Source: a virus | Taxonomy: Duplodnaviria > Heunggongvirae > Uroviricota > Caudoviricetes | Direction: 5' to 3' (one strand) | Virus record (IMG/VR): IMGVR_UViG_2563366953_000003 | Length of the DNA: 46,537 nucleotides | Shown: positions 1 through 46,537 of the stretch, one piece after another | Numbering within the stretch: position 1 is the first letter of the stretch | Layout of the letters: each line of letters starts with the position of its first letter | The notes under the pieces: generated by a model | What the model saw: only the letters and a program-made list of their open reading frames with translations | Told to the model about the DNA's origin: nothing | Databases searched by the model: none | Translations under genes and position numbers: made by a program

Positions 1-420
1 TTAAAACGCAGTTGGGTGAATGCCATATTCACCGTTTGAACCGTACCCTATGCGATACATCAAAGTACGATCTGTTGTCACCTTGCCCGCCTGCTCACTC
101 ATGCCACCACCACATACTCCTTTTGGCCACGCGCTGAAGACATGATCACCAATCGTTGGGTATACAACGACTTTCTGAGCTGTACCTAAATCTGCCACCT
201 CTTTACCATCAACATAAACACGGGAAAAGCACGCGCTCCCAAAGAAACCCGAATCACGCTTGATGATCACCTCTCCTGTCCCATCTCTTTTTTCGAGTAT
301 TGCGCTATTGATTACCTGTTTTTCTGGAACGGGAGTAGCCTGCTCGTTTGAGACTGGCTTGGTTGCACAACCAGCAAGCGCACACATAATCCCAAAGGCA
401 AGAATATTTTTAACGACCAT
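1..420 (-). CDS. Putative lipoprotein (cargo at end of tail operon)
   Basis: Signal peptide with lipobox LAGC (MVVKNILAFGIMCALAGCATKP). Start placed at the internal ATG at 420, which has a GGAG Shine-Dalgarno upstream; the track ORF extends to 468. Stop codon at 1-3. Confidence 0.55.
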   Translation of the reverse strand: MVVKNILAFGIMCALAGCATKPVSNEQATPVPEKQVINSAILEKRDGTGEVIIKRDSGFFGSACFSRVYVDGKEVADLGTAQKVVVYPTIGDHVFSAWPKGVCGGGMSEQAGKVTTDRTLMYRIGYGSNGEYGIHPTAF

Positions 421-448
421 GTATAAAAAACTCCAAAAATTATAATTG

Positions 449-2275
449 TCAGTACCTGACGATACCAACGTCCAATACCGGGAAATCTACGCACCAAAAC
501 CCCGCCGGCTTGCATGTTAAAATAACCCAAGCGGTGTTTGTAGTCGACGGCCAGTCCGGCAGTGTGTCGTATTTTTTATCGTCGCATGAGTCGCGATAGC
601 CGTATTCATTACGCAGTGGTTTTAATCCCGCGATCAGATCGGTAGCTCTCTGCTCGTTCCCTAGCGCACGTTCGAATAGTGCTACACCCGCTGTACCCTC
701 GGTCCACACGCCACGGCTATGGCCGCTGTATCCGTAGTCCGGGTGATACGGTGTATAACCGGTGCTCTCCAGTGTGCCGAACCGGAATCTTTCCATATAA
801 CGGCGGCATTTTTCCGCCAACTCCGGCGCGGCTTTTACTGCGAAAATCCCGCCCCAACTCGATTGATCTAGCGCTGCGGCGTTGTCCGGGCCGTCAATGT
901 GCACGCCCTGCCGGAATCGCCCCTCGCTCTCAATCCAGAATTTTTCCACGATATTTGCAGCCAGCGTGGTGGCTCGCAGTTCGTATCCGGTAAAATCGGT
1001 TAACCGTCCAACGAGTTCGAATAAAAAATAAATATCAACGTTGTGCTCGAGCGCGCACCAGGTCGCAACATAATTCGGATCAAATGATCCGTCCTCCAGA
1101 TATTTACCGTTGCCGCCCATGTATAAGCCGTGGCGCGGGTCGCCGCTGGCGTCAACCTTCAGACCGTCCAGCCAGGTTAGCCCGGCGTTTAATTTCGCGC
1201 GCGCTAACTCAGCGTTACTGCCGGTAGGGTATTTGCTCAGATAGAATGCCAGGGCGTACAACACCCACGCCGCGTTACCCGTGCGGTAATACTCGCGGGA
1301 GGACTGTGCGGACAGCCGGTTAACAAAAAATTTAATGCCGCCGTTTTCACCCACCAGGGCGCACAGACCCGTAACATAACGCTCTACCGCCTCGTGATTC
1401 TGCGCCATGAGTGCCAGCGTCGCGCACGCCTGATCATATGTGTAGCAACGGTCTTTCATGACGCTGACTACCTCGGGATCGGCGTCAGCGGGCATCCAGT
1501 AACTGCGAATACACAGCGGGTATTCCAGCGTAGTGATCCATTTACTATCTGCTACGCGCACCAATCTGAATTGTTTTGCACCAGCCCAGGAACGTTTAAA
1601 AGAAAACTTCCCGTCCGCTGTTAAATTTGTTTCGCCGTTAAAATATTCGCCTGTTGTGTAGGCGTACATTTGAATTTTATATTCAAGCGGGCTAGTAACG
1701 TCGCAAAATCCGTTTACCGGGCCAATATAGTTATAATTAATCGTCTCTGTGATAGTTATTGCAATATCCGGATCTAACACCTCCGGTTTTTCCAGCTCCA
1801 GCATTGCTGTTGTATTGACATTGATAATTTCGTCAAAATTCTCAAATCTGGCGCTCCCTGCCGCTGCCGTCGAAATCTGCGCAGCAGCAGCGGCGGCGGC
1901 GGCATTCTGCCTGGCCTCCGTTGCGGCGGCGCTGGCAACACTGGCAGCGGCTTGTGCTGTGGCAACGAGTTCCTGGATCTCCGCCAACGCAGCTGGCGTC
2001 AGTTCGTCTGCGCTAAAATTAGTCAAATAGTCGTTTAACGTGCCGTCAACACTGTCCGGGTTAACGTTAATCACGCCGAGATATGCCGCACTAGCAGTGA
2101 CAACGTAAACTCCGGGCTTCATATCAAATTTGTACTCACCCGCCGCGCCTGTTTCTTGCTCTACAACAGTGGTCATTACTACGCGTGAACTCGTGACCCG
2201 TGCTGTTAATACTAACTGAACGCCGACAACGGGCTCGCCGACCCCATTTGCGTATACACCCGATATTATTGCCAT
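449..2275 (-). CDS. Tail-associated protein: N-terminal beta-domain, Ala-rich linker, C-terminal aromatic-rich domain suggestive of a glycoside hydrolase
   Basis: 608-aa ORF starting 5 nt after the gpD-like stop (translationally coupled to the tail operon). Poly-Ala/Gln stretch AAAAAAAAQ; C-terminal motifs WVLYALAFY, ATWCALEHN, SSWGGIFA. The fold assignment is inference only. Confidence 0.45.
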   Translation of the reverse strand: MAIISGVYANGVGEPVVGVQLVLTARVTSSRVVMTTVVEQETGAAGEYKFDMKPGVYVVTASAAYLGVINVNPDSVDGTLNDYLTNFSADELTPAALAEIQELVATAQAAASVASAAATEARQNAAAAAAAAQISTAAAGSARFENFDEIINVNTTAMLELEKPEVLDPDIAITITETINYNYIGPVNGFCDVTSPLEYKIQMYAYTTGEYFNGETNLTADGKFSFKRSWAGAKQFRLVRVADSKWITTLEYPLCIRSYWMPADADPEVVSVMKDRCYTYDQACATLALMAQNHEAVERYVTGLCALVGENGGIKFFVNRLSAQSSREYYRTGNAAWVLYALAFYLSKYPTGSNAELARAKLNAGLTWLDGLKVDASGDPRHGLYMGGNGKYLEDGSFDPNYVATWCALEHNVDIYFLFELVGRLTDFTGYELRATTLAANIVEKFWIESEGRFRQGVHIDGPDNAAALDQSSWGGIFAVKAAPELAEKCRRYMERFRFGTLESTGYTPYHPDYGYSGHSRGVWTEGTAGVALFERALGNEQRATDLIAGLKPLRNEYGYRDSCDDKKYDTLPDWPSTTNTAWVILTCKPAGFWCVDFPVLDVGIVRY

Positions 2276-2280
2276 TTCAT

Positions 2281-3324
2281 TTACTCCAGCGACAGTCGCG
2301 CAGAGAATCCGTTTTCAGCCAGCGTCAGCGTCAACGTATTGATTGTCCAGTCTCGGTCCTCCTCTGTCCCGAATCCTTGTGTTGTGACTTTGCATTCTGC
2401 AGTCAGCGATACTAAATCGAGCGTCGCGGGCGTCGTGTAAGTCATGGAGAACTCTTTTTTAGCTGCACCGCCCTTGAGTCCTGGCGCAGCTTCTTTCGCT
2501 GCATCAAGCGACGGCTCCACTGCCGGCCACTCGATTACAGGATCGCCGCCACTGCCCGTACGCAATTCTTTGATCTGCCCCGTTGCTGTATCGTGATATT
2601 TGATCAAATACGTTGGCTCCGCATTTTCGCCACCTCCGCCACTATCACCGTTTTGTCCATTTCTCGAATAACCCCAGCTTGAGTTATCACGACGCGTGAG
2701 CGTGTAGTGCTGAAGCGGTGCTCCGCTAACAGATTCGCCCGCGCCGCGCGGCAGGAATATCCAGTACCCGCCCGCGGGTTTACTCACCGCATCGAATCTC
2801 GTTGCGAGCCGCGACATCAGGTGCATATCTGACTCGCCGACTTGATCGAGCTGCGTGATAATGTTGTCTGCAAACCGCTTTGATACGCGAGGTTTTAGCC
2901 CGTTATCGCTCGCTATTGTTGCAACGATATTGCTGACAGTGACGTCGCTCCAGGAGCGAGTTTTTTTGCTCTGAACTGTCGGAGAGCCTTTTGATGCGTT
3001 CATCGGAGCTGCTTTTGCTGTGAAATCAACTACCCGGGGTTCACCGCCACTGCTCGCACCATCAACGATGTATACACCCTTATCAATTATCTGATTACCG
3101 AAACCGAGCCCAATACTGATTTTTACTCCGCGGGCCGGAATTTTCAGAGTTTCAGAAACGATTGCTACGCGTAATTCGTCTGTCTGTTTACTCGAACCAC
3201 CATAATCTGTGAGCGTGATATTGATCAAACCTTTTCTTATTTTATCCGTGATGTTTTCATTATCAGCAGATATATAAAAATTGGGCTTCCATGCTTCCAC
3301 GCCAGTATTTACGTAATCACTCAT
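2281..3324 (-). CDS. Tail protein D (P2 gpD-like, late control D family)
   Basis: 347 aa. Conserved LTRRD motif and overall similarity to P2 gpD as recalled; sits after gpU and gpX as in P2-like and pyocin clusters. Confidence 0.85.
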   Translation of the reverse strand: MSDYVNTGVEAWKPNFYISADNENITDKIRKGLINITLTDYGGSSKQTDELRVAIVSETLKIPARGVKISIGLGFGNQIIDKGVYIVDGASSGGEPRVVDFTAKAAPMNASKGSPTVQSKKTRSWSDVTVSNIVATIASDNGLKPRVSKRFADNIITQLDQVGESDMHLMSRLATRFDAVSKPAGGYWIFLPRGAGESVSGAPLQHYTLTRRDNSSWGYSRNGQNGDSGGGGENAEPTYLIKYHDTATGQIKELRTGSGGDPVIEWPAVEPSLDAAKEAAPGLKGGAAKKEFSMTYTTPATLDLVSLTAECKVTTQGFGTEEDRDWTINTLTLTLAENGFSARLSLE

Positions 3325-3327
3325 TCA

Positions 3328-3552
3328 TCAATCCCATAATTGCGTTTCTTTTTTAGCCGGTTCGGGGTCGATTTCTGGTAAAACAATTTTTTCTCCTGCA
3401 CGAAACACGGCACACATATCCGTTACGCCGTAATTTAAAACTTGATATAACACGGTTTCTGTCGTTTTTGCTGTTCTCCCGTAGACAGCAAGGCAGATCT
3501 GATCGAGACGGTCACCGTCCCGTGTAGTGTATGTAATCATTTGGGGCCCCAT
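3328..3552 (-). CDS. Tail protein X (P2 gpX-like)
   Basis: 74 aa, located between gpU and gpD as in R-pyocin and P2-like tail clusters. Confidence 0.65.
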   Translation of the reverse strand: MGPQMITYTTRDGDRLDQICLAVYGRTAKTTETVLYQVLNYGVTDMCAVFRAGEKIVLPEIDPEPAKKETQLWD

Positions 3553-3712
3553 TAATTAAAAGGATTTCATAATGAGAATTAATTTTAGTAGTCGGAGAGG
3601 TATTAGTATTTCGGCGTCAAAAAAAATACCATCAGGTTGTTTTACATTTATGCTCGTAGTTTTTTTATTATTTTTATACTTGTTAAGTGCTCTGGTAGCG
3701 CTTGATTTTGTA

Positions 3713-4141
3713 TTAATCTAGCGAAGCTCCATAATATTCGAGCGTGAGTGAAAAGTCCTGCGATTTTGGGGTCCCTCCTTTCAGAAAACTGTTTTGCGTT
3801 TCTGTTAACTCCCTGATAACCCAGTACCCCTTCACCTCCCCGGTCCCCAGCACCAGTTGCTGGGGTTCTCCCGAGTTCCCCAGTGCCCGCAAATCTGTTA
3901 ACAAGCCAATGCCGCACCCATCAAGGAATAACGCGTTTATTTTCCCATCGATCGTGATTGTGGGGTTCGGTCGTCCGGTTATCTGCAATGCGTCGTTTTT
4001 CCCGAATCGTGTTTGCTGAGCCCAGCGCCAGGCGTCACTACGTTGCAGTTTGTTGTACGCTACTGTTGATATAGCAAAAATGAAATCACCCAAACCGAGC
4101 ATGATATCCTCAGCACCGTTTATTGCATCACTCATTGTCAC
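3713..4141 (-). CDS. Tail protein U (P2 gpU-like)
   Basis: 142 aa with the RW...RFGKNDALQ pattern resembling P2 gpU; overlaps the tape-measure stop by 4 nt. Confidence 0.75.
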   Translation of the reverse strand: MTMSDAINGAEDIMLGLGDFIFAISTVAYNKLQRSDAWRWAQQTRFGKNDALQITGRPNPTITIDGKINALFLDGCGIGLLTDLRALGNSGEPQQLVLGTGEVKGYWVIRELTETQNSFLKGGTPKSQDFSLTLEYYGASLD

Positions 4142-5778
4142 CCCGCCGCCGCTGGTTTATCAAACATTGCACCACGATTGTACGAACTCGCAACCTGTCT
4201 CAGCCCGTCGAGCACACCCGATGCGGCAGCCTGCTGTGTTGATTGTGGATCTGCTGCTCCGATAATATTGATTTCAATTTTATTGTTTTGCTCTGGCGCT
4301 GGAGTTGCGACTGCCTGTCTCAGCGCGTCAATATTCAACGTTGCTGAGTTTTGTGATTCAGGCGTTGAGTCTTTATTTATTAATCCAGTAAACGGGTTAG
4401 CAAACGAGAGCATTGATTCAGCCTGTGATTTTGCACGAGCAAGACGTTCAGGGTGTCGCATATTATCCACGGCTTCGTCGGCTTTTGCTTTTGCTACATT
4501 ATCTGCTGCCAGTCCTGGGTTCGGTGAATATTTACCACCACTATCCATGAATTCCTGATACGCTTTATTATATTCTTCGTTATATACGCGCTGTTCCTCG
4601 TCTGTTTTCTCGTCCAGGATTAACCACTCCAGTTTTTTTACGACTGCCCAAATTATTTTTCCGAATTTAACGCACGCCTCGCCAAAACTGACTATCCCCT
4701 CCCAAAGTTTTTTCATATTTTCTGGCTTAACCCATTCTTTAATACTATCAACAACCCCCCCTTGATTCTCTTTAAACCAGGATGCCAGCCCGTCTCGCAT
4801 AGCGTCAAACGTCGGCGCGAGTTCCCCTCCGATTTTCCCGAGAGTATCTGCCAGCCCCGATGTGATTGCCCCCCACAGATTCGTGACGGATACGTGCGCG
4901 CGCGCTGCACCCTCAGCCCCTTCTTTCGTTAGCAGGTTTGATTTTTGAGCGTCCGACATAGTCTGCTCCCAGCTTTTACCAGTCGCCCGCATATAGGTCA
5001 TTATTTTATTAGCCTCTCCCCCCATTAGCTGATCAGCCAGACTCGCCGCCTGTTGATCATCCTTCATTTCAGAGATACGCCGCATAACTTCATTGAACTG
5101 TTTTTCTCGATCCCATTTAGCCATCCGTTTTTTTGTCAAGCCAATTTGAAACAACATGGGGTTCAGGTTTTTTTCGTTTCCGATTTCGCCGATTTTATTT
5201 GTAAGTTCTTCTGACAGGTCACCAACATTTTCGCCGTTCAGGCCCGCAGCTTTACCAATATTTTCCCACGCAGCGTATTTTTCGATGCCAACACCGTAGG
5301 ACTTCGCCAGACCGAGTTTTTCTGACGTCTCTGCATTCATTGCCAGCGCGCCAGCAGTCGCGCCGCCGAGCAGACCCACGGCCCCCAGCGTCCCCCATTT
5401 GATACCCCGTCCCGTGGCCCTCACCGCACCTGCGGTGGCTCGTCCGCCCCATTTTGCAGCACCTTTTGCGCGCCCCGTCCACTTCTCCAGCCGCTGTTTT
5501 TTAGCAAGCTGGGTATTCAGCGCCTCCTGGTCCTGCGTTGTCGCCTTTATCCGACGGTCCAGCTTTTGATACTGAGCAGATAAATCAGAGACATCTTTAC
5601 CTGCCAGTTTCATTGCTGCGATTTTGTCTTTTAATTTATCCTGGCTTTTCGTTAATTTTCCGACAGTAGACGACGTCTGCCGAATGGCGTCGTTGAGTTC
5701 TGTTGTACCGCGCCGAAACGACGGGTCTATTCGCCCCCCGAATACAACCTGCGTTTTAAAGTTTTGAGAAATAGCCAT
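4138..5778 (-). CDS. Tail tape measure protein (P2 gpT-like)
   Basis: 546 aa, coiled-coil and Gly/Ala-rich composition, positioned between the E chaperone and gpU. Confidence 0.8.
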   Translation of the reverse strand: MAISQNFKTQVVFGGRIDPSFRRGTTELNDAIRQTSSTVGKLTKSQDKLKDKIAAMKLAGKDVSDLSAQYQKLDRRIKATTQDQEALNTQLAKKQRLEKWTGRAKGAAKWGGRATAGAVRATGRGIKWGTLGAVGLLGGATAGALAMNAETSEKLGLAKSYGVGIEKYAAWENIGKAAGLNGENVGDLSEELTNKIGEIGNEKNLNPMLFQIGLTKKRMAKWDREKQFNEVMRRISEMKDDQQAASLADQLMGGEANKIMTYMRATGKSWEQTMSDAQKSNLLTKEGAEGAARAHVSVTNLWGAITSGLADTLGKIGGELAPTFDAMRDGLASWFKENQGGVVDSIKEWVKPENMKKLWEGIVSFGEACVKFGKIIWAVVKKLEWLILDEKTDEEQRVYNEEYNKAYQEFMDSGGKYSPNPGLAADNVAKAKADEAVDNMRHPERLARAKSQAESMLSFANPFTGLINKDSTPESQNSATLNIDALRQAVATPAPEQNNKIEINIIGAADPQSTQQAAASGVLDGLRQVASSYNRGAMFDKPAAAG

Positions 5779-5886
5779 CGGTTTTCATGACCTCGTTTAC
5801 ATAGAAATTAAAAACCCGATACGGCAGGTCCATTTGCGTATCAGGCGGGATGGCAAGTTTTTTCGCAATAAACGGAATCAGAATAA

Positions 5887-6168
5887 CTATATCTGATGTC
5901 GGTCTTTCGGGTGCTTTACCAGTTCGTTAAACGCGGCCTCCAGTTGATCGTAATCGCACGCGGGGAGCGCATATAAATCCTCTCTTTCCAGATTTGCCAG
6001 GCGCGCCAGCATTGTCGCTGTCCGCTCTTCAAGACCGCTTTTATCGTTACTGAACATAATGCGGTCGCGTAATTTTGGTTCGCGAATAGTAATTGTATCG
6101 CGGCTCTCGCCCTTAATAATAAATGGTCGAGAGAGCGTAATAGTCATACTGTCTAATAATGATTCCAT
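5887..6168 (-). CDS. Tail assembly chaperone (P2 gpE-like)
   Basis: 93-aa ORF between tail tube and tape measure. The E' frameshift product expected in P2-like phages was not located. Confidence 0.65.
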   Translation of the reverse strand: MESLLDSMTITLSRPFIIKGESRDTITIREPKLRDRIMFSNDKSGLEERTATMLARLANLEREDLYALPACDYDQLEAAFNELVKHPKDRHQI

Positions 6169-6180
6169 TTTATTTACCTT

Positions 6181-6693
6181 TTAATATACATGAAGGATTC
6201 GAGCGACGCCCGCAAGAACATCAACACCATTGATAACGCGTTTCATTTTTGCAGGATGAATTTCGTAAATAATTCGTCCATTTTGAACTCGTTTATAATA
6301 GCTCGGCGCAATCGTTACTGATTGCCCCACTGACGATTTAGAATCAGTCCCCTGAGCGTCATCAGTGATTGCCGTAATAAGTCCCTCGTAGGTATCAATA
6401 CGCTCAAAATTTATTCCATAGGAGTCTGTGTACGCACTACGAATTTCAAACCGCGTCTTGACTCCCGGTATTAACCCGAAATAGCTCATAACACCAGAAT
6501 CAGAACCCGAAACTTTAAAACTGGCTGACATTTTCTCCATACCGCCATCTAATGTGATGGCTGTATCCATCGCGCCTGTTTTAAACTCGTCCTCGATTAT
6601 TTTCATATCGACAGGAGTATATTCAGTACAATTTAAAACCCGTTCGCCCTGCACGAATAGCGCAAACGCGCGGTAAGCGTTGCTGTCTGACAT
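6181..6693 (-). CDS. Tail tube protein (P2 gpFII-like)
   Basis: 170 aa immediately downstream of the sheath gene. Confidence 0.8.
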   Translation of the reverse strand: MSDSNAYRAFALFVQGERVLNCTEYTPVDMKIIEDEFKTGAMDTAITLDGGMEKMSASFKVSGSDSGVMSYFGLIPGVKTRFEIRSAYTDSYGINFERIDTYEGLITAITDDAQGTDSKSSVGQSVTIAPSYYKRVQNGRIIYEIHPAKMKRVINGVDVLAGVARILHVY

Positions 6694-6710
6694 ATTTAAT
6701 CTCCGAATTA

Positions 6711-8210
6711 TCAGGCTGTTTCTTTAAAAAGGGAGGCCAGTGCTTCAACTGTATAGTCATTATTAATGCGGTACATTAACGTAATTGTTTGTGCCGGAGA
6801 TTTCGGGCCAAAATCAACATTAATATAAAGATTACCCGCAGCCAGACTTTCTTTTGTATTCAACTCACCGTCTAACCACGCCCGACCTCCGTTAATCGCG
6901 CCCCGCTCCTCTAATTTATGCAGATATGCGTTTATTGACTCTACGACGTCTGTTCCGAGGTGCAGATCTATCGGGCGATCAATAAAATCGGTCATCATTG
7001 CCCGGGCTATAGAATCCTCAATTACATCAGCTGTTCGACGAACGCATTCAAACGACCACTGCGAATCCAGACTGCACAGATAGTTACCCCAGTGTCTGAA
7101 CCCGTCATAGCGAATGATGGTGCTGACCTGACTAGCGTTCAGCAGGTTCGCTGTGCAGTTTGTCTCACCAATAATAAAATCGTCGACCTGTTCAAGCCCT
7201 GTAACTCCGTAGATATTCTGGTTCGATTTGCTCCACCAAAACCCCTTTTCGTTATCTATCCTGGCTCGTAAACCAGCAGCAATGGCTGAATATGGTCTTG
7301 ATTGCCCGCCTACGTCGCTAGTTGAATAAACACGGGGACGTAACAATTCTACGCGCGCTCCGAAATTTTGCCGACGATTTACAACATTTGCGGGTGTAGC
7401 TAAATGCGGAGAGTCAATATATCCAACGCCGCGAAGTTTATTTGCGACCACCTCAATTTGCGCTGCGACCTCATCGCGGGCGCTGTAATCCGGCGCTATA
7501 ATAATTCGTGGTGTAACTCCGTTAATTTGTGCTGACGTCAACAGCGCGTTAATTCCGGCAATAACATTTTCGTTCATATCAGAGTCGTCGCTACTCTCGG
7601 CAACGCGAACGGCAACGATTAGCGCATCTGTCTGATTTAAAATATCAGAAATTGCGGTAGGCAGGGTCCCGTATTTCCCGAGCAGCGCGGCTTTTTTCTG
7701 ACTGCCTGCAATTAATACTGGTGAATTAATTGGGAATGCATCATCAGTTCCGCCAGATAAATTTGTCGGCGGGAGGCCGAATACTGTGCCGGTGCCAGAA
7801 TGATCGCCGCCAAATGTTACATTTATCCATTCTCCGTCTGATTTACCCTCTCTGTATCCCTGATTCTGATCATACATTTTGCTGGGAGTCATTCCCAGCT
7901 CCGTAATCATCGTTAATTTTTTTGTTCCGTCGGGCAGCGTGCTGTATCCCGGAGTGCATGTTGCGCCATCAACCGTCATATCTACAATTTCAACAACCCA
8001 TTTATTACCGTCGCTGCCTGGTGATACCGTTGAAAATTCAACGAGATTATCAGCCAGTGATGAACCCCACATTAATGAAGCTCTCGTAGCCTCTGCGACG
8101 TTCGTTGCAGTACCAACAATCCCGATAACTGAAATATCTACCGTGCTGATTTCTTTTGTGCCGTCGTCGTATTCTAGCGTGCGGGGGCCGTGCAAAAAAT
8201 TAGTGCTCAT
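6711..8210 (-). CDS. Contractile tail sheath protein (P2 gpFI-like)
   Basis: 499 aa; N-terminal ISTVDISVIGIVGTA and C-terminal GFRHWGN and AGNLYINVDFGP motifs match the P2 sheath as recalled. Confidence 0.9.
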   Translation of the reverse strand: MSTNFLHGPRTLEYDDGTKEISTVDISVIGIVGTATNVAEATRASLMWGSSLADNLVEFSTVSPGSDGNKWVVEIVDMTVDGATCTPGYSTLPDGTKKLTMITELGMTPSKMYDQNQGYREGKSDGEWINVTFGGDHSGTGTVFGLPPTNLSGGTDDAFPINSPVLIAGSQKKAALLGKYGTLPTAISDILNQTDALIVAVRVAESSDDSDMNENVIAGINALLTSAQINGVTPRIIIAPDYSARDEVAAQIEVVANKLRGVGYIDSPHLATPANVVNRRQNFGARVELLRPRVYSTSDVGGQSRPYSAIAAGLRARIDNEKGFWWSKSNQNIYGVTGLEQVDDFIIGETNCTANLLNASQVSTIIRYDGFRHWGNYLCSLDSQWSFECVRRTADVIEDSIARAMMTDFIDRPIDLHLGTDVVESINAYLHKLEERGAINGGRAWLDGELNTKESLAAGNLYINVDFGPKSPAQTITLMYRINNDYTVEALASLFKETA

Positions 8211-8215
8211 TTATT

Positions 8216-8449
8216 TTACTCTCCTGATTCGATTATAATTGGAGCCACATATTCAGCAACATCACCAAATTCACCGCAAGCGGCGCGCTCGTATAACTCT
8301 CGGCCATATAATGTGGAGTCTGTTTTAGATGCAGTAAATAAAATAGCATTACCGATCCCTTGTATGTCACAGACAATATCAATACTGTTATTCGATGCGC
8401 TGGAATAGCGCTGTGTTTTTATATTTGAAAAGTTATCAATTGTTATCAT
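8216..8449 (-). CDS. Small protein in the tail-fiber assembly (P2 gpG) position; function unknown
   Basis: 77-aa ORF between the fiber and sheath genes; assigned by synteny only. Confidence 0.35.
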   Translation of the reverse strand: MITIDNFSNIKTQRYSSASNNSIDIVCDIQGIGNAILFTASKTDSTLYGRELYERAACGEFGDVAEYVAPIIIESGE

Positions 8450-8454
8450 TTGTT

Positions 8455-9417
8455 TTACGCTATCCTCGTGAAATTAGTTGCAAATTTGCCAGTATAGATA
8501 TCTTCACCAGCCCCGGAAGATGGCTCATAGCTCTGGGGGATCAGTCCGCACAATTGCCAAATACCAGGCAATGGCTCACTTCCAAAAGTTAGCGTAAGCG
8601 TGGCTTCGCTCATAGAGCCGACACCTCCGGTATATTTCCATTGAATGCATGCAGGGGAAATTATCGAACCTTGTAACTGTTCACCAGGTTTATAGTGCAT
8701 TACAGTAGAGTTATCGAATGTAAATCCAGCATAAACAACTGAGCCGACAGCTGCAAACGCAGGCACCGCCGGTGCAGGGTCATCGTTAGCATCAATTAAA
8801 TCATCAACGTCTTCTTTGGTGTAATAATTATCAAGATTTACGCCGATATTTTCTCGCGCCGTTTTTTGCGCCACCGTGCCTTTATCTTTAATTTCAGATA
8901 AATTTTTACCTATCTGCAAATATCGTTTATCGGCATCTGCCTGGCTCATTCCGCTACTGTTATCAATAACAACGTTAACAGTAGACGTGCTGGACACCGC
9001 GAGAGTGTATTTATACGTGATTGAAATCAGCGCGCCGTTGCTGTCCGTAGGTTTTAAAATATCCGGTGAACGTGCAACTGAGTACAGTTCCCCTTTATCT
9101 GTTAATATCCCCACCTCGCGGATGGTATAACCGCCGGTTTCCGGCGGTACGTACAGTGTAAAAATGACCTGATTACCGCTATTTTCTGACGATTTAATAT
9201 CTCCGCGATACGTCTCGTGAATTAATGCCGTTCTGGCCGGGTCTGGTGTTACGTCGTCATTTCCGTTCGCGTCACCAATAACGAATTTATTTAGCACTAC
9301 CGGCACGCCTGACGCCAGCGCCGCAGCTTCTAATTGCGCGCCACGGTCTGTCAGCACCGCATAAACTTGGCTCGCGTTAGCTTTCAGATTTGATTTTAAT
9401 TTAGCCATTGGGTCCAA
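8455..9417 (-). CDS. Tail fiber protein (P2 gpH-like N-terminal domain, short C-terminal receptor-binding region)
   Basis: 320 aa; motifs LIHETYR and TLYVPPETGGYTIREVGILTDKGELYSVAR parallel the P2 gpH N-terminus (LIHEVWR, ELVIPPEVGGFWMRELGLYDDAG). Confidence 0.75.
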   Translation of the reverse strand: MDPMAKLKSNLKANASQVYAVLTDRGAQLEAAALASGVPVVLNKFVIGDANGNDDVTPDPARTALIHETYRGDIKSSENSGNQVIFTLYVPPETGGYTIREVGILTDKGELYSVARSPDILKPTDSNGALISITYKYTLAVSSTSTVNVVIDNSSGMSQADADKRYLQIGKNLSEIKDKGTVAQKTARENIGVNLDNYYTKEDVDDLIDANDDPAPAVPAFAAVGSVVYAGFTFDNSTVMHYKPGEQLQGSIISPACIQWKYTGGVGSMSEATLTLTFGSEPLPGIWQLCGLIPQSYEPSSGAGEDIYTGKFATNFTRIA

Positions 9418-10027
9418 TCTCCACTAACAGACTCACGATTGGCGAGCCTGATATATATAATCCGCCATTTAATTTCACGCCACCATCACCATCTGCCGGT
9501 ATATTTACGCCTATTTTTGTGTAAGGAGTTCCAGCTATAAAAAATTCCCCTTCCACACCTGTTTCGAAATTTATTTCTTTTAATAAAGAGCGACAATTTT
9601 TTGCATCAAATATTTGTGCAATAAATGTATTCAATAGCTCTAAATCTAACCCCATACTTTTTAGCAGATATATTTTAATTGCGAATGTATACGGGTCGTC
9701 CCTGGGCGCGGCTTCGAACCACTCTCTCATTTTGCTCTCAAATCCAACTGTTAATAACGCTCGTTCAACAGCTCCACGCGTTCCGCGGTGCTTGTTCTGC
9801 CACGCAGCTGCTTTAATAATTTCGCGTTTTTGCTGATCGCTCCAGTCGGGGTTCCAGTAGGTGACGGCGTATTCCCACGCCAGCCACGGCAACAGATTTG
9901 CAGGACACAAATCGGGATTTTTAATAATTCGAATATCGCCAGGCAGATCGCCAACGTGAGATAAAACAGATTCCAGCGCTCTCTCGGGGGTTATTGCGTT
10001 CGGAGGCAGTACGCTTTGACTTGTCAT
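9401..10027 (-). CDS. Baseplate assembly protein I (P2 gpI-like)
   Basis: 208 aa with the PANLLPWLAWEYAV motif typical of gpI; located between J and H. Confidence 0.8.
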   Translation of the reverse strand: MTSQSVLPPNAITPERALESVLSHVGDLPGDIRIIKNPDLCPANLLPWLAWEYAVTYWNPDWSDQQKREIIKAAAWQNKHRGTRGAVERALLTVGFESKMREWFEAAPRDDPYTFAIKIYLLKSMGLDLELLNTFIAQIFDAKNCRSLLKEINFETGVEGEFFIAGTPYTKIGVNIPADGDGGVKLNGGLYISGSPIVSLLVEIGPNG

Positions 10028-10029
10028 GG

Positions 10030-10950
10030 CTACCCTATTTGCACGCTGAGTTTGATTTCTGTGCAGTGCGGGGCCTGTCCGACGCCAGCGATCACATCCT
10101 CTGTTGGAGATATCAGAATCACACGCTCAGTGCCGTCACGGTGTATCGCATCGTAAATTCCCGACAGAGCTGCCGTCGCCCCGATTTTATGTTGTGTAGC
10201 CACGTATATAGCTAAATCGCTCTGAGCACCGTTGAGCAACACGTTCTGGTCGGGACCGAGCCCCGCTACGATAACGGCCTCAACCCGGTAATTCAGGTTC
10301 GACGCAGGTTTTACTGTAACGAAATCGGTTAGCGGTCGGGTGTCATCAGGAGACAGCGCTGCATTAACTGTATTCAGTAGTGATTGAGGCGGAGTGCCGT
10401 CGCCGGTTCGCGACAGGACATACATATCGACGTATCCAGGCTGGGTCACGGGGGGGCCGTATGCCTGAGCAGACAAAACGTCTGGATCACTCGATAGCGC
10501 GAAATAGTTATACGCGTTCGTACTGCCAGCAGTATTCCGCGCATACCATGATAGCTGTATGCGATGACGATACTCGTCGTCACTCTCGTAAACCGCCTCA
10601 GTCGGGGGGATTGCGTCAGGATTAGCTGGCGTTATCAACAGCCGCAGACAGTCAAAATTAGCGCCAATCTGATCGAGATCGCTATTTTTTGCGAATGCGA
10701 GCAATACAGCGAACACCCCTTGATTTACCCGGGCTGTAATAATGATTTCTCTGTATGCGACTATTTCCAGCAGTTTAACTGCCGGGTCTGACTCCAGGAG
10801 TGCGTTAAATTGTGGATATAATATCTGCAGCTCTGACAGTAGATTAGATTTAACATCTGAAAATAACGGGGTCTTAACGAATGCTGGCGGCGGCAGCAGA
10901 CTCATATCAATAGTTTTCACTATCGAGTTCTGAACTGTTGATGTTATCAA
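10030..10950 (-). CDS. Baseplate protein J (P2 gpJ-like)
   Basis: 306 aa, assigned by position between W and I in the P2-order baseplate block. Confidence 0.8.
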   Translation of the reverse strand: MITSTVQNSIVKTIDMSLLPPPAFVKTPLFSDVKSNLLSELQILYPQFNALLESDPAVKLLEIVAYREIIITARVNQGVFAVLLAFAKNSDLDQIGANFDCLRLLITPANPDAIPPTEAVYESDDEYRHRIQLSWYARNTAGSTNAYNYFALSSDPDVLSAQAYGPPVTQPGYVDMYVLSRTGDGTPPQSLLNTVNAALSPDDTRPLTDFVTVKPASNLNYRVEAVIVAGLGPDQNVLLNGAQSDLAIYVATQHKIGATAALSGIYDAIHRDGTERVILISPTEDVIAGVGQAPHCTEIKLSVQIG

Positions 10951-11288
10951 AATATCAGTTCCATATTATTAAACTCTAATCGCTGTTGTGTTTCGATATC
11001 TGTTGCGATAATTAATATTGTTATTTTCCCGATATCCACTGCTAACACATTTATTCTGTCAATTCTGACGCGTGGTTCCCAGCGTGCTATTGCGCCAGCG
11101 CTTTCCATAATTATTCGCATAGCAAGCGATGGATCTGTGGGATTATCAACGAGGTCAAATAATTTACTGCCATATTCCGGTAACATTACACGGGTCCCCA
11201 GCGGGGTCGTTAAAATATCAACGATAGACTGACAAATGTGGTCAACCCCGGATAAAGGTTTACCAGTGTAACGGTCCATTCCAAGCAT
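10947..11288 (-). CDS. Baseplate wedge protein W (P2 gpW, gp25-like)
   Basis: 113 aa; LGMDRYTGKPLSGVDHICQSIVDILTTPLGTRVM closely parallels the P2 gpW N-terminus (YLGMNRSDGL...SIGDILRTPVGSRVM). Confidence 0.9.
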   Translation of the reverse strand: MLGMDRYTGKPLSGVDHICQSIVDILTTPLGTRVMLPEYGSKLFDLVDNPTDPSLAMRIIMESAGAIARWEPRVRIDRINVLAVDIGKITILIIATDIETQQRLEFNNMELIF

Positions 11289-11290
11289 CT

Positions 11291-12193
11291 TTACGCCATT
11301 GGTTGATTTGGTTTATCTGTTTCTCCGTCAGGGCATATGTGCGTATGCCCGTTATATGTAATACGCATCTCATTCATTGTGCCTTGTCGGTCCTGTACCT
11401 CTTGCCCTGCTAACACACTACCGCGAGTTGTGATATTACCTGCTCCACCGTTATCTCCAGTGACAGAAATATCGTTACGGAATGTCGCTAACTTATCTAC
11501 AATTAACGTCTCGGTGATATGTGTTGGACCAGCTAGTGTTATCCCCCCCGGAGCCCACGCACTGATTGTTTGAGCTGTCAGCGATATTCTGTTCGCAGCA
11601 GTAATACTAACAGAACTCGTTGCTATAACGTTCACTAAATCCGCGTGTGCGTTAATTGTGTCTGTTGCTGTCACGTTAATAACGTCAGCGTCTGCGTTAA
11701 TTAATTTTCCACCGTGAATATTAACGACATTTTCGCTATTAATAGTAACGTCTGCTCGTCCGAATATTTCTATTTCAGACTCACCGAGTATTTTTACTAC
11801 GCCGTCCGGTACGCCCTGCCATGTCAGAGTGTGATTTTTTGTGTTATACGTCATCGTAGCCCCGTCACAGTATGCAGTGACGTGATCATGGGGGTCGTTG
11901 CTTGGCGGAGCTTTGTCGTCAATGTGCAGCCCGAGCATAACTACACCGTTCCGCGTGTCCCCACCTTCAGAAACAACAGTAACGGGATCGCCCACTGATG
12001 GTGCGCTCCAGTCGACGCGTTCTGAGGTGGCGTGAGTAAACCACTGCAGCCAGCCCGACTGGTGTTCGCCACCAAATGAGACTCGGCAACGGGGAGGATT
12101 CATTTTAACTGCAGCTATCGTGCCGCGTTTAACTGCGTCACGCAGCCGGCGCGCGTTCTCCGCTGCGGCATATTCATCGTCCGATTGGGCCAT
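11291..12193 (-). CDS. Baseplate spike protein V (P2 gpV-like) with C-terminal extension
   Basis: 300 aa; PRCRVSFGGEHQSGWLQWFTHA and APSVGDPV match the gpV core (GRCRVQTGG...WLQWLTHRA...APSVGEQV). Confidence 0.85.
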   Translation of the reverse strand: MAQSDDEYAAAENARRLRDAVKRGTIAAVKMNPPRCRVSFGGEHQSGWLQWFTHATSERVDWSAPSVGDPVTVVSEGGDTRNGVVMLGLHIDDKAPPSNDPHDHVTAYCDGATMTYNTKNHTLTWQGVPDGVVKILGESEIEIFGRADVTINSENVVNIHGGKLINADADVINVTATDTINAHADLVNVIATSSVSITAANRISLTAQTISAWAPGGITLAGPTHITETLIVDKLATFRNDISVTGDNGGAGNITTRGSVLAGQEVQDRQGTMNEMRITYNGHTHICPDGETDKPNQPMA

Positions 12194-12710
12194 AGTAGTC
12201 GCTCTCGTGTTCTGCGCCGATATCTGGCGCTATTCCGACGTATATATTTTTCAGGGTTCCCTGTGATGGATAATCGAAAATATCGGGACCGACGCCGACG
12301 ACCTGCGTGAACGACACGCACTGAACTGAATGCGAGCCGACTGACTGCCCGTTTTTAATCCAGTCACACGGTTCAGCGTCGCTGAATTTTGCCGGTTTAG
12401 TTCCGGGACCGAACATTCGCCCATTAATCCAGCTTGTTATATAGAGCGCTGCATTCTGCGATTTCAGTCCGTACTGATCAGCCGCAAACTCCCGCAGCAA
12501 ATACAAATTACACGACAGCTCGACTGACTGAATTGAACCCGACACAGGCTCATCACTCTGTGACCAGTTGCTGATTTCCAGGAACAGAGCTGGCGTTTCA
12601 AATCCTGCCGGAATTTCTGGATAAATACCGAATGTTTTGATGAACGGTATTTGTAAAACCGCGCCTTTAACGCGATCGAGGTATTCGTCAAATGCATCAA
12701 GTCCGCTCAT
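12174..12710 (-). CDS. Putative tail completion or neck protein (P2 R/S position)
   Basis: 178-aa ORF immediately upstream of gpV; assigned by synteny only. Confidence 0.4.
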   Translation of the reverse strand: MSGLDAFDEYLDRVKGAVLQIPFIKTFGIYPEIPAGFETPALFLEISNWSQSDEPVSGSIQSVELSCNLYLLREFAADQYGLKSQNAALYITSWINGRMFGPGTKPAKFSDAEPCDWIKNGQSVGSHSVQCVSFTQVVGVGPDIFDYPSQGTLKNIYVGIAPDIGAEHESDYYGPIGR

Positions 12711-13387
12711 AATCGTTTACCTGTTTTAGGGTCTACGTGAACGATTCCTTTCACTCGACCGCGTAAATCTTTCTCAAAAAATCCCATAAAAACAGGGCCG
12801 ATATTTTCGAAAATATAATCATCGATAGCATCCTCCAGCGCGTCGTGCACAGGTACGCGAGCCTCTTCGATTCCTCCGCGAGCCAGTCGAATCCAGACAC
12901 TTTTCGCACCGTAGCGTTTCGCTACGAAAGAATCGGGCCAGCTCATCATCGCCAGCCCTGCACTTTTGGGTGTAAAAGTTGCACCTCGAGCGCCTTTTTT
13001 TGTTTTCAAAAATTGACCGGTCTCTGGATTGCGAGGCTGCTTTTGCTTCCGGGGATTTTGTAATCGCCCCTTTAGCTCAGATACCCGAAAATCGTTCAGG
13101 CCGTACCAGAGCTTTACGCTGCTCAGATCTCCTGCCCCTTCTTTTGTAAAATTACGGCGCTTAATGAACGGTTTGATTCGTTTATCTACGGCCTTATGAT
13201 TTTTAGCTGCCAGTGCAGTCAAAATCATTCCTGCTGAAATTCGATGCATATGCTTTGCAGTTCGGTTCAGCGCCCTGTTGTATGCCATCAGCATCTGATG
13301 TTGCGTCGCGCTAATTTCGACTCTGAGTTGCTCCAGCGCAGAAACATCGATATCGAACATCTGCGCGTTACTACGTAAATCGGCCAC
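12707..13387 (-). CDS. Putative virion morphogenesis or tail completion protein (P2 R/S position)
   Basis: 226-aa basic protein between the FII-like gene and the baseplate genes; assigned by synteny only. Confidence 0.4.
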   Translation of the reverse strand: MADLRSNAQMFDIDVSALEQLRVEISATQHQMLMAYNRALNRTAKHMHRISAGMILTALAAKNHKAVDKRIKPFIKRRNFTKEGAGDLSSVKLWYGLNDFRVSELKGRLQNPRKQKQPRNPETGQFLKTKKGARGATFTPKSAGLAMMSWPDSFVAKRYGAKSVWIRLARGGIEEARVPVHDALEDAIDDYIFENIGPVFMGFFEKDLRGRVKGIVHVDPKTGKRL

Positions 13388-13418
13388 GCTTCCCCCTTAA
13401 GTGGGACCGCGTTCCCAC

Positions 13419-13799
13419 TTAGTATTTTGAATACTCGCTGTTTTCGCTGGGTGTGTGAGACTCTAAAAAAATATTCGTGAGCCCTGTGCCATCCGGCTGA
13501 GGTTCTTTAACAACGTAATCGGTCCAACAAGACCAGGTAACTGAGCCGTCAGCAGCGATACTGCGCTGCTTTGGGACCTGGACAACGTCACGCGCAACAA
13601 CGCCAGCGACGTCGTCTGAGAGCGCTGTCAGGCTCGTTACTGTACCGGTAATAAAACCAGCGTGAGGAACGTCAACGCGCGCGTAAGGCTCGTTGAAAAT
13701 AGCGATAATGGGGTCGGTTTTACCGCGTAATTTAACGGGCCGTCCCCACTCACGGATCATCTCCTCGTCGCCAGCCCGGAGGTCATCGTAGTAGCTCAT
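13419..13799 (-). CDS. Head-tail joining protein (lambda gpFII position)
   Basis: 126 aa directly after the FI-like gene; weak N-terminal resemblance to lambda FII. Confidence 0.5.
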   Translation of the reverse strand: MSYYDDLRAGDEEMIREWGRPVKLRGKTDPIIAIFNEPYARVDVPHAGFITGTVTSLTALSDDVAGVVARDVVQVPKQRSIAADGSVTWSCWTDYVVKEPQPDGTGLTNIFLESHTPSENSEYSKY

Positions 13800-14215
13800 A
13801 GCGCGTAAACGTGATCAGCTGCGATGAGGTCCGCGACCTCCGGTGAATCAACAACAATTTCACGTCCAGCGGCAACAATCTCGCGAACGCGACGCCCGTT
13901 CACGTAGTGATAAACGTCCAGCGTGTTACGCAGCTTAACGCGGCGCGTAGCCGGTGCAAGCTCCGGTTCTTGTGACTGTGAAACGATAGCGCTCGCGATT
14001 GATTGAGCGAGATCGCTATCAGTCCCGGGCGCAGTATTCACCGCGATCTCGATGCCTCCCGCGTCACCAGATTGCTCATTCAGAATATCGAGCTCTGACT
14101 CAGCGCCGGCAACGATTGATTCCAGTTCCGCAATAGTCCCGCTGCGCGGTAATTCGCGACCGAGCTGAGCGCTCAGATCGTCAATGCGCGCCAGCAATTC
14201 TGTTTTTGTGCTCAT
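13796..14215 (-). CDS. FI: DNA packaging protein FI (lambda gpFI-like)
   Basis: 139 aa; N-terminus MSTKTELLARIDDLSAQLGRELPRSGTIAEL parallels lambda FI (MTKDELIARLRSLGEQLNRDVSLTGTKEEL). Confidence 0.75.
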   Translation of the reverse strand: MSTKTELLARIDDLSAQLGRELPRSGTIAELESIVAGAESELDILNEQSGDAGGIEIAVNTAPGTDSDLAQSIASAIVSQSQEPELAPATRRVKLRNTLDVYHYVNGRRVREIVAAGREIVVDSPEVADLIAADHVYAL

Positions 14216-14227
14216 GTTGATTCCTTA

Positions 14228-14262
14228 ACCAAAAAGAGCCTTTCGGCTCTTACGCAATTTTT
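14228..14262 (-). terminator. Terminator-like hairpin after the major capsid gene
   Basis: AGAGCC-TTTC-GGCTCT stem-loop overlapping the capsid stop, flanked by A/T runs. Confidence 0.35.
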
Positions 14263-15284
14263 ACGACAACGAACGCGTCGGCGTCCGTGAGGACCATTGC
14301 TGGCGCGGATTGCGTCATTGTTTGCGTCACTGCCGGATCACCGGTAGTGGTCCAGACTTTTGGATAGCGCGTCGCTTCGCAAATACCCTCTTTCAGCGCG
14401 TCTTCGTCCTGAATTGCGCCATAAGTGCGGAGCCCGCGGTTTTTTGTGTTGCCAAGGATCATCGTGTTATCCGGCATATAACGCGTTTCAGTGCCTGTTA
14501 CCGGGTCGATGTATTGCCCTTTGTAGACAAACAGCGCCGTGTCGCCGTAATAACCCTTAAAGCTAACGACATCGCCCAGGTTTTTCAGCGCGACTTCGAG
14601 CTGACTGTTTGAGCCGCGGCGCGTATCCAGTGCCGTCCAGAATTTTTTAAAACGCTTCAACTGCTTCCAGGCTTTACCATCCATGATGATCACGTTAACC
14701 GCACCGGAGGCGAGGTCCGCGTAGGATTCAATATCGTCGCTCGGGTCATACGTTTCCGCGTCCTGAGTCGACCATGCTGTCGAACCAGACTGAGTGACGT
14801 TATTCGTCGCGCTGCGGCTCATGTCGATCTCATAGGTCTCAATATTGCTGCCGGAAACTGTGTATTTACCGTACAGAACAGCCTGTACCGCCTGGAACTC
14901 TTCGAGCTGGCTGATGCTCAATTCCTCATCGAGCAGGTTCTGCATGATAATTTTTGCACGACGTTCGACCGGCGTTTCCTGCTGGCCAATCTGCTCACCT
15001 GCGGCGCGCTTGATGCTCATATTCGGATTGATCGTGTGTTTCGGCTTCGTGTAACCCGGTTTGAAATGGTTCGTTGAATAGCCGCGAGTGCGGTCAACTT
15101 TGCCGGTGATCATCGGCGCGCAGTACACGGCCATGTTCACTTTTCCCGGGATTTTATCCAGAAAAACCTCTTCGCTCGTAAACGTGTATGTCTCACGAAA
15201 AAAAAGTCTTAAAAATAACGGATTGAACTTAAATACCTGCTGTGTCGCGGTAATGAGTTCTGACGTAGTAAACGAATCGCTCAT
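14250..15284 (-). CDS. E: Major capsid protein (lambda gpE-like)
   Basis: 344 aa; FNPLFLRLFFRETYTFTSEEVFLDKIPG, PGYTKPKH, IIMQNLLDEEL, LDTRRGSNS and PDNTMILGNTKNRGLRTYG match lambda gpE as recalled. Confidence 0.9.
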   Translation of the reverse strand: MSDSFTTSELITATQQVFKFNPLFLRLFFRETYTFTSEEVFLDKIPGKVNMAVYCAPMITGKVDRTRGYSTNHFKPGYTKPKHTINPNMSIKRAAGEQIGQQETPVERRAKIIMQNLLDEELSISQLEEFQAVQAVLYGKYTVSGSNIETYEIDMSRSATNNVTQSGSTAWSTQDAETYDPSDDIESYADLASGAVNVIIMDGKAWKQLKRFKKFWTALDTRRGSNSQLEVALKNLGDVVSFKGYYGDTALFVYKGQYIDPVTGTETRYMPDNTMILGNTKNRGLRTYGAIQDEDALKEGICEATRYPKVWTTTGDPAVTQTMTQSAPAMVLTDADAFVVVKIA

Positions 15285-15299
15285 TTAGATATCCTGTAT

Positions 15300-15337
15300 A
15301 AAAAAACCGCCCGTAGGCGGCTTGTTTTTAGTTTTTT
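15300..15337 (-). terminator. Bidirectional intrinsic-terminator-like hairpin between decoration and major capsid genes
   Basis: A-run, CCGCC-CGTA-GGCGG stem-loop, then T-run; on the minus-strand RNA the hairpin is followed by UUUUUUU just before the capsid gene RBS. Confidence 0.45.
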
Positions 15338-15342
15338 TGCTA

Positions 15343-15672
15343 TCAGCCGACGCTGATCGGCGTACCTGCAAACGCTGATTTGCGTTTAGCTACGTCGGTA
15401 ACCGTACCCCAATTGATCGCCGTGTAATGGAACGAGCCTGATTTGTAGTACGAGCAGTCTGCAGAACTGGAACCCGTATTAACTGCGGTGGCTGTGAGGC
15501 CAATGGCCTTACCGACTGAACCGTCCCAGACTTTAAACGTGCCGGCGGTAGCGTCGACCATGACAGGCGTCAGCCGGGGTACGTTGATCCCGCCCTGAAA
15601 ATGACCGACGGTCGTCACAACGAGATCGGGTCCCAGAATAAAATCGTCCGGGCTATACGTTTCTGTTGTCAT
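15343..15672 (-). CDS. D: Head decoration protein (lambda gpD-like)
   Basis: 109 aa; KVWDGS, YYKSGSFHY and C-terminal KRKSAFAGTPISVG match lambda gpD (KRTAFAGTAISIV). Confidence 0.85.
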   Translation of the reverse strand: MTTETYSPDDFILGPDLVVTTVGHFQGGINVPRLTPVMVDATAGTFKVWDGSVGKAIGLTATAVNTGSSSADCSYYKSGSFHYTAINWGTVTDVAKRKSAFAGTPISVG

Positions 15673-16979
15673 TATTCATCCCCTAAAATTGAACGCCCCG
15701 CCGCGACGAGCATCGAGACGTTTGCGGTTGTTCCTGTTGCCGTGGTGCTTCCGGCATCCTGAATAGTTTCCGGTGATTCAGTGCTCATTAGTGTATCGAG
15801 CGCCGTTTCTGTCCGCGCCTGCGCTGTTTGCGGTGCTGCCGCGAGTACCAGCTGCGCCTGCTCGACGGTCATCCCGGGGACGCCAGCGAGCGCTTTTGCC
15901 TGCGCCTCGCGCCCAACAGCTTCGGGACAATTGATGATGGCCATCACGCGCGCCAGTTCGCTCGACACAGCGTCAGCGCGAATCTGTTTCTCGTTGAACT
16001 CAACCTGCGCGACCGTAGTCGTGGCCGCGGTTTGTTCTGTGGTCGTGGTCTCCGCCGTGGTTTCTGTACCTGGCATAAATCGCTCCATTTTTGGTTTCAG
16101 TGCGTCGGCCATCACTGCGATAGCGTCCGCGTAATTAACGAGTTGATCAGCGAGACCAGATTTAATCGCGTCCGCGCCGATAAATACTGCGGCCTCCGTG
16201 GCCAGCACCCTGGATTTTTTCAGACCGGTATAATCTGATACCTTTTGCGCGAACTGCTCGCGTGTGCTGTTAATACTCAGCTGGAATTCGTCGCGAACGT
16301 CGTCGGGCAGCTGGGAATACGGGTTCCCGTCGACTTTGTGCGCGCCGGCGTAAATCAGCGTCACGTCAACGCCGGCAATCTCCAGCGCCTTTTCGACGCA
16401 GCGGTGAGCCATCAGGACACCGATTGAACCAACTGTGCCGGTCTGCGTTATCAGCCGGCGCGAACACGCTGACGCCAGCAAATATGCGGCGCTGCAGGCC
16501 GTATCGCTGGCCAGCGCCCACACCGGTTTTTGCTCTCGCGCCCGTGCGATTAAATCAGCGGTATCAAACGCGCCGGCGACCTCACCGCCAGGGGAGTCAA
16601 TATCCAGCAGGATCCCCTTAACATCGGGATCAGAAATCGCCTGCTGCAGACGTTTTGCGATTCCGTCATAACCACTCATTCCACTGACTGGATTGATATA
16701 ACCCAATTTATGAACCAGCGTCCCCGTAACCGGCAGCACGGCTATACCACGCTCCACGCGGTACGCTTTCTGGCGCGGTCGCTCGCTGCCGTCCCAGCTC
16801 ATCGCGAGCGCGTTCATTTCGTCGCTGCTCATTACCTCACCGGACGCTGTATCAATCAGTCGCCCGGTACCGAACCGGTCGCTCAGCGCCGAAAAAAATA
16901 CCCGTGCGTAGACGGGTTCCAGTAAAAGCGGTTGATTAAACGCCCGGGCGGCGATATACGGAAAATGGTTCCACGGCAT
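15672..16979 (-). CDS. C: Prohead protease / scaffold (lambda gpC-like, S49 peptidase family)
   Basis: 435 aa between portal and decoration genes; SppA/ClpP-like core with an Ala/Thr/Glu-rich C-terminal scaffold-like region. Confidence 0.8.
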   Translation of the reverse strand: MPWNHFPYIAARAFNQPLLLEPVYARVFFSALSDRFGTGRLIDTASGEVMSSDEMNALAMSWDGSERPRQKAYRVERGIAVLPVTGTLVHKLGYINPVSGMSGYDGIAKRLQQAISDPDVKGILLDIDSPGGEVAGAFDTADLIARAREQKPVWALASDTACSAAYLLASACSRRLITQTGTVGSIGVLMAHRCVEKALEIAGVDVTLIYAGAHKVDGNPYSQLPDDVRDEFQLSINSTREQFAQKVSDYTGLKKSRVLATEAAVFIGADAIKSGLADQLVNYADAIAVMADALKPKMERFMPGTETTAETTTTEQTAATTTVAQVEFNEKQIRADAVSSELARVMAIINCPEAVGREAQAKALAGVPGMTVEQAQLVLAAAPQTAQARTETALDTLMSTESPETIQDAGSTTATGTTANVSMLVAAGRSILGDE

Positions 16980-18553
16980 CAGTTACCTCCCCAGCCGTTA
17001 TCGTTGGTATTTGATGGATGAGAGACAGACCAGGACGGCTCGCTCAACCCCATTTCACGCCGGCGCTGAATTTCGTATTCCTGTTGCTCCATAACCTCCT
17101 CGTAATCCTGTCCCTGCAGCGCCAGTTCGTTCTGATACGTGCTGAGGCCAGTTGTGATACGCATTGCACTCTCCTGAACCTCTTTCAGTCCGTCGATGGC
17201 CATGCGACCTGCACCTATCCAAAGCGCGTTCGTCCAGGAGTTCCGCGCCTCATAAAATGACCGGACCGCTGAGCGTGGCAGGGTGATAATTCCGCGTGCC
17301 AGCGCCTCTTCAAACCAGCAACAAAACATCAGCGACGCTTGTCTCGCGGCGATAAAACGTCGACGGCCCATAAAAAATCGCCAGCTCACGTTCGCGCTGG
17401 CCCGGGCGCTGGAGTAACTGACCTGGCTGTAGTCCCGACTCAGTTCTTCGTATGACGCGCCGACGCCAGCGGCAACGTAACGCAGGAGTGATTTTTCCAG
17501 CGAACTGAAACCAGCGTCAGCGTTCTGAGCGGTCTGTAAACTGAGTTTGTCGCCGGGGTGCAGGTGAGGGACTTTCACGCCGCCTAATTTAATGTTTGCG
17601 CCGTTGTAGTACGTCACGTAACTCTGAATAAACGAATTCAGTGGGTTCGAGTCGATATCAGTACCCGCGCCGGCGATATATTCAAACGCCTGCTGGCTGT
17701 CGAGCTCTGATTCGATTGTCGCGGCATACATCGCCTTCACAATGGCGCTCTGCAGTTGTGTTTGCTGCAGCGTGTCGAGCATTTTCAGACGCTCCATCAC
17801 GCTGTAGAAAATGTTATCTCCGCGGGTCTGTCCGTCCTCGAGCGGCTCGAATATGTGAATGAATGCGTGTCTGCCGCTGCTGAGCTGCGCTGGTATACGC
17901 CGGCACTTGCCGATTCCACCGAGTGGATAGGTGTCCTCGGCTATCCAGTAGCCCACTGCGGCTCCATTTTTATCGATATCAACACCGGCGCGGCGAAATC
18001 GGGTGTCAGCTGCGTAACCCGGATTTCGAATCCGTTTCGGCGAAACCATTTTGAATCGCGTCCGAAAAACGCTACCGGTACTGCTTTCCCAGACCGGTTG
18101 TACGCAGGTTTCACCGTTAAACGCGTGAGTGGCCACACCCTCGCGGATCATCATTGTGAACGTCCGTTTCCGCTCGATATCAATCGTGCAGTGAGGGTCC
18201 TCAGCGTATTCAGTCCACGCGACCTCAACGTCACGCGCCAGCGCCCTGGCGTCCTCGCGAGATATCCCTAGGTAACGCCAGTTAGGGCGATAACTCAATT
18301 TAAACAGATTGCCGACAATATGATCCTGGTGCAGCTGCACGGCGTTCGACGCGACACCGTTATTGCGAACGAGATCGTCTGCTCGCGCGTTACCGCGATA
18401 AAAATTAGGCAGCAGTGCCGCATCGGCGCTTTGCTGTGGCGCATTCCAGTCAATCAGCTGGCCACCGAAACCGGGACCGCCGCCGTTATACCCCGCAAAA
18501 CGGCGTAGTGGCGTTTTACCGTCAGGCCCGAGCAGCTGCTGTGGAGCAGTCAT
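16979..18553 (-). CDS. B: Portal protein (lambda gpB-like)
   Basis: 524 aa in the lambda B position between W and C. Confidence 0.85.
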   Translation of the reverse strand: MTAPQQLLGPDGKTPLRRFAGYNGGGPGFGGQLIDWNAPQQSADAALLPNFYRGNARADDLVRNNGVASNAVQLHQDHIVGNLFKLSYRPNWRYLGISREDARALARDVEVAWTEYAEDPHCTIDIERKRTFTMMIREGVATHAFNGETCVQPVWESSTGSVFRTRFKMVSPKRIRNPGYAADTRFRRAGVDIDKNGAAVGYWIAEDTYPLGGIGKCRRIPAQLSSGRHAFIHIFEPLEDGQTRGDNIFYSVMERLKMLDTLQQTQLQSAIVKAMYAATIESELDSQQAFEYIAGAGTDIDSNPLNSFIQSYVTYYNGANIKLGGVKVPHLHPGDKLSLQTAQNADAGFSSLEKSLLRYVAAGVGASYEELSRDYSQVSYSSARASANVSWRFFMGRRRFIAARQASLMFCCWFEEALARGIITLPRSAVRSFYEARNSWTNALWIGAGRMAIDGLKEVQESAMRITTGLSTYQNELALQGQDYEEVMEQQEYEIQRRREMGLSEPSWSVSHPSNTNDNGWGGN

Positions 18554-18783
18554 AATCGAACTCCCACGGGACGGCGGCGTCCCGTACTCAGACCGAGCTG
18601 TGATTTCAGCTCGATAATGTACGTTCGGAGCTGTTCAATACTCGCCTGGGAGTACTGATAGCTCCGGTTATTTCCCGCTGAATCGCCGTGAGACAGCGAC
18701 ACGGTCGATTTACCCGTTAATAATTTGTGCAGAGCGATTTCCGCTTCCAGCAGCCGTTCTGTTAAAACCTCGCGCGCGGTCAT
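18550..18783 (-). CDS. W: Head-tail connector protein W (lambda gpW-like)
   Basis: 77 aa; HKLLTGKSTVSLS...YIIELKSQLGLSTGRRRPVG parallels lambda gpW (HDLMTGKRVATV...[20 protein letters not shown]). Confidence 0.8.
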   Translation of the reverse strand: MTAREVLTERLLEAEIALHKLLTGKSTVSLSHGDSAGNNRSYQYSQASIEQLRTYIIELKSQLGLSTGRRRPVGVRL

Positions 18784-20744
18784 TAGCTCCCTCCGAGCAT
18801 TCTCGCCATCTCCTCGAGAGACAGTTTGTTTTGTGATTTTTTCCGTTGCTCAGCGAGCGTCTCGAGATTGAGCTGGAAACGAATTTTACTGATACGCAGC
18901 GCTGCCAGCCCGTATACCCAGCAGTCGAGCGCCTCATTTCGCCGCCCCTGGTTGTCCCAGCGGTAAACGACGCGACCGTTAATGAGTTTCGGGATCAGAA
19001 CTTCAGAGACGAGCTGTTTTGCCTCTGTTGTGCCGAATATTTCGTCGTCGTTTGGAAAATGAATTGCACCCGGTGTCGCTGATTTTGGGTCTGGTTCCAG
19101 TGGCAGGCGCATCGCGAGCAAATCTTTTGCTGTGTCAGTACCGATTAACGACAAATAAACTTTATTCGCGTTACGTGTACGCGGCATATTTACGACTGGC
19201 TGGCCGTATGAGCTTGCGCCTTTAATTGGAATGACCCACAGCGGACCGAGTTTCAGCGAGCGGTTATAAACAACCTGCGCATCTATACCGCCGGTATCCC
19301 ACGCCCAGCGGCTGACGCCGATTGTGGTCCCGTCGCTGCGCCGGTATTGTTTGCGAATCACTCCGTCGACACGCTGCAGCGTGTCCTCTTCGTCGTAGCG
19401 ACCGAGGACGATTGTTTTATCAATCAGCCAGCACTCTTCCTCAGCTCCCCAGCCCCACACGTAACACTCGTAGCGCCCGGACGTCTGAGAGTCGATGCCG
19501 CCGGTTATATAAACAACACCGTCAGGAACCTGGCTGGCGTATTTTTCCCGGCGATTAACCAGAATATCGTGCTCCAGCTGCTCGCTGGCCACGTCGCTCC
19601 AAAGCTCGCCGAGCGTCGTGTTATGAAACGTTTTTTCTTTGAGTGGGTCGCCCTTCGCTTTCAGCCACTCGCTGACAATCTCGCCCCATCCATCAAGGTT
19701 TAGTGAATACAGGGCGTTTATCACGATCGCCGCGTGTTTCGGCGCGCGAACGACGCCACTGTCATGATCAAAAAAATGGATTCCGTCTCGGGTCCAGGTG
19801 CAGTCCTCGGCTATCCAGCGCCCCCCGAGCTCCATTTTTTCGAGATCGCGATAGTAAAAATGCTCCGGGCAGTGGCAGCACTGGTAATACGCGGACGACG
19901 ATTTCGACTCGTTGTTCTGCAGGCTGTCATCCCACTTGAGACCGTATTCGATACCGTCGAAACCAAATACCAGGACCTGCTCCTCGCCACAATGCGGACA
20001 CTTCAGGTAAAAACGAAACGTCAGATCAGCCGCGTCTTCCAACATTTCTATATGGCTTTTGCCAGTAACGGTCGGCGTCGAACCAAAAATCGCTTTCGGG
20101 TATGCTGCGCCCTTAATTCGAACGAGTGCCAGCTCAATTGGCGAGCCTTCGCCTTTACCTTTTTTAGCGACCTCCAGCGGCCAGCCGTCGACCTCGTCAC
20201 CTTCGACAACCTGTTTCGTCAGTCGACGAAAATTCCCCGGCGTACTCGCGCCGCGAAAATCAATAATTGCGCCGCTCATCTCTTTGCGCTGGAGATTGTT
20301 ACGCTCGTTGCTTTTATCCCAGTCTGGGAAAATTTTCTGAATCACCGGCATTTCGGCGATAGCGGGGTCAACCTCGTCGGCGACAAATCCATCCGATTCG
20401 TCATCGATAGGCTGATAGACCACGGCACTACGTTTTTTGTGCTCAGCGAAATAGAGCAGCGCCGCGACGAGTATTTTTGTATAACCGAGACGAGCTGATT
20501 TGCGAACAGACACGATTTTTATCGCGTCGTTAGTCATCATATTTAACATCACTACCTGGACCGGCTGAGTCGTCCAGTGGCCAGCAATATGGCTTGAGCC
20601 TTCGGGAAGATAAAAATGTTTATCAGCCCACTCAACCCCCGTCATCGGTATCGTCACGCGCAAGGGATTCAACCCTGTCGAGATCGCGTTCGATATCGCT
20701 GACATCGTAATCGCTGAAGTCGATTCGTATGTCTGCCAGTTCAT
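18783..20744 (-). CDS. A: Terminase large subunit (lambda gpA-like)
   Basis: 653 aa; VEWADKHFYLP, ACPHCGEEQ, NTTLGE, GIDSQ and EALDCWVYGLAALRIS match lambda gpA. True start may be the internal Met at about 20705; the 5' end overlaps the small subunit. Confidence 0.9.
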   Translation of the reverse strand: MNWQTYESTSAITMSAISNAISTGLNPLRVTIPMTGVEWADKHFYLPEGSSHIAGHWTTQPVQVVMLNMMTNDAIKIVSVRKSARLGYTKILVAALLYFAEHKKRSAVVYQPIDDESDGFVADEVDPAIAEMPVIQKIFPDWDKSNERNNLQRKEMSGAIIDFRGASTPGNFRRLTKQVVEGDEVDGWPLEVAKKGKGEGSPIELALVRIKGAAYPKAIFGSTPTVTGKSHIEMLEDAADLTFRFYLKCPHCGEEQVLVFGFDGIEYGLKWDDSLQNNESKSSSAYYQCCHCPEHFYYRDLEKMELGGRWIAEDCTWTRDGIHFFDHDSGVVRAPKHAAIVINALYSLNLDGWGEIVSEWLKAKGDPLKEKTFHNTTLGELWSDVASEQLEHDILVNRREKYASQVPDGVVYITGGIDSQTSGRYECYVWGWGAEEECWLIDKTIVLGRYDEEDTLQRVDGVIRKQYRRSDGTTIGVSRWAWDTGGIDAQVVYNRSLKLGPLWVIPIKGASSYGQPVVNMPRTRNANKVYLSLIGTDTAKDLLAMRLPLEPDPKSATPGAIHFPNDDEIFGTTEAKQLVSEVLIPKLINGRVVYRWDNQGRRNEALDCWVYGLAALRISKIRFQLNLETLAEQRKKSQNKLSLEEMARMLGGS

Positions 20745-21198
20745 TCAGGGCTATTGCCAGCTCCTCTCGTAATACACTGCTCGCCTCCTGCGGCATTTCC
20801 GGCCACACCTTTTTTAACCGTGGTGGCCACGATTCGACACGGGTACGTAATTCAACTGCGACGCGAGATACAGCTACGCTGATTAATTCAATTGGCGCGT
20901 AGCGTTTAGCAAGAATGCGGCGTTTCACGCGAGCCATCAGGATTCGCTCCTGCCGTTCCTCATTTTTCAACCACTGCTCGCGATTTTTTTCGGGAGAATT
21001 GTCCCCCGCTTCCGGTTCGTCATTACTAGTTGTGTCGCGTCTATTGCTCCGGAGATAACGAATATAAAAATGGCGCCATGCGTCAAGTTCCCAATCGCCA
21101 CGTCCTTGGGGGACTGGGGCTCCCGGAAGTTTTGCAAGATCGCGCAGACGACGATCAGATAGCAGTAAATGTGCTGCGACCTCAGCCTGACTTGCCAT
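20632..21198 (-). CDS. Terminase small subunit (lambda Nu1-like)
   Basis: 188 aa immediately upstream of and overlapping the large terminase; N-terminal pattern weakly resembles Nu1; acidic C-terminus. Confidence 0.65.
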   Translation of the reverse strand: MASQAEVAAHLLLSDRRLRDLAKLPGAPVPQGRGDWELDAWRHFYIRYLRSNRRDTTSNDEPEAGDNSPEKNREQWLKNEERQERILMARVKRRILAKRYAPIELISVAVSRVAVELRTRVESWPPRLKKVWPEMPQEASSVLREELAIALNELADIRIDFSDYDVSDIERDLDRVESLARDDTDDGG

Positions 21199-21294
21199 TA
21201 AAAATCCTCACCGGAACCGGAAATACCCAAAATGAAAAAATACTAAAAACGAGTGAGTTTTTGCGCGTCTACCGACCCTCGGTGTTTTGAATTT

Positions 21295-21335
21295 CGGAAA
21301 GGACCCGCGACCAGGGGGGCTATATCCCTTTCAGG
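21295..21335. other. Candidate cos site (cosN region)
   Basis: About 100 bp upstream of the Nu1-like start, the minus-strand reading ...CCCCCTGGTCGCGGGTCCTTTCCG... resembles lambda cos (GGGCGGCGACCTCGCGGGTTTTCG), sharing the CGCGGG core. The exact nick positions are not determinable here. Confidence 0.35.
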
Positions 21336-21569
21336 ACAGGAATCGGGGGCTCGCATCAGGTTCATCAAACTCGACTGTAGCCTCGCGGCGTACTTGTTTG
21401 CATACATCAGCTTTGTGTATCTCATTATCAGCGTAAGCTTTCACTTTGGCAGCGAGCCATCCTTTTGCGCTGTATCGATAGACTACCGAACAAAGTTTTC
21501 CCTATGTGTATATATCTTGAAATTATTGATATTCTTACAGAAAAGCAACAACCATGAGCACACAAAAAA

Positions 21570-21815
21570 ATGAACAAAGAAAAAATCGAAGCCTTAATGA
21601 GCGTAATATTAAAAGAAGCTGACCCCAAAAAATTTCCTGAGAAATTATCAGAGGACGCCATCGTATCTTTTTATCGTGCGAACTCCTCTTACCTACATTG
21701 TCCAACTTTAAGAGAATGGTTAAGCGGCGAAGCAGAGCCTTCAGATGAGATACTTGAGGAGATTATGATTCAGAACAACTGGCGCGCAACTAAATGGTCA
21801 AATCGGTTACCTTAA
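21570..21815 (+). CDS. Hypothetical protein (moron, opposite strand to the late operon)
   Basis: 81-aa ORF in an AT-rich stretch, preceded by an A-rich RBS region and followed by a stem-loop (gccgcc...ggcggc). Confidence 0.4.
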   Translation: MNKEKIEALMSVILKEADPKKFPEKLSEDAIVSFYRANSSYLHCPTLREWLSGEAEPSDEILEEIMIQNNWRATKWSNRLP

Positions 21816-22083
21816 CCTGTTGAATGTGTGCCGCCTTAAAACAAAAAGGCGGCCTCTCGTTTAAGTAAAGCGTCTCTTTCATCAGCCACCAGCTCTTTGG
21901 CACATTGCGCAGTTGTTTTTTATACGTCGGCGAGCTGTTGCGAAGCTCAGTCCCTGCGCGTCACACCATTCTTTCGGTGATACACATGATTTGACGTACT
22001 CGGACAGGAATCGCTTCTGAAGCTCAAGCCCAGTCCCGGTTAGCTCATGTAATTAAATCCTACTGTATTCTCATGGTGCCCAG

Positions 22084-22425
22084 ATGTCGTCTATGCTTTT
22101 AACTCGAACATTCAATGAAGAGAAATGCTCTATGGTTATTGGTATGCAGGAATCAAAAAATTGCCCTGTATGCGGCTCTGATGCAACGTGGACAAATCAC
22201 GATACGTGCTGGAAAATTCATTGCAGTGGTTTTTGCGGTGATTTTTTAATCACAAGCATTACGATAAATTATCTGAAGGGCGATGCACTAAGGCGTCTTG
22301 ATGCCAACGAGCTCTTAAGAGAGCCAACAACACTCAAGACGCCTTTAACAAACAGAATCCTTGCTGAATATGCTCGTACAAAACATCCCGAGCACATCTT
22401 TGAAGGTCACTATCCGGGCTACTAG
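22084..22425 (+). CDS. Hypothetical Cys-rich protein (possible zinc-ribbon); start probably internal
   Basis: 113-aa ORF with CPVCGS...CWKIHCSGFCG cysteine cluster; opposite orientation to the phage late genes. Confidence 0.35.
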   Translation: MSSMLLTRTFNEEKCSMVIGMQESKNCPVCGSDATWTNHDTCWKIHCSGFCGDFLITSITINYLKGDALRRLDANELLREPTTLKTPLTNRILAEYARTKHPEHIFEGHYPGY

Positions 22426-22458
22426 TCAGTACGTGTAACTTTCGAAATAGGAGAAATT

Positions 22459-22701
22459 TTAGATGGGTTGATAACTCATCTCGTCGATAGTCTGAGGAAT
22501 TAACTCACTCGCGCCATTTGCAACTGCAACGCGATAATGCGGTCCATTCCATCGACTAAAATCGGAGCGTTCATAAATTACTACCTCATCCCCCGCAGAA
22601 ACCCTTAACTCCGTGCTACCTACGGGTTCAATAGCGGAATTAGAATAAATGTCTTCAACACGACCGTGAAAAGGCCCACCAACGAACAAAAACTGTGACA
22701 T
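22459..22701 (-). CDS. Hypothetical protein
   Basis: 80-aa ORF between the lysis cassette and cos. Confidence 0.4.
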   Translation of the reverse strand: MSQFLFVGGPFHGRVEDIYSNSAIEPVGSTELRVSAGDEVVIYERSDFSRWNGPHYRVAVANGASELIPQTIDEMSYQPI

Positions 22702-22839
22702 ATAATTTCCTATTAAAAAATAACCAGTTAAATCGGCATTTAAAAATATGTCATATTTATGATTCTGTCTTTAGCACCTTTGTGTGGTCAGGTTGCCTGG
22801 GCCAAATGACCAATCATCAATTCATTAAGATAAATTACC

Positions 22840-23034
22840 CTATTTTCCAACGGGGCATGAAGCCACTGCCCCGGTTGAATCAATACAACCACCGTTCGCA
22901 GTAGTAATCTTCGTACCCGGCGCGATCGTCACGTGTTTAATGCTGCTGCCGTCAGCGCGAGTCGCTTCGGTGTATGTCGAATGTGTGCAGCCTGCCATCG
23001 TGAAGAACGCGACAGCTAAGAGAAGTTTTTTCAC
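22840..23034 (-). CDS. Small lipoprotein downstream of endolysin (possible spanin-related or moron lipoprotein)
   Basis: 64 aa with signal peptide and lipobox MAGC, 8 nt after the endolysin-like gene. Not Pro-rich like Rz1 and no C-terminal TM. Confidence 0.45.
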   Translation of the reverse strand: MKKLLLAVAFFTMAGCTHSTYTEATRADGSSIKHVTIAPGTKITTANGGCIDSTGAVASCPVGK

Positions 23035-23041
23035 GTTTTAC

Positions 23042-23521
23042 CTACGCTTCTGAGATAGATTTCTCAGCATTCACCAATGGAAGTGATTGTGGAACATCCG
23101 TTTGACCTGCTGGCCAGCGATAGCCTGTTACGCGGGAACGAGGAAAAGCTTTGATATTTACTTCATCTGCCTGGTTGCCCCCCAAAATCATTAAATCCCC
23201 GGCGGCATTTTTCCCGACAACAAAGCCGACGTGACCACCGCCAGACCGAGACAGAATAGCAATGCATCCATAGGCGGGTTCCTTCAGTTCATTACCCCAA
23301 TCGAGATAAGAATTCGCAGACTCAAAACGCGTTGAGCGAATACCCGCACGTTCCAGCATTGCCCCGGTGAAAGCAGCGCACCACGGTGTTTCGTCATCCT
23401 TAATGCCGCCGCGTTTGATATCTTTCCAGTACTGCACAATTTCTGCAGCATGTTGCTTCCCTTTCATTTCCCGAATGCCGAGGTTTTTTCGAGCCTCAAT
23501 TAGCCATTTAGGATCGGTCAT
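23042..23521 (-). CDS. Putative endolysin, CHAP/NlpC-P60-like peptidoglycan hydrolase
   Basis: 159 aa with conserved Cys (ETPWCAAF) and His (GGGHVGFVVG) consistent with a Cys-His peptidase dyad; directly follows two membrane-protein genes. Confidence 0.55.
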   Translation of the reverse strand: MTDPKWLIEARKNLGIREMKGKQHAAEIVQYWKDIKRGGIKDDETPWCAAFTGAMLERAGIRSTRFESANSYLDWGNELKEPAYGCIAILSRSGGGHVGFVVGKNAAGDLMILGGNQADEVNIKAFPRSRVTGYRWPAGQTDVPQSLPLVNAEKSISEA

Positions 23522-23793
23522 TACCTGTCTCCTGTTATTTTTGAAATATTCCCTCGTGCCCGCCAGACAGCAATACAGATGGTGAGGTTGAGAAAGAACT
23601 CTGCGGGATCAACCTGCGTATATTTCCCGTAAAAAATTCGTAGGGCTATCCACGCAGCAGACAGAATCGCCAGGTAAGCAGTTAGTGAGATGAAAAAACG
23701 ATAGCGGCCTGTTTTTTGAAAAAACATCAACCGCAGTGCCAGCATCAGACAGATAATTGCATTGGCATTGATGAGGACAGAGTGCAGGGTCAT
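23521..23793 (-). CDS. Small membrane protein (holin/antiholin-like)
   Basis: 90 aa with about three hydrophobic segments; start overlaps the upstream holin stop (TAATG). Confidence 0.45.
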   Translation of the reverse strand: MTLHSVLINANAIICLMLALRLMFFQKTGRYRFFISLTAYLAILSAAWIALRIFYGKYTQVDPAEFFLNLTICIAVWRARGNISKITGDR

Positions 23794-24176
23794 TATTTCA
23801 TCCCCTTATCTGATTTCCATAAACGAGCTTGTGACATGATCCGCAACAGTGATGTAACGCTGATTACTGATGCAACCAGTGCACCAATGGCGGGAGAGAC
23901 TTTTACTGTTACGGGAGGGTTCAGGTGACTCAGCACCGCGTTCAGAATACCGGTAATGATGGCTGATGCTGTCTCAGCGCAATACACACCGCCAACAAAC
24001 GAAATGAGTGCGAAAATAACCTGCTTCCAGAATCGATGCTGCCCGGACGACAACACGTAGAGAGCTGCACCAGCCAGCGCACAGATCATCACCGCAGGTG
24101 TTGCCTCAGGAAATAACGCAGCAAACGTCACCCCCGCCGAGCCAGCAGCAACGCCAGCGGTTAGAGGTTCAGACAT
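23793..24176 (-). CDS. Putative holin
   Basis: 127 aa from the internal ATG at 24176 (AGGAAA RBS), 3-4 hydrophobic helices; first gene after the late promoter/terminator signature. Confidence 0.5.
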   Translation of the reverse strand: MSEPLTAGVAAGSAGVTFAALFPEATPAVMICALAGAALYVLSSGQHRFWKQVIFALISFVGGVYCAETASAIITGILNAVLSHLNPPVTVKVSPAIGALVASVISVTSLLRIMSQARLWKSDKGMK

Positions 24177-24191
24177 GATTTTTCCTGATTC

Positions 24192-24222
24192 AGAAACGAC
24201 AAAACCCCGCCGTGGCGAGGTT
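24192..24222 (-). terminator. tR'-like intrinsic terminator downstream of the late promoter
   Basis: Minus-strand RNA CCUCGCCACGGCGGGG followed by UUUUGUCGUUU, about 16 nt before the holin RBS. Confidence 0.4.
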
Positions 24223-24279
24223 CTTAGAAATTTGGCAACATACCAAATTAGCGTTAAATATGGCCTATTTTGTTCGGTT

Positions 24280-24300
24280 TTGCAAGCATTATACGCAAAC
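24280..24300 (-). promoter_or_regulatory. Candidate late promoter (pR'-like) -10 element
   Basis: Minus-strand TTTGCGTATAATGC with a TATAAT hexamer overlapping the Q-like stop codon, about 70 nt upstream of the terminator hairpin. Confidence 0.35.
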
Positions 24301-24960
24301 GTCGTCCAAATGGTGCTGATAATGATGCAAAGTTGCAAGAAGTGCCATTTCATCAAGTGCTCTCACCGTCTCTTTCATTCCTACCCAGTGCGGGGAGTAT
24401 GTTTCGCACCAGGTGGAACGAGAAACAGACAACATTCCAGCTAGCGCAGATCCAGCCATCTCCTTAAAGTCCTCGCGTTTATTTGCTGCTGCGACCCCCT
24501 GCACAGACAACCACACCAGCGAAAGCAGGCGCTTGACTACTTTTCTCTGAGTTGACGCGGGGATGTTTGCTTTATAGCGATTCCAGACAGCCTCACAAAT
24601 GGCGGTTTGGTGCTTGAACGCAAGGTCACCACCGTAGCAATAGCGCAACCACGCCTGCTGGCTAACGTCGAGCGAGTTCACGGCGCGGCGCCACGATGAA
24701 TCAGCGAATTCAAAATCATTCATCGGCGGCGCGGGACGACGTCTGCTGAAACTTTCCAGGGCATAAACTGGCGTAACCAGAGCATCAACGGTCCGGTCCT
24801 CCAGCTGCACACGGTGAATATGTTTGCGTGGGTATGCGTTTTTGTCTGCTGGCGGGTGCTCACATAATGCTTCCAGTTGCCCCTTAGAACCGCCAGACAA
24901 ATCCCGCAATGCAGCGCGCAGTTTTATGCGGGTATATTCCAATAAATACTCGTTACTCAT
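24289..24960 (-). CDS. Putative late antiterminator (Q-like)
   Basis: 223-aa ORF directly upstream of the pR'/tR' signature and lysis genes. Not similar to lambda Q itself; the call is by position. Confidence 0.45.
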   Translation of the reverse strand: MSNEYLLEYTRIKLRAALRDLSGGSKGQLEALCEHPPADKNAYPRKHIHRVQLEDRTVDALVTPVYALESFSRRRPAPPMNDFEFADSSWRRAVNSLDVSQQAWLRYCYGGDLAFKHQTAICEAVWNRYKANIPASTQRKVVKRLLSLVWLSVQGVAAANKREDFKEMAGSALAGMLSVSRSTWCETYSPHWVGMKETVRALDEMALLATLHHYQHHLDDVCV

Positions 24961-25253
24961 CAGATAAACCCCTCATCGCGCCAGATGGCCAGCGTCCTGA
25001 AAACACCCTCAGCGTGCATCAACAACAATGAGTCGTACTCGTAATCCGTTTTTGTACGTCCGTCGATAGCATCGTGACACGCACTGCAGGCGATAGCGCC
25101 CTGCATATCGTGAGGTTTGATGGCTGTGCCGCACGTTCCGGCGAGACGATAATGAGCCAGTACGCTGGTTTCAGGATTGTGATTGCACACACCGGGGATA
25201 CGCACAGTACAAGCGCGACCGCGTGCAGCTTTTCTCAGGTCGATTTTCTTCAT
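24960..25253 (-). CDS. YbcO-like protein (DUF1364 family, Cys-rich putative nuclease of the nin region)
   Basis: 97 aa; RKAARGRACTVRIPGVCNHNPETSVLAH...IACSACHDAIDGRT matches my recollection of E. coli DLP12 YbcO. Confidence 0.55.
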   Translation of the reverse strand: MKKIDLRKAARGRACTVRIPGVCNHNPETSVLAHYRLAGTCGTAIKPHDMQGAIACSACHDAIDGRTKTDYEYDSLLLMHAEGVFRTLAIWRDEGFI

Positions 25254-25846
25254 GATGTGTAATCCAGCAGCTGCGCGGCAGCATTTTCAGCGGCCTCCTG
25301 AGAGGCAAACGTGCGGAACAAAATATAATTCCACAGCACATCTAAAACGGCTGAATACAGTTGACCGAACTCAAGATCGTCCATCGCAGCAAACGAGATT
25401 GAACGAGGTACACGCATCAAACTACCATCTGGCATCTGATGAACGTCATAAAATCCAGCTTCCATAGTCGCCCAGGCGCGAAACGCCTCGAACGACTTCA
25501 CCGCACTGATATTCCCCGCGCGCTTTTCCGACTCATCGAGAAGATACTGATCAGCCAGCTCAGCCATGACATCACCATGCCCACCGTAATACGCCAGTAA
25601 CTTAACGTATCCGTGAACCAGTTCGCGCTCCGCAGGAGAAATAGCCCCTCCGGAGGGATGCCAGTAATCAAAGCCCAGGTTGAGAAGTAAGAAAAATTTA
25701 CGATGAAACGCGGGATTACGCGCCTGTTTGAAATCTGCATACACAACAGCACCTGGTTTGACTCGTTCAGTCAACCAGCGTTGCGTGTCTGGTGTCGCGG
25801 GTATTAGCGAACCGCCGGATACCCTGATAAATGAATGCTGCGCCAT
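25250..25846 (-). CDS. nin-region hypothetical protein
   Basis: 198-aa ORF overlapping the YbcO-like start; family not resolved. Confidence 0.4.
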   Translation of the reverse strand: MAQHSFIRVSGGSLIPATPDTQRWLTERVKPGAVVYADFKQARNPAFHRKFFLLLNLGFDYWHPSGGAISPAERELVHGYVKLLAYYGGHGDVMAELADQYLLDESEKRAGNISAVKSFEAFRAWATMEAGFYDVHQMPDGSLMRVPRSISFAAMDDLEFGQLYSAVLDVLWNYILFRTFASQEAAENAAAQLLDYTS

Positions 25847-25922
25847 GGTTAACTCCAGGTGGCGCGGCAGTGTTCAGAAGTGGTGCTGGGTGTTCAATCC
25901 AGCACCAGTATTATACCGTGTT

Positions 25923-26141
25923 TTACGCTTCAGGGGGTGTAATAGTATATCCAGCTATTTCTGCCAACTCGAGAAACGCCATCAGGCTGGCAATCCGCTC
26001 GTCGTCGCTGAGAACGCGCATACTCACTACGCGCCCTTCTTCTCGTTTGATTACAGCCCGGCACGTATCCGGTAATTTGCTGATTGCCTTGTGTGTGTTC
26101 ATATTTCCCCCTGACAGAAATCCTGTGTATTTATACAGCAT
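25923..26141 (-). CDS. Small hypothetical protein (start uncertain)
   Basis: 72-aa ORF; internal Met (MNTHK...) possible. Confidence 0.3.
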   Translation of the reverse strand: MLYKYTGFLSGGNMNTHKAISKLPDTCRAVIKREEGRVVSMRVLSDDERIASLMAFLELAEIAGYTITPPEA

Positions 26142-26251
26142 TCGTGACCATTTGTCATAACGTCAAATACAATGGGGGAATAATGAACAATTACATTCAC
26201 CTCGTGAATTTGATTAAACGGTTTATTCCCGGAAAAAACGGTTTATGGTTA

Positions 26252-26884
26252 TTATTTTTCATTTCCATAAACATGGGTTAACCATTTTCTAATAGTTGAC
26301 TCCGCCGGAACGTCAGCATATTTTTTTACGAGAATTTCGTTAATACGTGCCACCGCCGCACTAACCCGTGCGTGGGGGTTATTTGTGAAAAAAACCTCTG
26401 CAATCTGTAATGCCTCGTCTTTTAGCCTGTGCTGTGGCCTCCCTCCGCCCTTTGTTCCCAGATAACGCGCCAGTTGTTTGAACCGGTACGCCACGATTAG
26501 TGGCCGCATCATCATATTGAAAAAATCACGTGCATCGTCGTCCTCTCCTCGCGCTATCAACAGCGCAAAAAACAGGTACGGTATTGTGTATACGTCAGGG
26601 GAAATCATTACGCGCCTGCACACAGTCGGCGCCAGTGCGATCAGTGTGTCTGCCAGCGCGTCGCCCTCTCCTCCACGTTTGTAATACCGGTAGAGTGGTC
26701 CTAAGTCGAGTTCACTGGTATTGAATCCAGTCACAGCCTCACGAACCTCGTCTGCCAGCGCGTTGTAAATCGCCCCTGTACGTTTTGTGTAGAGTCTCCG
26801 GGTTGCCCCTCTGTTATCCAGCGCTCGCAACATGTCCAGTCGGGTGACAAACGTTTCAGGCCAGTCCTCATAGAATGATCTCAT
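26252..26884 (-). CDS. Hypothetical protein
   Basis: About 210 aa from the internal ATG at 26884; no recognisable motifs. Confidence 0.4.
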   Translation of the reverse strand: MRSFYEDWPETFVTRLDMLRALDNRGATRRLYTKRTGAIYNALADEVREAVTGFNTSELDLGPLYRYYKRGGEGDALADTLIALAPTVCRRVMISPDVYTIPYLFFALLIARGEDDDARDFFNMMMRPLIVAYRFKQLARYLGTKGGGRPQHRLKDEALQIAEVFFTNNPHARVSAAVARINEILVKKYADVPAESTIRKWLTHVYGNEK

Positions 26885-27002
26885 ATCCACCTCGAATAAT
26901 AAAAACAGCACTATTTGCACAATTTATTATTCGTTGTCACATCGCAGGGTTCTATAAAAAAGAAAACCCGCCGAAGCGGGTTAGTTATTCATTTGCACCA
27001 GG

Positions 27003-27281
27003 TTATGAGGCCATACCGTAGGCTTTTTTATGCATCCCATGGTCATAGCCCATATTATATGCTTCAAAAGCATCTTTATGACGGACATGCCCAGCCTGGC
27101 TTTCGGGTAAATCACCTAAAACAGAGTCATCAACCGCACGCGGAACGCCGATTAATGCATGCCACATACCTTTATCATAGGCACATCCACAACACTTGTG
27201 CCGCCCAACGTTACCCTGATTTGCAGAAAGAACATCAAACATACTGTCGTGACGATGTGACTTTTTACAGATGTGTTTCAT
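27003..27281 (-). CDS. Hypothetical Cys/His-rich small protein
   Basis: 92 aa with CCGC and multiple His; followed by a strong stem-loop region. Confidence 0.35.
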   Translation of the reverse strand: MKHICKKSHRHDSMFDVLSANQGNVGRHKCCGCAYDKGMWHALIGVPRAVDDSVLGDLPESQAGHVRHKDAFEAYNMGYDHGMHKKAYGMAS

Positions 27282-27388
27282 TCATTGACCTATATCATTT
27301 TCGGTAATGAATGCTTTACACGGGATCCCGGTTGAGGTAATCTCCCAAACCGAGATCTCAACGAAAGCATTAACCGATGTTTTTGTAT

Positions 27389-27424
27389 GGCCCTGACAGC
27401 TCCAACTGTCAGGGCTTTCCCTTT
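27389..27424 (+). terminator. Strong GC-rich hairpin with T-tract (intrinsic-terminator-like on + strand)
   Basis: GCCCTGACAG-CTCCAA-CTGTCAGGGC followed by TTTCCCTTT. Confidence 0.4.
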
Positions 27425-27848
27425 GATGCGATTCTAAAATCTTCGCAACCTCCAGATCCTATCCAGGACCAAGAAAAACTTCAATGAAAAGATCAAGTTA
27501 GATCTGTATTTTTTTACAGATGTAATAAATCACACATGTAATAGCCTTCCCTTTCCGTTCTCATCTGGCCTCTTGTGGCATCCATTTTTTTAAGAAACAT
27601 ATGGACGCCTAAAAAACCACTAATGTCATGATTATCATGTATGTTTTTACTGGAAACATTGAGCCATCCACAATGCAGCGTAAAAAGCAAGCAATTCACA
27701 AGATTTTAAAGTGATTTATCTGGAAGACTTTACTACTAACAGTTAATATCGTACCAGAAGTGCAGAATTTGCACTTTCACAGGAAAGTGGTACGGAACAT
27801 GTTGTCTATATTTCGACCAACAATCGTAATGCAGTAACTGGAGGAGCT

Positions 27849-28337
27849 ATGGCTACCAACCCAAGAGAGCACGCCCGGCGAGTGCTGGACACGTTCTGGT
27901 GCGGGCGTGGTTTCCCTGTTGATCCAGCGAAAATTGCTCACGACATGGGATTAGATGTTTTTATTACCGATCTTCCTGGGAAAGTTTCTGGCGCACTGAT
28001 TAAACAAAAAGATCAAGATCCAGCGATCTTTCTAAACAGTGATGACAACAAAGTTCGTCAACGTTTTTCATGTGGGCATGAGTTGGGGCATTACATCGCC
28101 CGGCAAGCATCGCATAGCGATGAATATGAGTACGTTGATTTACGTGGCGAAACCGCAAGCGCCGGAACGCATCCTGATGAAATTTTTGCGAACAAGTTCG
28201 CAGCAGAACTTCTGATGCCGGTTGATGAGGTCAGAAAACTACACGCTGACGGCCAACCAAGTTATATAATGGCGCATTATTTTGGCGTATCTGACGATGC
28301 GATGACTTATCGTTTAAAGAACTTGAGGTTGGGGTAA
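27849..28337 (+). CDS. ImmA/IrrE-family zinc metallopeptidase (M78-like)
   Basis: 162 aa with HEXXH motif (SCGHELGHYI) in the typical ImmA context; GGAGG RBS 6 nt upstream; opposite strand to flanking phage genes. Confidence 0.7.
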   Translation: MATNPREHARRVLDTFWCGRGFPVDPAKIAHDMGLDVFITDLPGKVSGALIKQKDQDPAIFLNSDDNKVRQRFSCGHELGHYIARQASHSDEYEYVDLRGETASAGTHPDEIFANKFAAELLMPVDEVRKLHADGQPSYIMAHYFGVSDDAMTYRLKNLRLG

Positions 28338-28346
28338 CGCTTTAGA

Positions 28347-28952
28347 ATGCCATCGGATGACGATTTTAACAGCCGTTTCAAACAGGAAGTTGCACGCCGA
28401 CTGAAGGATTCCCTCAACCTACACCGTCAGTTAGCAGAAGAGGTTGAGCCGGAGGAGGATGAAACTCCGGTTCAGTCTCCTGATGAAACTTCACCTCAGC
28501 CAAAGATTTCGCACGCCCCCAAAAAACCGTCTGTCCGTATTCACGGAATAGCCAGAAAAAGAGCTGCCGAAGCTCGCAAAATGGCTGTAGCTGCGTCAAT
28601 CAAAAGAATTCCAACTGCTACACTATCTCAACAAGTCACCCGTACTGAGAGTAAAATCTTGACCGAGTTCACATCAGTGAAACAGGTGAATTCACTTGAT
28701 ACTGAGCATGAGCGCAAACAACTCAACAACAAAGATTTTGAAGCTGAAATCGATCTAAAAAAACGCTATGGCAAATGGTTCCTGATTATCCTTGCTTGCC
28801 AGCTTTTAATAATGAATGGTGTATTTTTTGCCACTGGTGCTGAATGGCTTGTATTTAAAGACTTAACGCTCCAGTTGTACATGGGCGGTACTTTGACAGA
28901 GGTATTCGGCCTCGTGCTGGTCGTGACAAAATACCTTTTTAAACGCAAGTAA
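28347..28952 (+). CDS. Membrane protein: charged low-complexity N-terminal region, two C-terminal TM helices
   Basis: 201 aa, 9 nt downstream of the ImmA-like gene (operon). Hydrophobic segments WFLIILACQLLIMNGVFFATGA and LTEVFGLVLVVTKYLF. Confidence 0.5.
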   Translation: MPSDDDFNSRFKQEVARRLKDSLNLHRQLAEEVEPEEDETPVQSPDETSPQPKISHAPKKPSVRIHGIARKRAAEARKMAVAASIKRIPTATLSQQVTRTESKILTEFTSVKQVNSLDTEHERKQLNNKDFEAEIDLKKRYGKWFLIILACQLLIMNGVFFATGAEWLVFKDLTLQLYMGGTLTEVFGLVLVVTKYLFKRK

Positions 28953-28977
28953 CTCTCTCGGTCCAACAGTCTTTCGG

Positions 28978-29010
28978 AGGCCCTGATCAAAGGGCCTTGA
29001 TAAATTAGCT
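28978..29010 (+). terminator. Weak terminator-like hairpin after the ImmA-membrane operon
   Basis: AGGCCCT-GATCAA-AGGGCCT followed by an interrupted T-tract. Confidence 0.3.
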
Positions 29011-29554
29011 GTGCGTTGAAAACAGATAGTTATTCCCATTAGTTCCAACGTAATACACATCAAAAAAATCACCATTCTTTTGCTCTAACGTCAACACCTA
29101 CCCTTAAAAGAATAATTCTCTAAGAATGAGAGAATGTTGTGTGTATTAGATAAGATATGAGCTGACACATCTATGGCGTGGAGCCGAATTTAATTTGACA
29201 GTCCACTTTGTGCCAGGAACGGACCTTAAGAAACTATCCGTAATCTTCAGGCCGATTTGTATGTCTATACCTTACAGAACTGCCAGGAGTTATTGATATT
29301 TGATAGTCGGTGAATAGCTGGCGACAATCCCCCCATATATTATATAGTAAAGATAAATTACAACTAAAAAATCATAAAAAATATCATCCATGCCTGTATA
29401 GTTTTTTAGAAGGGCTGTTTCATATGAAATGAATGCCAAAAAAATTTAGATCATGTTTTTATTTCCACATCTTTTGAAGATTTTATTTTCAATATTATCT
29501 ATCTCTTTCCTCACCCATGAATTTTCTCCAGCAGAGATAAATTAAAAAATCTCA

Positions 29555-30907
29555 CTACGCATCTATTTCGGCATAGAACATTCGCAAAATAAATTTTCTA
29601 AAGTGCTGGTGGGATTTAAGGAAATTGACGCCTAAGTATGGCATGTCTCCATGAAGAGGGTGGTTTTCCAATCCGTTATTCTTACAAAAATCATAATCTA
29701 ATTTAAGAATGTCAGTATAGAGATGTCGTATTAAACCTGTAGACCTAATAGCGAAGTTATTACAGAAAACATCCTCAAGTAGAGACCTTTGATAGATTTC
29801 CCAATTCATAAAGCCATATTCAACGTGGACGTATTTCCCATCTGTATTTCTAGTGGTGAGTTCAATTACCTGCTTACCTATACGATATAATTGAGAGATC
29901 CATGTACAATGTAAACCACTTAGGACATCAATATTAGCCTCATATAGTTCTCCTTCACCTAGTTTACCAATTAATTCAGATATGTGAGGAGTGTAAGAAT
30001 TTGGGTCTGGAATATCATCATAGTTGTCGTCTTCTGTGGATAAATGCTGGACACTCCCGACAGCATAAGGATTCATGCCAACTAGTACTAATGAATTCGT
30101 AAAAGGTAATGCCTGAGATAATTCAGGCCATAACTGAGAGCAATAAGTAAAACCATGAACTCCAGATTCTTCCATATACTGAGCTGCAAGGCAGGAAATG
30201 TTATCAAATTGACTAACAAATGAATGTAAAAGTTCTTCTCCTCTAGCTGCATCCCATCGCTCTGCGTCATACTCCCAGGATAATTTACAGACACTAAAAC
30301 TATCTTCTCTAAATGCAATATTTGAGAAAGTCGCTAACTCTGTTTGGTCTGGAATCCATAATTCAAGTTTAAGAGAGGTAATATCAAGAGGATCAGAGAA
30401 TGTTGGAATTAAAGTAATGATATCCCTATTGTCAAATATTAAACTTTGGATGACAGCATCACGTGCTATTCTGGTTTCCATTGGTGATATTAAAATATAC
30501 ACACTGTCATTTTTCGTCATGGATGGAAATAATGTTGTCATATGGTTTGAATATGCTAACAATTCAGTGAATGCTTGCCTTTCAGTTTGTTCACTTTTTT
30601 TAAGCTCTATGACAGCAAGCCCAGTATCATCACAGAATATAGCCAAAAAATCGGCTCTAATTGTTGAGTTTGAATTTTGTTCTAAAGGAACTTCGCAGCC
30701 GATAAATTCCAGTCCATAAAGCTTAGAGTGAAGATTGGATAGTTTACTATTTATTCTGTTTTTTATTAGCAGTTGTGCTGTTACATCAGAGAGATCTTCG
30801 TTGAATTCAAGTACTTCAAGACCTGCAGGTTCAATAAGCAGTTCGGGAAAATTGTTCCTATTTTCCCATATGTAATTTTGTATTTCCTTTTCTGTGAATT
30901 TAATCAT
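29555..30907 (-). CDS. Hypothetical protein with N-terminal PD-(D/E)xK-like nuclease signature (AT-rich island cargo)
   Basis: 450 aa; IRADFLAIFCDDTGLAVIELKKSEQ has the D...(D/E)xK pattern; strongly AT-rich codon usage unlike the flanking phage genes. Confidence 0.5.
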   Translation of the reverse strand: MIKFTEKEIQNYIWENRNNFPELLIEPAGLEVLEFNEDLSDVTAQLLIKNRINSKLSNLHSKLYGLEFIGCEVPLEQNSNSTIRADFLAIFCDDTGLAVIELKKSEQTERQAFTELLAYSNHMTTLFPSMTKNDSVYILISPMETRIARDAVIQSLIFDNRDIITLIPTFSDPLDITSLKLELWIPDQTELATFSNIAFREDSFSVCKLSWEYDAERWDAARGEELLHSFVSQFDNISCLAAQYMEESGVHGFTYCSQLWPELSQALPFTNSLVLVGMNPYAVGSVQHLSTEDDNYDDIPDPNSYTPHISELIGKLGEGELYEANIDVLSGLHCTWISQLYRIGKQVIELTTRNTDGKYVHVEYGFMNWEIYQRSLLEDVFCNNFAIRSTGLIRHLYTDILKLDYDFCKNNGLENHPLHGDMPYLGVNFLKSHQHFRKFILRMFYAEIDA

Positions 30908-31440
30908 TAATCAACCCTTATTATTACTTATATAATTGCCACCATCTTGATGGTTATAAAATTATGTACAATTAATTATATTTTTTAAAGTTACGGCCTT
31001 CAGTGTTCCCTAATGTACTGTTTCATATGTAATGATATCTATACTGTCTCATCTAGCAAGGTTACAAACAAAATTTTTCTTCCGGAAATGTGATCATGGC
31101 GATAAATCAACATGAGAGTTTATCTACATTGTACATAGTTAAAGCATAAGCAGGTGTGAGTAAGAAACTAGAGCATACTGAAGATTCGCTTGCTCACTGG
31201 AATTACACAATTTTACTGAGTGGATGGCGTTGCATCGACCCGTTGAACTCACAGCCATGAGCGGACATGTTTTACAGCGGAATAAATTCAGCATAGTTAG
31301 TGGATTTACACGGAGGATTAGTTTTTGAGAAATCTTGATAAAATTGTAGAGCTTGTTAATATGAAAACAAGAAATTAAACTAACAGTCAAATAAAGAAGC
31401 TCAAACACATCCCCTACTTAATTGAAAAGGATTATTAGCT

Positions 31441-32340
31441 ATGATTGCCCCACTTATTAGTAACTTACAGAAAGATATTGCGCTACTTCAGCTTTATATC
31501 GAACAACGCAAACAGACTGGCTTTCATGACATGGAAAGAATGATTGAGTCATTGACCATTTATATGTTTCGCGCACTGAAAATGGGGGAACTGGAAAACA
31601 TGAATCAGATTAAAGTTAACTTTCCCGCCATTGATTTAGCTGACAATAAAAACATGATAGCAGTTCAAGTTACAACGAAAGCAACCCCGGCAAAAATTAA
31701 AAAAACAATCGCAGCCTTTGAAAAAGAAAATAAATCAGGAAAGAGTCTAAAAGACATATACCCTTTTTTATATATTTTTGGGTTTTGTAAAAGCTCAAAA
31801 TGCTCAGTTCCAAGTTATTGTAAAGTAATCGACCCCAGCTATTTTGTAAATGAACTTTGCGATAAAGCAGATGAAAATATGATCCTTGATATGCTTGATG
31901 CCATTCATCGCCATCAGGATTATACATTATTATCGCCATGGGATGATAGAGATTCACTCGAAATAATACTCAATGTTATTAATCGCAATGCTATTAAACA
32001 CAGGATGAGTTGCGAAGGAAGCATATCTGATATGCTTGCCGGTTTAAAAGAAATTAACGAAATAATTACAAAAGGTACAATCCAACGTAAGCAACGTTCA
32101 AAATCGATATCTGATTTCAAGGATCAAAGCATGGTTAAATTCCTGAGAGGTGTAATGGATGATCTGTCTGTTATTCAAGCCATAGTGAACAAATCAAAAG
32201 TTAACCAAAGTGATATGGTTTGTATTAGCTCTGAAGATATGATTAACATTGATAATTTAAAAGATAAAATTGCAAACGATTCATCAGAGATTGCAAGGCT
32301 AAATAATATTGATATAATACTAAAAATTGTTGAATTATAA
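31441..32340 (+). CDS. Hypothetical protein (AT-rich island cargo)
   Basis: 299 aa, AT-rich, divergent from the 450-aa gene across a roughly 530-bp AT-rich intergenic region. Confidence 0.45.
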   Translation: MIAPLISNLQKDIALLQLYIEQRKQTGFHDMERMIESLTIYMFRALKMGELENMNQIKVNFPAIDLADNKNMIAVQVTTKATPAKIKKTIAAFEKENKSGKSLKDIYPFLYIFGFCKSSKCSVPSYCKVIDPSYFVNELCDKADENMILDMLDAIHRHQDYTLLSPWDDRDSLEIILNVINRNAIKHRMSCEGSISDMLAGLKEINEIITKGTIQRKQRSKSISDFKDQSMVKFLRGVMDDLSVIQAIVNKSKVNQSDMVCISSEDMINIDNLKDKIANDSSEIARLNNIDIILKIVEL

Positions 32341-32667
32341 GTAGCGATTTAATAATAACAAATAATAAACAGCAGGCTTCATTGAATAATATTTATTTGG
32401 AGCCTCTTTATTGTTTATCGACTTTATTTCTTCACTTATACCTGTCCTGTTGAAGAAGACCGTTATGTACAAGAAGCTGTTAACATAAGTGAGCATCATT
32501 ATCTATGATTAGGAAAAACATGGAAAAGTTTGTACTGAATTTTTCCAACGTTTTGACAAAAGTCTGTAATCCTGCAGTAACTTGATGAGGTGGGGCGTGT
32601 TGCCCCTACCCCAGCGAGTTAATAAGTAATAAGAAAATGGCACCCTCTAATATTATTTTTAAATTTA

Positions 32668-33333
32668 CTAATTATGTTTATTTTTACCAACAACCACATA
32701 TGAACTGCCAGCTTTGCTCCATGACTTTATTACTGCTAAATTGTTATCTAAGCAAATTTTACTTACAATATTCTCATCCAATAAGCCATAATAGAAAGCA
32801 TTGCGAGAGTTTTGGTATATATATCCATGCAAATGTTTAATTCCAGTCTCATACTTTTTGAAATAAGAGCTTTTGTATTGATTAACAATAATTGCTTCAC
32901 CATCATTTTTTAATAATCTCCCAATCTCATTGATGATTTTGTAAATTGTTGATTTACATGGAATTGCGGAAAGCACGTTTGCGCAAAGTATGAAATCATA
33001 ATTATCTTTTATTTTATCTATACTTTCAAAAGGGACAACATTAGCATTTTTATAATTATTAGCCACATACTCTGGAATTGTGGTTTGTACGCCTCTGATA
33101 ATTTGCACTCTTTCTAACTGTTTTCTGGAATCTAAAAATGTCACAGCTTCAAATTTATTTACTAATTGTTCTGAATATCTAAGCTTTCCACATCCGAAAT
33201 CAAGGGCTATGCCATTTTTAACAGAATTTTCAATATAGTTACAGAGATAGTTAGATGGCATAGTATGCGGTTTTGCTGCATTTTCTGAACGTATAGTCAT
33301 TCCATTTATTTTGTAATTCAAAACTAACCTCAT
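32668..33333 (-). CDS. Class I SAM-dependent methyltransferase (small-molecule/RNA type, not an obvious DNA MTase)
   Basis: 221 aa; motif I LDFGCGKL, acidic post-I VTFLD, motif II FDFILCANVL, motif III LLKNDGEAIIV; no DPPY/NPPY-type motif. Start ATG abuts the upstream stop (TAAATG). Confidence 0.65.
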   Translation of the reverse strand: MRLVLNYKINGMTIRSENAAKPHTMPSNYLCNYIENSVKNGIALDFGCGKLRYSEQLVNKFEAVTFLDSRKQLERVQIIRGVQTTIPEYVANNYKNANVVPFESIDKIKDNYDFILCANVLSAIPCKSTIYKIINEIGRLLKNDGEAIIVNQYKSSYFKKYETGIKHLHGYIYQNSRNAFYYGLLDENIVSKICLDNNLAVIKSWSKAGSSYVVVGKNKHN

Positions 33334-34041
33334 TTAAAAAATACTGTTATTATTAAAAAATTCCTTTATCTTATCATCAGGTATTTGTCTGACTTGGCCT
33401 TCAGTTCTGGGTTTAACGGATGCAATAAAAATAAGAAAATTAAAGACAACAATAAAAATAACCCACAACCAAAGATTTTTTAAAGAACCGGTTACAGAGA
33501 GTAAATGGGTTATTTTAGCAAAACTTATTACTAAAACAGTAATAAATGCAATCACAGTATGTTCAAAGAAAACCCAAAAGTAATAAACCTTATTCCAGAA
33601 GAGCTCAACATAATGTTTATCTTTTAACTCATTAACTTCTGGGTAATACAGTTTGTTCATTACTTTGGAGGATTCATCACTAGTTAATTTTCTTGTAATG
33701 CCTGCAACTTGCGCCAATGGTTTAACAATTAAGTAATTATCCCATGCTTTTCTTATTCCAAGAATTTTTGCCACGTTATTATGTAGATCTAAAGCCCCAC
33801 TAATCACAGACCAAAAAATTGAGAATGCAATTGGTAATATGCCGAATGTTAATATCCACTTAATAAATTCTTCGTAGTCTTTGATTGGTGGAATGTACTT
33901 GGCATTAATTCCAACCAATGGTATGTAGCCATAAATAACCAATGATAGGTAAAATATAAATGTAGTAATAAAAGTTGCCTTATGGAGCATGGGTAACATT
34001 TCATTATAATTCTTTGGCGGTTCTAACATTTTACTCTCCAA
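33334..34041 (-). CDS. Polytopic membrane protein (co-operonic with the methyltransferase)
   Basis: 235 aa with about 4-5 hydrophobic helices; AT-rich. Confidence 0.5.
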   Translation of the reverse strand: MESKMLEPPKNYNEMLPMLHKATFITTFIFYLSLVIYGYIPLVGINAKYIPPIKDYEEFIKWILTFGILPIAFSIFWSVISGALDLHNNVAKILGIRKAWDNYLIVKPLAQVAGITRKLTSDESSKVMNKLYYPEVNELKDKHYVELFWNKVYYFWVFFEHTVIAFITVLVISFAKITHLLSVTGSLKNLWLWVIFIVVFNFLIFIASVKPRTEGQVRQIPDDKIKEFFNNNSIF

Positions 34042-34408
34042 ACATTCAGAAAACGTTAGTTTTATATAATTGCACGATTTTACTAACGCACTTAAAGTTT
34101 AAATACTACTAGTCTTTTTATTTAACACTGCAATTTTATCTAAATCTTATTGATTGATCTAGTCCTCGAAGAAGCCTGCCATACATATATCTTTTCTGAC
34201 TGCATCCACTTTTATGTCTGTCACATCCACACTAGCTCCTGTAATATTTTAAATACCTCAAATCCGTCATCAGTACCGACGCTTAAATGTTCGATCCTCA
34301 CTCACTGCGGACCCTCAGCTCAGCCAGATAGTCCGCTTTGTGACAAAAGTGGAAGTAGCTAACAAGTATCCTAAGCGCAAATAGAGTATTTCCGCCCCAA
34401 ACAACCTG

Positions 34409-35203
34409 TCAAAATGCTGAGTCAGCAACAGATACAGCCGACTTTTTTCCCATTAGCATCAATTTATCCAACGTCATACTTCGCAGGTTGTCGCTGTGGA
34501 TCACCAGATACCCAGCCCGCTCAGCGATCTCTTTGAAAGCGTCAAAGGTCATCAGATGTTCGCCTTTGGCAACATGGCGCATTCTGGTCACTTTTCCATT
34601 TTTGATAGTGGTGATAAAAGAAAAATCTGGAATGGTTGGCTGATTTTCATCGAGCAGCAGGCAGTGGATGTATTCAATCGCCTCTAACATTTGCGTCTGT
34701 GACAGTTGTTCTATGTGAGAGACGGCGAAACGTTGGTGAATCATGGTGTAGGCATCGGGATACATCATGCCTTTCTTGCCGACCAGCATATTAACGGCAT
34801 CACGTAAGGGAGTACGGTCATCGGTGGTTGTACTCCGCCTCTCTGGACGCTGGCTAAAATAACAATCTTCCAGCTTTTCGAAAACTTCCCAGGCCTGTTC
34901 TGTTTCCAGCATTTTGGCATGGCGAGCTGCGCCGCGTTCTGTCCAGAGGATGAGAGAGCGGACATTTCTGGCGATTTTCACAGGAGGTCTTAAAGACATG
35001 CTGTGCTTAAATTCGCGCAACTCCTCACCTTCGAGCAAAAAGTAATGCTTCCCGACCACGAATCGCTCTGAGTTCCGGTTATGGTTTTTACGAATGTAAT
35101 CCGGCTCTGTGCCATAGAGATTCGCGAGTAACTCGGTGGTGAGGACGGGAAGTTGGTTGTGGATAATCGGGGAGATGGCTGCTGCGGATACTTGAGTTGT
35201 CAT
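34409..35203 (-). CDS. Phage antirepressor (ORF6N/KilA-N-like N-terminal domain)
   Basis: 264 aa; N-terminal LPVLTTELLANLYGTEPDYIRKNHNRNSERFVVGKHYFLL typical of ORF6N-type antirepressors. Confidence 0.55.
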   Translation of the reverse strand: MTTQVSAAAISPIIHNQLPVLTTELLANLYGTEPDYIRKNHNRNSERFVVGKHYFLLEGEELREFKHSMSLRPPVKIARNVRSLILWTERGAARHAKMLETEQAWEVFEKLEDCYFSQRPERRSTTTDDRTPLRDAVNMLVGKKGMMYPDAYTMIHQRFAVSHIEQLSQTQMLEAIEYIHCLLLDENQPTIPDFSFITTIKNGKVTRMRHVAKGEHLMTFDAFKEIAERAGYLVIHSDNLRSMTLDKLMLMGKKSAVSVADSAF

Positions 35204-35475
35204 AGCGATTTCCTTTTAGTCGGATAATCACCCCCCTCAGGTGCAAATCTTTGGGTGGTGAGACATGCAGGGTTTGCACTACCGGCTAAAAGGACCCGGC
35301 GAGCCTTTCGACTCCCCTACACGCCCCACCATAAATCGCGGATGTGGCTGTGCGCACGACAATAAAAAAGACGCTGGCGCGTCGTTGTCGCCTTTTAGAT
35401 ATCCGGGGTGCAAATCCCGGCAACCGATTTTGCGGCTGCGCGGAAACTATAGCCCCGGGCTTTTTCTAAGTCAAT

Positions 35476-35697
35476 TCAATCAACTTCAAACCTCCGGTGT
35501 TCACATTCCATACACTCAACGGGAACATCATCGCGATGCAAGTCCACATATCCGACCCGCTTATACAACTCAATAATGTCCGGTAACGTGACTAAATGTT
35601 TTTCCGGTTCCAACACCTCAGCCCTGGTTACTTTGTAATCTGAAATATAGAGCACTATCCGCCCGTTCCGTGGTAACTCCAGGTTATCGCCAAACAT
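35476..35697 (-). CDS. Small hypothetical protein
   Basis: 73-aa ORF; weak support. Confidence 0.3.
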   Translation of the reverse strand: MFGDNLELPRNGRIVLYISDYKVTRAEVLEPEKHLVTLPDIIELYKRVGYVDLHRDDVPVECMECEHRRFEVD

Positions 35698-35884
35698 ATC
35701 CTTTCCCTCCAGGAAACCAATGATATTGACGATATTACACCCACAACGATTCGTTTTACGTCACTTCGCAATCACCATACATACGTACCAATCCGTACAT
35801 TCCCACCACAAAAATGGCATTCGGCGGGGGCCGGTAATGGATTTTTAACGCGTGCTATTGTCTTGCGACGTATTTTCAACTCAC

Positions 35885-36109
35885 TCATACAGCCTCCCTG
35901 CCCTCAAACGGGCGAATATTTGTTGGCTCTCCACACGGAATGGCCCACCCCAACCACGTTAATATTTTCAGGTCACACATCGCGTCATACTGCTCACCGG
36001 GGATAATGTCGATCATGCTGCATACAATTTCGTATTGATCATTAACGGCACTCAACGCCACCTTGTCGTTAATAAATCGTGGAATAAATGCGAGTAAAAT
36101 TTCGTTCAT
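35885..36109 (-). CDS. nin-like small hypothetical protein
   Basis: 74-aa ORF overlapping the next gene by 4 nt. Confidence 0.35.
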   Translation of the reverse strand: MNEILLAFIPRFINDKVALSAVNDQYEIVCSMIDIIPGEQYDAMCDLKILTWLGWAIPCGEPTNIRPFEGREAV

Positions 36110-36339
36110 TTTTCTCGTTCCCCTCTCCAGTAATTCAGTCGGTCCCTGAAAAACTCCCGGTAATTATCAGGAGTATTTTTCAACGCCTCTGTAACCGTGC
36201 CGCGTGGTATTCGTTTTTCGTATAACTGGCGAATCAGCCCGGCGGCGCGCAAATCGTAATGTTCCAGTATTTGATACTCCTGCGGCCATGCTGCCCTGTT
36301 GTGTGGCAACCCAGCCGGGAGATAATCTGCGCCAGTCAT
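36106..36339 (-). CDS. nin-like small hypothetical protein
   Basis: 77-aa ORF translationally coupled to neighbours. Confidence 0.35.
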   Translation of the reverse strand: MTGADYLPAGLPHNRAAWPQEYQILEHYDLRAAGLIRQLYEKRIPRGTVTEALKNTPDNYREFFRDRLNYWRGEREK

Positions 36340-36740
36340 TATTTTTTGCCCTTCTTCCTGATGGGCTTCACGGTGTCGAGTAACAACCGGGTGCTGCCTG
36401 ATGCGCCTAAGCGGTAACCTGTTTTTTTATCGTAGTTCTCCCTTACACCTGCAGACCACGCAGTCGCTGTTTCACGGAGTTTTACTGTGCGCTCGCCAGT
36501 ATTTTTAATAACAACGCCGGTATGCGTTTTGGCAGTCCCTGATGTTATTTCTGCCGGGCGGATAACTGCTACGTGCTCAGGTTTTGCAATTACCACAACG
36601 TCAGTGTTTTTAGGTGGCGGGCAATATGTCGAGCGGGTACGTGCTCGCGCGGCTGCGTTCATGTGCCACAGAATTGAATCCAGGTAGTTTTTACCGTCGT
36701 CACTATAGTGCGCACTCGTGTGGTTAATTAATTGGGTCAT
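36339..36740 (-). CDS. Hypothetical protein downstream of the helicase
   Basis: 133-aa ORF with basic C-terminus. Confidence 0.4.
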   Translation of the reverse strand: MTQLINHTSAHYSDDGKNYLDSILWHMNAAARARTRSTYCPPPKNTDVVVIAKPEHVAVIRPAEITSGTAKTHTGVVIKNTGERTVKLRETATAWSAGVRENYDKKTGYRLGASGSTRLLLDTVKPIRKKGKK

Positions 36741-36778
36741 TGGTCTTTCCTCGGTTATTTCACGCTGGTCAGACGTGG

Positions 36779-38170
36779 TTAAAATGGGTCCGTATTAAAG
36801 TTTTTGTTTGAATACCGTTTTTCACGTTTTCTCGGTTGCTCTGCCTCCTTCTGGATGCGTAATTTTTCGCGTGCTACGTGTTGATCAATTGGCAGGAAAT
36901 GCCCATTCCGGAATTCCTGATAAATAATTTCACCTGCCCCGCCAGAACGGTTTTTACCGATAATCACCTCGGCGATACCCTTTGCAGGTGAATCAGGTGT
37001 GTAAACTTCATCGCGGTATAAAAACAAAATGCTGTCAGCGTCCTGCTCAACACTGCCGGAATCGCGCAGGTCCGACATCACCGGGCGACGCTGGCCAGCA
37101 GGTCGAGAATCCACCTGGCGGGAAAGCTGGCTAAGAGCAAAAACAGGGGTATGCAGACGCATGGCCATAGTCTTCATGTTGCGGGAGATATGCCCGACAG
37201 CGAGATCGTGGCGCTCGGCCTTCGGTTTTTTGATCAGGCCCATGTAATCAACACCAATCAACTTCAGGTGCGGATAACGGCGTTTATGAGTCTCTGCAAT
37301 GGCGCGGATCTGCTCAATCGTCAAATCAGTGGCATCAACAATCCAGATATCGCGATCCTGCATGATTGCAAGCGCGGCGGTTAATCTGGTCAAATCCTCA
37401 TCGTCCATTTCTTTTGGATTACGCAGACGCGACGTTGACATATTCCCAGCCCCGGCAACGGTACGTTCAACAATCTGCTGAGCGCCCATTTCCATGCTGA
37501 AAAACAGTGCGCCGCCGCCATCTGCGGTAACGCCATCGATAATCTTCAGGGTAAATTCCGTTTTCCCCATGCCTGGACGACCGGCAACCACAACAAGGTC
37601 GGTCATGTTGATACCGCCCAGGGCGACATCCAGATCCTCGACTCCGGTTTTCAGCATCATTTCCTGCGCGTCACCAGACATCCGTTTATCAACGGTGTCA
37701 ATGTAGAGCGGTAACAGCTCTTTGATGTGTACCGGCTGGACTGTGCCGGTAGCGGCGCTCATATCCAGCACCTGAGCAACATGAGATTCAATAACCTCAT
37801 CACGCTGACTCTGGTTTACAGCGTTACGGATACCATCCGCGCCAGATTGCAACAATGCCGCCATTTTGCGGCTCCGCCATGCCCGCACCATTTTCCCGGC
37901 ATAGCCTTTCAGATTCGGTACCGTTGCCGGGATCCGGGATATTTGAGACAGATCCGCAAGGCTGGAACCGCCCAGCGCTTCGCTGATAAACAACATGTCG
38001 ATCATGCCGTTCGCCAGTGCCTGCTTTTTGATTTCGCTGAAAGCGCGACGGTGAAACACGATGCTGAAGGCTTCCTCCGGAGTAGTGGCAATCACATCAA
38101 ACGCGTCAGGCGTCGCACCACCGTTAATCAGACCAGCGAGAACGATCGCTTCCAGTTCTTCTGGATTCAT
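36779..38170 (-). CDS. Replicative DNA helicase (DnaB family, phage P-protein equivalent)
   Basis: 463 aa; Walker A GRPGMGKT, DYMGL and other DnaB-like motifs; start overlaps the O-like stop. Confidence 0.9.
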   Translation of the reverse strand: MNPEELEAIVLAGLINGGATPDAFDVIATTPEEAFSIVFHRRAFSEIKKQALANGMIDMLFISEALGGSSLADLSQISRIPATVPNLKGYAGKMVRAWRSRKMAALLQSGADGIRNAVNQSQRDEVIESHVAQVLDMSAATGTVQPVHIKELLPLYIDTVDKRMSGDAQEMMLKTGVEDLDVALGGINMTDLVVVAGRPGMGKTEFTLKIIDGVTADGGGALFFSMEMGAQQIVERTVAGAGNMSTSRLRNPKEMDDEDLTRLTAALAIMQDRDIWIVDATDLTIEQIRAIAETHKRRYPHLKLIGVDYMGLIKKPKAERHDLAVGHISRNMKTMAMRLHTPVFALSQLSRQVDSRPAGQRRPVMSDLRDSGSVEQDADSILFLYRDEVYTPDSPAKGIAEVIIGKNRSGGAGEIIYQEFRNGHFLPIDQHVAREKLRIQKEAEQPRKREKRYSNKNFNTDPF

Positions 38171-39267
38171 AATGCCCCTTCCCTGGTTTTACGCAGTGTT
38201 TCTGGCTTCATCAGGTAATCAAACCCTGCCCGCCAGCCGGTGCGATATTCGCCGCCGAAATAGAAGTCTGGGGCGTTATCGCGGAATTTTTCGAAGTAGC
38301 CGATAAATGCGCCAAGAGTTTGCGTGCGCATATGTGCCAGCAGGCGCAGGATTGCCCGACGGCGGTCAGTATCAATTTCAGCTATAGGTAGCAGGTCGCC
38401 CAGAATCTCGTTGTAGCCCTTCACAACTTCAGCAGGGTCAACGGCAGCCTCAGCAGTGGCCCACGCCTCAGCGTCAGCCAGATATCCGTCAAACCGGTTT
38501 ACGCGGCAAATGTTCGCAGGTTTCGGCACGCTTCCGCTACGACGGCGCCATGTCGCAATAACCCAACGAATTACTAACTGAATCTCAGCCACGCTGTAAC
38601 CAGCGCGGGTGGTGGTGGCAGTCAGCAGCATGACAAACGGTTTAACGTCGCGGCAGCGTGTACCGACTTTCTCGTTGTAGTAGTTCAGAGCTTTTTGAGC
38701 GTCAGCGAGAATGATTTCCTCGCCCTCCCCCTTTTGGGGGTAAGGGGGATCTTTTATCTCTGTAGTACTCTCTGTTGTATTCTCTGTAAGAGATTGGGTC
38801 ATTTTGACCTTAGCGCATGGGTCAACTTGACCTGATGCTTGGGTCACATTGACCTCTTCGATTGGGTCAACTTGACCTAATCGATTGGCCACAGGGAATG
38901 TTGTCTCTTCAATCTTACATAACTGGGCATAATTGATTGAATACCACTTGGTTTTATCCCAGGCATCACTGTTAAAGTTCCCAGTAAATACCACATTCAA
39001 TTTTTCCAGATTGGCCAGCACGCGTTTTATTGTCGACTCGCTCCAGAACGGGAATTGTTCTTGCCAATCGGTCACACTGTTGTACACCCAGTGGCGATTT
39101 TCGAAGAAATTTTGAGATGAATTCAGCCAGTAGTGGATTTGCTGTAGAACGATGGCTTCATTCAACCCTATAGTGCATGCCAACGTGGGCAGGACCTGAA
39201 GGGGGTTTTCGTTAATCAGCAAACGACTCATACTCAGATCTCCAGAGCTTCGGCTATCTGACGACAA
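38167..39267 (-). CDS. Replication initiation protein (lambda O-like replisome organizer)
   Basis: 366 aa directly upstream of the helicase; contains the iteron array within its coding sequence. Confidence 0.7.
   Translation of the reverse strand: MSSDSRSSGDLSMSRLLINENPLQVLPTLACTIGLNEAIVLQQIHYWLNSSQNFFENRHWVYNSVTDWQEQFPFWSESTIKRVLANLEKLNVVFTGNFNSDAWDKTKWYSINYAQLCKIEETTFPVANRLGQVDPIEEVNVTQASGQVDPCAKVKMTQSLTENTTESTTEIKDPPYPQKGEGEEIILADAQKALNYYNEKVGTRCRDVKPFVMLLTATTTRAGYSVAEIQLVIRWVIATWRRRSGSVPKPANICRVNRFDGYLADAEAWATAEAAVDPAEVVKGYNEILGDLLPIAEIDTDRRRAILRLLAHMRTQTLGAFIGYFEKFRDNAPDFYFGGEYRTGWRAGFDYLMKPETLRKTREGAL
38795..38877. repeat. Origin iterons: four direct repeats TGGGTCA-NN-TTGACC at about 22-23 bp spacing (ori within the O-like gene)
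   Basis: Copies at about 38795-38809, 38818-38832, 38840-38854 and 38863-38877; preceded by a CCCCCTTTTGGGGGTAAGGGGG inverted repeat near 38725-38750. Confidence 0.7.
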
Positions 39268-39458
39268 CCGGCTTCATAGTCCGCATTGCTCAGCCCTTTG
39301 TCGCGCAACTCGACCTTCCTGGATTCATACTGCTCCCACACCGAAAGCGCGGCAGCCATACGCCCATCAAAAATAGGTTGGATCTCTGCAACATGTGCCG
39401 GGCGCCCATTCAGGTGCCAGCCGTTACGCCAGGTAATGCGGTCAATATGTCTTAACAT
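39234..39458 (-). CDS. Small hypothetical protein (overlaps O-like start; may be spurious)
   Basis: 74-aa ORF. Confidence 0.25.
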   Translation of the reverse strand: MLRHIDRITWRNGWHLNGRPAHVAEIQPIFDGRMAAALSVWEQYESRKVELRDKGLSNADYEAGCRQIAEALEI

Positions 39459-39497
39459 CGGTCTTTCCTCGGTATAAGTTAAACGCTGGTCAGGCGC

Positions 39498-39974
39498 TCA
39501 TGCATGGTGGCCTTGCGCAGTGCTTATCACTGCCCCTCGCGTCGCTACCAGCGCCGCTATTGCTTCGTCAATTTCCTGAATAGTTATCTCTGGCGCGAAG
39601 TGGAGATGTACAGCGTTAATCGCTTCCACCCCTTCTTTTGCCGCCAGCGTTGCCAGCAAAACGGGATCGCCCGGCGACTCCAGACGCGCCCGCCGTTCTG
39701 CGGGTAGCACGGCTTTCATCACACTGGCCAGCACCTGAGTTTTTCGGCGCGCCGCCGTTGTCTCGCCACGTAACCAGCGAAAGATTTTCTGCCGATTGTT
39801 GTTGATGGCTCTCCAGTCCACATTGCCGTCCGCGTCCTCAAATTCATGTAGTCTCAACTCATCATTGCGTCCCTGACTGAACCAGGCCCGGCAGATTTCA
39901 ATCGTGACGAGTTCCTGCCCTGCCCTTGCCGCCCAGGTCAAAATCTCTTTTTGTAATTCCTCTGGGTTTTCCAT
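39498..39974 (-). CDS. Putative CII-like regulator (YdaT-like)
   Basis: 158 aa immediately downstream of the Cro-like gene; WRAINNNRQKIFRWLRGETTAARRK resembles my recollection of Rac YdaT. Low certainty. Confidence 0.4.
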   Translation of the reverse strand: MENPEELQKEILTWAARAGQELVTIEICRAWFSQGRNDELRLHEFEDADGNVDWRAINNNRQKIFRWLRGETTAARRKTQVLASVMKAVLPAERRARLESPGDPVLLATLAAKEGVEAINAVHLHFAPEITIQEIDEAIAALVATRGAVISTAQGHHA

Positions 39975-40032
39975 AGCGTCTCCTGTCGCTAAAAATTGAT
40001 TACGCTTAATCAGATTTGGGGCTCACCAACAG

Positions 40033-40263
40033 TTAAGCTGCTTCCGTTTTAGGCAAGCTGTCATCTGGGTTTGGGTAAAGATCCGGTCTAAGATCATGAG
40101 GGGTCACGCGCCATTCAAGAGCTTCAGATGTGCGCAAAACCTCTTCACCGGGAACCCGTCCTTTGAACCAGAGGCTCACAGTTTGTGGTTTTTTCCCTAA
40201 TCGCCGACCTAACTCGGATTGACTCATTACGGAAAGAATTTTGTCTTGCAGTTGTTTATCCAT
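40033..40263 (-). CDS. Cro-like HTH regulator (YdaS-like)
   Basis: 76 aa from the ATG at 40263 with AAGGAG RBS; HTH-like segment SQSELGRRLGKKPQTVSLW; divergent from the repressor gene. Confidence 0.6.
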   Translation of the reverse strand: MDKQLQDKILSVMSQSELGRRLGKKPQTVSLWFKGRVPGEEVLRTSEALEWRVTPHDLRPDLYPNPDDSLPKTEAA

Positions 40264-40284
40264 ATGGACTCCTTGTGTCCGCGC

Positions 40285-40330
40285 CATCATTACAAATCAT
40301 AACTGTAATTACAAATTATATTTGCAATGC
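40285..40330. promoter_or_regulatory. OR-like operator region between the cro-like and cI-like genes
   Basis: Dyads ATTACA-N9-TGTAAT (about 40289-40309) and TACAAAT-N3-ATTTGCA (about 40310-40326); half-site TTACAA/TTGTAA. Confidence 0.45.
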
Positions 40331-40361
40331 TCCCTACAATTAAACCTTGTATCCTTACGGT

Positions 40362-40775
40362 ATGAACACAAAAACGAAAAACATGGCTTTTGCTAGCCGA
40401 CTACAACGGATTCTAAAAGACTTAGGCTGGTCTCAATCTGAGTTAGCTCGCCATATTGGGGTTACAGCTCAATCAGTTCAGGCATGGTGTAATGGGGTAA
40501 CTCCAAGAAAAGATAAATTAGACAAGCTAGCAAAAGTGACCGGATACCCTGTTCATTTTTTCTTCATGAATGAAGGAGAATATTTGGATGAATCCACGCT
40601 ACACCCCGGTAATTACAATCAAGAACTAACCCCGCAAGAACAGGCTCTACTGCAACTATTCAGAGGACTGCCTGAGAGCGAAAAAAATAAACTAATCAAT
40701 GAGCTAAAAGAAAAAAGAGAGCACTTCGATCTACTGCTAAAAGAACTACTTGAAGCCAAAAACCAGACAAAATAG
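40362..40775 (+). CDS. CI-like repressor (XRE-family HTH)
   Basis: HTH segment WSQSELARHIGVTAQSVQAW; start set at the first ATG (40362), whereas the track ORF begins with a TTG at 40347. Confidence 0.7.
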   Translation: MNTKTKNMAFASRLQRILKDLGWSQSELARHIGVTAQSVQAWCNGVTPRKDKLDKLAKVTGYPVHFFFMNEGEYLDESTLHPGNYNQELTPQEQALLQLFRGLPESEKNKLINELKEKREHFDLLLKELLEAKNQTK

Positions 40776-40869
40776 TTCAGTTCAAATTTCCAGGCCAGCC
40801 GCTGCTGGCATGCAACTTTCCCCTAACACAAAAACACCTTTACACAGTGAATATTTTTTTGCCCCTCAC

Positions 40870-40925
40870 TACAAATTATTTTTTTAAAAACACATTGACC
40901 ATTACAAATACAAATTGTAAAGTCA
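40870..40925 (+). promoter_or_regulatory. pL-like promoter with OL-like operator
   Basis: TTGACC (about 40895-40900), 17-bp spacer, TAAAGT; the spacer contains the dyad TTACAA-N7-TTGTAA (about 40902-40920), the same half-sites as OR. Confidence 0.4.
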
Positions 40926-41771
40926 CTTTCATCAACAACGCTTACCCAGCGGCAGTTGTTCAGAAACAAGTTCTGACAGCCGGAAAGACGGCACCAAATT
41001 TTGCGCGTCGGCGCCAACACGGTGACAGAGGGAAAGACTTCACCGGCATATGGCACATGTGTCGAAGCGGTCTGGATGGAAGCGGAGCCTTAACGCGTTG
41101 TCTCCATAGCAGGTAGCCGGAATGTGCAAGCCACAGCCAGGTATGAGCGATTGATTCACCATCAAGGCGATACGGTGTGACCACCAGGGAAGAGTCCTGG
41201 CTACAACACGAGAGCGCACTTCATCGACTCAACTTTGAGCTTTGTCGTTAAATTTTGAAATGGCGGAGTGCGCTCCCGGTTGTGGTGAACAGGTGTTTAA
41301 CGGGAACTCCCTGCCCGTTACCCGGTTCGATTCCGGGCGCCCATCATCAATTTGCTGTGTTTAGTCTTTGCCCAGTCCGCACGATGGGCCATTTTTTCAC
41401 ACAGCCAGGTTTTATCGCTGCGCCTGAGTCCCCAACAGGAGAGGCCAAACCCGCAGCGTGAAACCAGGGAAAGACCGGAGGAAGTACCACGCCTGACCAG
41501 CGTTGACCATGAGCCTGACCAGCTCAAAACAGGAAAGACCAGCCCTGTACGGTCGTGATGGAAACATGACGACGCCGGAAACGTAACCGGCACCCTTTAG
41601 ATAGCAAAAGACCCGCACAAGGCGGGCCAGTTACCCCGAACGGCGACCAAACCATTCGGATTTATCACAAGTGACCAAACTTGTGATGAGGAAAGACCAA
41701 CGACACTGACGCTATGGAAGCTGATCAATATTCGCTGATCGGTTCTGAGTATACATCACCAAGGAGTCGCT

Positions 41772-42092
41772 ATGGAAGCGCGCACCATCCCAGTAACACT
41801 CTTTATTCATTATGCAACTTCAACTTTCAGCCATGAAAAGCTGTTTATTGCGACAGTTGATATGTCAAAAAATTTTCCAGACAGGTACATCCTTCTGGAA
41901 AGCCGCGAAATTGAAATTACCGTCAACCAGCCCCAGCCAATCGACATCATCGGTTTACAGGTTGAGCAGCTGCGTGAGCAAAAACAGAATACAGCCGCCG
42001 ACGCCCAACAGCGTATTGCTGCTATCGATGACAAAATCCACCAGTTACTTTGCATCGAATACACGCCAGATACTGATGAAATCCCCTACTAA
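41772..42092 (+). CDS. Hypothetical early protein
   Basis: 106-aa ORF with AAGGAG RBS; first gene after the long leader. Confidence 0.4.
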   Translation: MEARTIPVTLFIHYATSTFSHEKLFIATVDMSKNFPDRYILLESREIEITVNQPQPIDIIGLQVEQLREQKQNTAADAQQRIAAIDDKIHQLLCIEYTPDTDEIPY

Positions 42093-42122
42093 AGACCACT
42101 GACCTGTAATGAGGAAAGACCA

Positions 42123-44336
42123 ATGACCATTTTTAACGGCTTGTTAGAAGCGAAAAAAGGCGCGCTCAAAAACGGCGCGATCCCGGCGCTGGCCATCGCC
42201 ATCGACGCCCCTAACAAAAAAGTTGCCGAGAACATCATCATCGGCAAATTGTGGGAAGCCTACCCTGACCACGGCGACAACTATTTCAAACCTAAAATCT
42301 GGGAAGATGCCCTGGGCCAACCGCGCCCAGGCGTTGGTGAGTTTGATGAGACGTTCGCCACAGAACACAGTTTTGATGGCGAAAAATGGGTAGTTAACAC
42401 CACCGTTGTAGATAGCGGTTCAGCAGATATCGCACAGGTTAACGACCTGATGAAACTGCCGGCTCGTGAACGATTCGCCGCCGTTCTGCTGTTCAGCCAC
42501 GACGCCAACGAAGTCGACAGTGAATTGCTTGCGCAGACGCGTGAATACCTGGAGATGCTCGACAACAGTGATACTGACAGTGAGGATGAGGTTGACGCGT
42601 TTAACCGCATCGTTCTTGATGCCATGGTGGCGTGTAAGCCCATCGAGTACATGCATATTGCTGGATTGAATAATCTGGTACATGCAATTTTGGCAAGTTG
42701 CGATACCCAGGAACAAAACCCGACCAGTTGGACTATCTCCAAATTTATAAAAAAATGGGTAGAGAATCCCGGTAAACGCGATGAAATGCTGCCGGAGGTA
42801 AAACCGTCCGCACGTCCTTACAAACAGACTCACGCTACACTGGATCGTGAAATTGCCTGCGCTCTGTTACCCGTTGGCCCGGAAAAAATCTCCCCCAGCG
42901 TCCTGAAAGCGGCAGACGAAATAATCAGCCAGGATCGGGAGGATTTTAAACGCTGGTCAATGGCCTTGCGCACAACGGATCAGATCCTTGCCTATGACCG
43001 CGCATCAGTATTCGGTGTTATTCAGAGCGCCCCCGCAAAAGACACGTACCACTTCCCGCAATCCCTGCGCAGTCACATCGACAACTGGCTGCAAGCTAAC
43101 GGGCAGCGTGATGCAAATGCTGTTGAAGAGAAGTCAAAGGAAGCAGCACCAAAGGATGATGTAAAAGTCACCAACCACGGCGGCGGGCGATTCTCAATTG
43201 ATGGGATGATGTCAGAAACACCCTCAAATCAGGGTGAAAAAAGCGAAGCTGCAAATGCTGGAGAACGTAGTTTGCAGCAGTTGCGTGAGCAGTTTATCAC
43301 GCCTCGCCATGTGTATGACGTACCTGAAAATAACGCCGTCTCACAGAGGGAACCTGCAGCTATTACCCCGGCAGAAGAGACTCCTCCACAAGAAAAACTT
43401 AGCGAGCAGGTAAAGGATCTGGTGCAGAACGTTGACGCGCTGGTTGAGCCGCCCCATGCCGAGGAAAAAACTGCATCAATTCGCATGGAGCATTATCTGT
43501 CAGCAATGAATGATGACCAGAGCAAAGCAAATTTGGCTATCTGGAATCGCGTTCAGCGGACCGATCCTGCGTATGTCACACATAATGATTACGGTGCAGG
43601 ACTGCACTCCATACGCGCACAATATATTTTGATGCGTGCGACTGAAGTGCTGGGAATGGAAGGCATTGGTTGGGGAGTTGAAATCAAGGAGGAGCGAGTG
43701 GATCGCGGTGTGCCATTACTTGAACCTATACAGGATCAGACAGGGAAAATTATTGGACAAAAACCTGTCAGGGATGCTGACGGTTCCCTGTTCTGCCTGT
43801 CAGTACACACCATCCGGATAGATCTCTGGTACATCTGGAACGGAGTGAAAGGATTTATTCCGTCATATGGCCACACGGATTACATATCAAAAAATAACAA
43901 AGGGGCACTGGTAATGGAAAAAGAGACCTCCAAAAAGTCTCTTACTGATGCCACCGTCAAAGCACTATCTCATCTGGGATTTGCGGCAGATGTTTATATG
44001 GATATGCATAACGATAGTGCCTACACCGCCGAGCTGAATACAGAATACAGTATTAAGAAGGCAAGCGAGAAAGCAGAGGATGCTACCCGACTGCGTGAAG
44101 AACTGGATGAACGACTCTCAGGTGTTGCCAAAACACTGGCTGCAGCCGTAACCCCCAATGAAGTTAATAAAGTCTATGGCCTTATTGCGCGGGAAGTAGA
44201 AGTTCACCGCAAGGCCGCAGAATCCAAAGGTGATAAGGAGTATTCAACTTATCTTGGTTCGCGCCTGCGCCGTTTGAATGAAATCAAAACCGAACGCCTC
44301 ACCGCCCTCACCGCAGCACAGGAGCAAACAGCATGA
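42123..44336 (+). CDS. Large early protein; C-terminal region resembles an Erf/Rad52-type single-strand annealing domain (tentative)
   Basis: 737 aa; acidic and low-complexity central linker; C-terminal GAGLHSIRAQYILMRATEVLG...KKSLTDATVKALSHLGFAADVYMD loosely parallels P22 Erf motifs. The N-terminal roughly 400 aa are unassigned. Confidence 0.35.
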   Translation: MTIFNGLLEAKKGALKNGAIPALAIAIDAPNKKVAENIIIGKLWEAYPDHGDNYFKPKIWEDALGQPRPGVGEFDETFATEHSFDGEKWVVNTTVVDSGSADIAQVNDLMKLPARERFAAVLLFSHDANEVDSELLAQTREYLEMLDNSDTDSEDEVDAFNRIVLDAMVACKPIEYMHIAGLNNLVHAILASCDTQEQNPTSWTISKFIKKWVENPGKRDEMLPEVKPSARPYKQTHATLDREIACALLPVGPEKISPSVLKAADEIISQDREDFKRWSMALRTTDQILAYDRASVFGVIQSAPAKDTYHFPQSLRSHIDNWLQANGQRDANAVEEKSKEAAPKDDVKVTNHGGGRFSIDGMMSETPSNQGEKSEAANAGERSLQQLREQFITPRHVYDVPENNAVSQREPAAITPAEETPPQEKLSEQVKDLVQNVDALVEPPHAEEKTASIRMEHYLSAMNDDQSKANLAIWNRVQRTDPAYVTHNDYGAGLHSIRAQYILMRATEVLGMEGIGWGVEIKEERVDRGVPLLEPIQDQTGKIIGQKPVRDADGSLFCLSVHTIRIDLWYIWNGVKGFIPSYGHTDYISKNNKGALVMEKETSKKSLTDATVKALSHLGFAADVYMDMHNDSAYTAELNTEYSIKKASEKAEDATRLREELDERLSGVAKTLAAAVTPNEVNKVYGLIAREVEVHRKAAESKGDKEYSTYLGSRLRRLNEIKTERLTALTAAQEQTA

Positions 44337-44902
44337 GCACTGCTATCGCTATTGCAAAAGAATATGCCAGTCTGATTGACCTGTTAGAAACCTCCGACGA
44401 ACTGACGCCAGAGATGATCGCCGACACGCTTGAAGGTATGGAAGGAGAACTGGGAGACAAACTGGACGCCATGATGGTCATCTGCCGTAATTTACAGGGC
44501 AATGCCAGTACCTGCGCTGAAGAAATGTCTCGCCTGGCTACCCGTAAGACGTCCTTTGAAGGCAAGGAAAAAGCAATTCGGAAGCATATGCTCGCCTGCC
44601 TGCAAGCTGCTGGCCTGGATAAACTAAAAACCGCAAAAAACACATTTACTGATGCACAGGGGGCTATCCGGGTAATTATCGATAGCAAAGATAAGATCCC
44701 GGATGAGTATGAAGGCGTGTCACTTGTTGATGTAGAAACGGTTATTACACCAAACAAGCGAGCCATTAAAGAAGTGATTGAATCTGCGGAGGCGGTTGCC
44801 GCCGAAATACTGGCGCGTGGAGAAACACCACCAGCCGAGTTATTAAACCCGGTACCAGGCGCACATCTGGAACGCGGCGAACGTTCGCTGAGGGTACGCT
44901 AA
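44333..44902 (+). CDS. Siphovirus Gp157-like protein (recombination-module accessory)
   Basis: 189-aa acidic protein overlapping the upstream stop; family call from memory. Confidence 0.4.
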   Translation: MSTAIAIAKEYASLIDLLETSDELTPEMIADTLEGMEGELGDKLDAMMVICRNLQGNASTCAEEMSRLATRKTSFEGKEKAIRKHMLACLQAAGLDKLKTAKNTFTDAQGAIRVIIDSKDKIPDEYEGVSLVDVETVITPNKRAIKEVIESAEAVAAEILARGETPPAELLNPVPGAHLERGERSLRVR

Positions 44903-45084
44903 TGCTTAAACTCACATTAAAGCGTGGTGACGCGGTTCACCTGGTACTTGCCGATGGTACCAATGGCATTATTGAAGCACGGAGTCGCTGCGAACTTGGG
45001 CTACACCTGCCAGAAAACATTAAGGTCACGCGGGAGAAATCGGCATTCCCCCCACCAGAACTGATTACGCCTAATCAGAAATAA
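44902..45084 (+). CDS. Small hypothetical protein
   Basis: 60-aa ORF translationally coupled to the upstream gene. Confidence 0.3.
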   Translation: MLKLTLKRGDAVHLVLADGTNGIIEARSRCELGLHLPENIKVTREKSAFPPPELITPNQK

Positions 45085-45103
45085 AAACTCACCATCGCTA
45101 GCA

Positions 45104-45328
45104 TTGCGATTCACCAGACCCAGGAGGATCACAATGCTGCGATGGCAACCGGGAGCAACTCTGCTCTCCGCATTTGATATCAAAATTGGCCGACTGTCGG
45201 CCAGCGTCAGGAAACAGGCTTTGACCGAGTCTGATATTGCCCGTGCCTGCCATGTGGCAGATGACGCAATAAGCTACATAATGAGGAAGGACCATGAACG
45301 ATCTGTTAAACGACGAGGAACTGGTTGA
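45104..45328 (+). CDS. Small hypothetical protein (start uncertain)
   Basis: 74-aa ORF overlapping the excisionase-like start. Confidence 0.25.
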   Translation: MRFTRPRRITMLRWQPGATLLSAFDIKIGRLSASVRKQALTESDIARACHVADDAISYIMRKDHERSVKRRGTG

Positions 45329-45509
45329 ACTGACCGGCTACCAGTTCCCGTCAAAACAATGCGGCGCCCTGACCCGTGCCGGGATCTCTTATGTAAAACG
45401 CCGCGATGGGCGACCTCGCGTCACATGGACGCATGTAAACGCTGCGCTGTCCGGAGCAAGGTCCGTGCAGATTGCCGAAGAAGAACAACCAAATTTTGAT
45501 GCAATCTGA
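45294..45509 (+). CDS. Excisionase-like DNA-binding protein
   Basis: 71 aa; ELVELTGYQFPSKQCGALTRAGISYVKRRDGRPRV pattern; immediately upstream of and overlapping int. Confidence 0.5.
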   Translation: MNDLLNDEELVELTGYQFPSKQCGALTRAGISYVKRRDGRPRVTWTHVNAALSGARSVQIAEEEQPNFDAI

Positions 45510-46537
45510 TGAGCAGAACACGAAAAAACGCGGAAGATAATAAGCTGCCACCCCGCGTTTATAAAAACAAATACAGCTATTATTTCAAACCAACGCCCCG
45601 AGAGTGTATTACGCTGGGTAAAATTAATGATCTGTCAATTGCTCAGGTATGGGTGAAATACGAAGAGATCCTGAATGATGCTATTGATGTCATGACGTTC
45701 AGTAAACTCTGGAACAAATTTCTCAACAGCACCTACTATCTGGAACTCGGTCAGCGTACACAAAAGGATTATCTGCAGCACCAGAAGAAATTACTCGCAG
45801 CGTTCGGGAAAATGAAAGCCGACAACATAAAACCTGCTCACGTGCGGCTGTATATGGACAAGCGGGGGCTGAAAAGCAAAACACAGGCGAATCATGAAAA
45901 AGCCAGTATGTCGCGAGTATTCCGCTGGGGATACGAACGCGGATATGTAAAAGGGAATCCATGCCAGGGCGTCAGTAAATTTTCCCTCAAGGCACGCGAC
46001 TACTATTTCACGGACGAGGAATATATCGCAATTTATCAGGAGGCATCTCCCGTTTTACAGTGCGCGATGGAGATCGCCTATCTGTGCGCCACGCGGATCG
46101 GCGATATACGAAAGCTGACGTGGGATCAGGTAATGAGTAAGGGGTTGTTTATCCAACAGGGTAAGACTGGTAAAAAGCAGATCAAACAGTATTCAGAGCG
46201 ACTGATGTTCGCACTTGAGCAGGCGAAATCGTTGGGAGGACAACATTTCGTGGTCTGTAACAAATATGGTGGGCAATACAGCTATACCGGATTTAACGAT
46301 ATCTGGCGTAAAGCCAGGGCGGCGGCAAGTGAAAAACTGGGCTACCCGATTACGGGAACGTTTCACGATTTAAAAGCGAAGGGGATCTCAGACTACGACG
46401 GAAGCAGTAAAGAAAAGCAGTTGTTCTCTGGTCACAAAACAGAGGCGCAAGTGCTGACGTATGATCGCAAACCCTCAGTAACTCCGACTCTGGATATTCC
46501 GGTGCTGGATGTCACAGTTCTGAGCAGAAACCCGTGA
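45509..46537 (+). CDS. int: Tyrosine integrase (lambda Int family)
   Basis: 342 aa; C-terminal catalytic region HDLKAKG...GHKTEAQVLTYDRK parallels lambda Int (GHKSDTMASQYRDDRG). Stop codon at the window end. Confidence 0.85.
   Translation: MSRTRKNAEDNKLPPRVYKNKYSYYFKPTPRECITLGKINDLSIAQVWVKYEEILNDAIDVMTFSKLWNKFLNSTYYLELGQRTQKDYLQHQKKLLAAFGKMKADNIKPAHVRLYMDKRGLKSKTQANHEKASMSRVFRWGYERGYVKGNPCQGVSKFSLKARDYYFTDEEYIAIYQEASPVLQCAMEIAYLCATRIGDIRKLTWDQVMSKGLFIQQGKTGKKQIKQYSERLMFALEQAKSLGGQHFVVCNKYGGQYSYTGFNDIWRKARAAASEKLGYPITGTFHDLKAKGISDYDGSSKEKQLFSGHKTEAQVLTYDRKPSVTPTLDIPVLDVTVLSRNP

What the first reader, a model, noticed from the sequence alone, without database searches (positions are those of the whole stretch)
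449..2275. 608-aa protein translationally coupled to the end of the P2-type tail operon, with a possible glycoside-hydrolase-like C-terminal domain
In P2 the tail operon ends at gene D; here a large extra gene begins 5 nt after the gpD-like stop. It has a small N-terminal beta-rich domain, a poly-Ala linker and an aromatic-rich C-terminal half resembling carbohydrate-active enzymes. This could be an accessory tail spike or depolymerase that modifies host range, or a secreted or lysogenic-conversion enzyme. The adjacent lipoprotein (1-420) may be functionally linked.
Basis: inference. Interest (0 to 1): 0.55.

Follow-up and report, generated by a model that had tools for sequence, protein, structure and literature searches.

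The report
Enzyme-headed accessory fibre on contractile-tail prophage
The 608-aa gene after the tail-hub gene of this E. coli prophage is an optional second tail fibre that joins a lambda-type attachment domain to a predicted sugar-cleaving barrel domain; it is a variant of a known kind of phage host-recognition protein, not a new kind of system.

Summary

The host element is a mosaic prophage: lambda-like head and replication, P2/R-pyocin-like contractile tail, and its own baseplate fibre. The slot after D behaves as a modular receptor-binding locus. The first 104 residues are 88-99% conserved while C-termini are swapped. A second lineage (D 87% identical) carries a 77% homologue in the same position, with dN/dS 0.06-0.14. 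About 95% of related E. coli prophages carry a 166-nt deletion scar instead.

Best reading: a dispensable, virion-borne accessory fibre or spike with a probable polysaccharide-hydrolase head. Where it docks on a contractile tail, and what it cleaves, are unknown. RefSeq and PHROGs already call it a tail fibre.

The parts
449..2275 (-). Accessory tail-fibre/spike gene, 608 aa plus stop
   Evidence: ORF. Matches phrog_13714 (E 3e-215), phrog_7032 and phrog_4128, all 'tail fiber protein'. RefSeq WP_096984663 is named 'prophage tail fiber N-terminal domain-containing protein'. dN/dS is 0.06-0.14 against the D-linked homologue in L017.
2003..2275 (-). Residues 1-91: lambda-Stf-type N-terminal collar/anchor domain (beta-sandwich)
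   Evidence: PF08400 at E 5e-25, 88.5 bits against a cut-off of 26.6. phmmer to 9e7m_Ta gives E 6.6e-9. Foldseek to 9e7m_Ta gives TMt 0.76, rmsd 2.7 and 36% identity. A weaker fold match is to XM1 gp40 NTD, 7kjk_A3, TMt 0.57.
1847..1996 (-). Residues 94-143: Ala-rich helix, predicted trimeric coiled-coil stalk/linker; the recombination breakpoint lies at about residue 104
   Evidence: AF2 predicts a helix at 94-138 with low pLDDT. The segment is 50% Ala. A 30-nt in-frame length polymorphism occurs in the GCN tract relative to L009. Identity to slot-mates stops at residue 104.
1496..1846 (-). Residues 144-260: beta-sandwich domain preceding the barrel
   Evidence: AF2 strands 173-251 with pLDDT >90. 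This module is closest to the L017 homologue (dS 0.34), whereas the barrel is not.
452..1495 (-). Residues 261-608: (alpha/alpha)6-barrel, six-hairpin glycosidase-like domain with conserved acidic/aromatic residues
2284..2287 (-). GGAG Shine-Dalgarno for the fibre gene, inside the last codons of gpD
   Evidence: The minus-strand sequence reads ...CTGGAGTAAATGAAATGGC.
2281..3324 (-). gpD-like baseplate hub gene, last core gene of the contractile-tail operon (context)
   Evidence: phrog_52 at E 1e-92. PF05954 is recorded for the 87%-identical homologue. RefSeq names it 'late control protein' or 'VgrG/Pvc8 family'.
1..420 (-). Lipoprotein gene at the prophage end (neighbour; not obligately linked)
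   Evidence: phrog_890 at E 4e-52 with a lipobox. It is 100% identical at the protein level in the siphovirus-type prophage of JNE151685. It is retained in fibre-less relatives.
8455..9417 (-). The phage's own primary baseplate fibre, with a P2-H-like tail-collar N-terminus (context: shows the 608-aa protein is a second receptor-binding protein)
   Evidence: phrog_5075, phrog_327 and phrog_1780 'tail collar fiber protein'. It is flanked by gpI-, gpJ- and gpW-like genes.

Best explanation
The gene encodes a non-essential second receptor-binding protein of a contractile-tailed, lambda/P2-mosaic temperate phage of E. coli.

Proposed assembly. Three chains probably trimerise through the Ala-rich helix (residues 94-143). 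The three N-terminal Stf-type beta-sandwich domains (1-91) plug the fibre onto the virion. Each chain ends in a beta-sandwich plus an (alpha/alpha)6-barrel head.

Proposed activity. The head binds a host surface polysaccharide and most likely hydrolyses it, through a GH15-clan-like acid/base pocket. Candidate residues are D281, E410, D414, D470 and E526, lined with Trp and Tyr. This would speed or widen adsorption before the baseplate fibres and spike engage.

Shown here:
- the coding gene, under purifying selection;
- the anchor-domain identity;
- the barrel fold;
- modular C-terminal swapping in this slot;
- repeated loss of the gene.

Inferred, not shown:
- trimer formation;
- virion incorporation;
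- the docking site (baseplate periphery, or the neck as for XM1 gp40);
- catalysis and substrate.
For: Anchor. PF08400 scores 88.5 bits. The lambda StfN collar structure 9e7m matches by sequence and by fold (TMt 0.76). In Ur-lambda, StfN residues 1-91, a flexible linker and a coiled coil build the side fibre (PMC12617516).

Receptor-binding-protein behaviour.
- The same C-domain is fused to at least five different phage anchors: PF08400, PF12571, PF18668, PF25613 and PF03406.
- It also occurs with T4 gp5 and GP46 domains.
- It occurs as a second fibre after H and its chaperone in a P2/HP1-like module.

Slot behaviour.
- 24 of 454 E. coli genomes with this D gene carry a PF08400 gene 5 nt after D.
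- Their first 104 residues are 88-99% identical, but the C-termini are unrelated.
- A second lineage (D 87% identical) has a 609-aa homologue in the same place, found in 113 index blocks.
- dN/dS is 0.06-0.14 in every domain.

Dispensability. Fibre-less relatives share one 166-nt scar made of remnants of the 5' and 3' ends of the gene. This parallels the loss of stf in laboratory lambda (PMC12617516).

Distinct docking site. The phage's primary fibre uses a tail-collar-type anchor. The D-linked StfN subtype is at most 40% identical to every StfN in 50,697 sequenced phages, and all of those are lambdoid.
Against: - There is no experimental or proteomic evidence that the protein is in virions.
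- Lambda StfN docks on gpV/gpM of a non-contractile tail, and this phage has neither. In a contractile tail the equivalent tube surface is covered by the sheath.
- No curated glycoside-hydrolase family is matched at sequence level.
- The same fold also houses epimerases/isomerases and terpene cyclases, so hydrolysis is not proven.
- The coiled coil has low model confidence (pLDDT 38-60).
- Most relatives do without the gene.
Confidence: 0.72

Rival explanations
1. The protein is a virion fibre, but the barrel is a non-catalytic, lectin-like receptor-binding domain rather than an enzyme.
For: No curated glycoside-hydrolase family is matched. Many fibre tips only bind their receptor. The alpha/alpha toroid fold is about 1% or less of predicted phage depolymerases (PMC11326577, PMC12491483).
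Against: A set of carboxylates (D281, E410, D414, D470, E526), together with His, Arg and Trp, is invariant or nearly so across members only 25-30% identical. That is the pattern expected of a catalytic pocket. The best structural neighbours are active polysaccharide-acting hydrolases and transferases.
Confidence: 0.15
2. The gene is a recombination relic acquired from lambdoid prophages. It is expressed or silent but not assembled on the contractile tail, and so has no function in this phage.
For: The barrel and lipoprotein are nearly identical to a siphovirus-type prophage at the same chromosomal site (dS 0.18; lipoprotein 100% identical). About 95% of relatives have deleted the gene. Lambda's docking partners gpV and gpM are absent.
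Against: - The N-terminal anchor is a distinct subtype found only next to this gpD lineage. It is 77-100% identical within that group but only 32-34% identical to the sipho-borne partners of the same C-domain, and at most 40% identical to all sequenced phages.
- The arrangement, with its 5-nt spacer and Shine-Dalgarno, persists in two lineages whose D genes are 13% diverged.
- Purifying selection acts on the anchor itself (dN/dS 0.14).
- Three different intact C-termini occupy the slot.
Confidence: 0.08
3. The protein is a free (non-virion) enzyme: a lysogenic-conversion, secreted or lysis-associated glycosidase or epimerase that modifies the host's own surface glycan.
Against: The N-terminus is not signal-peptide-like (MAIISGVYANGVGEP...). 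The protein has a fibre anchor and stalk. It is translationally coupled to the late tail operon, with no promoter-like site upstream. Homologous C-domains always sit in tail proteins.
Confidence: 0.05

Closest known systems
Bacteriophage (Ur-)lambda side tail fibre Stf (PDB 9e7m/9mgh; PF08400)
   Same: The N-terminal collar domain of about 90 residues is homologous (E 6.6e-9; 36% identity; TMt 0.76). It is followed by a linker and a helical trimeric stalk. Both are non-essential accessory fibres that are readily lost.
   Different: Lambda Stf docks on gpV/gpM of a non-contractile tail, has a gp37-like OmpC-binding tip, and needs the Tfa chaperone. This protein follows gpD of a contractile tail, ends in an (alpha/alpha)6 barrel, and has no tfa gene downstream.
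Vibrio myophage XM1 gp40 'collar spike' (PDB 7kjk; PMC10457771)
   Same: Both belong to contractile-tailed phages that carry a second set of spikes. The architecture is the same: an Ig-like/beta-sandwich NTD of about 100 residues, a trimeric coiled coil, then an enzyme-like C-terminus. There is a fold match to the NTD (Foldseek E 7e-5, TMt 0.57, 20% identity).
   Different: The similarity is weak. The gp40 C-terminus is tailspike-like, not an alpha/alpha barrel. Neck attachment is demonstrated for gp40 but is only a hypothesis here.
Six-hairpin (alpha/alpha)6 glycoside hydrolases: GH15-type dextran dextrinase/glucodextranase/glucoamylase, MmpH endo-mannanase (7qsj), GH76
   Different: Sequence identity is only 8-15%. 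There is no Pfam, NCBIfam or PDB sequence-level match. The catalytic residues and substrate are not established. The same fold also occurs in epimerases.
Phage tailspike depolymerases (P22/Sf6/K1F-type)
   Same: Both have the modular layout 'N-terminal virion anchor plus C-terminal polysaccharide-active domain'. Both show horizontal swapping of the C-terminal module between phage types.
   Different: Classical tailspikes are intertwined trimeric beta-helices or beta-propellers. Here each chain carries its own globular alpha/alpha barrel, a fold that makes up about 1% or less of predicted phage depolymerases.

Membership tests
Lambda Stf-type side tail fibres (PF08400 'Prophage tail fibre N-terminal') | N-terminal domain matches PF08400 above the gathering score | tested here: met
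   88.5 bits against a cut-off of 26.6, residues 3-126.
Lambda Stf-type side tail fibres (PF08400 'Prophage tail fibre N-terminal') | N-domain has the fold of the solved StfN collar domain | tested here: met
   Foldseek to 9e7m_Ta gives TMt 0.76, rmsd 2.7 and 36% identity. phmmer gives E 6.6e-9.
Lambda Stf-type side tail fibres (PF08400 'Prophage tail fibre N-terminal') | Encoded in a siphoviral tail module after J/lom, docking on gpV/gpM | tested here: not met
   The gene follows gpD of a sheath/tube/U/X/D contractile-tail operon. No J, V or M homologues lie in the tail region.
Lambda Stf-type side tail fibres (PF08400 'Prophage tail fibre N-terminal') | gp37-like fibrous receptor-binding tip with a downstream Tfa chaperone | tested here: not met
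   The C-terminus is a beta-sandwich plus an (alpha/alpha)6 barrel. The next gene is a lipoprotein, not Caudo_TAP.
Six-hairpin (alpha/alpha)6 glycoside hydrolases (GH15-clan-like) | (alpha/alpha)6 barrel fold | tested here: met
Six-hairpin (alpha/alpha)6 glycoside hydrolases (GH15-clan-like) | Sequence membership in a curated glycoside-hydrolase family | tested here: not met
   No Pfam or NCBIfam hit for the query. No PDB hit even with 29- and 61-sequence profiles. Only sub-threshold hits appear, in 4, 3, 1 and 1 of 61 relatives. CAZy/dbCAN was not available.
Six-hairpin (alpha/alpha)6 glycoside hydrolases (GH15-clan-like) | Catalytic acid/base carboxylates positioned in the barrel funnel | tested here: inconclusive
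   D281, E410, D414, D470 and E526 are invariant or at least 90% conserved, and lie at inner-helix N-termini.
Six-hairpin (alpha/alpha)6 glycoside hydrolases (GH15-clan-like) | Glycosidic-bond cleavage activity | not testable with these tools
   This needs a biochemical assay.
Virion-associated phage depolymerase / tailspike | N-terminal particle-anchor domain fused to a polysaccharide-active domain, with modular exchange | tested here: met
   The same C-domain occurs on at least five anchor types. Breakpoints lie at about residue 104 and about residue 260.
Virion-associated phage depolymerase / tailspike | Presence in the virion | not testable with these tools
   No proteomics or EM data were found for this prophage family.
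XM1 gp40-type neck 'collar spike' of myophages | Ig-like NTD, long trimeric coiled coil and spike-like C-terminus on a contractile-tailed phage | tested here: inconclusive
   The architecture is parallel. The NTD fold match is weak (7kjk_A3: E 7e-5, TMt 0.57, 20% identity). The description of gp40 is from PMC10457771.
XM1 gp40-type neck 'collar spike' of myophages | Attachment to head-completion and tail-terminator proteins at the neck | not testable with these tools
   This needs cryo-EM or complex prediction.

The most novel reading that the evidence does not exclude
A diverged lambda-Stf collar domain has been re-targeted to a contractile tail. It would dock at the neck, as XM1 gp40 does, or on the baseplate rim. 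The phage would then carry two independent adsorption devices.

The head of the accessory fibre would be the founding, still uncharacterised member of a new glycoside-hydrolase family with about 550 clusters at 50% identity. Members are found in phage tail proteins from Enterobacteria to Microbacterium and Thermus phages. The family is fairly conserved (50-68% identity across genera), which suggests it cleaves a relatively conserved enterobacterial glycan, such as colanic acid, ECA or LPS core, rather than a hypervariable O-antigen.
Probability: 0.3. Interest if true: 0.6.

Novelty: new variant of a known kind. Interest (0 to 1): 0.42.

Why it matters
Receptor-binding proteins set phage host range and are the parts that phage engineers swap. 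This locus matters in three ways.

1. It shows a lambda-type side-fibre anchor operating, apparently under selection, in a contractile-tailed phage. That raises a concrete structural question: where does a StfN collar dock when the tube is sheathed?

2. It points to an uncharacterised six-hairpin, glycosidase-like family that is used by phages across phyla but is absent from Pfam and the PDB. That makes it a candidate new depolymerase class for capsule, LPS or biofilm work.

3. It gives a natural series for testing what an accessory fibre contributes: the intact gene, three alternative heads, and a shared deletion scar.

None of this overturns current understanding. It extends the known modular logic of phage fibres.

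Tried and rejected
Sequence searches that gave nothing for the C-domain:
- Pfam, NCBIfam and PDB searches, even with profiles of 29 and 61 sequences.
- Only sub-threshold glycoside-hydrolase hints appeared.

Searches with the 104-aa N-domain:
- The search for related loci in genome contigs found nothing.
- The third homologous-protein search returned only fragments of the same protein. The distribution of the D-linked StfN subtype outside E. coli therefore remains unknown.
- The genome-contig scan with gpD found only one fibre-less Escherichia whittamii locus.

Limits of the tools:
- Model coordinates are not exposed to the scripting sandbox. I could not superpose the catalytic residues on GH15 or MmpH, or measure pocket geometry.

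Promoter and terminator scan:
- The numbers of sites found were at or below the shuffle expectation. I draw no conclusion about independent transcription of the lipoprotein.

Ideas rejected:
- 'The gene is an insertion into a P2-type operon'. The fibre-less majority carries remnants of both ends of the gene, so loss, not gain, explains the polymorphism.
- 'The lipoprotein is a partner of the fibre'. The co-occurrence data do not support it.
Full report
**1. Observation**

The window carries a 608-aa ORF on the minus strand at 449..2275. It starts with an ATG 5 nt after the TAA of a 347-aa gene at 2281..3324. A GGAG lies 8 nt upstream of the ATG, inside the last codons of that gene; the minus strand reads ...CTGGAGTAAATGAAATGGC.

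The upstream gene is gpD-like. It matches phrog_52 at E 1e-92, and PF05954 is recorded for its 87%-identical homologue. Further upstream lie the following:
- gpX-like and gpU-like genes;
- a 546-aa tape-measure-position protein;
- a tail assembly chaperone, tube and sheath;
- gpI-, gpJ- and gpW-like baseplate genes;
- a 320-aa tail-collar-type fibre at 8455..9417.

With X between U and D, the gene order is that of R-pyocin/phiCTX rather than P2 itself; that comparison rests on my own knowledge.

**2. Source of the window**

The window is an E. coli prophage. Positions 1-3400 are 99.8% identical to strain GF43, where RefSeq names the protein 'prophage tail fiber N-terminal domain-containing protein'. 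An IMG/VR contig is 99.9% identical.

The phage is a mosaic:
- lambda-like terminase, portal, protease and capsid;
- lambdoid O-like initiator and DnaB-like helicase;
- an integrase at the far end of the window;
- a contractile tail.

**3. Anatomy of the protein**

*N-terminal anchor.* Residues 3-126 match PF08400 at 88.5 bits against a cut-off of 26.6. Residues 4-85 match the solved collar domain of the Ur-lambda side tail fibre, PDB 9e7m/9mgh (E 6.6e-9; Foldseek TMt 0.76, 36% identity). In Ur-lambda, twelve StfN domains (residues 1-91) form a collar contacting gpV and gpM. Flexible linkers then lead to four trimeric coiled-coil fibres (PMC12617516).

*Model.* An AlphaFold2 model built on 29 homologues has mean pLDDT 88.5. 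It shows four parts:
- an N-terminal beta domain;
- a low-confidence helix at 94-138, in a segment that is 50% Ala;
- a beta-sandwich at about 144-255;
- an (alpha/alpha)6 barrel at about 265-600, with pLDDT mostly above 90.

Foldseek agrees.

*No sequence-level family.* No Pfam, NCBIfam or PDB sequence match covers residues 144-608, even with profiles. Among 61 distant relatives, the only weak Pfam hints are to six-hairpin glycoside hydrolases: GH63-like in 4, GH94 in 3, GH88 in 1 and trehalase in 1.

*Size and conservation of the family.* An exhaustive HMMER scan of 1.84 billion cluster representatives finds 547 relatives at E<=1e-3. Across members only 25-30% identical, the invariant or nearly invariant residues are Y280, D281, R331, G333, W406, E410, H411, D414, W447, D464, D470, W474, W524, E526 and W583. 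These residues sit at the N-terminal ends of alternate barrel helices 279, 332, 409, 469, 525 and 578. That is where six-hairpin glycosidases form their funnel-shaped active site, by established knowledge of the fold. I could not superpose coordinates, so the assignment of catalytic residues is an inference.

**4. Behaviour of the C-domain elsewhere**

The C-domain is a promiscuous phage tail module. It is fused to:
- PF08400 anchors;
- P2-H-type tail-collar anchors (PF12571);
- CBA120-type tailspike N-domains (PF18668);
- PF25613 and fibre repeats (PF03406);
- in distant members, T4 gp5 and GP46 domains.

It occurs at 58% identity in the 348-kb phage ph0011 and in the lambdoid phage phiSTEC1575-Stx2k, where it follows J and lom. 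At 25-33% identity it occurs in Microbacterium phage 'minor tail proteins' and Thermus phage proteins. In one P2/HP1-like module it is a second fibre after H and its chaperone, mounted on a tail-collar anchor.

The alpha/alpha toroid is a recognised but rare fold among predicted phage depolymerases. It accounts for about 1% in INPHARED and under 1% in Klebsiella prophages (PMC11326577, PMC12491483). In BFVD only one full-length structural analogue turned up.

**5. The slot after gpD**

Of 454 complete E. coli genomes carrying this D gene, 24 have a PF08400 gene directly after it. Residues 1-104 are 88-99% identical among them, but the remainder is unrelated. Examples are a 336-aa form in E24377A and E62 and a 315-aa form in ETEC1738. 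This is the signature of an exchangeable receptor-binding head on a fixed anchor.

A second prophage lineage (D 87% identical, different att site) has a 609-aa homologue, 77% identical. It lies in exactly the same position with the same 5-nt spacer, and is found in 113 index blocks. Between the two lineages, dN/dS is 0.14 for the anchor, 0.06 for the linker, 0.09 for the sandwich and 0.09 for the barrel.

Synonymous distances reveal mosaic breakpoints near residues 104 and 260:
- The linker and sandwich are closest to the second myoviral lineage.
- The barrel and the downstream lipoprotein are nearly identical (dS 0.18; lipoprotein 100% identical) to a siphovirus-type prophage at the same chromosomal site in strain JNE151685.
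- In that prophage the barrel sits on a 915-aa protein whose StfN is only 32% identical to ours.

The D-linked StfN subtype is at most 40% identical to any StfN in 50,697 sequenced phages, and all of those are lambdoid. The anchor type therefore tracks the tail type, while the head moves freely.

**6. Loss, not gain**

About 95% of related prophages lack the gene. This includes the induced phages vB_EcoM-720R5 and its relatives and an E. whittamii prophage. Their 166-nt D-lipoprotein spacer aligns to window 2203-2247 (codons ~10-25) and to window ~427-548 (the last ~33 codons plus the spacer). The alignment scores are 25 and 29, against shuffle maxima of 12 and 14. The same scar is present in all fibre-less loci examined.

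The fibre gene is therefore ancestral in this slot and was removed by one deletion that spread. This parallels the loss of stf in laboratory lambda.

**7. The lipoprotein**

The lipoprotein (phrog_890) does not track the fibre:
- It persists in fibre-less relatives.
- It is reduced to a 30-codon remnant in the 336-aa lineage.
- It is absent next to the same fibre type in the P0002 lineage and in phiSTEC1575-Stx2k.

It looks like an independent prophage-end gene. The promoter-like site upstream of it (468->439) is not above chance.

**8. Mechanism and open point**

The best-supported model is an optional trimeric accessory fibre. Its StfN-type domains plug it onto the particle, and each of its three heads carries a probable polysaccharide-hydrolase pocket.

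The unresolved step is docking. Lambda's partners gpV and gpM are absent, and the tube of a contractile tail is sheathed. Two sites are plausible:
- the baseplate rim;
- the neck, by analogy with Vibrio myophage XM1.

In XM1, six gp40 trimers attach to the head-completion and tail-terminator proteins. Each gp40 has an Ig-like NTD of about 100 residues, a 100-residue coiled coil and a tailspike-like C-terminus (PMC10457771). That NTD gave a weak fold match to our N-domain. The phage's primary fibre uses a different, tail-collar anchor, which argues that the two fibres use different sockets.

**9. Verdict**

The 'secreted/lysogenic-conversion enzyme' and 'lipoprotein partner' ideas are not supported.

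The protein is already labelled a tail fibre in RefSeq and PHROGs, and its building logic is well known. What is new is the combination: a lambda-type anchor on a contractile-tailed phage, together with an uncharacterised six-hairpin family as the head. Hence 'new variant of a known kind', with moderate interest.

Noticed in passing
window 1901-1923: The GCN-repeat (poly-Ala) tract of the fibre linker is length-polymorphic. The otherwise 99.9%-identical IMG/VR contig L009 has a 30-nt in-frame deletion here, giving 598 instead of 608 aa. This may reflect slippage that tunes stalk length.
   Followed up: partly
window ~7525-9420: The 3' end of the sheath gene, a 77-aa ORF (8216..8449) and the primary tail fibre (8455..9417) are not shared with strain GF43. 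Positions 1-7525 are 98.4% identical between the two. The primary fibre module has therefore also been swapped between near-identical prophages.
   Followed up: partly
L002 1558-1723; L008, L011, L015 6045-6210: All fibre-less relatives, including an Escherichia whittamii prophage, share the same 166-nt scar, made of the 5' and 3' remnants of the fibre gene. This points to one ancestral deletion rather than repeated independent losses.
   Followed up: yes
window 439-468 (-): A promoter-like TTGGTA-18-TATAAT (10 of 12 matches) and a 9-bp hairpin overlap the fibre stop codon, upstream of the lipoprotein gene. This would fit moron-like independent expression, but the number of sites in the region is not above the shuffle expectation.
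   Followed up: no
window 1-420 (-) and L005 6001-6420: The prophage-end lipoprotein (phrog_890, no Pfam family) is 100% identical at the protein level in a siphovirus-type prophage integrated at the same zinT/yodB site. Its function is unknown; superinfection exclusion is a guess.
   Followed up: partly
window 27849-32340: A cargo-like region lies in the early part of the prophage. It holds an IrrE/M78-peptidase-like protein (27849..28337, +), a 450-aa protein with no Pfam family (29555..30907, -) and an SMEK_N-domain protein (31441..32340, +). This may be a defence or accessory module.
   Followed up: no
L019 3472-3714 (-); E24377A locus L006 6635-6835: Relatives carry a small Imm_superinfect (PF14373) gene on the opposite strand between gpU and gpX. 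The window has no homologue by tblastn.
   Followed up: yes
L022/L023 5001-6827: The commonest 608-aa homologue (P0019, 60% identical, 445 index blocks) sits after a 447-aa fibre and a Caudo_TAP chaperone. The tail module there is of unclear type: it has a transglycosylase-like 691-aa protein and no J or D. It lies next to uspF-ompN-ydbK, so the StfN+barrel architecture is used as a last-gene second fibre in several tail types.
   Followed up: partly

Follow-up and report, generated by a model that had tools for sequence, protein, structure and literature searches.

The window analysed here is the whole 46,537-nucleotide stretch of IMG/VR record IMGVR_UViG_2563366953_000003, a virus of the Caudoviricetes, and it carries a two-gene cassette in which both open reading frames lie on the + strand. 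The upstream, rmrA-like gene (27849..28337) specifies a zinc metallopeptidase of the M78 (ImmA/IrrE) type, a single-domain protein of 162 aa that we predict to be an antitoxin, and the downstream, rmrT-like gene (28347..28952) encodes a 201-aa membrane protein that is a toxin candidate. Nine nucleotides separate the stop codon of the peptidase gene from the start of the membrane-protein gene. The flanking genes are all on the − strand, with 27003..27281, 26252..26920, DUF1367 and Q on one side and 29555..30907 on the other, in agreement with the initial annotation, which had described two co-directional open reading frames on the strand opposite to their surroundings. That annotation had also described a peptidase without a helix-turn-helix (HTH) partner. 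Indeed, a Pfam scan of the neighbouring open reading frames of ≥90 aa found no HTH gene near the pair, and the closest HTH_3 protein (40347..40775) is 11.4 kb away. This 142-aa XRE-type protein, which lacks an S24 autocleavage domain, is the candidate prophage repressor.

On its left, the conserved cassette starts at the Shine-Dalgarno sequence of the peptidase gene (GGAGGA, 27840..27845, + strand). This sequence was the only upstream element that was invariant in nine loci of different genera, and the remaining upstream DNA was not conserved, suggesting that the mobile unit consists of the two genes. A consensus scan detected no promoter 5′ of the pair, and the total of matches in the region was at the level of chance. 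A palindrome is present at 27760-27774, also 5′ of the pair.

The upstream gene encodes a minimal M78 peptidase with an intact catalytic site

The family assignment given to the peptidase in the initial annotation, together with its HELGH motif, was borne out by profile searches. Residues 32-157 matched Pfam Peptidase_M78 (PF06114) over profile positions 3-123 of 123 (E=7.7e-18, 64.9 bits), above the gathering cut-off of 22 bits, and Pfam found no HTH domain within the 162 residues. The HELGH zinc-binding and catalytic motif (H77, E78 and H81; residues 77-81, read from the sequence) is encoded at 28077..28091 (+ strand), and the third zinc ligand, E111, at 28179-28181 (+ strand). None of the four residues varied among 13 diverse relatives that were aligned, indicating that enzymatic activity is under selection, and the four match the H/E/H/E active site of CapP (PMC13228613). 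CapP also supplied the best match among solved structures (7t5t, residues 79-152 of 291), and the PADLOC capP model matched over positions 3-151 of 242 (E=2.4e-25). Fourteen PADLOC RmrA models matched as well (best E=5.8e-12). These models are 357-400 aa long, and the 162-aa protein covers only their peptidase segment, for example positions 166-266 of 363. In PHROGs, the protein matched phrog_87, a metallo-protease family.

Within the M78 family, the most familiar systems are ImmA/ImmR, IrrE/DdrO and CapP/CapH (PMC13228613). The prophage pair shares with these systems the peptidase fold, the HExxH-plus-Glu site and a peptidase gene that adjoins that of its presumed partner. Their partners, however, are HTH/XRE proteins, whereas the prophage partner is a membrane protein without an HTH, and no XRE repressor gene adjoins the prophage peptidase gene. 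In IrrE and CapP, whose partners are DdrO and CapH, a central HTH and a C-terminal GAF domain form a groove that binds ssDNA (PMC13228613); the prophage peptidase lacks both of these domains. Unlike the ImmA/IrrE/CapP set, it also has no cysteine in the loop from HExxH to E111.

The downstream gene encodes a protein with a conserved membrane hairpin

The 201-aa protein matched no known family in Pfam, NCBIfam or PADLOC, and a tblastn search of 50,697 phage records returned no match. Its sole PHROGs match was to phrog_5346, a family without an assigned function, which it matched over its full length (E=1.9e-129). The two C-terminal transmembrane (TM) helices of the initial annotation were recovered both by hydropathy, which placed hydrophobic segments at approximately residues 141-166 and 175-193, and by AlphaFold2, which predicted helices at residues 4-32, 119-167 and 173-199. 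The monomer model was of low confidence (pLDDT 58), particularly across residues 33-118, with pLDDT <50 at residues 33-57, 59-69 and 86-118.

Combining alignments with these predictions, we divided the protein into four parts, all encoded on the + strand. An N-terminal helix, predicted to be cytoplasmic, spans residues 4-32 (28356..28442); L19, L23 and R27 are invariant within Enterobacterales, and the helix is not conserved outside this order. It is followed by a charged, proline-rich linker of low pLDDT (residues 33-118, 28443..28700), to which the length differences among homologues (130-239 aa) are confined. The third part is a conserved juxtamembrane helix (residues 119-142, …ERKQLNNKDFEAEIDLKKRYGK; 28701..28772) that holds a hydrophobic-basic dipeptide (L-K/R) conserved across phyla. 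The remainder is a two-helix membrane hairpin (residues 143-195, 28773..28931), in which TM1 (approximately residues 143-165) and TM2 (approximately residues 173-195) are joined by a short loop. Judging from the sequence, the basic residues on both flanks of the hairpin place both termini in the cytoplasm. TM2 carries a conserved membrane-embedded glutamate (E185) within the motif E-V-x-G-L-x-x-V-V-T-x-Y-L-F-K. It is near-invariant between enterobacterial genera, more conserved than the peptidase, and its motif is common to the partner proteins of actinophages and clostridial phages, where the Glu position is occupied by E or Q.

We also considered whether the 201-aa protein is a holin. It has no Pfam match, and the lysis genes of the prophage lie at ~23.0-24.4 kb on the strand opposite to the cassette; we rejected this identity. 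Among 57 partner proteins, the same searches found no known family except for Holin-X, which matched weakly and in only four of them (best E=4e-4).

The peptidase and the membrane protein are strictly linked

Because a scan of species-representative genomes yielded only three loci, genomic contexts were gathered by exact-protein look-ups and from IMG/VR. The peptidase gene lay directly upstream of a membrane-protein homologue in all 31 fetched loci, which represent about ten distinct prophage contexts, with gaps of −4 to +11 nt. These cassettes were found in Escherichia, Klebsiella, Enterobacter, Serratia, Salmonella, Plesiomonas, Cronobacter, Leclercia and Buttiauxella. The same arrangement was seen in three of three further homologues (Mycobacteroides, Cellulosimicrobium and a metagenome contig). 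When the search was seeded with the peptidase, a small membrane-protein gene was directly downstream in 74 of the 76 assessable viral contigs, and the two genes overlapped in 45 of these 74. Across a collection of 60 or more unique pairs, the divergence of one protein also tracked that of the other (Mantel r=0.77, p≤0.001). Linkage is thus far above chance. The co-occurrence of the pair, which the initial annotation had proposed to check, is conserved, and its concern that the membrane protein might lack genetic linkage elsewhere clearly does not apply. The annotation had also viewed the pairing as unusual; the pairing is real, but in this clade an M78 peptidase that stands alone nearly always has a small membrane protein as its partner.

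The pair was present in 452 of 5426 complete E. coli genomes (~8%), including O25:H4 isolates from human infections. It sits in slots used for accessory or defence genes, some of them beside ParDE, Hok and HicAB modules, others following gene A in P2-like phages or adjoining integrases. No HTH neighbour was conserved in ten other contexts. In Salmonella, the cassette adjoins a truncated integrase beside SPI-5 genes, and its persistence there suggests a function that benefits the host without a working prophage.

Both proteins are homologous to the Kita toxin-antitoxin pair

The closest characterised relatives are gp32 and gp33 of Gordonia phage Kita (YP_009301393.1/YP_009301394.1), which were validated as a RosmerTA-type toxin-antitoxin pair, RmrA_D25/RmrT_D5, by Ernits et al. 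2023 (PMC10440598). The prophage peptidase is 43% identical to gp32 over 157 residues (BLASTP, E=1e-41). The membrane protein is 32% identical to gp33 over the hairpin (BLASTP, E=1e-7), and comparison of its family profile with a profile headed by gp33 gave a probability of 97.7% (hhalign, E=1.5e-12, 93 columns), in a match that takes in the juxtamembrane stretch. The homology of the toxins does not extend beyond the hairpin and the juxtamembrane helix that precedes it, both of which are compositionally biased. As a control for this bias, we used a different class of two-helix partner, which scored only E=0.12; a profile of this class, compared separately, matched over only 19 columns. This second class, found in P2-like phages, Carl1 and ACA1, has two membrane helices and a C-terminal amphipathic helix, and by these scores its homology to the toxin was not demonstrable.

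In the published experiments, the Kita toxin formed pores that depolarised and permeabilised the E. coli membrane, and its expression halted all macromolecular synthesis (PMC10440598). The full-length toxin was toxic by itself, and co-expression of the peptidase lowered the toxicity, although neutralisation was only partial (PMC10440598). The Kita pair defended against only two coliphages, both myoviruses of the BASEL collection, and the toxin-antitoxin complex could not be modelled by AlphaFold (pDockQ 0.05) (PMC10440598).

The resemblance extends to the organisation of the pair. In both phages, a stand-alone M78 peptidase of ~160-180 aa directly precedes a small two-helix-hairpin protein; RmrA_D25, at 178 aa, also lacks room for an HTH, and the Kita pair also occupies an accessory slot of a temperate phage. 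Both toxins begin with an acidic region in the cytoplasm and finish with the hairpin, and they have the TM2 motif in common, including its membrane-embedded Glu and a terminal LF[K/P]. The prophage locus thus combines a gp32-homologous peptidase, a gp33-homologous hairpin partner and a tight operon with the peptidase first, the features of the Kita-type subtype. The two pairs differ in host (Enterobacterales versus Actinobacteria), in gene spacing (a 9-nt gap versus a 4-nt overlap) and in the size of the toxin (201 aa versus 119 aa). The larger size reflects the N-terminal helix and the long disordered linker; the Kita toxin has nothing equivalent to this extension of ~115 residues, which includes a conserved helix.

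Canonical RosmerTA (Millman et al. 2022) similarly combines an M78-type zinc-peptidase antitoxin with a toxin of an otherwise unknown family. NetFlax D25 proteins frequently, but not universally, carry an N-terminal HTH, which the prophage peptidase lacks. No PADLOC model of any kind, including RmrT, matched the prophage toxin, and surveys of defence systems that are based on PADLOC probably will not call the cassette. The E. coli proteins are not mentioned by accession in the main texts or in the NetFlax supplements.

Discussion

The pair is a so far unannotated version, from an E. coli prophage, of a known kind of toxin-antitoxin defence, for which there is published precedent, rather than a new type of system. 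What is new is an Enterobacterales family that carries no name beyond "hypothetical protein", the failure of PADLOC to recognise its toxin, and the breadth of the pairing between peptidase and membrane protein. We consider it probable that the cassette is a mobile prophage toxin-antitoxin or abortive-infection module of an HTH-less RosmerTA subtype like RmrA_D25/RmrT_D5. The initial annotation had suggested a protease-controlled membrane effector of abortive-infection or toxin-antitoxin logic, and this suggestion gains support because the pair is homologous to the experimentally validated Kita pair. Its alternative, a membrane-anchored regulator, finds no support because the cytoplasmic part shows no DNA-binding or other known domain. 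By analogy with Kita, the E. coli pair may show the same toxicity, neutralisation and defence.

In such a module, the 201-aa protein would be the effector, with its C-terminal hairpin inserted in the inner membrane and both ends in the cytoplasm, and when unrestrained it would depolarise and permeabilise the membrane. The peptidase, translated first from a shared transcript, would act as the antitoxin. Neutralisation may be proteolytic; most plausibly the peptidase would cut the cytoplasmic part of the toxin, with the hydrophobic-basic dipeptide before TM1, near L137-K138, as the candidate site. No report of toxin cleavage by an M78 antitoxin was found for any RosmerTA system in the searchable literature. 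Infection by certain phages would cause the restraint to fail and the membrane potential to collapse, so that the infected cell would no longer support phage growth and the lysogen population would be protected. A fuller proposal, in which the antitoxin constantly clips the toxin at the pre-TM1 dipeptide until a phage factor stops the clipping, and in which this pair belongs to a widespread set of stand-alone M78 cassettes whose small membrane partners fall into three or more unrelated classes, is less likely than not.

The division of labour between the two proteins could be different. The N-terminal region might hold the hairpin inactive until an infection-sensing peptidase removes it, so that the peptidase would activate a gasdermin-like pore. 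The catalytic residues are conserved, the long, variable and disordered linker between the conserved N-terminal helix and the hairpin looks accessible to a protease, and the hydrophobic-basic dipeptide before TM1 resembles the F|R cleavage site of CapH (PMC13228613). However, basic residues beside a membrane helix are expected from the positive-inside rule, and the reduction of full-length Kita toxin toxicity by its peptidase is the opposite of activation; we regard an activated pore as unlikely. The same experiments bear on the reverse assignment, in which the peptidase would be the toxic effector, as in the HTH-peptidase PD-lambda-2B or the Lit protease, and the membrane protein its sensor or inhibitor. 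M78 domains do occur in several defence systems, and PD-lambda-2B, an Xre-M78 fusion, is toxic by itself. Nevertheless, in the Kita pair it is the membrane protein that is toxic and the peptidase that neutralises, and the peptidase-first order fits the antitoxin-first order that is commonest overall in type II toxin-antitoxin pairs. This was the least probable of the explanations that we weighed.

Two other explanations take the peptidase or the hairpin out of a toxin-antitoxin relationship. Given the prominence of ImmA/ImmR, IrrE/DdrO and CapP/CapH in its family, the peptidase might cleave a prophage XRE repressor in trans and bring about induction, with the membrane protein as a sensor, modulator or passenger. 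A relative in Pseudoalteromonas phage ACA1 was annotated as "antirepressor" by its authors, and the short candidate repressor at 40347..40775, without an autocleavage domain, means that the peptidase may act on the repressor in this particular phage. On the other hand, the HTH and GAF sensor domains found in IrrE and CapP are missing from the peptidase, the membrane protein is its only invariant neighbour, and the cassette resides in prophages of unrelated immunity (for example those with S24-type CI in Plesiomonas, P2-like phages and actinophages) and even in the decayed Salmonella remnant. An anti-repressor role is accordingly quite improbable. HK97 gp15 and T4 Imm are reported to block the entry of phage DNA by binding a host inner-membrane protein, and the hairpin could exclude superinfecting phages in this way, with the peptidase merely tuning its level. 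The near-invariance of TM2 would be expected of a specific helix-helix contact, and the cassette lies at accessory-gene positions of prophages. Yet the membrane protein has no similarity to known exclusion proteins, and its Kita homologue permeabilises membranes and stops macromolecular synthesis, as an effector and not a passive block would; we find exclusion very improbable.

Other two-gene systems resemble the pair in part. PanT_D11/PanA and other membrane-depolarising toxins of NetFlax are, like the prophage toxin, small proteins in which a membrane segment comes after a disordered N-terminal region, and PanA is a cytoplasmic antitoxin that contacts the region of PanT_D11 before that segment. 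PanA, however, is a toxin-binding Panacea (DUF4065) domain, whereas the prophage antitoxin candidate is a metallopeptidase. RexAB of lambda, gp30/gp31 of Sbash and gp43/gp44 of CarolAnn are likewise two-gene abortive-infection modules of prophages, in which a cytoplasmic partner accompanies a membrane protein whose suggested action is to dissipate the membrane potential. They have no sequence relationship to the pair; the RexB-type proteins have four membrane helices, and the RexA-type partners (DUF4747), rather than being peptidases, have been proposed as activators. The Sbash and CarolAnn modules were not taken as the same system, being RexAB-like, with no protease mentioned in either paper. 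A pair of M78/ImmA peptidase and membrane protein is absent from the main texts of the P2/P4 hotspot and DefensePredictor papers.

These results give a testable function to a pair that is annotated merely as an ImmA/IrrE family metallo-endopeptidase and a hypothetical protein in ~8% of complete E. coli genomes. They also provide an E. coli-native model for how an ImmA-like peptidase restrains a RosmerTA toxin and which phage signal releases it. Annotators should not assume by default that a solitary ImmA-like prophage gene encodes an anti-repressor, since the constant partner in this clade is a small membrane protein. If the antitoxin is indeed proteolytic, the pair would represent a toxin-antitoxin mechanism in which a membrane toxin is cleaved at a specific site, instead of being controlled by binding or at the level of transcription. 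Cassettes of a stand-alone M78 peptidase and a membrane partner would, moreover, be among the most widespread in prophages, and current defence-finding models do not call them.

Identity and anatomy of the two proteins

The gene at 27849..28337 (+) encodes a 162-aa protein that covers the whole Pfam profile PF06114 (E=7.7e-18), placing it among the M78 peptidases as a single-domain zinc peptidase. Its zinc site comprises HELGH at residues 77-81 and E111 as the third ligand, and the catalytic residues were unchanged among the relatives aligned with it. The second gene (28347..28952, +) starts nine bases after the peptidase ORF and encodes a membrane protein of 201 aa. Searches of this protein against Pfam, NCBIfam and PADLOC gave no match, and the sole family that contained it, phrog_5346, has no assigned function. 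Its anatomy was drawn from hydropathy, a 23-homologue alignment and an AlphaFold2 model. Residues 4-32 form a conserved helix at the N-terminus and residues 33-118 a linker that is charged, disordered and of highly variable length among homologues; a conserved juxtamembrane helix (residues 119-142) then leads into two membrane helices (residues ~143-165 and 173-195). The second of these is near-invariant between genera and carries a buried glutamate, E185. Because basic residues flank the hairpin on both sides, both termini are predicted to be cytoplasmic, and the long N-terminal part would therefore be reachable by a cytoplasmic peptidase. The ORFs, Pfam, hydropathy and AlphaFold2 thus bore out the initial annotation of a peptidase with a two-helix membrane partner on the strand opposite to the operon.

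Literature on M78 systems first turned up the repressor-cleaving CapP/CapH and HTH-peptidase fusions (PD-lambda-2), whereas PADLOC 'RmrA' matches of the peptidase pointed to RosmerTA and to Ernits et al. 2023 (PMC10440598). In that study, gp32 of Gordonia phage Kita (YP_009301393.1, Peptidase_M78, RmrA_D25) and the transmembrane gp33 (YP_009301394.1, 'RmrT_D5') were validated as a RosmerTA-type toxin-antitoxin pair. The Kita toxin rapidly halted translation, transcription and replication, depolarised and permeabilised the E. coli membrane, and was incompletely neutralised by its peptidase; the pair protected E. coli against two BASEL myoviruses, and no reliable model of the complex was obtained (pDockQ 0.05) (PMC10440598). 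Our peptidase, which has gp32 among its phage matches, was 43% identical to it (E=1e-41), and the membrane protein was 32% identical to gp33 over the hairpin (E=1e-7). A profile of the enterobacterial toxins matched a profile of gp33 and 15 non-enteric partners with a probability of 97.7% (E=1.5e-12) over 93 columns, spanning the juxtamembrane helix and both membrane helices. Scores for another class of two-helix partners did not rise above noise, which speaks against composition alone as the source of the match. Homology of both proteins to the Kita pair therefore identifies our pair as an enterobacterial member of the known HTH-less RosmerTA subtype, and agrees with the toxin-antitoxin or abortive-infection reading proposed initially. 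The pair shares both homologies and the operon layout with RmrA_D25/RmrT_D5. The peptidase matches the peptidase part of canonical RmrA but lacks its HTH fusion, and it lacks the HTH and GAF domains of the CapP/IrrE type; unlike an ImmA/ImmR-type module, the pair has no adjacent HTH substrate.

Linkage and spread of the cassette

The pair was found in 452 of 5426 complete E. coli genomes, some of them O25:H4 isolates from human infections. Conserved co-occurrence had been suggested as a check, and it held in both directions. The 162-aa M78 gene lay directly 5' of the membrane-protein gene in all seven divergent homologues looked up (Klebsiella, Enterobacter, Serratia, a 155-aa E. coli variant, Salmonella, Plesiomonas and Cronobacter). 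The peptidase was upstream in 31/31 fetched loci with a real membrane-protein homologue, with gaps of -4 to +11 nt, and in 3/3 further homologues (Mycobacteroides, Cellulosimicrobium and one metagenome contig). In reverse, an IMG/VR search started from a peptidase-clade alignment recovered at least 383 relatives; among the best 80, 74 of the 76 assessable loci had a small ORF with predicted membrane helices (97-264 aa) directly 3' of the peptidase, and the genes overlapped in 45 loci. Divergence of the peptidase correlated with that of its partner (Mantel r=0.77, p<=0.001).

The cassette occurred at a prophage end adjoining an integrase, between antiterminator and lysis genes, alongside ParDE or Hok modules and, in Salmonella, next to a truncated integrase near SPI-5 genes. 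Its 5' DNA was not conserved except for a GGAGGA ribosome-binding site, and no constant HTH neighbour was found across these contexts. The two genes thus form a conserved, mobile cassette. In a Mycobacteroides abscessus prophage (L134:2513-6360), the cassette occupied an accessory slot with lysis genes on one side and a WXG100-TNT polymorphic toxin locus on the other. Nine IMG/VR viral contigs (L044-L052) held only the last 25-28 toxin codons (…YMGGTLTEVFGLVLVV.KYLFKRK) and no peptidase gene; these remnants (e.g. L046:3998-4078), some with in-frame stops, look like scars of cassette loss or replacement.

The stand-alone M78 clade paired near-obligately with small membrane proteins of several architectures, in Proteobacteria, Actinobacteria, Firmicutes and Campylobacterota. 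The same pair was present in Gordonia phages Polly, Kita and ThankyouJordi, Mycobacterium phage Che9c, Clostridium phage c-st, Burkholderia phage Carl1, P2-like coliphages (after gene A), Pseudoalteromonas ACA1 and a Helicobacter prophage. The partners had at least three architectures. In class A, which includes our protein, the C-terminal hairpin carries the motif E-[VI]-x-G-[IL]...LF[KP]; class B ends in an amphipathic helix that comes after two membrane helices, and its homology to class A could not be demonstrated by sequence or profile comparison; class C, represented by Che9c gp33, has a single C-terminal membrane helix. Che9c gp32/gp33 (L021:2417-3312) directly follow a HicAB-like pair. 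A Che9c lysogen is reported to resist several mycobacteriophages through genes 'to be described elsewhere' (PMC6426596), for which gp32/gp33 are a candidate.

More distant M78 peptidases had other arrangements. In Leptospira phage LE1 (L030:84-1799), the gene after the peptidase encodes a soluble protein of 394 aa rather than a membrane protein, so membrane proteins are evidently not the only effector partners of the M78 hub; by eye, the N-terminus of this protein (LFLSVDIQGST) looks like a nucleotidyl-cyclase motif. In Burkholderia phage Milagro (L028:886-2007) and a Helicobacter prophage (L031:879-1878), the partner gene was upstream rather than downstream, and its product combined a charged C-terminal tail with membrane segment(s) predicted at the N-terminal end. 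The Milagro pair adjoins a Vsr endonuclease and a C5 DNA methylase.

Prophage setting

The window is a lambdoid prophage with head, tail, terminase, lysis and replication genes and an integrase at the right end. Nearly all its genes are on the - strand, including both that flank the + strand pair. In E. coli, the slot of the pair between the ORF6N gene and antiterminator Q (24289..24960 in the window) was constant and the adjacent cargo strain-dependent. Directly downstream of the pair is a low-GC island (29000-34100; 31-35% GC vs ~50% for the prophage). Its genes number four. The first (29555..30907, -) encodes a 450-aa protein that weakly matches HSDR_N or type II restriction-enzyme-like models, and the second (31441..32340, +) a SMEK-domain protein that fits a PADLOC model associated with Argonaute; a SAM methyltransferase is encoded at 32668..33333 (-), and the 235-aa product of 33334..34041 (-) gave no matches. 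Other genes fill this slot in E. coli M21816, indicating that the ORF6N-Q interval is a variable cargo or defence hotspot.

A nested palindrome (27751-27793) lies 56-98 nt 5' of the peptidase start, with a perfect GTGCA-N5-TGCAC core (27760-27774) within GTACCAG…GTGGTAC. It was partly common to the Salmonella locus and missing from the other contexts compared, and may serve as an operator or form a hairpin in the 5' UTR. The YdaT/HTH immunity region (~39.5-40.8 kb) contains a 142-aa HTH_3 repressor candidate (40347..40775, +) and, on the opposite strand, a YdaT-family gene (39498..39974, -); a near-identical E. coli prophage has a small Cro-like regulator annotated between the two. The repressor candidate lacks an S24 autocleavage domain, and its sequence showed no evident route of inactivation at induction.

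Discussion

By analogy with the Kita pair, we infer that the membrane protein would be a toxin acting by pore formation or depolarisation, that the peptidase would counteract it, and that the pair would defend against phage. The invariance of the catalytic residues and the lack of any predicted stable complex make enzymatic neutralisation probable; the literature searched contained no mechanistic account of RosmerTA neutralisation. A plausible cut site is a hydrophobic-basic dipeptide just before the first membrane helix, which is conserved across phyla and resembles the F|R cleavage site reported for CapH, although membrane topology alone also predicts such basic residues.

Gasdermin-like activation, in which cleavage would switch the toxin on, is disfavoured: in Kita, the full-length toxin needs no partner to be toxic, and the peptidase relieves this toxicity. 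An anti-repressor role in trans is likewise disfavoured, since phages whose immunity systems are unrelated carry the cassette, as does a decayed prophage; such a role may still apply to the window phage, in which the repressor is a short XRE protein that lacks an autocleavage domain. Superinfection exclusion and toxicity of the peptidase itself are minor possibilities.

The arrangement is not new, since the Kita pair is an experimentally studied representative. The additions made here are the failure of PADLOC models to recognise the toxin, the near-obligate tie of a stand-alone M78 clade to small membrane proteins, and a family of Enterobacterales that had gone unannotated despite being common in E. 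coli.

Follow-up and report, generated by a model that had tools for sequence, protein, structure and literature searches.

An inserted AT-rich island in an Escherichia coli lambdoid prophage carries three mobile gene units as candidate defence cargo

Prophage cargo slots are among the richest sources of new immune systems, and defence hotspots are established in temperate phages and satellites, as in the P2 and P4 hotspots and the prophage morons. GAPS1 (WP_005477165.1) carries a PD-(D/E)xK site located toward its C-terminus, with the residues D313/K328 (bioRxiv 10.1101/2023.03.28.534373). The SMEK domain is an effector nuclease domain in SPARDA and short Lamassu (PMC10810196, PMC12205087, PMC12663957), and the SMEK-APAZ complex of Kordia has been reported to be just weakly active (PMC12205087). 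In E. coli K-12, YmfD was still experimentally uncharacterised in 2025 (PMC12096079); the sole phenotypes reported for it are a reduced early biofilm upon deletion, and SOS induction (PMC3105296, PMC11228462).

In this work we analyzed a viral DNA stretch of 46,537 nucleotides (IMGVR_UViG_2563366953_000003; the whole stretch is referred to as the window), in which an earlier note, made from the sequence alone, had proposed that a foreign AT-rich island occupies positions 29000-34400. The features of this region are the following:

27849-28337, + strand: ImmA/CapP-like M78 peptidase of the left flank (profile matches)
28347-28952, + strand: 201-aa protein of the left flank with one C-terminal hydrophobic segment (hydropathy)
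28940-28952, + strand: left copy of an imperfect 13-bp direct repeat, TAAACGCAAGTAA, the last three codons and stop of the 201-aa gene
28949-34371, no strand: AT-rich inserted island, 5,423 bp, GC 0.336 (composition and empty-site alignment)
29555-30907, - strand: gene A, 450 aa, with an N-terminal NucS-like PD-(D/E)xK nuclease domain at about aa 60-170
31254-34188, no strand: B-C-D sub-cassette, about 83% identical to that of 146 other E. coli genomes, where it lies in a different lambdoid prophage backbone
31441-32340, + strand: gene B, 299 aa, with a SMEK (Mrr-like PD-(D/E)xK) nuclease domain at aa 5-120
32668-33333, - strand: gene C, 221 aa, YmfD-family class I SAM-dependent methyltransferase
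33334-34029, - strand: gene D, 231 aa, YmfE-family membrane protein (235 aa if TTG at 34041)
34372-34384, + strand: right copy of the direct repeat, TAAGCGCAAATAG (repeat search)
34409-35203, - strand: ORF6N-domain antirepressor of the right flank (Pfam ORF6N 1.2e-18)

The GC content of the island is 0.336 versus 0.493 in the remaining window, and the lowest value among 304 segments of 5.4 kb taken outside the island was 0.456 or above, so that the proposed AT-rich island is real. Its genes and spacers each show a GC content of 0.30-0.37 versus 0.45-0.48 in the flanking genes. Long spacers of 606, 533, 327 and about 340 nt are present and the gene orientation is mixed, with A, C and D on the minus strand and B on the plus strand, as the earlier note had described. 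Given this low GC (0.33) in E. coli, the genes may be silenced in the lysogen.

In a sister prophage, from E. coli GPEC172 (NZ_CM142814), the flanking genes are separated by 24 nt and the alignment covers positions 27587-28948 and 34372-36109 of the window; this short gap indicates that the island is a true insertion, and the alignment places its ends at 28949 and 34371, within about 50 nt of the coordinates first proposed. A related prophage lacking the island, a comparison that the earlier note had called for, was in this way found. The empty site carries a single copy of the repeat, identical to the right copy of the island; the left and right copies match at 10 of 13 positions, and this direct repeat is the sole end feature of the island. 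The locus has therefore the deviant composition and the empty site of a prophage accessory island, and it was found to have no integrase or transposase among its ORFs (ORF calls and Pfam), no tRNA target in a tRNA scan, and no terminal inverted repeats; the repeat scan yielded just chance-level AT-rich repeats. Together, these data establish the island as a compositionally foreign insertion with defined ends.

The insertion point lies where the 3' ends of two convergent genes face each other, the 201-aa gene of the backbone and that of the ORF6N antirepressor, in agreement with the position given in the earlier note, between the ImmA-like module and the antirepressor. The left-flank genes (27849-28952) belong to the prophage backbone or to a neighbouring variable slot; they are kept in the empty-site prophage and are swapped for two other genes in a third variant of the slot, EC28. 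Hence the slot is confirmed as a variable position of an E. coli lambdoid prophage, as had been suspected. An Rfam scan of positions 26000-36500 (E<=1) gave a single kind of match, C4/isrK, which is located upstream of the antirepressor, and nothing within the island, and the counts in a promoter and terminator scan were not above those in shuffled sequence. The full island is carried by 5 of 5,426 complete E. coli genomes and its genes are neither housekeeping nor core phage genes, so that neither of the two findings named in the earlier note as counter-evidence was made.

The domain assignments made from the sequence for A (PD-(D/E)xK), C (SAM methyltransferase) and D (polytopic membrane protein) were borne out, and all four proteins now have an established domain identity. 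None of them has a phage structural or replication function, and a collection of 50,697 sequenced phage genomes searched by DNA and protein gave zero matches to the island genes. The statement that the four genes are unassigned holds in that no named defence system was matched with PADLOC v2; it does not entirely hold in that B carries a named domain, SMEK, and that C and D are homologues of ymfD and ymfE. Among the catalogued anti-phage systems (PADLOC-DB v2.0.0, 2023, and the literature) there was no full-length match for A, B, C or D, and a literature search by accession number produced no matches.

In gene A, the catalytic residues E72, D86, E101 and K103 are invariant in the alignment of the family, and together with the core fold they place the protein in the PD-(D/E)xK superfamily. 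The C-terminal region of about 280 aa is conserved, and showed no convincing structural relative and no recognised fold match. The Pfam scan detected no DUF4263, HamA or NucS match, and PADLOC v2 has no model for A and gave no significant match. An identification with GAPS1 was rejected since the site of A lies at residues 86-103 versus D313/K328, a separation based on architecture only. The family consists of a single gene spread over three phyla; in Aeromonas the homologue is found alone between housekeeping genes, and in Bacillus it is found in an islet with Mrr_cat, DAC and resolvase genes.

The SMEK domain of B scores well above the cut-offs of Pfam PF21941 (82.8 versus 27 bits) and NCBIfam NF033859 (108.6 versus 30), it matches the PDB profile of the SMEK/Mrr-type domain with a value of 2.3e-12, and its catalytic residues are invariant across the aligned family. 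The PADLOC Aga model (Aga_REase) matches B at positions 7-109 of 463 only. The C-terminal half of the protein is a helical bundle of 140 aa with an invariant R182-x4-H187 and an invariant E192-G193; according to the Rx4-6H pattern, a HEPN domain is an unproven lead for this half. The Argonaute and APAZ matches expected for SPARDA were absent from the island, and equally from nine homologous neighbourhoods; similarly, no gene for the SMC-like ATPase partner of Lamassu is present in the island, and the neighbours of B differ by lineage. Homologues of B that are 43-78% identical have no C or D neighbour. They adjoin HamA/HamB of Hachiman, Gabija-like OLD/UvrD and PIN genes, or SLATT_5, or they are located in integrase/resolvase islets, in a P4-like satellite, and, together with AbiGi and ArdC, in a conjugative region. 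In Pseudomonas, where B adjoins SLATT_5 and a 219-aa protein, these two neighbours were considered as divergent versions of C and D and discarded (BLASTP E>1); the 219-aa protein is weakly HEPN-like.

In E. coli the B-C-D cassette is complete in 151 of 151 genomes, with two alleles that are about 16% apart, and it is interrupted by IS1 and IS5 in two genomes; A is missing from 146 of the 151. Outside the cassette of E. coli and Citrobacter, neither C nor D is ever a neighbour of B, and B is never a neighbour of the D-C pair. The island is thus formed by three separately mobile units (A, B and D-C) and not by one system, and each unit recurs in mobile elements and beside known defence genes.

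The third unit is a strict pair. C is 68% identical to K-12 YmfD (E 7e-111) and D is 60% identical to K-12 YmfE (E 1e-105), in both cases over the full length; the two genes follow each other in the K-12 order and the stop codon of D abuts the start codon of C, so that full-length homology, order and coupling identify C and D as a YmfE/YmfD pair. Given that YmfE and YmfD are without an established function, this homology provides C and D with names and not with an explanation. C matches Methyltransf_11/12 and TehB in Pfam, and the enzymes closest to it in the PDB methylate small molecules, proteins or lipids. The motif IV position in its family reads NVLSAIP, the (D/N/S)PP(Y/F) motif is absent, and no N6_N4 or C5 Pfam match was detected; judged by these motifs, C is not of the DNA methyltransferase type. 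Hydropathy analysis of D revealed four hydrophobic segments, and its superfamily comprises 252 representative clusters. PADLOC v2 has no model for D and gave no significant match to it, and C matches only the mad2 methyltransferase domain.

Of 434 E. coli genomes carrying the D-C pair, 433 have both genes. A homologue of C is adjacent or fused at 11 of 14 distant D-like loci (phmmer E 1e-20 to 1e-62), which were searched for with a 13-sequence alignment of the D superfamily; no stretch was conserved enough in the 35-sequence alignment. Pairs without B are found in P2-like prophages, after ogr, in metagenomic contigs (37% identity), and in the e14 element of K-12, where ymfE-ymfD (b1138-b1137) are located beside lit. 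Around the distant pairs lie, among others, four resolvases, transposases, the Gabija-like combination of AAA_15/OLD-TOPRIM with UvrD, SIR2, PLDc_2 and SLFN, and solo D-like genes of Planctomycetota are placed between housekeeping or metabolic genes. The association with mobile elements is also compatible with other accessory functions. A D::C fusion of Bradyrhizobium has an in-frame stop, and in P0384, a distant member of the D superfamily, a D-like four-helix membrane domain is fused to TIR and matches PDC-S66 of PADLOC (6e-59). Two neighbouring genes were also examined. In e14-like circles, ymfE is accompanied by a 297-aa gene that was considered as a divergent SMEK protein and turned out to be Lit (Peptidase_U49, 1.7e-112). 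A 300-aa gene near D-C in P2-like prophages of Enterobacter, considered as a relative of B or Lit, has no similarity to Lit in a direct comparison; in Pfam, the latter gives a weak nucleoside 2-deoxyribosyltransferase match and no SMEK match.

On paper, a nuclease together with a methyltransferase looks like restriction-modification, and the joint presence of B, C and D in every one of the 151 E. coli genomes would agree with one integrated system in which C would protect by methylation alongside the nuclease(s) A/B, with D as the membrane partner. However, B and D-C are never neighbours beyond the E. coli/Citrobacter cassette, most of the cassettes (146 of 151) are devoid of A, B is convergent to D-C, and C lacks (D/N/S)PP(Y/F), its nearest relatives being enzymes that act on small molecules, proteins and lipids. 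The neighbourhood data largely refute this one-system reading, which we regard as highly improbable. A Type II restriction-modification system was rejected because C does not qualify as a DNA methyltransferase and has a membrane protein instead of a nuclease as its conserved partner. The genes could also be lysogenic-conversion or fitness morons unrelated to defence; for instance, D-C would methylate a membrane lipid, a quinone or an envelope component, and bring about a change in the cell surface or in biofilm formation. This idea is favoured by the similarity of C to PmtA, UbiG and TehB-type methyltransferases, by its integral membrane partner, by the reduction in early biofilm formation of K-12 upon deletion of ymfD (PMC3105296), and by the family members that are found among metabolic genes (A in Aeromonas, solo D-like genes in Planctomycetota). 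Nonetheless it seems rather unlikely, given that mobile elements and defence genes are the dominant contexts, that TIR, a typical immune effector, is another fusion partner of the D-like domain, and that half of the proteins, A and B, are nucleases whose active sites are intact, which fits an envelope role poorly.

The genes could instead be selfish modules of the addiction or toxin-antitoxin-like type, or cargo in decay that has no current function for host or phage. This would account for the rarity of the island (5 of 5,426 genomes), for the IS1 and IS5 interruptions and the in-frame stop of the Bradyrhizobium fusion, and for the fact that e14 of K-12 is itself a defective element. In contrast, the four ORFs of the island are all intact, no conserved antitoxin-like small partner is found beside A or B, and the members of each family retain their full length across phyla, along with invariant catalytic or signature residues, a conservation that denotes purifying selection; we therefore consider this possibility very unlikely. 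The island is probably a horizontally acquired mosaic of three mobile units whose likeliest role is protective, shielding the lysogen from other phages or from mobile DNA. Since the units are found among anti-phage defence genes elsewhere, domain content and gene neighbourhood point to a defence role as the best inference, plausible but unproven.

Under this defence reading, A and B would be single-polypeptide sensor-effector nucleases, with a PD-(D/E)xK domain that stays inactive until an invader is sensed by the non-catalytic C-terminal domain, which would then bring about oligomerisation, a route described for the related DREN nuclease domain in the filaments of the short-Argonaute system SPARDA; once activated, they would degrade DNA, and the outcome would resemble abortive infection. 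D and C, which would be coupled in translation and are fused in some cases, would form a membrane-anchored methyltransferase complex whose substrate, other than DNA, is modified at the inner membrane; the complex would combine a sensor with an effector, or it would exclude invaders by modifying the envelope. A tentative and somewhat doubtful extension is that YmfE-YmfD is a phylogenetically widespread, unrecognised two-gene immune module, in which the four-helix membrane protein works with its dedicated methyltransferase and sensing or effector action consists in methylating, at the membrane, not DNA but a small molecule, lipid, protein or RNA, and that A and B are two more new single-gene nuclease systems.

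The island packs three uncharacterised and widely transferred gene families into 5.4 kb. Judged by its distribution, ymfE-ymfD is an ancient and tightly coupled membrane-protein/methyltransferase module that accompanies defence genes, Lit included, and the most useful outcome of this work is a concrete and testable lead for these K-12 genes without known function. If any unit protects against phage, a new type of system would be added; in the case of YmfED it would be a methyltransferase-based mechanism outside restriction-modification, and an immune role would assign a function to two long-standing K-12 y-genes beside Lit. If no unit protects, the island would be an ordinary moron block.

When compared with described nucleases, A aligns with NucS/EndoMS over 102 residues with 23% identity and has the same fold and E...D...ExK residues; however, NucS/EndoMS is formed by an N-terminal DNA-binding and a C-terminal nuclease domain, a full-length two-domain architecture that is absent in A, where the nuclease is N-proximal in 450 aa. 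Can2, HamA (Hachiman) and SduA (Shedu) also share the catalytic fold and these residues with A, and GAPS1 and Shedu, like A, are one large protein with a nuclease and a non-catalytic region. Residues 5-120 of B belong to the same domain family as the SMEK/Mrr-APAZ protein of Kordia jejudonensis (SPARDA, PDB 26bh) and LmuA of short Lamassu, with which B shares the PAIDLAD...QxT(S/T) core. In contrast to these systems, B is a stand-alone gene without APAZ, an Argonaute gene or an LmuB/LmuC neighbour, and whereas the DREN motif is D...QxK, B has D...QxT and a K downstream instead.

With e14, the D-C pair has in common the gene order, the abutting stop and start codons, a GC of 0.33 in K-12, and the condition of prophage cargo beside a defence gene, that of the Lit abortive-infection protease; they differ in that ymfE-ymfD is located at the attachment-site end of e14 and D-C in a lambdoid nin/antirepressor region, and in that the island allele is linked to a SMEK gene. 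The candidate system PDC-S66 combines a membrane domain with TIR, whereas D itself has neither TIR nor a PDC-S66 match and its partner enzyme is a methyltransferase. With respect to the P2/P4-type hotspots, the slot in this prophage lies between the ImmA-like module and the antirepressor, in the lambdoid early-right region, and its cargo is candidate defence predicted from sequence; as in those hotspots, foreign and swappable cargo occupies a fixed position between conserved phage genes, with other occupants in sister prophages, and the same cargo families are found in P2-like prophages and in one P4-like satellite.

The sliding GC profile of the prophage falls from 0.45-0.55 to 0.31-0.36 at about 28.9-34.4 kb. 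The exact insertion (28949-34371, 5,423 bp) has a GC content of 0.336 versus 0.493 for the remaining window, and among 304 windows of the same size placed outside it none falls below 0.456; hence the GC plot bears out the strongly AT-rich segment described in the earlier note. The low values extend to all four genes and all four spacers (0.30-0.37), while the flanking genes show values of 0.45-0.48. The ORF scan returned the same four genes that had been read from the sequence, and the long spacers and mixed orientation were also recovered: the spacers range from 327 to 606 nt (606, 533, 327 and about 340 nt), and gene B lies on the plus strand versus the minus strand for A, C and D.

Features of the island and its borders (window coordinates)
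Left flank: genes of an ImmA/M78 peptidase and of a 201-aa protein
28940-28952: left copy of a 13-bp direct repeat
29555-30907, minus strand: gene A, 450 aa
31441-32340, plus strand: gene B, 299 aa
32668-33333, minus strand: gene C, 221 aa
33334-34029, minus strand: gene D, 231 aa from the RefSeq ATG, 235 aa from an upstream TTG
34372-34384: right copy of the direct repeat
Right flank: gene of an ORF6N antirepressor

The window shares 99.9% identity with a lambdoid prophage in E. coli YZMc3-1. Among the genes of that prophage are those for an integrase, a YdaT/repressor region, RepO and a helicase, Q, holins, terminase and portal. A prophage without the island, the comparison proposed in the earlier note, was searched for using the two island flanks joined as a query, and an empty site was found in one complete genome, GPEC172, where the ImmA, 201-aa and ORF6N genes are contiguous and the convergent stop codons of the last two are separated by 24 nt. 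Pairwise alignment with GPEC172 places the breakpoint at 28948/34372. At each end of the island is one copy of an imperfect 13-bp direct repeat (TAAACGCAAGTAA and TAAGCGCAAATAG, 10 of 13 positions equal), which corresponds to the last three codons and the stop of the 201-aa gene and is present as a single copy in the empty site. Both copies encode K-R-K-stop using different codons, AAA CGC AAG TAA on the left and AAG CGC AAA TAG on the right and in the empty site, which hints at recombination with another copy of the 3' end of the 201-aa gene rather than at a simple target duplication. No integrase, transposase, tRNA or terminal inverted repeats were found in the island by ORF, domain, repeat and tRNA scans; it may have entered by target duplication or by recombination at the 13-bp sequence.

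The left flank is itself variable. Strain EC28 and three further strains carry the island from window position 29039 onward, and in them two genes with no Pfam match (2946-3626 and 4238-4786 of the EC28 locus, L045) take the place of the ImmA and 201-aa genes, revealing a second variable slot beside the island. In the window this slot (27849-28952, plus strand) holds the M78 peptidase, which matches the PADLOC CapP model (2.4e-25), and the 201-aa protein (phrog_5346), whose gene starts 9 nt after the peptidase gene and which has one C-terminal hydrophobic segment; no HTH partner was seen adjoining the pair. On the other side, Rfam matches directly upstream of the ORF6N antirepressor correspond to a C4 antisense RNA (35251-35336, 73.6 bits) and to isrK with the c4 a1/b1 target (35364-35452); together they make up an antisense control module of the P1/P7 immI-like type (35251-35439, minus strand), here in a lambdoid prophage.

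The distribution of the island shows its mosaic structure. The complete island was found in 5 of 5,426 complete E. coli genomes, whereas the right-hand 2.9 kb, the B-C-D cassette (31254-34188), is complete in 151; from this difference we conclude that gene A is a separate addition. In 146 of the 151 genomes the cassette is about 83-84% identical and resides in a different lambdoid prophage; in strain C7, it lies between a DUF977 gene and hokD. IS1 and IS5 were found inside the cassette in two E. coli genomes, NZ_CP024155 (H40) and NZ_CP127265 (H55), so it is dispensable in these strains. A cassette of B plus D(-C), with protein identities of 85% and 91%, is also present on a 348-kb conjugative plasmid of Citrobacter koseri (NZ_CP136753.1, 326522-329110); it is therefore not confined to prophages. 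That the whole constitutes a foreign, mosaic island of independent units is very probable.

The gene A family (232 clusters) is conserved over its full length of about 450 aa in Gammaproteobacteria (Vibrio, Aeromonas, Serratia, Pectobacterium), Bacteroidota and Bacillota, and shows no significant match in Pfam or PADLOC. E72, D86, E101 and K103, invariant in 45 aligned members, form a PD-(D/E)xK signature. The neighbourhoods vary by lineage: in Aeromonas the gene stands alone, inserted between tkt and an alcohol dehydrogenase gene, and in Bacillus toyonensis it shares an islet with genes for an Mrr_cat-pentapeptide protein, a diadenylate cyclase and a resolvase. Identity with GAPS1 was considered and rejected, given that the GAPS1 nuclease is located near the C-terminus.

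Residues 5-120 of the gene B product score far above the curated cut-offs for the SMEK domain, and the family profile matches PDB 26bh, 'Mrr domain from Kordia jejudonensis Mrr-APAZ pAgo' (E 2.3e-12); E36, D65, Q76, T78 and K85 are invariant. In the literature, SMEK counts as one of the nuclease effectors joined to APAZ in the short-Argonaute system SPARDA, and also as one of the effector domains at the N-terminus of short Lamassu LmuA (PMC10810196, PMC12205087, PMC12663957). Unlike SPARDA, gene B lacks APAZ and an Argonaute gene, and unlike short Lamassu it lacks an SMC partner. The C-terminal 140 residues are predicted to form a helical bundle in which R182-x4-H187 and E192-G193 do not vary. 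The spacing of the Rx4H motif resembles that of HEPN and offers a lead, but profile and structure searches returned no HEPN match. This architecture of about 300 aa is represented by 99 clusters from gamma-, beta- and alphaproteobacteria. The neighbours differ in each case sampled: its homologues lie beside Hachiman HamA/HamB (Cupriavidus), beside an OLD-TOPRIM ATPase with a UvrD helicase (Gabija-like) and a PIN protein (Xanthomonas), beside a weakly HEPN-like protein and SLATT_5 (Pseudomonas), in integrase and resolvase islets (Enterobacter), in a P4-like satellite (Pantoea), and in a conjugation region with AbiGi and ArdC (Yersinia). Neither C nor D is present in any of these six neighbourhood types; gene B is a mobile gene that occurs by itself, in surroundings of the defence-island kind. 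In the Pseudomonas locus (L003 7001-10736, CP145799) three genes follow the SMEK gene in the same orientation and encode a 219-aa protein that weakly matches HEPN_RiboL-PSP, a SLATT_5 membrane protein and a 309-aa unknown; the stretch could represent a separate multi-gene conflict locus.

Genes D and C are tightly coupled. The D product has four hydrophobic segments and received no family assignment from domain and profile searches, and C belongs to the class I SAM methyltransferases (Methyltransf_11/12/23/TehB type). All D homologues inspected in P2-like prophages of Providencia and Enterobacter, just after ogr, and in metagenomic contigs at only 37% identity have a C homologue following them. 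A plasmid search recovered excised e14-like circles in which the pair lies beside a Peptidase_U49 gene, that is Lit, and this led to its identification as YmfE/YmfD: D is 60% identical to E. coli K-12 YmfE and C 68% to YmfD. In e14 the genes of these two proteins are located between icd and lit, and the stop codon of one adjoins the start codon of the other, as in D-C. A ymfED-type pair occurs in 434 of the 5,426 genomes, both genes being present in 433; the island allele accounts for 5, an about-87% allele for 146 and the 68% e14 allele for 283. The annotation of e14 includes a small RNA, C0293, shortly after ymfD (2712-2783 of the K-12 locus, L044; NC_000913 1196711-1196782), and no Rfam family was found in the equivalent spacer downstream of C (32341-32667).

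An exhaustive profile search placed D in a superfamily of 252 representative clusters of 230-250-aa proteins with the motifs PKNYxEML, LH(D/N)xIS...GIRxxFD and WxWFWxxxE. We sampled 14 loci from its distant branch (Alphaproteobacteria, Colwellia, Bacillus, Eubacterium, Planctomycetota and a deltaproteobacterium). In eight of them the D-like gene is directly followed by a C homologue, with an overlap of about 10 nt, and in one the C homologue directly precedes it; in two Bradyrhizobium genomes the D-like domain and the C homologue form one in-frame fusion, and two planctomycete D-like genes are solo, beside housekeeping genes. The distant C homologues match C with phmmer E-values of 1e-20 to 1e-62. 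Both Bradyrhizobium fusions (a 471-aa ORF, L032 3861-5276 and L033 3534-4949) carry an in-frame stop near the N-terminus, after PKNYSEML, and for this reason they may be decaying. Genes near the distant pairs encode, among others, four resolvases, DDE and IS110 transposases, DUF3987, an AAA_15/OLD-TOPRIM and UvrD pair, SIR2, PLDc_2 and a Schlafen-like protein. Another superfamily member (P0384, 395 aa) has a four-helix membrane domain (aa 2-213) fused to TIR (aa 265-356), and matches the PADLOC candidate PDC-S66 (6e-59) and ThsB models.

The C family is more conserved than the D family, with the signature RSENAAKP, LD(F/Y)GCGKLRY, VDSxxQLxRxQ, NVLSAIP and QYRNSYF, and unlike DNA amino-methyltransferases it lacks the (D/N/S)PP(Y/F) motif. 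Its nearest solved relatives, all with weak E-values, are the uncharacterised methyltransferase 3sm3, rickettsial protein-lysine methyltransferases, a phospholipid N-methyltransferase, UbiG and TehB. This methyltransferase type, together with the neighbourhood data, contradicts a single restriction-modification-like system formed by the four genes. A non-defence conversion function would agree with these relatives and with the reduced early biofilm formation of a ymfD deletion (PMC3105296); it accounts less well for the nucleases, the TIR fusion and the genomic contexts. Full-length conservation across phyla with invariant residues argues against addiction modules or junk.

A, B and D-C are independent of one another, and all are found in mobile-element and defence-island company. 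We favour, as a moderately probable reading, that the three units are independent accessory elements serving mainly in defence; the island would then be a small defence, or more broadly conflict, island benefiting the lysogen. A and B may act as single-protein sensor-effector nucleases activated by assembly, by analogy with SPARDA, where filament-driven tetramerisation switches on the related DREN domain (PMC12205087). For D-C the preferred reading is a methyltransferase complex that is anchored in the membrane and acts on a substrate other than DNA; methylation might be a sensing step, a toxic step or a phage-excluding modification of the envelope, and the sequence favours none of the three.

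The families of A, B and D-C are individually uncharacterised. As late as 2025, YmfD was regarded as an uncharacterised methyltransferase (PMC12096079), and no function is given in the literature for YmfD/YmfE. In the searchable literature we found no description of the link between D-C and ymfE-ymfD, nor of the deep conservation, fusion and defence context of the pair. Prophage slots with swappable candidate defence genes are of a known kind, of which this island is a new, candidate member: a good, testable candidate rather than a surprise.

Follow-up and report, generated by a model that had tools for sequence, protein, structure and literature searches.

What does a 450-residue hypothetical protein contribute to the prophage that carries it, and does it do so alone? 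The gene lies in a stretch of viral DNA of 46,537 nucleotides (IMG/VR record IMGVR_UViG_2563366953_000003, hereafter "the window"), where the original prediction had described it as a candidate single-gene defence nuclease with a PD-(D/E)xK-like motif near its N-terminus. The ORF itself was confirmed: it is complete, running on the minus strand from 29555 to 30907 (450 codons and a stop codon), with an ATG start and a Shine-Dalgarno-like AAGGG element 8 nt upstream. Its RefSeq counterpart (WP_042097802.1, identical family) is annotated “hypothetical protein”, and a literature search for this accession found no paper. The protein has no match in NCBIfam, the family stays below threshold for every Pfam, NCBIfam and PADLOC model, and searches of PDB chains by sequence, using either the full protein or the family profile, returned nothing usable. 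In tblastn searches of GenBank phages no match was found, and the sole match in PHROGs is phrog_30092, of unknown function. A literature search for HsdR-like PICI systems likewise found nothing.

The motif that had pointed to a nuclease falls within residues 83-104 (peptide IRADFLAIFCDDTGLAVIELKK). In its loose form, D-x(8-30)-[DE]-x-K, the match is no better than chance, the pattern being seen in 87% of shuffles of the protein and in 26 of the 36 window ORFs that reach 150 aa. Once the pattern is made strand-aware by including the flanking hydrophobic residues, it is found in 3% of shuffles and, among the window ORFs, in the 450-aa ORF only. The motif is real because it is conserved and supported by the fold. 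In an alignment of 52 homologs, with identities down to 36%, residues E72, D86, E101 and K103 are invariant (E72 to K103, the catalytic core, is encoded by 30599..30694, minus strand). An AlphaFold2 model built with the family alignment is a single body, predicted with confidence (mean pLDDT 88.7, pTM 0.89) with the nuclease core at residues 44-140. This core has the alpha-beta-beta-beta-alpha-beta fold of the PD-(D/E)xK superfamily, consisting of a helix (44-65), three strands (66-74, 84-91 and 97-102), a second helix (106-126) and a fourth strand (135-140). E72 is positioned on the first predicted strand, D86 starts the second and E101-L-K103 ends the third, i.e. an acidic residue at the start of β2 and a (D/E)xK at the end of β3, conserved in homologs, as is typical of the superfamily. 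Also invariant in the alignment are E6, Q10, R84, E109, R110, T114, E115 and Y119. E6 and Q10 are part of a conserved F-T/S-E-K-E-I-Q-x-Y-I-W stretch in the N-terminal helices, and the conserved helix that follows the catalytic core reads Q107-T-E-R-Q...T114-E115-L-L-A-Y119. The top structural match of the protein is NucS/EndoMS (PDB 2vld), and its structural neighbours include HamA, Can2 and SduA; Foldseek searches of viral structures gave weak, generic PD-(D/E)xK matches only. Predicted fold and conservation together show residues 1-185 (N-terminal helices and nuclease core; 30353..30907, minus strand) to form a NucS-type PD-(D/E)xK domain with a complete active site, E72/D86/E101/K103, and the predicted motif is thus borne out. 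The protein is very likely an active nuclease, one that would be expected to cleave DNA.

The remainder of the protein had been described as about 300 aa of unassigned sequence, and so it proved: residues 186-450, a conserved region, have no match in Pfam, NCBIfam, PADLOC or PDB sequences. Residues 186-300 (30008..30352, minus strand) correspond to a ferredoxin-like beta-alpha-beta-beta-alpha domain, conserved and very acidic (pI 4.05), which is common to relatives of 380-750 aa and contains the invariant residues W211, G252, F253, N271, N279 and P280. Residues 301-450 (29558..30007, minus strand) are specific to the family of 445-470-aa proteins and comprise a variable helical insert, at about 300-360, and then a conserved beta/helical region that includes W336, W369, Y372, E378, D404, an H416-P-x-H-G-D421 motif and R442; W336, E378 and D404 are invariant in the 52-sequence alignment. 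Since both halves of the protein hold invariant positions in that alignment, both are under purifying selection. In the model, the C-terminal module is packed closely on the nuclease domain (pTM 0.89). With a profile of residues 186-450 as query, the same family alone was retrieved, and the module was never found with another effector. We infer that the C-terminal module gates or targets cleavage, deciding when or what the nuclease cuts.

Acidity is a property of the whole family: the median net charge is -23, pI values range from 4.6 to 6.0, and every member carries a net negative charge over its last 90 residues, which is surprising in an enzyme that acts on DNA and has a supposed DNA-reading domain. 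Ordinary restriction enzymes are commonly acidic too. A NucS-like clamp-binding C-terminal motif was considered and rejected: the conserved C-terminal residues sit in a predicted structured helix and depart from the consensus.

The family to which the protein belongs is small but well defined. A word-indexed search retrieved 232 homologs, and an exhaustive profile search of 1.84 billion representatives retrieved 409 at E ≤1e-3, 79 of them below 1e-30; the family amounts to about 400 clusters at 50% identity. Almost all members are 440-470 aa long and align end to end. Hosts include Gammaproteobacteria (Vibrio, Serratia, Pectobacterium, Aeromonas and Pseudomonas), Alpha- and Betaproteobacteria, Bacteroidota, Cyanobacteria, Bacillus/Priestia (Bacillota), Campylobacterota, Elusimicrobia and one archaeal MAG (Methanogenium), a patchy spread that is typical of horizontally moving genes. 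Among 5,426 complete E. coli genomes, 5 carry the gene.

The exhaustive search also recovered relatives of about 380-420 aa and about 700-750 aa, which share residues 1-290 only. These shorter and longer proteins retain the N-terminal S-E-x-(D/E)-I-Q-x-W helix, the R-P-D strand, the ExK, the R-Q-A-x-T-E-L-L-A-Y helix and the H-G-F strand, and their E-G-F-x-x-W motif is equivalent to Y363-G-F-x-x-W369. None of them matches a Pfam or PADLOC model. On the strength of these shared motifs, the nuclease and the ferredoxin-like domain are the conserved core of a wider, wholly uncharacterised superfamily in which the helical insert and the tail vary. The relatives of about 700-750 aa (P0208, P0216, P0225, P0228, P0239 and P0245) have about 400 further residues that match nothing in Pfam or PADLOC. 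A 403-aa relative (24% identity over residues 2-277), which probably corresponds to phrog_30092, follows immediately after an AbiGi-family gene on E. coli phage-plasmids of the SSU5 type (5147-7206 of locus L012, from plasmid NZ_CP061757.1; about 18 non-mobilizable E. coli plasmids of about 111 kb each). AbiGi and the 403-aa relative may represent a two-gene, Abi-like variant of the superfamily.

The genomic setting of the gene is that of prophage cargo. The window is 99.9% identical to a prophage of E. coli YZMc3-1 that is integrated beside tRNA-Ser and mtfA and combines lambdoid early genes (RepO, a DnaB-type helicase and the Q antiterminator) with a contractile tail. The 450-aa gene is located in a 5-kb island of 33% GC, as against 49% for the rest of the window, and its GC3 is 0.28, compared with 0.60-0.62 for the capsid and terminase genes. 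The replication genes flank the island on one side and Q on the other, which is a classical site for cargo. Between the E. coli copy and that of Serratia inhibens, 2,019 bp are shared at 82% nucleotide identity (window ~29240-31231), namely the ORF, ~324 bp upstream and ~315 bp downstream of it. Thus, the gene moves as a cassette of about 2 kb. The upstream non-coding part (30908..31231, minus strand) is AT-rich and presumed to contain the promoter or other regulatory elements. Weak sigma-70-like matches are present in it at 31059-31032 and 30989-30961, and promoter and terminator scans around the gene gave scores no better than those of shuffled controls. The downstream part (29240..29554, minus strand) is non-coding as well, with no conserved ORF.

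The original prediction had also noted that the gene is divergent from a 299-aa gene across an AT-rich spacer. The arrangement is real (the 299-aa gene occupies 31441..32340 on the plus strand, and the spacer measures 533 bp with 33.4% GC); the functional pairing that it might imply did not survive. The block shared with Serratia stops at ~31231 and the homology of the neighbouring genes starts at ~31260, so that two independent cassettes abut in the AT-rich spacer and the divergence is incidental. The junction at ~31231-31260 suggests that cargo was inserted serially at a single hotspot of the prophage.

The second cassette (window 31260-34188), which is low in GC and is usually found at other prophage positions in E. 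coli genomes, is a trio composed of a SMEK-domain gene (the 299-aa gene, 31441-32340, plus strand), a class I SAM methyltransferase gene (32668-33333, minus strand) and a membrane protein gene (33334-34041, minus strand). In PADLOC, the N-domain of the SMEK protein hits the model Aga_REase-PNTD1-PNTD2 (E 5.9e-20), a REase-type effector of Argonaute-associated proteins, and the nuclease domains listed for short pAgo systems include SMEK (PMC10810196). The trio looks like a separate defence candidate. On the other side of the 450-aa gene, 27849-28952 (plus strand) encodes an ImmA/IrrE metalloprotease (CapP-like, PADLOC E 2.4e-25), with no HTH partner adjacent, and immediately after it a 201-aa phrog_5346 protein with a hydrophobic C-terminus; this pair may be a switch under protease control or another cargo module. 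By correspondence with the near-identical prophage, 34409-35203 (minus strand), by the island, encodes an ORF6N-domain protein and 39498-39974 (minus strand), near the immunity region, a YdaT-family toxin. These two are further accessory or toxin-type genes of the prophage.

Whether the gene travels with partners elsewhere was assessed by calling genes in all fetched homolog loci and clustering their products. Across 65 non-redundant loci, no neighbour family recurs. The largest clusters of neighbours are LysR regulators (6 of the 65 loci), sensor-kinase-like proteins (5), large serine recombinases (5) and small serine recombinases (4), and a C5 methyltransferase is found within 10 kb in only 3 of the 65, at inconsistent positions. 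A cognate restriction-modification pair is ruled out, as no methyltransferase recurs among these loci. Together with the E. coli and Serratia copies, which share the ORF and about 320 bp per side only, these results uphold the description of the gene as a single-gene unit, and we are nearly certain that it is autonomous.

Individual copies occupy informative positions. That of Pectobacterium lies in a P4-like satellite, between Ogr/Delta and the integrase, in a slot that is reportedly a known hotspot of defence cargo. The Serratia copy adjoins SIR2_2 and DUF87 genes (SIR2-HerA), the Vibrio crassostreae copy adjoins KwaA/KwaB (Kiwa), the Bacillus toyonensis copy belongs to an island with Mrr_cat-pentapeptide, DAC and SLFN-type helicase genes, and the Aureibacter copy sits after a C5 methyltransferase. 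In Aeromonas the gene is a solo insertion with a transketolase on one side and an alcohol dehydrogenase on the other. The two nearest genes on each side were then scanned at every locus (237 proteins). Matches included GajA (Gabija), AriA/AbiLi/LmuB-type ATPases, MADS mad2/mad3, Type I and Type II methyltransferases, DUF4238, AbiJ_NTD4, a PIN toxin, ArdA, resolvases, rve integrases and several PADLOC candidate (PDC) families. Ordinary metabolic and housekeeping genes are also numerous among the neighbours, especially those of distant homologs. The neighbourhoods look like those of a defence or mobile-element cargo gene, a qualitative observation on the homolog loci alone that is supportive but not conclusive. 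As a candidate, the defence assignment of the original prediction stands on genomic context: a cargo island in the prophage, a cargo slot in a P4-like satellite, and neighbours that include SIR2-HerA, Kiwa and Gabija.

What, then, might the gene do? We regard a defence role as probable, with protection of the host or lysogen deduced from context. As a fuller account, we lean towards a mobile, self-contained gene for a metal-dependent DNA endonuclease that would most likely shield the lysogen from other phages or mobile elements, and in which residues 186-450, predicted to pack rigidly on the nuclease, would control its action. Because no methyltransferase or partner travels with the gene, self-DNA would be spared by the intrinsic selectivity of the enzyme. 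The leading version of this account, put forward tentatively, is a methyltransferase-independent, Type IV-like restriction enzyme that follows the precedent of Madara and END-Mag (see below): the C-terminal module would recognise a feature of invading DNA, either a modified base or a replication or recombination structure, and license cleavage. It is also conceivable, at similarly modest odds, that the acidic ferredoxin-like and helical module represents a novel type of immune sensor or gate, one that responds to a phage protein, a DNA structure or some other signal than a modified base, and that it defines an unrecognised superfamily of single-chain sensor-nucleases. Such a superfamily would unite the 445-470-aa family, the 380-420-aa phage-plasmid form paired with AbiGi and the forms of about 700 aa.

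Two other readings concern what the nuclease is used for. In one, the protein is a trigger-activated nuclease of the abortive-infection type, whose acidic module either holds the nuclease inactive or responds to a phage protein instead of DNA, and binding of a phage-encoded protein leads to indiscriminate DNA cleavage and cell death. A C-terminal module that is acidic throughout the family would suit the binding of proteins or mimicry of DNA more than the reading of DNA, it sits close against the nuclease in the model (pTM 0.89), one distant relative has an AbiGi-family gene as its partner on phage-plasmids, and HamA, Can2 and SduA, the structural neighbours, are all inactive until signalled. 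However, no conserved antitoxin-like partner is present at the 65 loci, and the acidity is weak evidence, being common in ordinary restriction enzymes too; we consider this reading rather unlikely. In the other, the nuclease has no part in immunity, and either serves the mobile elements that carry it (in recombination, processing of replication intermediates or structure-specific resolution) or is a selfish, addiction-type hitch-hiker in cargo regions. The repair and branch-processing activity of NucS, the top structural match, would suit such a function, as would the serine recombinases and resolvases that are among the commonest neighbours (9 loci), the ArdA and rve integrases also found there and the several copies set amid housekeeping genes. 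Yet the gene resides in an accessory low-GC island rather than in conserved replication or recombination modules, most related prophages are without it, its carriers (a lambdoid prophage, a P4-like satellite and chromosomal islands) have no common replication strategy, and no GenBank phage genome matches. A non-immune function is therefore improbable in our estimate.

The last two readings are effectively excluded. Physical adjacency, divergent orientation and a common low-GC island could make the 450-aa protein one component of a multi-gene system with the SMEK protein, the SAM methyltransferase and the membrane protein, e.g. a restriction-modification-like system with methylation of self-DNA. 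But 146 of the 151 E. coli genomes that bear the trio (out of 5,426) lack the 450-aa gene, relatives of the SMEK, methyltransferase and membrane proteins are near none of the 65 homolog loci elsewhere, the homology blocks end and begin on either side of the spacer junction, and the methyltransferase matches small-molecule/TehB-type families, with a weak mad2 match, and not DNA methyltransferases. A functional unit with the trio is essentially refuted by this distribution, and we give it hardly any credence. Finally, the resemblance to NucS/EndoMS, an archaeal and actinobacterial endonuclease of mismatched and branched DNA, raises the case of a housekeeping mismatch-repair enzyme. In NucS the nuclease is C-terminal, behind a dimerising DNA-binding N-domain; in the 450-aa protein it is N-terminal (residues 44-170), the NucS N-terminal domain is absent and the C-terminal 265 residues have an unrelated fold. 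Pfam NucS (PF01939, DUF91) does not match the protein at E ≤1 or any of the 52 members at E ≤0.05. The gene is moreover rare, patchy in distribution, low in GC and carried by mobile elements, and E. coli has MutS/MutL repair. That the gene has a housekeeping role of this type is scarcely believable.

As it stands, the 450-aa gene is one plausible candidate among many. If confirmed, it would add a widespread, uncharacterised single-gene nuclease family, with a regulatory or sensing domain that has no known counterpart, to the anti-phage repertoire. It would also extend the theme of NucS-type repair nucleases being recruited repeatedly to immunity through different sensor fusions, as in Madara and END-Mag. 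The cassette is compact (2 kb) and autonomous, and the enzyme would be a potential reagent if selective for modified or structured DNA. The family, its C-terminal module and the wider superfamily are undescribed in the libraries and literature searched. The general kind, in which nuclease and sensor share one chain and are carried as defence cargo, is already well known, and the protein can be placed against several of its representatives.

In HamA (Hachiman), SduA (Shedu) and Can2/Card1, a PD-(D/E)xK defence nuclease is restrained by a domain that is attached to it or belongs to a partner. The PADLOC models of HamA, SduA and Can2 do not match the 450-aa protein, DUF4263, DUF1837 and a CARF domain are absent from it, and there is no HamB helicase partner or cyclase neighbour at the 65 loci. 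The only Pfam model that touches the family is HSDR_N (PF04313, Type I HsdR), over residues 76-127, the beta2-beta3-alpha2 segment; the match scores 18 bits against a gathering cut-off of 25.1, and the signal is sub-threshold in 22 of the 52 members and passes in none. With neither a helicase/translocase domain nor HsdM/HsdS partners, the protein is set apart from Type I HsdR. It does resemble the Type IV restriction class in that the nuclease has no cognate methyltransferase.

Among systems that have been tested, the nearest analogues are Madara and END-Mag, each of which joins a NucS-like nuclease to a sensor of modified bases. In Madara (PADLOC candidate PDC-S11), which comes from E. coli ECOR34, the N-terminal NucS-like PD-(D/E)xK nuclease is followed by an EVE-like domain at the C-terminus; the system restricts T4 with glucosyl-hmC and not T4(C), its D63A mutation abolishes defence, and its locus is AT-rich, H-NS-silenced and divergent from BREX (bioRxiv 10.64898/2026.09.05.749240). 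Like Madara, the 450-aa protein is the product of a single gene without a methyltransferase, with a NucS-like nuclease at the N-terminus followed by a C-terminal domain (non-catalytic in Madara), and both genes are in AT-rich loci and transcribed divergently from a neighbour, in Madara a defence locus. The PDC-S11 profile aligns with the nuclease core only (E = 0.027, 11.5 bits, residues 68-126 on profile positions 45-97, i.e. 53 of 358), the C-terminal part of the 450-aa protein is not EVE-like (PUA-superfamily), and the protein exceeds Madara by ~90 residues and seems to be packed as a rigid unit, not tethered by a linker. In END-Mag, the NucS-like PD-(D/E)xK nuclease carries an inactive EndoIII/Ogg sensor at its C-terminus, and the targets are phages with modified G (PMC12191111). 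The inactive EndoIII/Ogg helix-hairpin-helix sensor of END nucleases is absent from the 450-aa protein, which is a member of neither the Madara nor the END-Mag family. It nevertheless has the layout and the nuclease-fold clade of both, and END-Mag, which acts alone against phages with hypermodified DNA, illustrates the modular logic of joining a nuclease to a sensor.

Follow-up and report, generated by a model that had tools for sequence, protein, structure and literature searches.

The gene at positions 31441-32340 (+) of the window, by which we mean the whole 46,537-nucleotide stretch of DNA analysed here, encodes a stand-alone SMEK-family protein of 299 amino acids. On balance, this protein would probably serve as a single-gene defence against phages or plasmids: a nuclease that its prophage carries as a moron and that a C-terminal helical bundle governs in a regulatory or sensor role. 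Judged from its sequence matches, the protein is a true member of the SMEK_N family, in which a known effector domain is set in an unstudied, minimal architecture of about 300 amino acids; a literature search on stand-alone SMEK proteins found nothing relevant. It is possible, at a likelihood somewhat short of even, that these proteins make up a previously unrecognised single-gene immune system, a SMEK nuclease under a minimal 170-residue sensor, borne by prophages, plasmids and defence islands in Proteobacteria and beyond. If the inference of a defence nuclease holds, the protein would rank among the smallest defence proteins to combine sensor and effector, and the SMEK/Mrr-like effector would have been swapped among Argonaute, STAND and minimal stand-alone scaffolds. 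Such a protein would also offer a tractable model for how nucleases of this kind are silenced and switched on.

The window is a lambdoid Escherichia coli prophage, 99.9% identical to that of strain YZMc3-1. An ATG-initiated open reading frame spans exactly 31441-32340 on the plus strand, stop codon included, as the initial annotation had it, and a ribosome-binding site (AAAGGA) lies 10 nt 5' of the start. Upstream is a conserved leader (31254-31440, +), defined by alignment of the surrounding block in three backbones and alignable with a Qin-type E. coli allele of the gene (L001); within it, a sigma-70-like site (TTGATA-16-TG-TAATAT, 31335-31362) matches 9 of 12 consensus positions, in a consensus scan only. 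The AT-richness and the Lys/Asp/Ile-rich composition described in the annotation both hold. The gene has a GC content of 33.1% (GC3 29%) versus 47.5% for the whole window, and Ile (12.4%), Lys (9.7%) and Asp (8.4%) are abundant in the protein, as are Leu and Ser. The gene is contained in an AT-rich island of 5 kb with sharp borders (about 29000-34100, 33% GC), which is bordered on one side by an ImmA/IrrE-type peptidase region and on the other by genes for the ORF6N antirepressor and for replication. Against three homologues, dN/dS by the Nei-Gojobori method is 0.19-0.38. Given these ratios and the 99 homologues described below, the reading frame is not a chance one; the gene is a functional coding sequence under moderate purifying selection.

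The gene had been called an orphan, a label that no longer applies. The remote homology search that the annotation had proposed recovered 99 homologues, mostly full-length, at 43-98% identity, and the RefSeq name of an identical E. coli protein is "SMEK domain-containing protein". The N-terminal region (approximately residues 1-125; 31441-31815, +) is the SMEK_N domain, a putative Mrr-like PD-(D/E)xK-type nuclease module according to Pfam, NCBIfam, PADLOC and PDB profile matches. Residues 5-120 match Pfam SMEK_N (PF21941) with an E-value of 2.8e-23 and 82.8 bits, above the gathering cut-off of 27, and the same domain is found by NCBIfam NF033859 (E 1.1e-31; 108.6 bits, cut-off 30). In PADLOC, the Argonaute-associated REase-type effector model Aga_REase-PNTD1-PNTD2 (PDLC02399) matches residues 6-113 (E 5.9e-20), and PDLC02415 matches residues 45-95 weakly; beyond the N-terminal domain, none of the known or candidate defence models of PADLOC-DB 2.0 matches the protein. 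A profile of the family also matches one solved structure over residues 25-140 (E 4.4e-11), PDB 26bh, entitled "Mrr domain from Kordia jejudonensis Mrr-APAZ pAgo". In the clade S2B short pAgos, SMEK has been described as the effector, an Mrr-like nuclease (bioRxiv 10.1101/2023.06.08.544223; PMC10810196). The KjAgo/SMEK-APAZ heterodimer of Kordia, the one SMEK complex whose activity is reported in the literature, is said to have weak collateral DNase activity (PMC12205087; PMC10810196).

Conservation within this domain also overturns the earlier statement that the protein has no recognisable catalytic motif. In a 52-member alignment reaching down to about 20% identity, E36 (codon 31546-31548), N55, D65 (31633-31635), Q76 (31666-31668) and K85 (31693-31695) are invariant and T78 (31672-31674) is nearly so, all five of these codons being on the plus strand. 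They belong to a signature, E36 followed by NFPAID(65)LAD...AxQ(76)VT(78)...K(85), that is invariant or nearly so across the family, and its general form, E...NFPAIDxAD...AxQVT...K, is complete in the window protein (E36, N60-D68, Q76, T78 and K85). The NFPAID-AD...QVT...K portion is invariant across stand-alone, Kordia APAZ, STAND-fused and PIN-TPR-fused proteins. These residues may form a variant PD-(D/E)xK site, with the Glu in helix 1, the Asp where strand 2 begins, QxT in strand 3 and the Lys in the helix that follows. The AlphaFold model of the domain is alpha/beta, with an order of secondary-structure elements compatible with such a site.

The putative motif is non-canonical, as D65...Q76-V-T78...K85 has QxT and a downstream Lys in place of (D/E)xK. 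Foldseek comparison of the full-length model with the PDB gave no significant match (best E 0.65), its list including only weak restriction endonuclease entries (EcoT38I and BglII) and Rpb5. Likewise, 16 SMEK_N domain sequences showed no link to Mrr_cat or other PDDEXK families of Pfam at E-values up to 10, with the sole exception of one BglII match (E 0.12). Because the motif is non-canonical and Foldseek found no significant match, the nuclease fold is assigned from sequence homology and from the naming of the domain by others.

The remainder of the protein (approximately residues 128-299; 31822-32337, +) is a family-specific domain, delimited with the structural model and profile searches and predicted to fold as an up-down helical bundle of about 170 residues. 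Conserved positions in it are D169, R182, A184, E192, G193, G212 and K221. Neither Pfam nor PADLOC gave a match past residue 120 or so. When a profile of the domain was compared with 1.84 billion representative proteins, only 84 clusters were found. Fragments aside, their lengths all fall within 274-320 residues and the position of the domain is constant; SMEK_N was at the N-terminus in all 10 distant matches tested. The domain was undetectable in APAZ proteins, STAND proteins and SMEK_N proteins of 321-362 amino acids. With all filters off, its best E-value against SMEK_N proteins of about 500 amino acids was 0.11; these presumed pAgo partners are about as long as the Kordia SMEK-APAZ protein, which was among them. 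The C-terminal domain is thus private to the SMEK architecture of about 300 amino acids.

One feature of the bundle recalls HEPN RNases, whose active site would here be R182-x4-H187 (RNAIKH) and would make the protein a dual nuclease or an RNase toxin. In the window protein and its closer relatives, one helix of a four-helix bundle does carry R-N-A-[IV]-x-H, and R182 is conserved in at least 90% of the family. However, H187 is replaced by Asp or Gln in many distant members, and no HEPN family appeared in Pfam scans of 18 C-terminal sequences at E-values up to 10, leaving an RNase function for the bundle very unlikely. The protein is accordingly not classed with the HEPN RNases.

The SMEK_N domain itself recurs in other settings. 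It is fused to AAA_16/nSTAND NTPases in proteins of about 1,100 amino acids from Stutzerimonas stutzeri and Massilia soli, and it occurs in a 1,304-amino-acid PIN-TPR-GreABC protein of Chryseolinea (the fused loci being L055:7986-11303, L065:7986-11294 and L063:7770-11684). Together with its presence in the proteins of about 500 amino acids that have the size of the Kordia partner, this makes SMEK_N a modular N-terminal effector.

Of the systems already described, the SMEK-APAZ partner of Kordia KjAgo ("SPARMA") is close in its effector. The N-terminal domains are homologous (E 4.4e-11), the NFPAIDLAD/QVT/K signature is identical and the nuclease domain is N-terminal in both. The window protein, however, is about 300 rather than about 500 amino acids long and has no APAZ, carrying instead the unrelated, family-private helical bundle. 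It was also not assigned to the short Argonautes: there was no APAZ match, and no Piwi or Argonaute match in the neighbouring genes (those for a 450-amino-acid PD-(D/E)xK-like protein, a class I methyltransferase and a membrane protein). Lacking both APAZ and an Argonaute neighbour, the window protein has no guide-RNA-based sensing. The STAND NTPase defence proteins (Avs-like) share with it the proposed effector-then-sensor logic, and SMEK_N is found N-terminal there too, but the window protein lacks both an NTPase and a repeat sensor domain; that role, if the bundle is regulatory, would fall to 170 helical residues.

These parallels suggest how a stand-alone SMEK protein might work. The SMEK_N domain would be a DNA-degrading effector that the C-terminal bundle holds in check. 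On sensing a cue of infection, the bundle would oligomerise or change conformation and so license the nuclease, which would then degrade DNA, either aborting the infection or destroying the invader. The regulatory role of the bundle is proposed by analogy with APAZ and STAND scaffolds, which keep N-terminal nucleases of this or a similar kind under control. We infer for the window protein a nuclease activity, a defence role and a sensor role of the C-terminal domain. The defence nuclease reading draws on the identity of the SMEK_N domain, its conserved signature, the published accounts of SMEK in short pAgos, its modular use as an effector and the private C-terminal domain, as well as on the lack of a conserved neighbour, the defence and mobile-element context, the patchy distribution and the purifying selection. 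Against it stand the non-canonical motif, the lack of a significant Foldseek match to the PDB and of any PADLOC-DB 2.0 match past the N-terminal domain, the weak activity reported for the Kordia complex and the absence of the gene from sequenced phages, 50,697 records of which contain no DNA or protein match to it.

Alternatively, the protein could be a solitary modification-dependent restriction enzyme of a type IV-like kind, in which SMEK_N cuts and the C-terminal domain recognises modified or foreign DNA. Such an enzyme would leave host DNA intact and would not depend on a methyltransferase, an antitoxin or a trigger. The gene does stand alone with no conserved partner and resides in R-M and defence islands, and tolerance of a nuclease that has no immunity gene beside it is in keeping with a specificity for non-self DNA. 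Moreover, the domain is called Mrr-like by others, and the SPARDA preprint names the modification-dependent AspBHI as its closest nuclease homologue (bioRxiv 10.1101/2023.06.08.544223). Like Mrr and other type IV enzymes (PD-(D/E)xK, Mrr_cat), the window protein is solitary, lacks a cognate DNA methyltransferase and is resident in defence islands. Unlike them, it has no HMM match to Mrr_cat, has QxT...K in place of (D/E)xK and contains no known DNA-reader domain. In Mrr and AspBHI-type enzymes the domain order is opposite to that of the SMEK protein, the nuclease being C-terminal in the former and N-terminal in the latter. In every other architecture found, furthermore, SMEK_N is an effector on a sensor scaffold. 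A type IV-like activity is therefore an unlikely explanation for this gene, though the foremost among the alternatives considered here.

The distribution of the family was used to place the proposed defence nuclease in its genomic context. SMEK homologues are scattered over Proteobacteria, Verrucomicrobiota, Planctomycetota and Campylobacterota, and in E. coli the distribution is patchy, with 151 carriers of the gene among 5,426 complete genomes (about 3%). The homologues reside in defence islands and mobile elements. The Citrobacter locus, for example, includes LmuB_C (Lamassu-type), AAA_15/21 and ArdC; that of Yersinia, AbiGi, an N6_N4 methyltransferase and type IV secretion genes; and that of Cupriavidus, HamA (Hachiman-type) with a helicase, and SymE. 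An integrase, a resolvase, AAA_13 and HNH_2 are found at the Enterobacter locus and SLATT_5 at the Pseudomonas locus. Among 128 ORFs within 5 kb of the gene in 18 species, strong PADLOC matches comprised type I R-M, GajB, a CBASS cyclase and 4TM effector, a defence reverse transcriptase, ShosA, IetA/IetS and PDC-S21, and Pfam matches included Mrr_cat, a pPIWI-associated nuclease, TrwC relaxase and IS66 transposase. Defence proteins make up a few per cent of a typical bacterial genome. The roughly 10 found in 128 neighbouring ORFs are well above that background, a general figure rather than a formal control.

No gene accompanies the SMEK gene throughout. Across 18 species-level loci, neither tblastn nor all-against-all clustering of neighbouring ORFs identified a conserved partner; the search covered 22 loci, with the 450-amino-acid, methyltransferase and membrane proteins as queries and all ORFs clustered, and at these 22 loci only antisense shadow ORFs grouped together. 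The gene shares several features with the single-gene defence morons of lambdoid and P2-like prophages: it is AT-rich and accessory, has a promoter-like site of its own, lies in a variable region of a lambdoid prophage between immunity and replication genes, and is patchily distributed across genomes. It differs from known prophage morons in matching no PADLOC-DB 2.0 model other than that of the Argonaute-associated REase domain.

One locus among the homologues appears misplaced. A SMEK gene whose product is 83% identical to the window protein is present on a 3,048-bp contig labelled Streptomyces sp. NPDC088196 (L003; NZ_JBFBIU010000052.1). The gene looks to be an enterobacterial contaminant and not one native to Streptomyces, since the contig is tiny, the assembly is that of a high-GC actinomycete and the identity equals that of the Qin-type allele.

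In the window, the nearest gene on the left is divergent from the SMEK gene, as was originally described: it encodes a nuclease-like protein of 450 amino acids (29555-30907, -) and is separated from the SMEK gene by a 533-bp spacer. The initial annotation had offered two readings of this arrangement, a two-component system or two independent, horizontally acquired single-gene morons. For the former there is the adjacency and divergence of the two genes, both in the window and in five E. coli genomes with the same prophage. These five are, however, the only ones of the 5,426 complete E. coli genomes to carry the 450-amino-acid gene, which is missing from 146 of the 151 that have the SMEK gene. 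Within about 8 kb of SMEK homologues, no relative of the 450-amino-acid gene was found at any of the 18 species-level loci for which flanking DNA was available, nor at 14 further SMEK loci; conversely, three loci in Serratia and Aeromonas with relatives of the 450-amino-acid gene have no SMEK gene nearby. In addition, the conserved SMEK block starts at 31254, inside the spacer, in three mobile-element backbones, so the "divergent" spacer is a junction of separately acquired modules. Co-occurrence across genomes thus refutes the two-component system, which we regard as scarcely credible, and favours independent morons, each of the two genes occurring without the other.

The 450-amino-acid gene is itself probably an independent single-gene defence candidate. 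The protein has a classical PD-(D/E)xK-like segment (ADFLAIF...VIELKK) and weak matches to HSDR_N (E 0.0027) and PADLOC REase_II (E 0.0022), together with one to phrog_30092 (E 4.6e-11). Its family is widespread and solitary, with 232 clusters in Serratia, Vibrio, Aeromonas, Bacillus and Bacteroidota, one of which is named DUF91 by a source. The Serratia homologue adjoins a SIR2_2 and DUF87 pair, and the Aeromonas homologue sits between tkt and an adh gene.

To the right of the SMEK gene are two genes that do travel with it in some lineages. The first, convergent with it across a gap of 327 bp, encodes a class I SAM-dependent methyltransferase of 221 amino acids (32668-33333, -), recognised by matches to Pfam families of the Methyltransf_11/12/TehB type. 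Immediately upstream of this gene on the same strand, and in a two-gene operon with it, is the gene for a predicted multi-pass membrane protein of 235 amino acids when read from a TTG codon (33334-34041, -; ORF and RefSeq annotation). The RefSeq start is an ATG at 34029, giving 231 amino acids. The membrane protein matches no Pfam family, its homologues are almost all from Enterobacterales, and its gene adjoins a methyltransferase gene at every place read.

These two genes and the SMEK gene form a block of about 3 kb, running from 31254 to about 34188 (compared with L001:7995-10899) or to 34313 (compared with L095:5813-8873). Collinear copies of the block occur in Qin/DicB-type prophages (83% nucleotide identity) and in an IncHI2A conjugative plasmid of Citrobacter koseri (89%), and all three backbones, the lambdoid prophage included, share one left edge. 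In the plasmid copy, a recombinase gene lies just 5' of the block. The search for terminal repeats or att-like sites bounding the block gave only short AT-rich matches compatible with chance. Among them is a 17-nt direct repeat near both edges, AATTACACAATTTTACT at 31201-31217 and AATTGCACGATTTTACT at 34068-34084, identical at 15 of 17 positions, which may be due to chance in such AT-rich DNA.

The block raises the possibility that, in enterobacteria, the SMEK nuclease, the membrane protein and the class I methyltransferase act together as a three-gene system, for example by methyltransferase-dependent self-protection or by membrane-linked sensing. In favour of this, the block is collinear at 83-89% in three unrelated backbones with a common left edge. 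Both halves are also present in 151 complete E. coli genomes, where the membrane-protein/methyltransferase pair shows the same 5/146 split into identity bands as the SMEK gene, and dS is similar for the SMEK gene (0.19) and the methyltransferase gene (0.18). More distant SMEK homologues tell against it, since at 18 + 14 loci with identities of 78% or less neither a methyltransferase nor a membrane-protein relative was found within 7-8 kb. The pair in turn exists without SMEK in Cronobacter and in P2-like prophages of Providencia and Enterobacter (E. asburiae). Moreover, the two units face each other across 327 bp and hence do not form an operon, and the methyltransferase resembles small-molecule enzymes of the TehB/Methyltransf_11-12 type, with no DPPY/NPPY-type motif on reading of its sequence. 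A three-gene system thus appears improbable, more so than a type IV-like enzyme, although in enterobacteria the single-gene SMEK protein might additionally cooperate with the pair that travels with it. An R-M pair of the SMEK protein with the adjacent methyltransferase was likewise set aside, as no DNA-methylase family was matched and the linkage is confined to the enterobacterial 3-kb block.

The methyltransferase and membrane-protein genes are accordingly the only recurrent neighbours of the SMEK gene, and in enterobacteria alone. The pair is a mobile module of its own (32668-34041 in the window; L089-L094; L095:7228-8589), occupying the moron site beside ogr in the P2-like prophages of Providencia and E. 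asburiae. The AT-rich island as a whole is pieced together from three modules that move independently of one another. Along with the corrected orphan call, this matters for the annotation of prophage morons and for the design of knock-outs. Flanking the island is the ImmA/IrrE-type M78 metallopeptidase (PADLOC capP-like, E 2.4e-25), which together with the next gene occupies 27849-28952 (+). No HTH partner gene is evident beside it on the island-flanking side; directly after it is the gene for a 201-amino-acid protein with a hydrophobic C-terminus that matches phrog_5346 (E 1.9e-129).

Follow-up and report, generated by a model that had tools for sequence, protein, structure and literature searches.

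A prophage-borne YmfE (Kunado)/YmfD gene pair as a probable two-gene anti-phage cassette with a conserved methyltransferase partner

Introduction

A lambdoid prophage carries, in an AT-rich island with replication genes on one side and the gene for the Q antiterminator on the other, a gene for a polytopic membrane protein followed directly by a gene for a class I SAM-dependent methyltransferase. What does such a pair do, and do its two proteins work as one system? We analyzed the pair within a stretch of viral DNA of 46,537 nucleotides (IMG/VR record IMGVR_UViG_2563366953_000003; hereafter the window). A first-pass annotation, made from the letters alone, had proposed a two-gene operon within a prophage defence-like island and had regarded the pairing as undescribed. 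Both open reading frames were recovered on the minus strand (Table 1) and the prophage island is as proposed. The pairing, in contrast, is already on record, as ymfE-ymfD of the e14 element of Escherichia coli K-12, and YmfE has been reported as the defence protein Kunado. What is new here is that the methyltransferase accompanies Kunado in every lineage checked.

Results

Both genes of the pair are real. At their GC content of 30.5% (the window as a whole has 47.5%), chance would produce an open frame of 221 codons with a probability of about 1e-8 and one of 231 codons with about 6e-9, and homologues of each protein number in the hundreds. The low GC content of the pair would also fit a target of H-NS. 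The maximal open reading frame of the membrane protein (33334-34041) is opened by a TTG; this codon at 34041 is an unlikely start, since it overlaps the GGAGAG box, and translation likely begins at the ATG at 34029, the same start from which a protein of 231 aa is annotated by RefSeq in a near-identical E. coli prophage locus. The operon promoter is presumably located in the intergenic region upstream of the membrane-protein gene. One sigma-70-like site with 10 of 12 matches was found at 34412-34385, and sigma-70-like sites were no commoner in the promoter scan than in shuffled sequence. The hairpin in the spacer beyond the methyltransferase gene (RNA fold of -25.5 kcal/mol, z of -2.4) is without a U-run and was not called by an intrinsic terminator scan, which itself did no better than on shuffled sequence; it may serve as a terminator common to the methyltransferase and SMEK genes.

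Table 1. Positions of the gene pair and its surroundings in the window
Feature	Coordinates	Strand	Remarks
Membrane-protein gene, YmfE (Kunado) homologue	33334..34029	-	231 aa; open reading frame and 60% amino acid identity to K-12 YmfE
Shine-Dalgarno-like GGAGAG	34034..34039	-	precedes the ATG at 34029; read from the minus-strand sequence
Class I SAM methyltransferase gene, e14 YmfD homologue	32668..33333	-	221 aa (abutting ATG) or 217 aa (TTG 33321)
Intercistronic junction	33319..33336	-	TAA 33336-33334; ATG 33333-33331; GAGG 33331-33328; TTG 33321-33319
Upstream intergenic region, from the ORF6N anti-repressor gene to the membrane-protein gene	34042..34408	-	367 bp
GC-rich hairpin GAGGTGGGGC-gtgtt-GCCCCTACCCC	32587..32613		in the 327-bp spacer between the methyltransferase and SMEK genes
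SMEK-domain protein gene	31441-32340		convergent with the methyltransferase gene

Translational coupling had originally been proposed from the abutment of stop and start codons. This abutment is literal in the window (TAA-ATG, with no spacer) but is not conserved in the family, in which only a short spacing or overlap is retained. In a comparison of the junction with those of 18 other lineages, the codon matching the abutting ATG is ACG in a variant found in 146 E. coli genomes and AGG or GGA in other lineages. The conserved elements are a GAGG/GGAG box and, six bases on, a TTG (33321 in the window) in register with the Met in the family consensus MxYxIxG. The conserved start of the methyltransferase is probably a codon other than the abutting ATG. 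Measured from the TTG the intergenic gap is 12 nt. An overlap of 17-20 nt is seen in distant lineages, and the spacing lies between -20 and +14 nt in all lineages but one (full range, -20 to +53 nt). The operon structure and the tight coupling hold with either start codon.

The polytopic nature of the first protein was borne out by hydropathy analysis, which predicts four transmembrane helices (residues ~18-40, 58-80, 148-170 and 183-205) with a charge bias that agrees with an N-in/C-in topology. Natural fusions suggest the same arrangement: a TIR domain fused to the N terminus of a family member would place that end in the cytoplasm, and a methyltransferase fused to the C terminus would do so for the other. 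The AlphaFold2 model is all-helical (pLDDT 91.3). A predicted cytoplasmic helical loop of 67 aa (residues 81-147) is conserved and its residues H83, R93 and P104 are invariant, as are W152 and E156, where the third helix meets the cytoplasm. The family comprises about 570 clusters at 50% identity and has no model in Pfam, NCBIfam, PHROG or PADLOC; searches with the window protein and 52 family members gave no meaningful match in any of these collections. Against PADLOC-DB 2.0.0 (2023), the window protein was unmatched and the 52 members gave only stray matches (E 0.0018 or weaker). Neither structure nor profile comparison matched the protein to any characterized exclusion protein, and no transporter fold or profile match was found. 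In one relative (locus L048) an IS3-family element interrupts the membrane gene and leaves the methyltransferase gene intact; the membrane gene is similarly split in a second locus (L050) and in E. coli TW14425.

The second protein carries the motifs LDFGCGKL (motif I), FLDS (the acidic end of strand 2) and CANVLSAIP (motif IV), and its AlphaFold2 model has a seven-stranded Rossmann-type fold (pLDDT 90.3). Three of the residues that bind SAM (D45, G47 and D68) do not vary among 48 methyltransferases, and a fourth, G49, hardly does. The invariant motifs of the family are (S/T)ENAAKP, LDFGCGKLRY, (V/L)DS..QL.R.Q, C(A/T)NVLSAIPC, NQ(H/Y)(R/K)SSYFKK and SYYG, of which the window protein has SENAAKP, NQYKSSYFKK and, at the last, FYYG. 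The first-pass annotation had argued from the lack of a DPPY/NPPY motif that a small-molecule, RNA or protein methyltransferase is more likely than a DNA amino-methyltransferase, and our sequence and structure comparisons likewise speak against the latter. Neither a [DNS]PP[YFW] motif nor any PP dipeptide occurs in the protein, the operon is without a nuclease partner, and no DNA methyltransferase is among the 50 best Foldseek matches listed. The structural neighbours are instead Trm9, NNMT, DnrK, DhpI and NodS, so that the model most resembles small-molecule and tRNA methyltransferases.

Classification by profile gave no confident housekeeping label. Pfam matches (Methyltransf_11, Methyltransf_12 and TehB) are weak to moderate, that to TehB (24 bits) covering only the generic SAM-binding core. 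The TehB label was dropped, as three NCBIfam models for TehB, with cut-offs of 218, 303 and 219.5 bits, gave only 29.3, 25.6 and 16.2 bits, respectively; BioC, PmtA and UbiG were likewise dropped with scores far under their cut-offs. A profile of the methyltransferase gave only borderline matches to PDB sequences (Rickettsia PKMT2, E 0.006), and PADLOC only a weak match to mad2 (E 2e-4), again over the SAM-binding core.

If the two proteins work together, their genes should be found together. In one scan, the methyltransferase gene lies directly after the membrane gene in all 49 informative loci. The same order was found in 11 of 11 successful look-ups: five that started from methyltransferase homologues (Neptuniibacter, Colwellia, Halomonas, the Vibrio cholerae superintegron and Marinobacter) and six that started from distant membrane homologues, a Chloroflexota genome included. 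Adjacency thus holds at 17-40% protein identity and across distant bacterial groups. Pairwise divergences of the two proteins are correlated (r 0.74, Mantel p ~2e-4). A natural membrane-methyltransferase fusion of 459 aa occurs with identical sequence on four contigs from four samples, and in the lineage with a TIR_2-YmfE fusion a methyltransferase homologue is still encoded downstream (E 1.7e-32). The annotation had allowed for a housekeeping enzyme that merely adjoins an unrelated transporter gene; linkage is kept in every lineage examined. Identity to the window proteins is 33-47% for the methyltransferase versus 17-39% for the membrane protein, so the methyltransferase is the slower to diverge, which argues against the fast-evolving membrane protein being its sole substrate. 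In relatives the pair often adjoins known defence genes, among them Lit, Hachiman, Lamassu and genes for a TIR protein and a NucC-like nuclease, and frequently toxin-antitoxin modules. The comparative data favour a single functional unit made up of both proteins. That the genes are unrelated and merely lie side by side in an AT-rich island, as the seemingly dispensable role of the methyltransferase in the only published phenotype might suggest, is effectively refuted by the universal adjacency, frame overlap, correlated divergence and natural fusion.

The window proteins share 60% (membrane protein) and 66% (methyltransferase) amino acid identity with the products of e14 ymfE and ymfD, and the DNA is 68% identical over 98% of the two-gene query; the homology to ymfE-ymfD extends along each gene from end to end. 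Order and strand are shared and so is the abutment (TGA-ATG in K-12), and the protein lengths are close (234 and 221 aa in K-12, 231 and 221 aa in the window). Both pairs are AT-rich and prophage-borne, with another defence-type gene adjoining. They differ in prophage backbone and in position: the e14 pair lies at the attachment-site end beside lit, and the window pair between the replication genes and Q beside the SMEK gene.

The K-12 locus supplies the phenotype. A September 2026 preprint (bioRxiv 10.64898/2026.09.05.749240) names YmfE "Kunado" and reports that it protects against T5-like phages. According to the same source, introducing the Keio ymfE deletion into an hns deletion strain restored infectivity of T5-like phages, plasmid-borne ymfE was protective in a strain without all nine cryptic prophages, and adsorption was not blocked, placing protection after it (bioRxiv 10.64898/2026.09.05.749240). 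In its screen of e14 deletions, ymfE and lit are the sole hits reported, and ymfE is presented as a single-gene system, the main text making no mention of ymfD (bioRxiv 10.64898/2026.09.05.749240). The latter gene is named in papers from eLife 2019 and NAR 2025, in which a point mutation in it was neutral and its knockout alone did not explain mRNA m6A; these papers give no functional information on ymfD.

We also assessed the distribution of the pair. Of 5426 complete E. coli genomes, 434 (about 8%) carry it as one of three diverged alleles, and in 433 of these the match spans most of the query. The 146-genome variant is 85% identical to the window pair, and its sampled locus lies in a Qin-like prophage backbone, unlike that of the window. 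Neither gene was found in isolated phage genomes by megablast and tblastn (50,697 records). Only four plasmid records carry the pair, two of them E. coli records of 15 kb, a size resembling that of the e14 element. The family is not confined to prophages: members also occur as integron cassettes and within defence islands of the chromosome. The pair has been seen in prophages and in islands of the chromosome but in no sequenced virion.

Discussion

Based on these results we propose, with a probability of roughly 0.6, that the YmfE/YmfD module of the window is a prophage-carried two-gene anti-phage cassette, composed of an exclusion-type membrane protein and an accessory methyltransferase. The anti-phage activity of the window protein is suggested by its 60% identity to K-12 YmfE, whose phenotype is that of the preprint. 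The membrane protein would protect once the phage has adsorbed, and would most likely stop the genome from entering or block some other early event at the membrane. The methyltransferase, co-transcribed and translationally coupled, would be a cytoplasmic and catalytically competent enzyme that docks on the conserved cytoplasmic face of its partner, to which the 67-aa loop belongs as well as a cluster of invariant His, Arg and Glu residues at the inner leaflet, and that there methylates a non-DNA substrate. Since ymfE alone suffices in K-12, the methyltransferase would not provide the core anti-T5 activity. It may be dispensable for the sole known phenotype, and from the protection given by ymfE alone we infer an accessory role, in which the enzyme would tune or reset the membrane protein or modify a conserved molecule at the membrane. 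The cassette would behave as a moron and, by analogy with the e14 locus, would probably be kept silent by H-NS as long as the lysogen is at rest.

T4 Imm, P22 SieA and HK97 gp15 are superinfection-exclusion proteins that act on heterologous phages after adsorption. The Kunado family resembles them in that all are inner-membrane proteins encoded by phages or prophages and protect post-adsorption, as reported of K-12 YmfE; it differs from them in having no sequence or fold similarity, and the window protein is larger, with a conserved cytoplasmic domain. We know of no constant enzyme partner for these three proteins, whereas the YmfE family always has one. For the partnership itself, a mechanistic analogy may be drawn with CheR, a soluble class I SAM methyltransferase that modifies the cytoplasmic helical domain of chemoreceptors and thereby tunes their activity. 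The likeness would be purely mechanistic: homology is limited to the Rossmann fold, and CheR is absent from the 50 best structural neighbours listed for the methyltransferase. Toutatis (tutA-tutB), a two-gene defence cassette of the V. cholerae chromosomal integron, includes a putative methyltransferase that always co-occurs with its partner gene, although the partner alone is necessary and sufficient (bioRxiv 10.1101/2024.07.02.601686). By analogy it would pose the same puzzle as YmfE/YmfD, which also occurs in V. cholerae as a cassette of the integron. Going by how tutA has been described in print, the two systems are not identical, and the parallel is one of analogy only.

A more far-reaching reading, which we hold possible but doubtful, is that Kunado, rather than being a single-gene exclusion protein, supplies the membrane half of a two-component system that is ancient and obligate, and in which the partner methyltransferase acts on a non-nucleic-acid substrate at the cytoplasmic face and so sets phage range, activation or reset. 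Candidate substrates would then be the membrane protein itself, a lipid or a phage-delivered molecule. To our knowledge, non-DNA methylation is not yet an established principle of anti-phage immunity.

Alternatively, the membrane protein could be a membrane-damaging effector that infection triggers and that the methyltransferase restrains, or for which it senses the phage; death or arrest of the infected cell, and not exclusion, would then be what protects. Transmembrane effectors are common in abortive-infection systems, and an N-terminal TIR_2 domain, as found on the membrane protein in one lineage, is typical of sensor-effector logic; the split membrane genes (L048, L050 and TW14425) hint at a costly gene, and toxin-antitoxin modules often adjoin the pair. 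However, ymfE on multicopy pBR322 without ymfD was viable and protective, which argues that the methyltransferase is no essential antitoxin. The methyltransferase is also the better-conserved partner, which would be unusual for an antitoxin, and the authors of the preprint prefer exclusion, having tested adsorption only. We consider abortive infection improbable.

The convergent SMEK protein raises the question of a three-gene system in which it would be a working component, for example a nuclease effector. Its gene adjoins the pair here, as it does in most IMG/VR loci and in the locus sampled from the 146-genome variant, and the SMEK_N domain is of nuclease type and has been linked to short Argonaute systems (PMC10810196; PADLOC match). 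We give this arrangement little credence, as no SMEK gene stands beside the pair in K-12 e14, in four enterobacterial loci (L025, L026, L043 and L047) or in any non-enterobacterial lineage, the window gene is convergent and set off by 327 bp with a hairpin, and K-12 YmfE functions without it. As an obligate third component SMEK is ruled out, being missing outside close enterobacterial relatives.

Equally hard to sustain is a function outside defence, in which the methyltransferase would modify a small molecule or membrane lipid (TehB-type detoxification, or phospholipid or quinone modification) and the membrane protein would handle or transport the compound. The nearest structures (NNMT, DnrK, DhpI and NodS) are indeed small-molecule methyltransferases, weak profile matches to TehB, BioC and PmtA exist, and the invariant polar residues of the membrane protein are grouped at the cytoplasmic leaflet. 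The scores nevertheless lie far under family cut-offs (29 bits versus 218 for TehB) and the membrane protein matches no transporter in fold or profile. Moreover, the pair sits in prophages, integron cassettes and defence islands rather than in metabolic operons, and the K-12 homologue is directly anti-phage.

As an exclusion-type cassette with an accessory methyltransferase, the module bears on several points. A recently described defence family, published as a single gene, gains a conserved enzymatic partner, and tools for defence annotation should treat the membrane and methyltransferase genes as one system. The window allele is 40% diverged from that of K-12, so its phage range may differ, and the three E. 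coli alleles of the module may likewise differ in the phages they act on. For the K-12 y-gene pair itself, the finding raises the question of which substrate YmfD methylates, and when.

Relationship to ymfE-ymfD

Two open reading frames lie on the minus strand where the first-pass annotation had placed a two-gene unit, a polytopic membrane protein followed by a class I SAM methyltransferase, and in the window the methyltransferase ATG directly follows the TAA stop of the membrane gene, forming the TAAATG junction described there. The two genes have a GC content of 30.5% versus 47.5% for the whole window, and at 30.5% GC the chance of an open frame of 221-231 codons is ~1e-8. For the membrane gene the most likely start is the ATG at window 34029, which RefSeq also uses in an E. 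coli prophage of 99.9% identity. By gene content the window is a lambdoid prophage with structural genes, and its AT-rich island is placed between Q and the replication genes.

The pairing had been thought undescribed, a view that did not survive comparison with ymfE-ymfD of E. coli K-12. When 5426 complete E. coli genomes were searched sensitively at the DNA level, 434 proved to carry the two-gene unit, in three allele classes with DNA identities to the window unit of at least 99% (5 genomes), ~85-87% (146 genomes) and 60-80% (283 genomes). The last class includes K-12 and is annotated as ymfE and ymfD in the records listed. In K-12 these genes abut (TGA/ATG) in the e14 prophage, adjoining lit, a defence gene within a few kb of the pair; the window proteins are 60% (YmfE) and 66% (YmfD) identical to their K-12 counterparts. 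A preprint dated 11 September 2026 (bioRxiv 10.64898/2026.09.05.749240) reports that deletion of ymfE in an hns deletion strain restored infectivity of T5-like phages, that cells devoid of all nine cryptic prophages gain protection from cloned ymfE with its native promoter, that phages with differing receptors are all affected, and that adsorption is not blocked; its authors named YmfE Kunado and proposed a block to DNA injection. The words ymfD and methyltransferase are absent from the main text of that preprint, and a 2025 study (PMC12096079) still listed YmfD as uncharacterised. The pairing thus has a precedent, and one half of it has a published defence phenotype; the window locus joins the YmfE/YmfD (Kunado) family as a new member.

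Conserved linkage of the two genes

The contribution of the present analysis is the evidence that the membrane and methyltransferase genes are one unit. Profile searches were run on 50 fetched loci, and in all 49 with downstream DNA the methyltransferase gene directly follows the membrane gene, the co-occurrence that the first-pass annotation had proposed to look for. Because E. coli prophages that are almost the same make up many of these loci, distant relatives were sampled separately. Starting from methyltransferase homologues at 41-47% identity, a gene for a 209-233-aa protein was found immediately upstream in all five genomes looked up (Neptuniibacter, Colwellia, Halomonas, the Vibrio cholerae superintegron and Marinobacter), and a profile search identified it as a YmfE homologue in each. 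The membrane family was widened by profile search to proteins just 17-27% identical to the window protein, and among these distant homologues the methyltransferase is again immediately downstream in Amphritea, one Chloroflexota genome and two metagenomic lineages; two Pseudomonas genomes have the same order. Searched exhaustively, the membrane family comprises 571 representatives at 50% clustering. Across 13 lineages, identity between pairs of membrane proteins rises and falls with that between their methyltransferases (r 0.74, permutation p ~2e-4), with the membrane protein diverging faster (17-39% identity to the window protein versus 33-47% for the methyltransferase).

Gene fusions were also found. 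P0276 is a natural single chain of 459 aa in which the membrane domain precedes the methyltransferase domain. An assembly error is excluded, as the same sequence recurs on four contigs, each from a different sample; on three of them a small GIY-YIG nuclease gene adjoins the fusion. In P0220, from a metagenomic lineage, a TIR_2 domain is fused to the N terminus of a YmfE-like membrane domain, and a YmfD-like methyltransferase gene lies downstream (E 1.7e-32). The membrane domain of P0220 appears shortened, its last helices lying on a separate 79-aa ORF in L054.

Intergenic spacing is -20 to +14 nt in all lineages but V. cholerae (53 nt), and the distant clade has overlapping frames (17-20 nt). 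The two genes form an operon, and tight coupling, as claimed at first pass, is the right description. The literal TAAATG overlap is not a defining feature of the family: in the 146-genome allele an ACG stands in place of its ATG, and other alleles have AGG or GGA. Enterobacterial copies keep a GAGG/GGAG box right after the stop and then, six bases on, a TTG (window 33321); in the alignment this codon falls on the initiator Met of the MxYxIxG family consensus. The methyltransferase may therefore start at this TTG, which would give a protein of 217 aa beginning 12 nt past the stop.

Features of the two proteins

The membrane protein had no match in Pfam, NCBIfam, PHROGs or PADLOC. Hydropathy gives four TM segments (~18-40, 58-80, 148-170 and 183-205), in keeping with the polytopic protein originally described, and the TM2-TM3 loop of 67 aa is rich in lysine and arginine. 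An AlphaFold2 model is all-helical (pLDDT 91.3) and had no meaningful structural neighbours. The charge bias suggests an N-in/C-in topology, which is consistent with both the TIR_2 and the methyltransferase fusion. Invariant residues H83, R93, P104, W152 and E156 cluster at the cytoplasmic face, at the inner leaflet.

Profile matches of the methyltransferase are confined to generic models for class I SAM methyltransferases: Methyltransf_11/12 and TehB (24 bits) in Pfam, and TehB in NCBIfam, at 29 bits against a cut-off of 218. It carries motif I (LDFGCGKL), an acidic FLDS and motif IV (CANVL), and has no (D/N/S)PP(Y/F/W) motif; of the residues that bind SAM, D45, G47 and D68 do not vary in the family and G49 hardly does. 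A sequence search found no close solved structure. The nearest structures to its confident AlphaFold2 model (pLDDT 90.3) are Trm9, nicotinamide N-methyltransferase, DnrK, DhpI and NodS (TM ~0.6), and no DNA methyltransferase is among the best 50 structural matches listed. The first-pass observation is confirmed and its interpretation partly supported: the structural description and the non-DNA call stand, and the view of the pairing as undescribed does not.

Genomic neighbourhood

Two unrelated genera have Hachiman (HamA and HamB) as the immediate neighbour of the pair, on the upstream side in Pseudomonas and on the downstream side in Amphritea; these two cases would fit either a recurrent association or mere clustering within defence islands. 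Another Pseudomonas has Lamassu near the pair, Halomonas has a NucC-like nuclease there, and one metagenomic contig encodes a TIR protein close by. Neighbours elsewhere include insertion sequences, recombinases and toxin-antitoxin modules, and the V. cholerae pair sits among superintegron cassettes. The Colwellia pair lies in a ~9.5-kb island with two serine recombinase genes that appears to interrupt a Mg-chelatase (comM-like) gene. The pair was not found in the isolated phage genomes searched.

In the window, a SMEK gene is convergent with the methyltransferase gene; its product also matches a short-Argonaute-associated REase profile in PADLOC (5.9e-20). It accompanies the pair in the window and close enterobacterial relatives only, being absent beside it in K-12, several enterobacterial loci and all distant lineages, and was therefore taken as a separate island gene; it might by itself be a candidate for single-gene defence. 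The AT-rich spacer between the convergent genes holds a GC-rich hairpin (RNA fold of the surrounding 98 nt -25.5 kcal/mol, z -2.4) without a U-run, so the terminator scan gave no call. A 450-aa protein has weak nuclease-type matches (HSDR_N 0.0027, PADLOC REase_II 0.0022) and a match to phrog_30092 (4.6e-11), and its gene adjoins the pair only in lineages at least 96% identical (window, L001, L023, L046). Its match to PDC-S11 (0.027), since renamed Madara (bioRxiv 10.64898/2026.09.05.749240), is too weak for a membership claim. At the island edge, in the opposite orientation to the late genes, an M78 metallopeptidase gene is followed after 9 nt by one for a 201-aa protein with no Pfam match; the two may be a regulatory or defence pair.

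Coordinates of features in the window and in fetched loci (L numbers, own coordinates)
Feature	Position	Strand	Details
Q antiterminator gene	24289-24960		lambdoid prophage backbone
M78 metallopeptidase and 201-aa protein	27849-28952	plus	ImmA/IrrE-type, 162 aa, Pfam 7.7e-18
AT-rich island	~29000-34300
450-aa protein	29555-30907	minus
SMEK-domain protein	31441-32340	plus	stand-alone, 299 aa; N-terminal SMEK, Pfam 2.8e-23, NCBIfam 1.1e-31
Hairpin	32587-32613
Methyltransferase ORF	33333-32668	minus	221 aa; ATG abuts TAA stop
Membrane-protein ORF, maximal	34041-33334	minus	opens with a TTG
Membrane-protein gene, most likely start ATG	34029	minus	preceded by GGAGAG at 34039-34034; 231 aa
DnaB-type helicase gene	36779-38170		lambdoid prophage backbone
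737-aa protein, no Pfam match	42123-44336	plus	early-left prophage region, upstream of Gp157-like gene and integrase
Integrase gene	45509-46537		lambdoid prophage backbone
P0276 fusion gene	L058 1259-2638; L059 289-1668; L060 88-1467
P0220 TIR_2-membrane fusion	L053 2893-3903; L054 71-1081
Hachiman, Pseudomonas	L009 371-3828
Hachiman, Amphritea	L051 7519-10992
Colwellia island with the pair, and the Mg-chelatase (comM-like) gene it appears to split	L013 458-1120, 10683-11585
Splits in the membrane gene	L048 4738-5943; L050 4859-5985

Proposed role of the methyltransferase

By homology, the window allele would also defend, like K-12 YmfE. The methyltransferase would work on the cytoplasmic side of its partner, where the five invariant membrane-protein residues cluster. 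The K-12 membrane protein alone gives anti-T5, post-adsorption protection (bioRxiv 10.64898/2026.09.05.749240), and the role of the enzyme would be accessory: it might tune or reset its partner, broaden the range, or alter a conserved molecule close to the membrane. The enzyme diverges more slowly and has many polar residues that do not vary, which suggests that its substrate is conserved and is not the fast-evolving partner alone.

The main rival is that the YmfE/YmfD module follows an abortive-infection logic, as the TIR_2 fusion to the membrane domain would fit. So would the splitting of the membrane gene, with the methyltransferase gene intact, in some prophages (L048, L050 and E. coli TW14425); the L048 insert (~1.2 kb) carries a pair of overlapping transposase ORFs, as IS3-family elements typically do, and the L050 insert is ~1.1 kb long. 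Such splits may mean that the membrane protein is costly to the host. Against this logic, ymfE alone is tolerated on a multicopy plasmid (bioRxiv 10.64898/2026.09.05.749240). The remaining interest of the locus lies in the conserved enzyme partner of the Kunado family.
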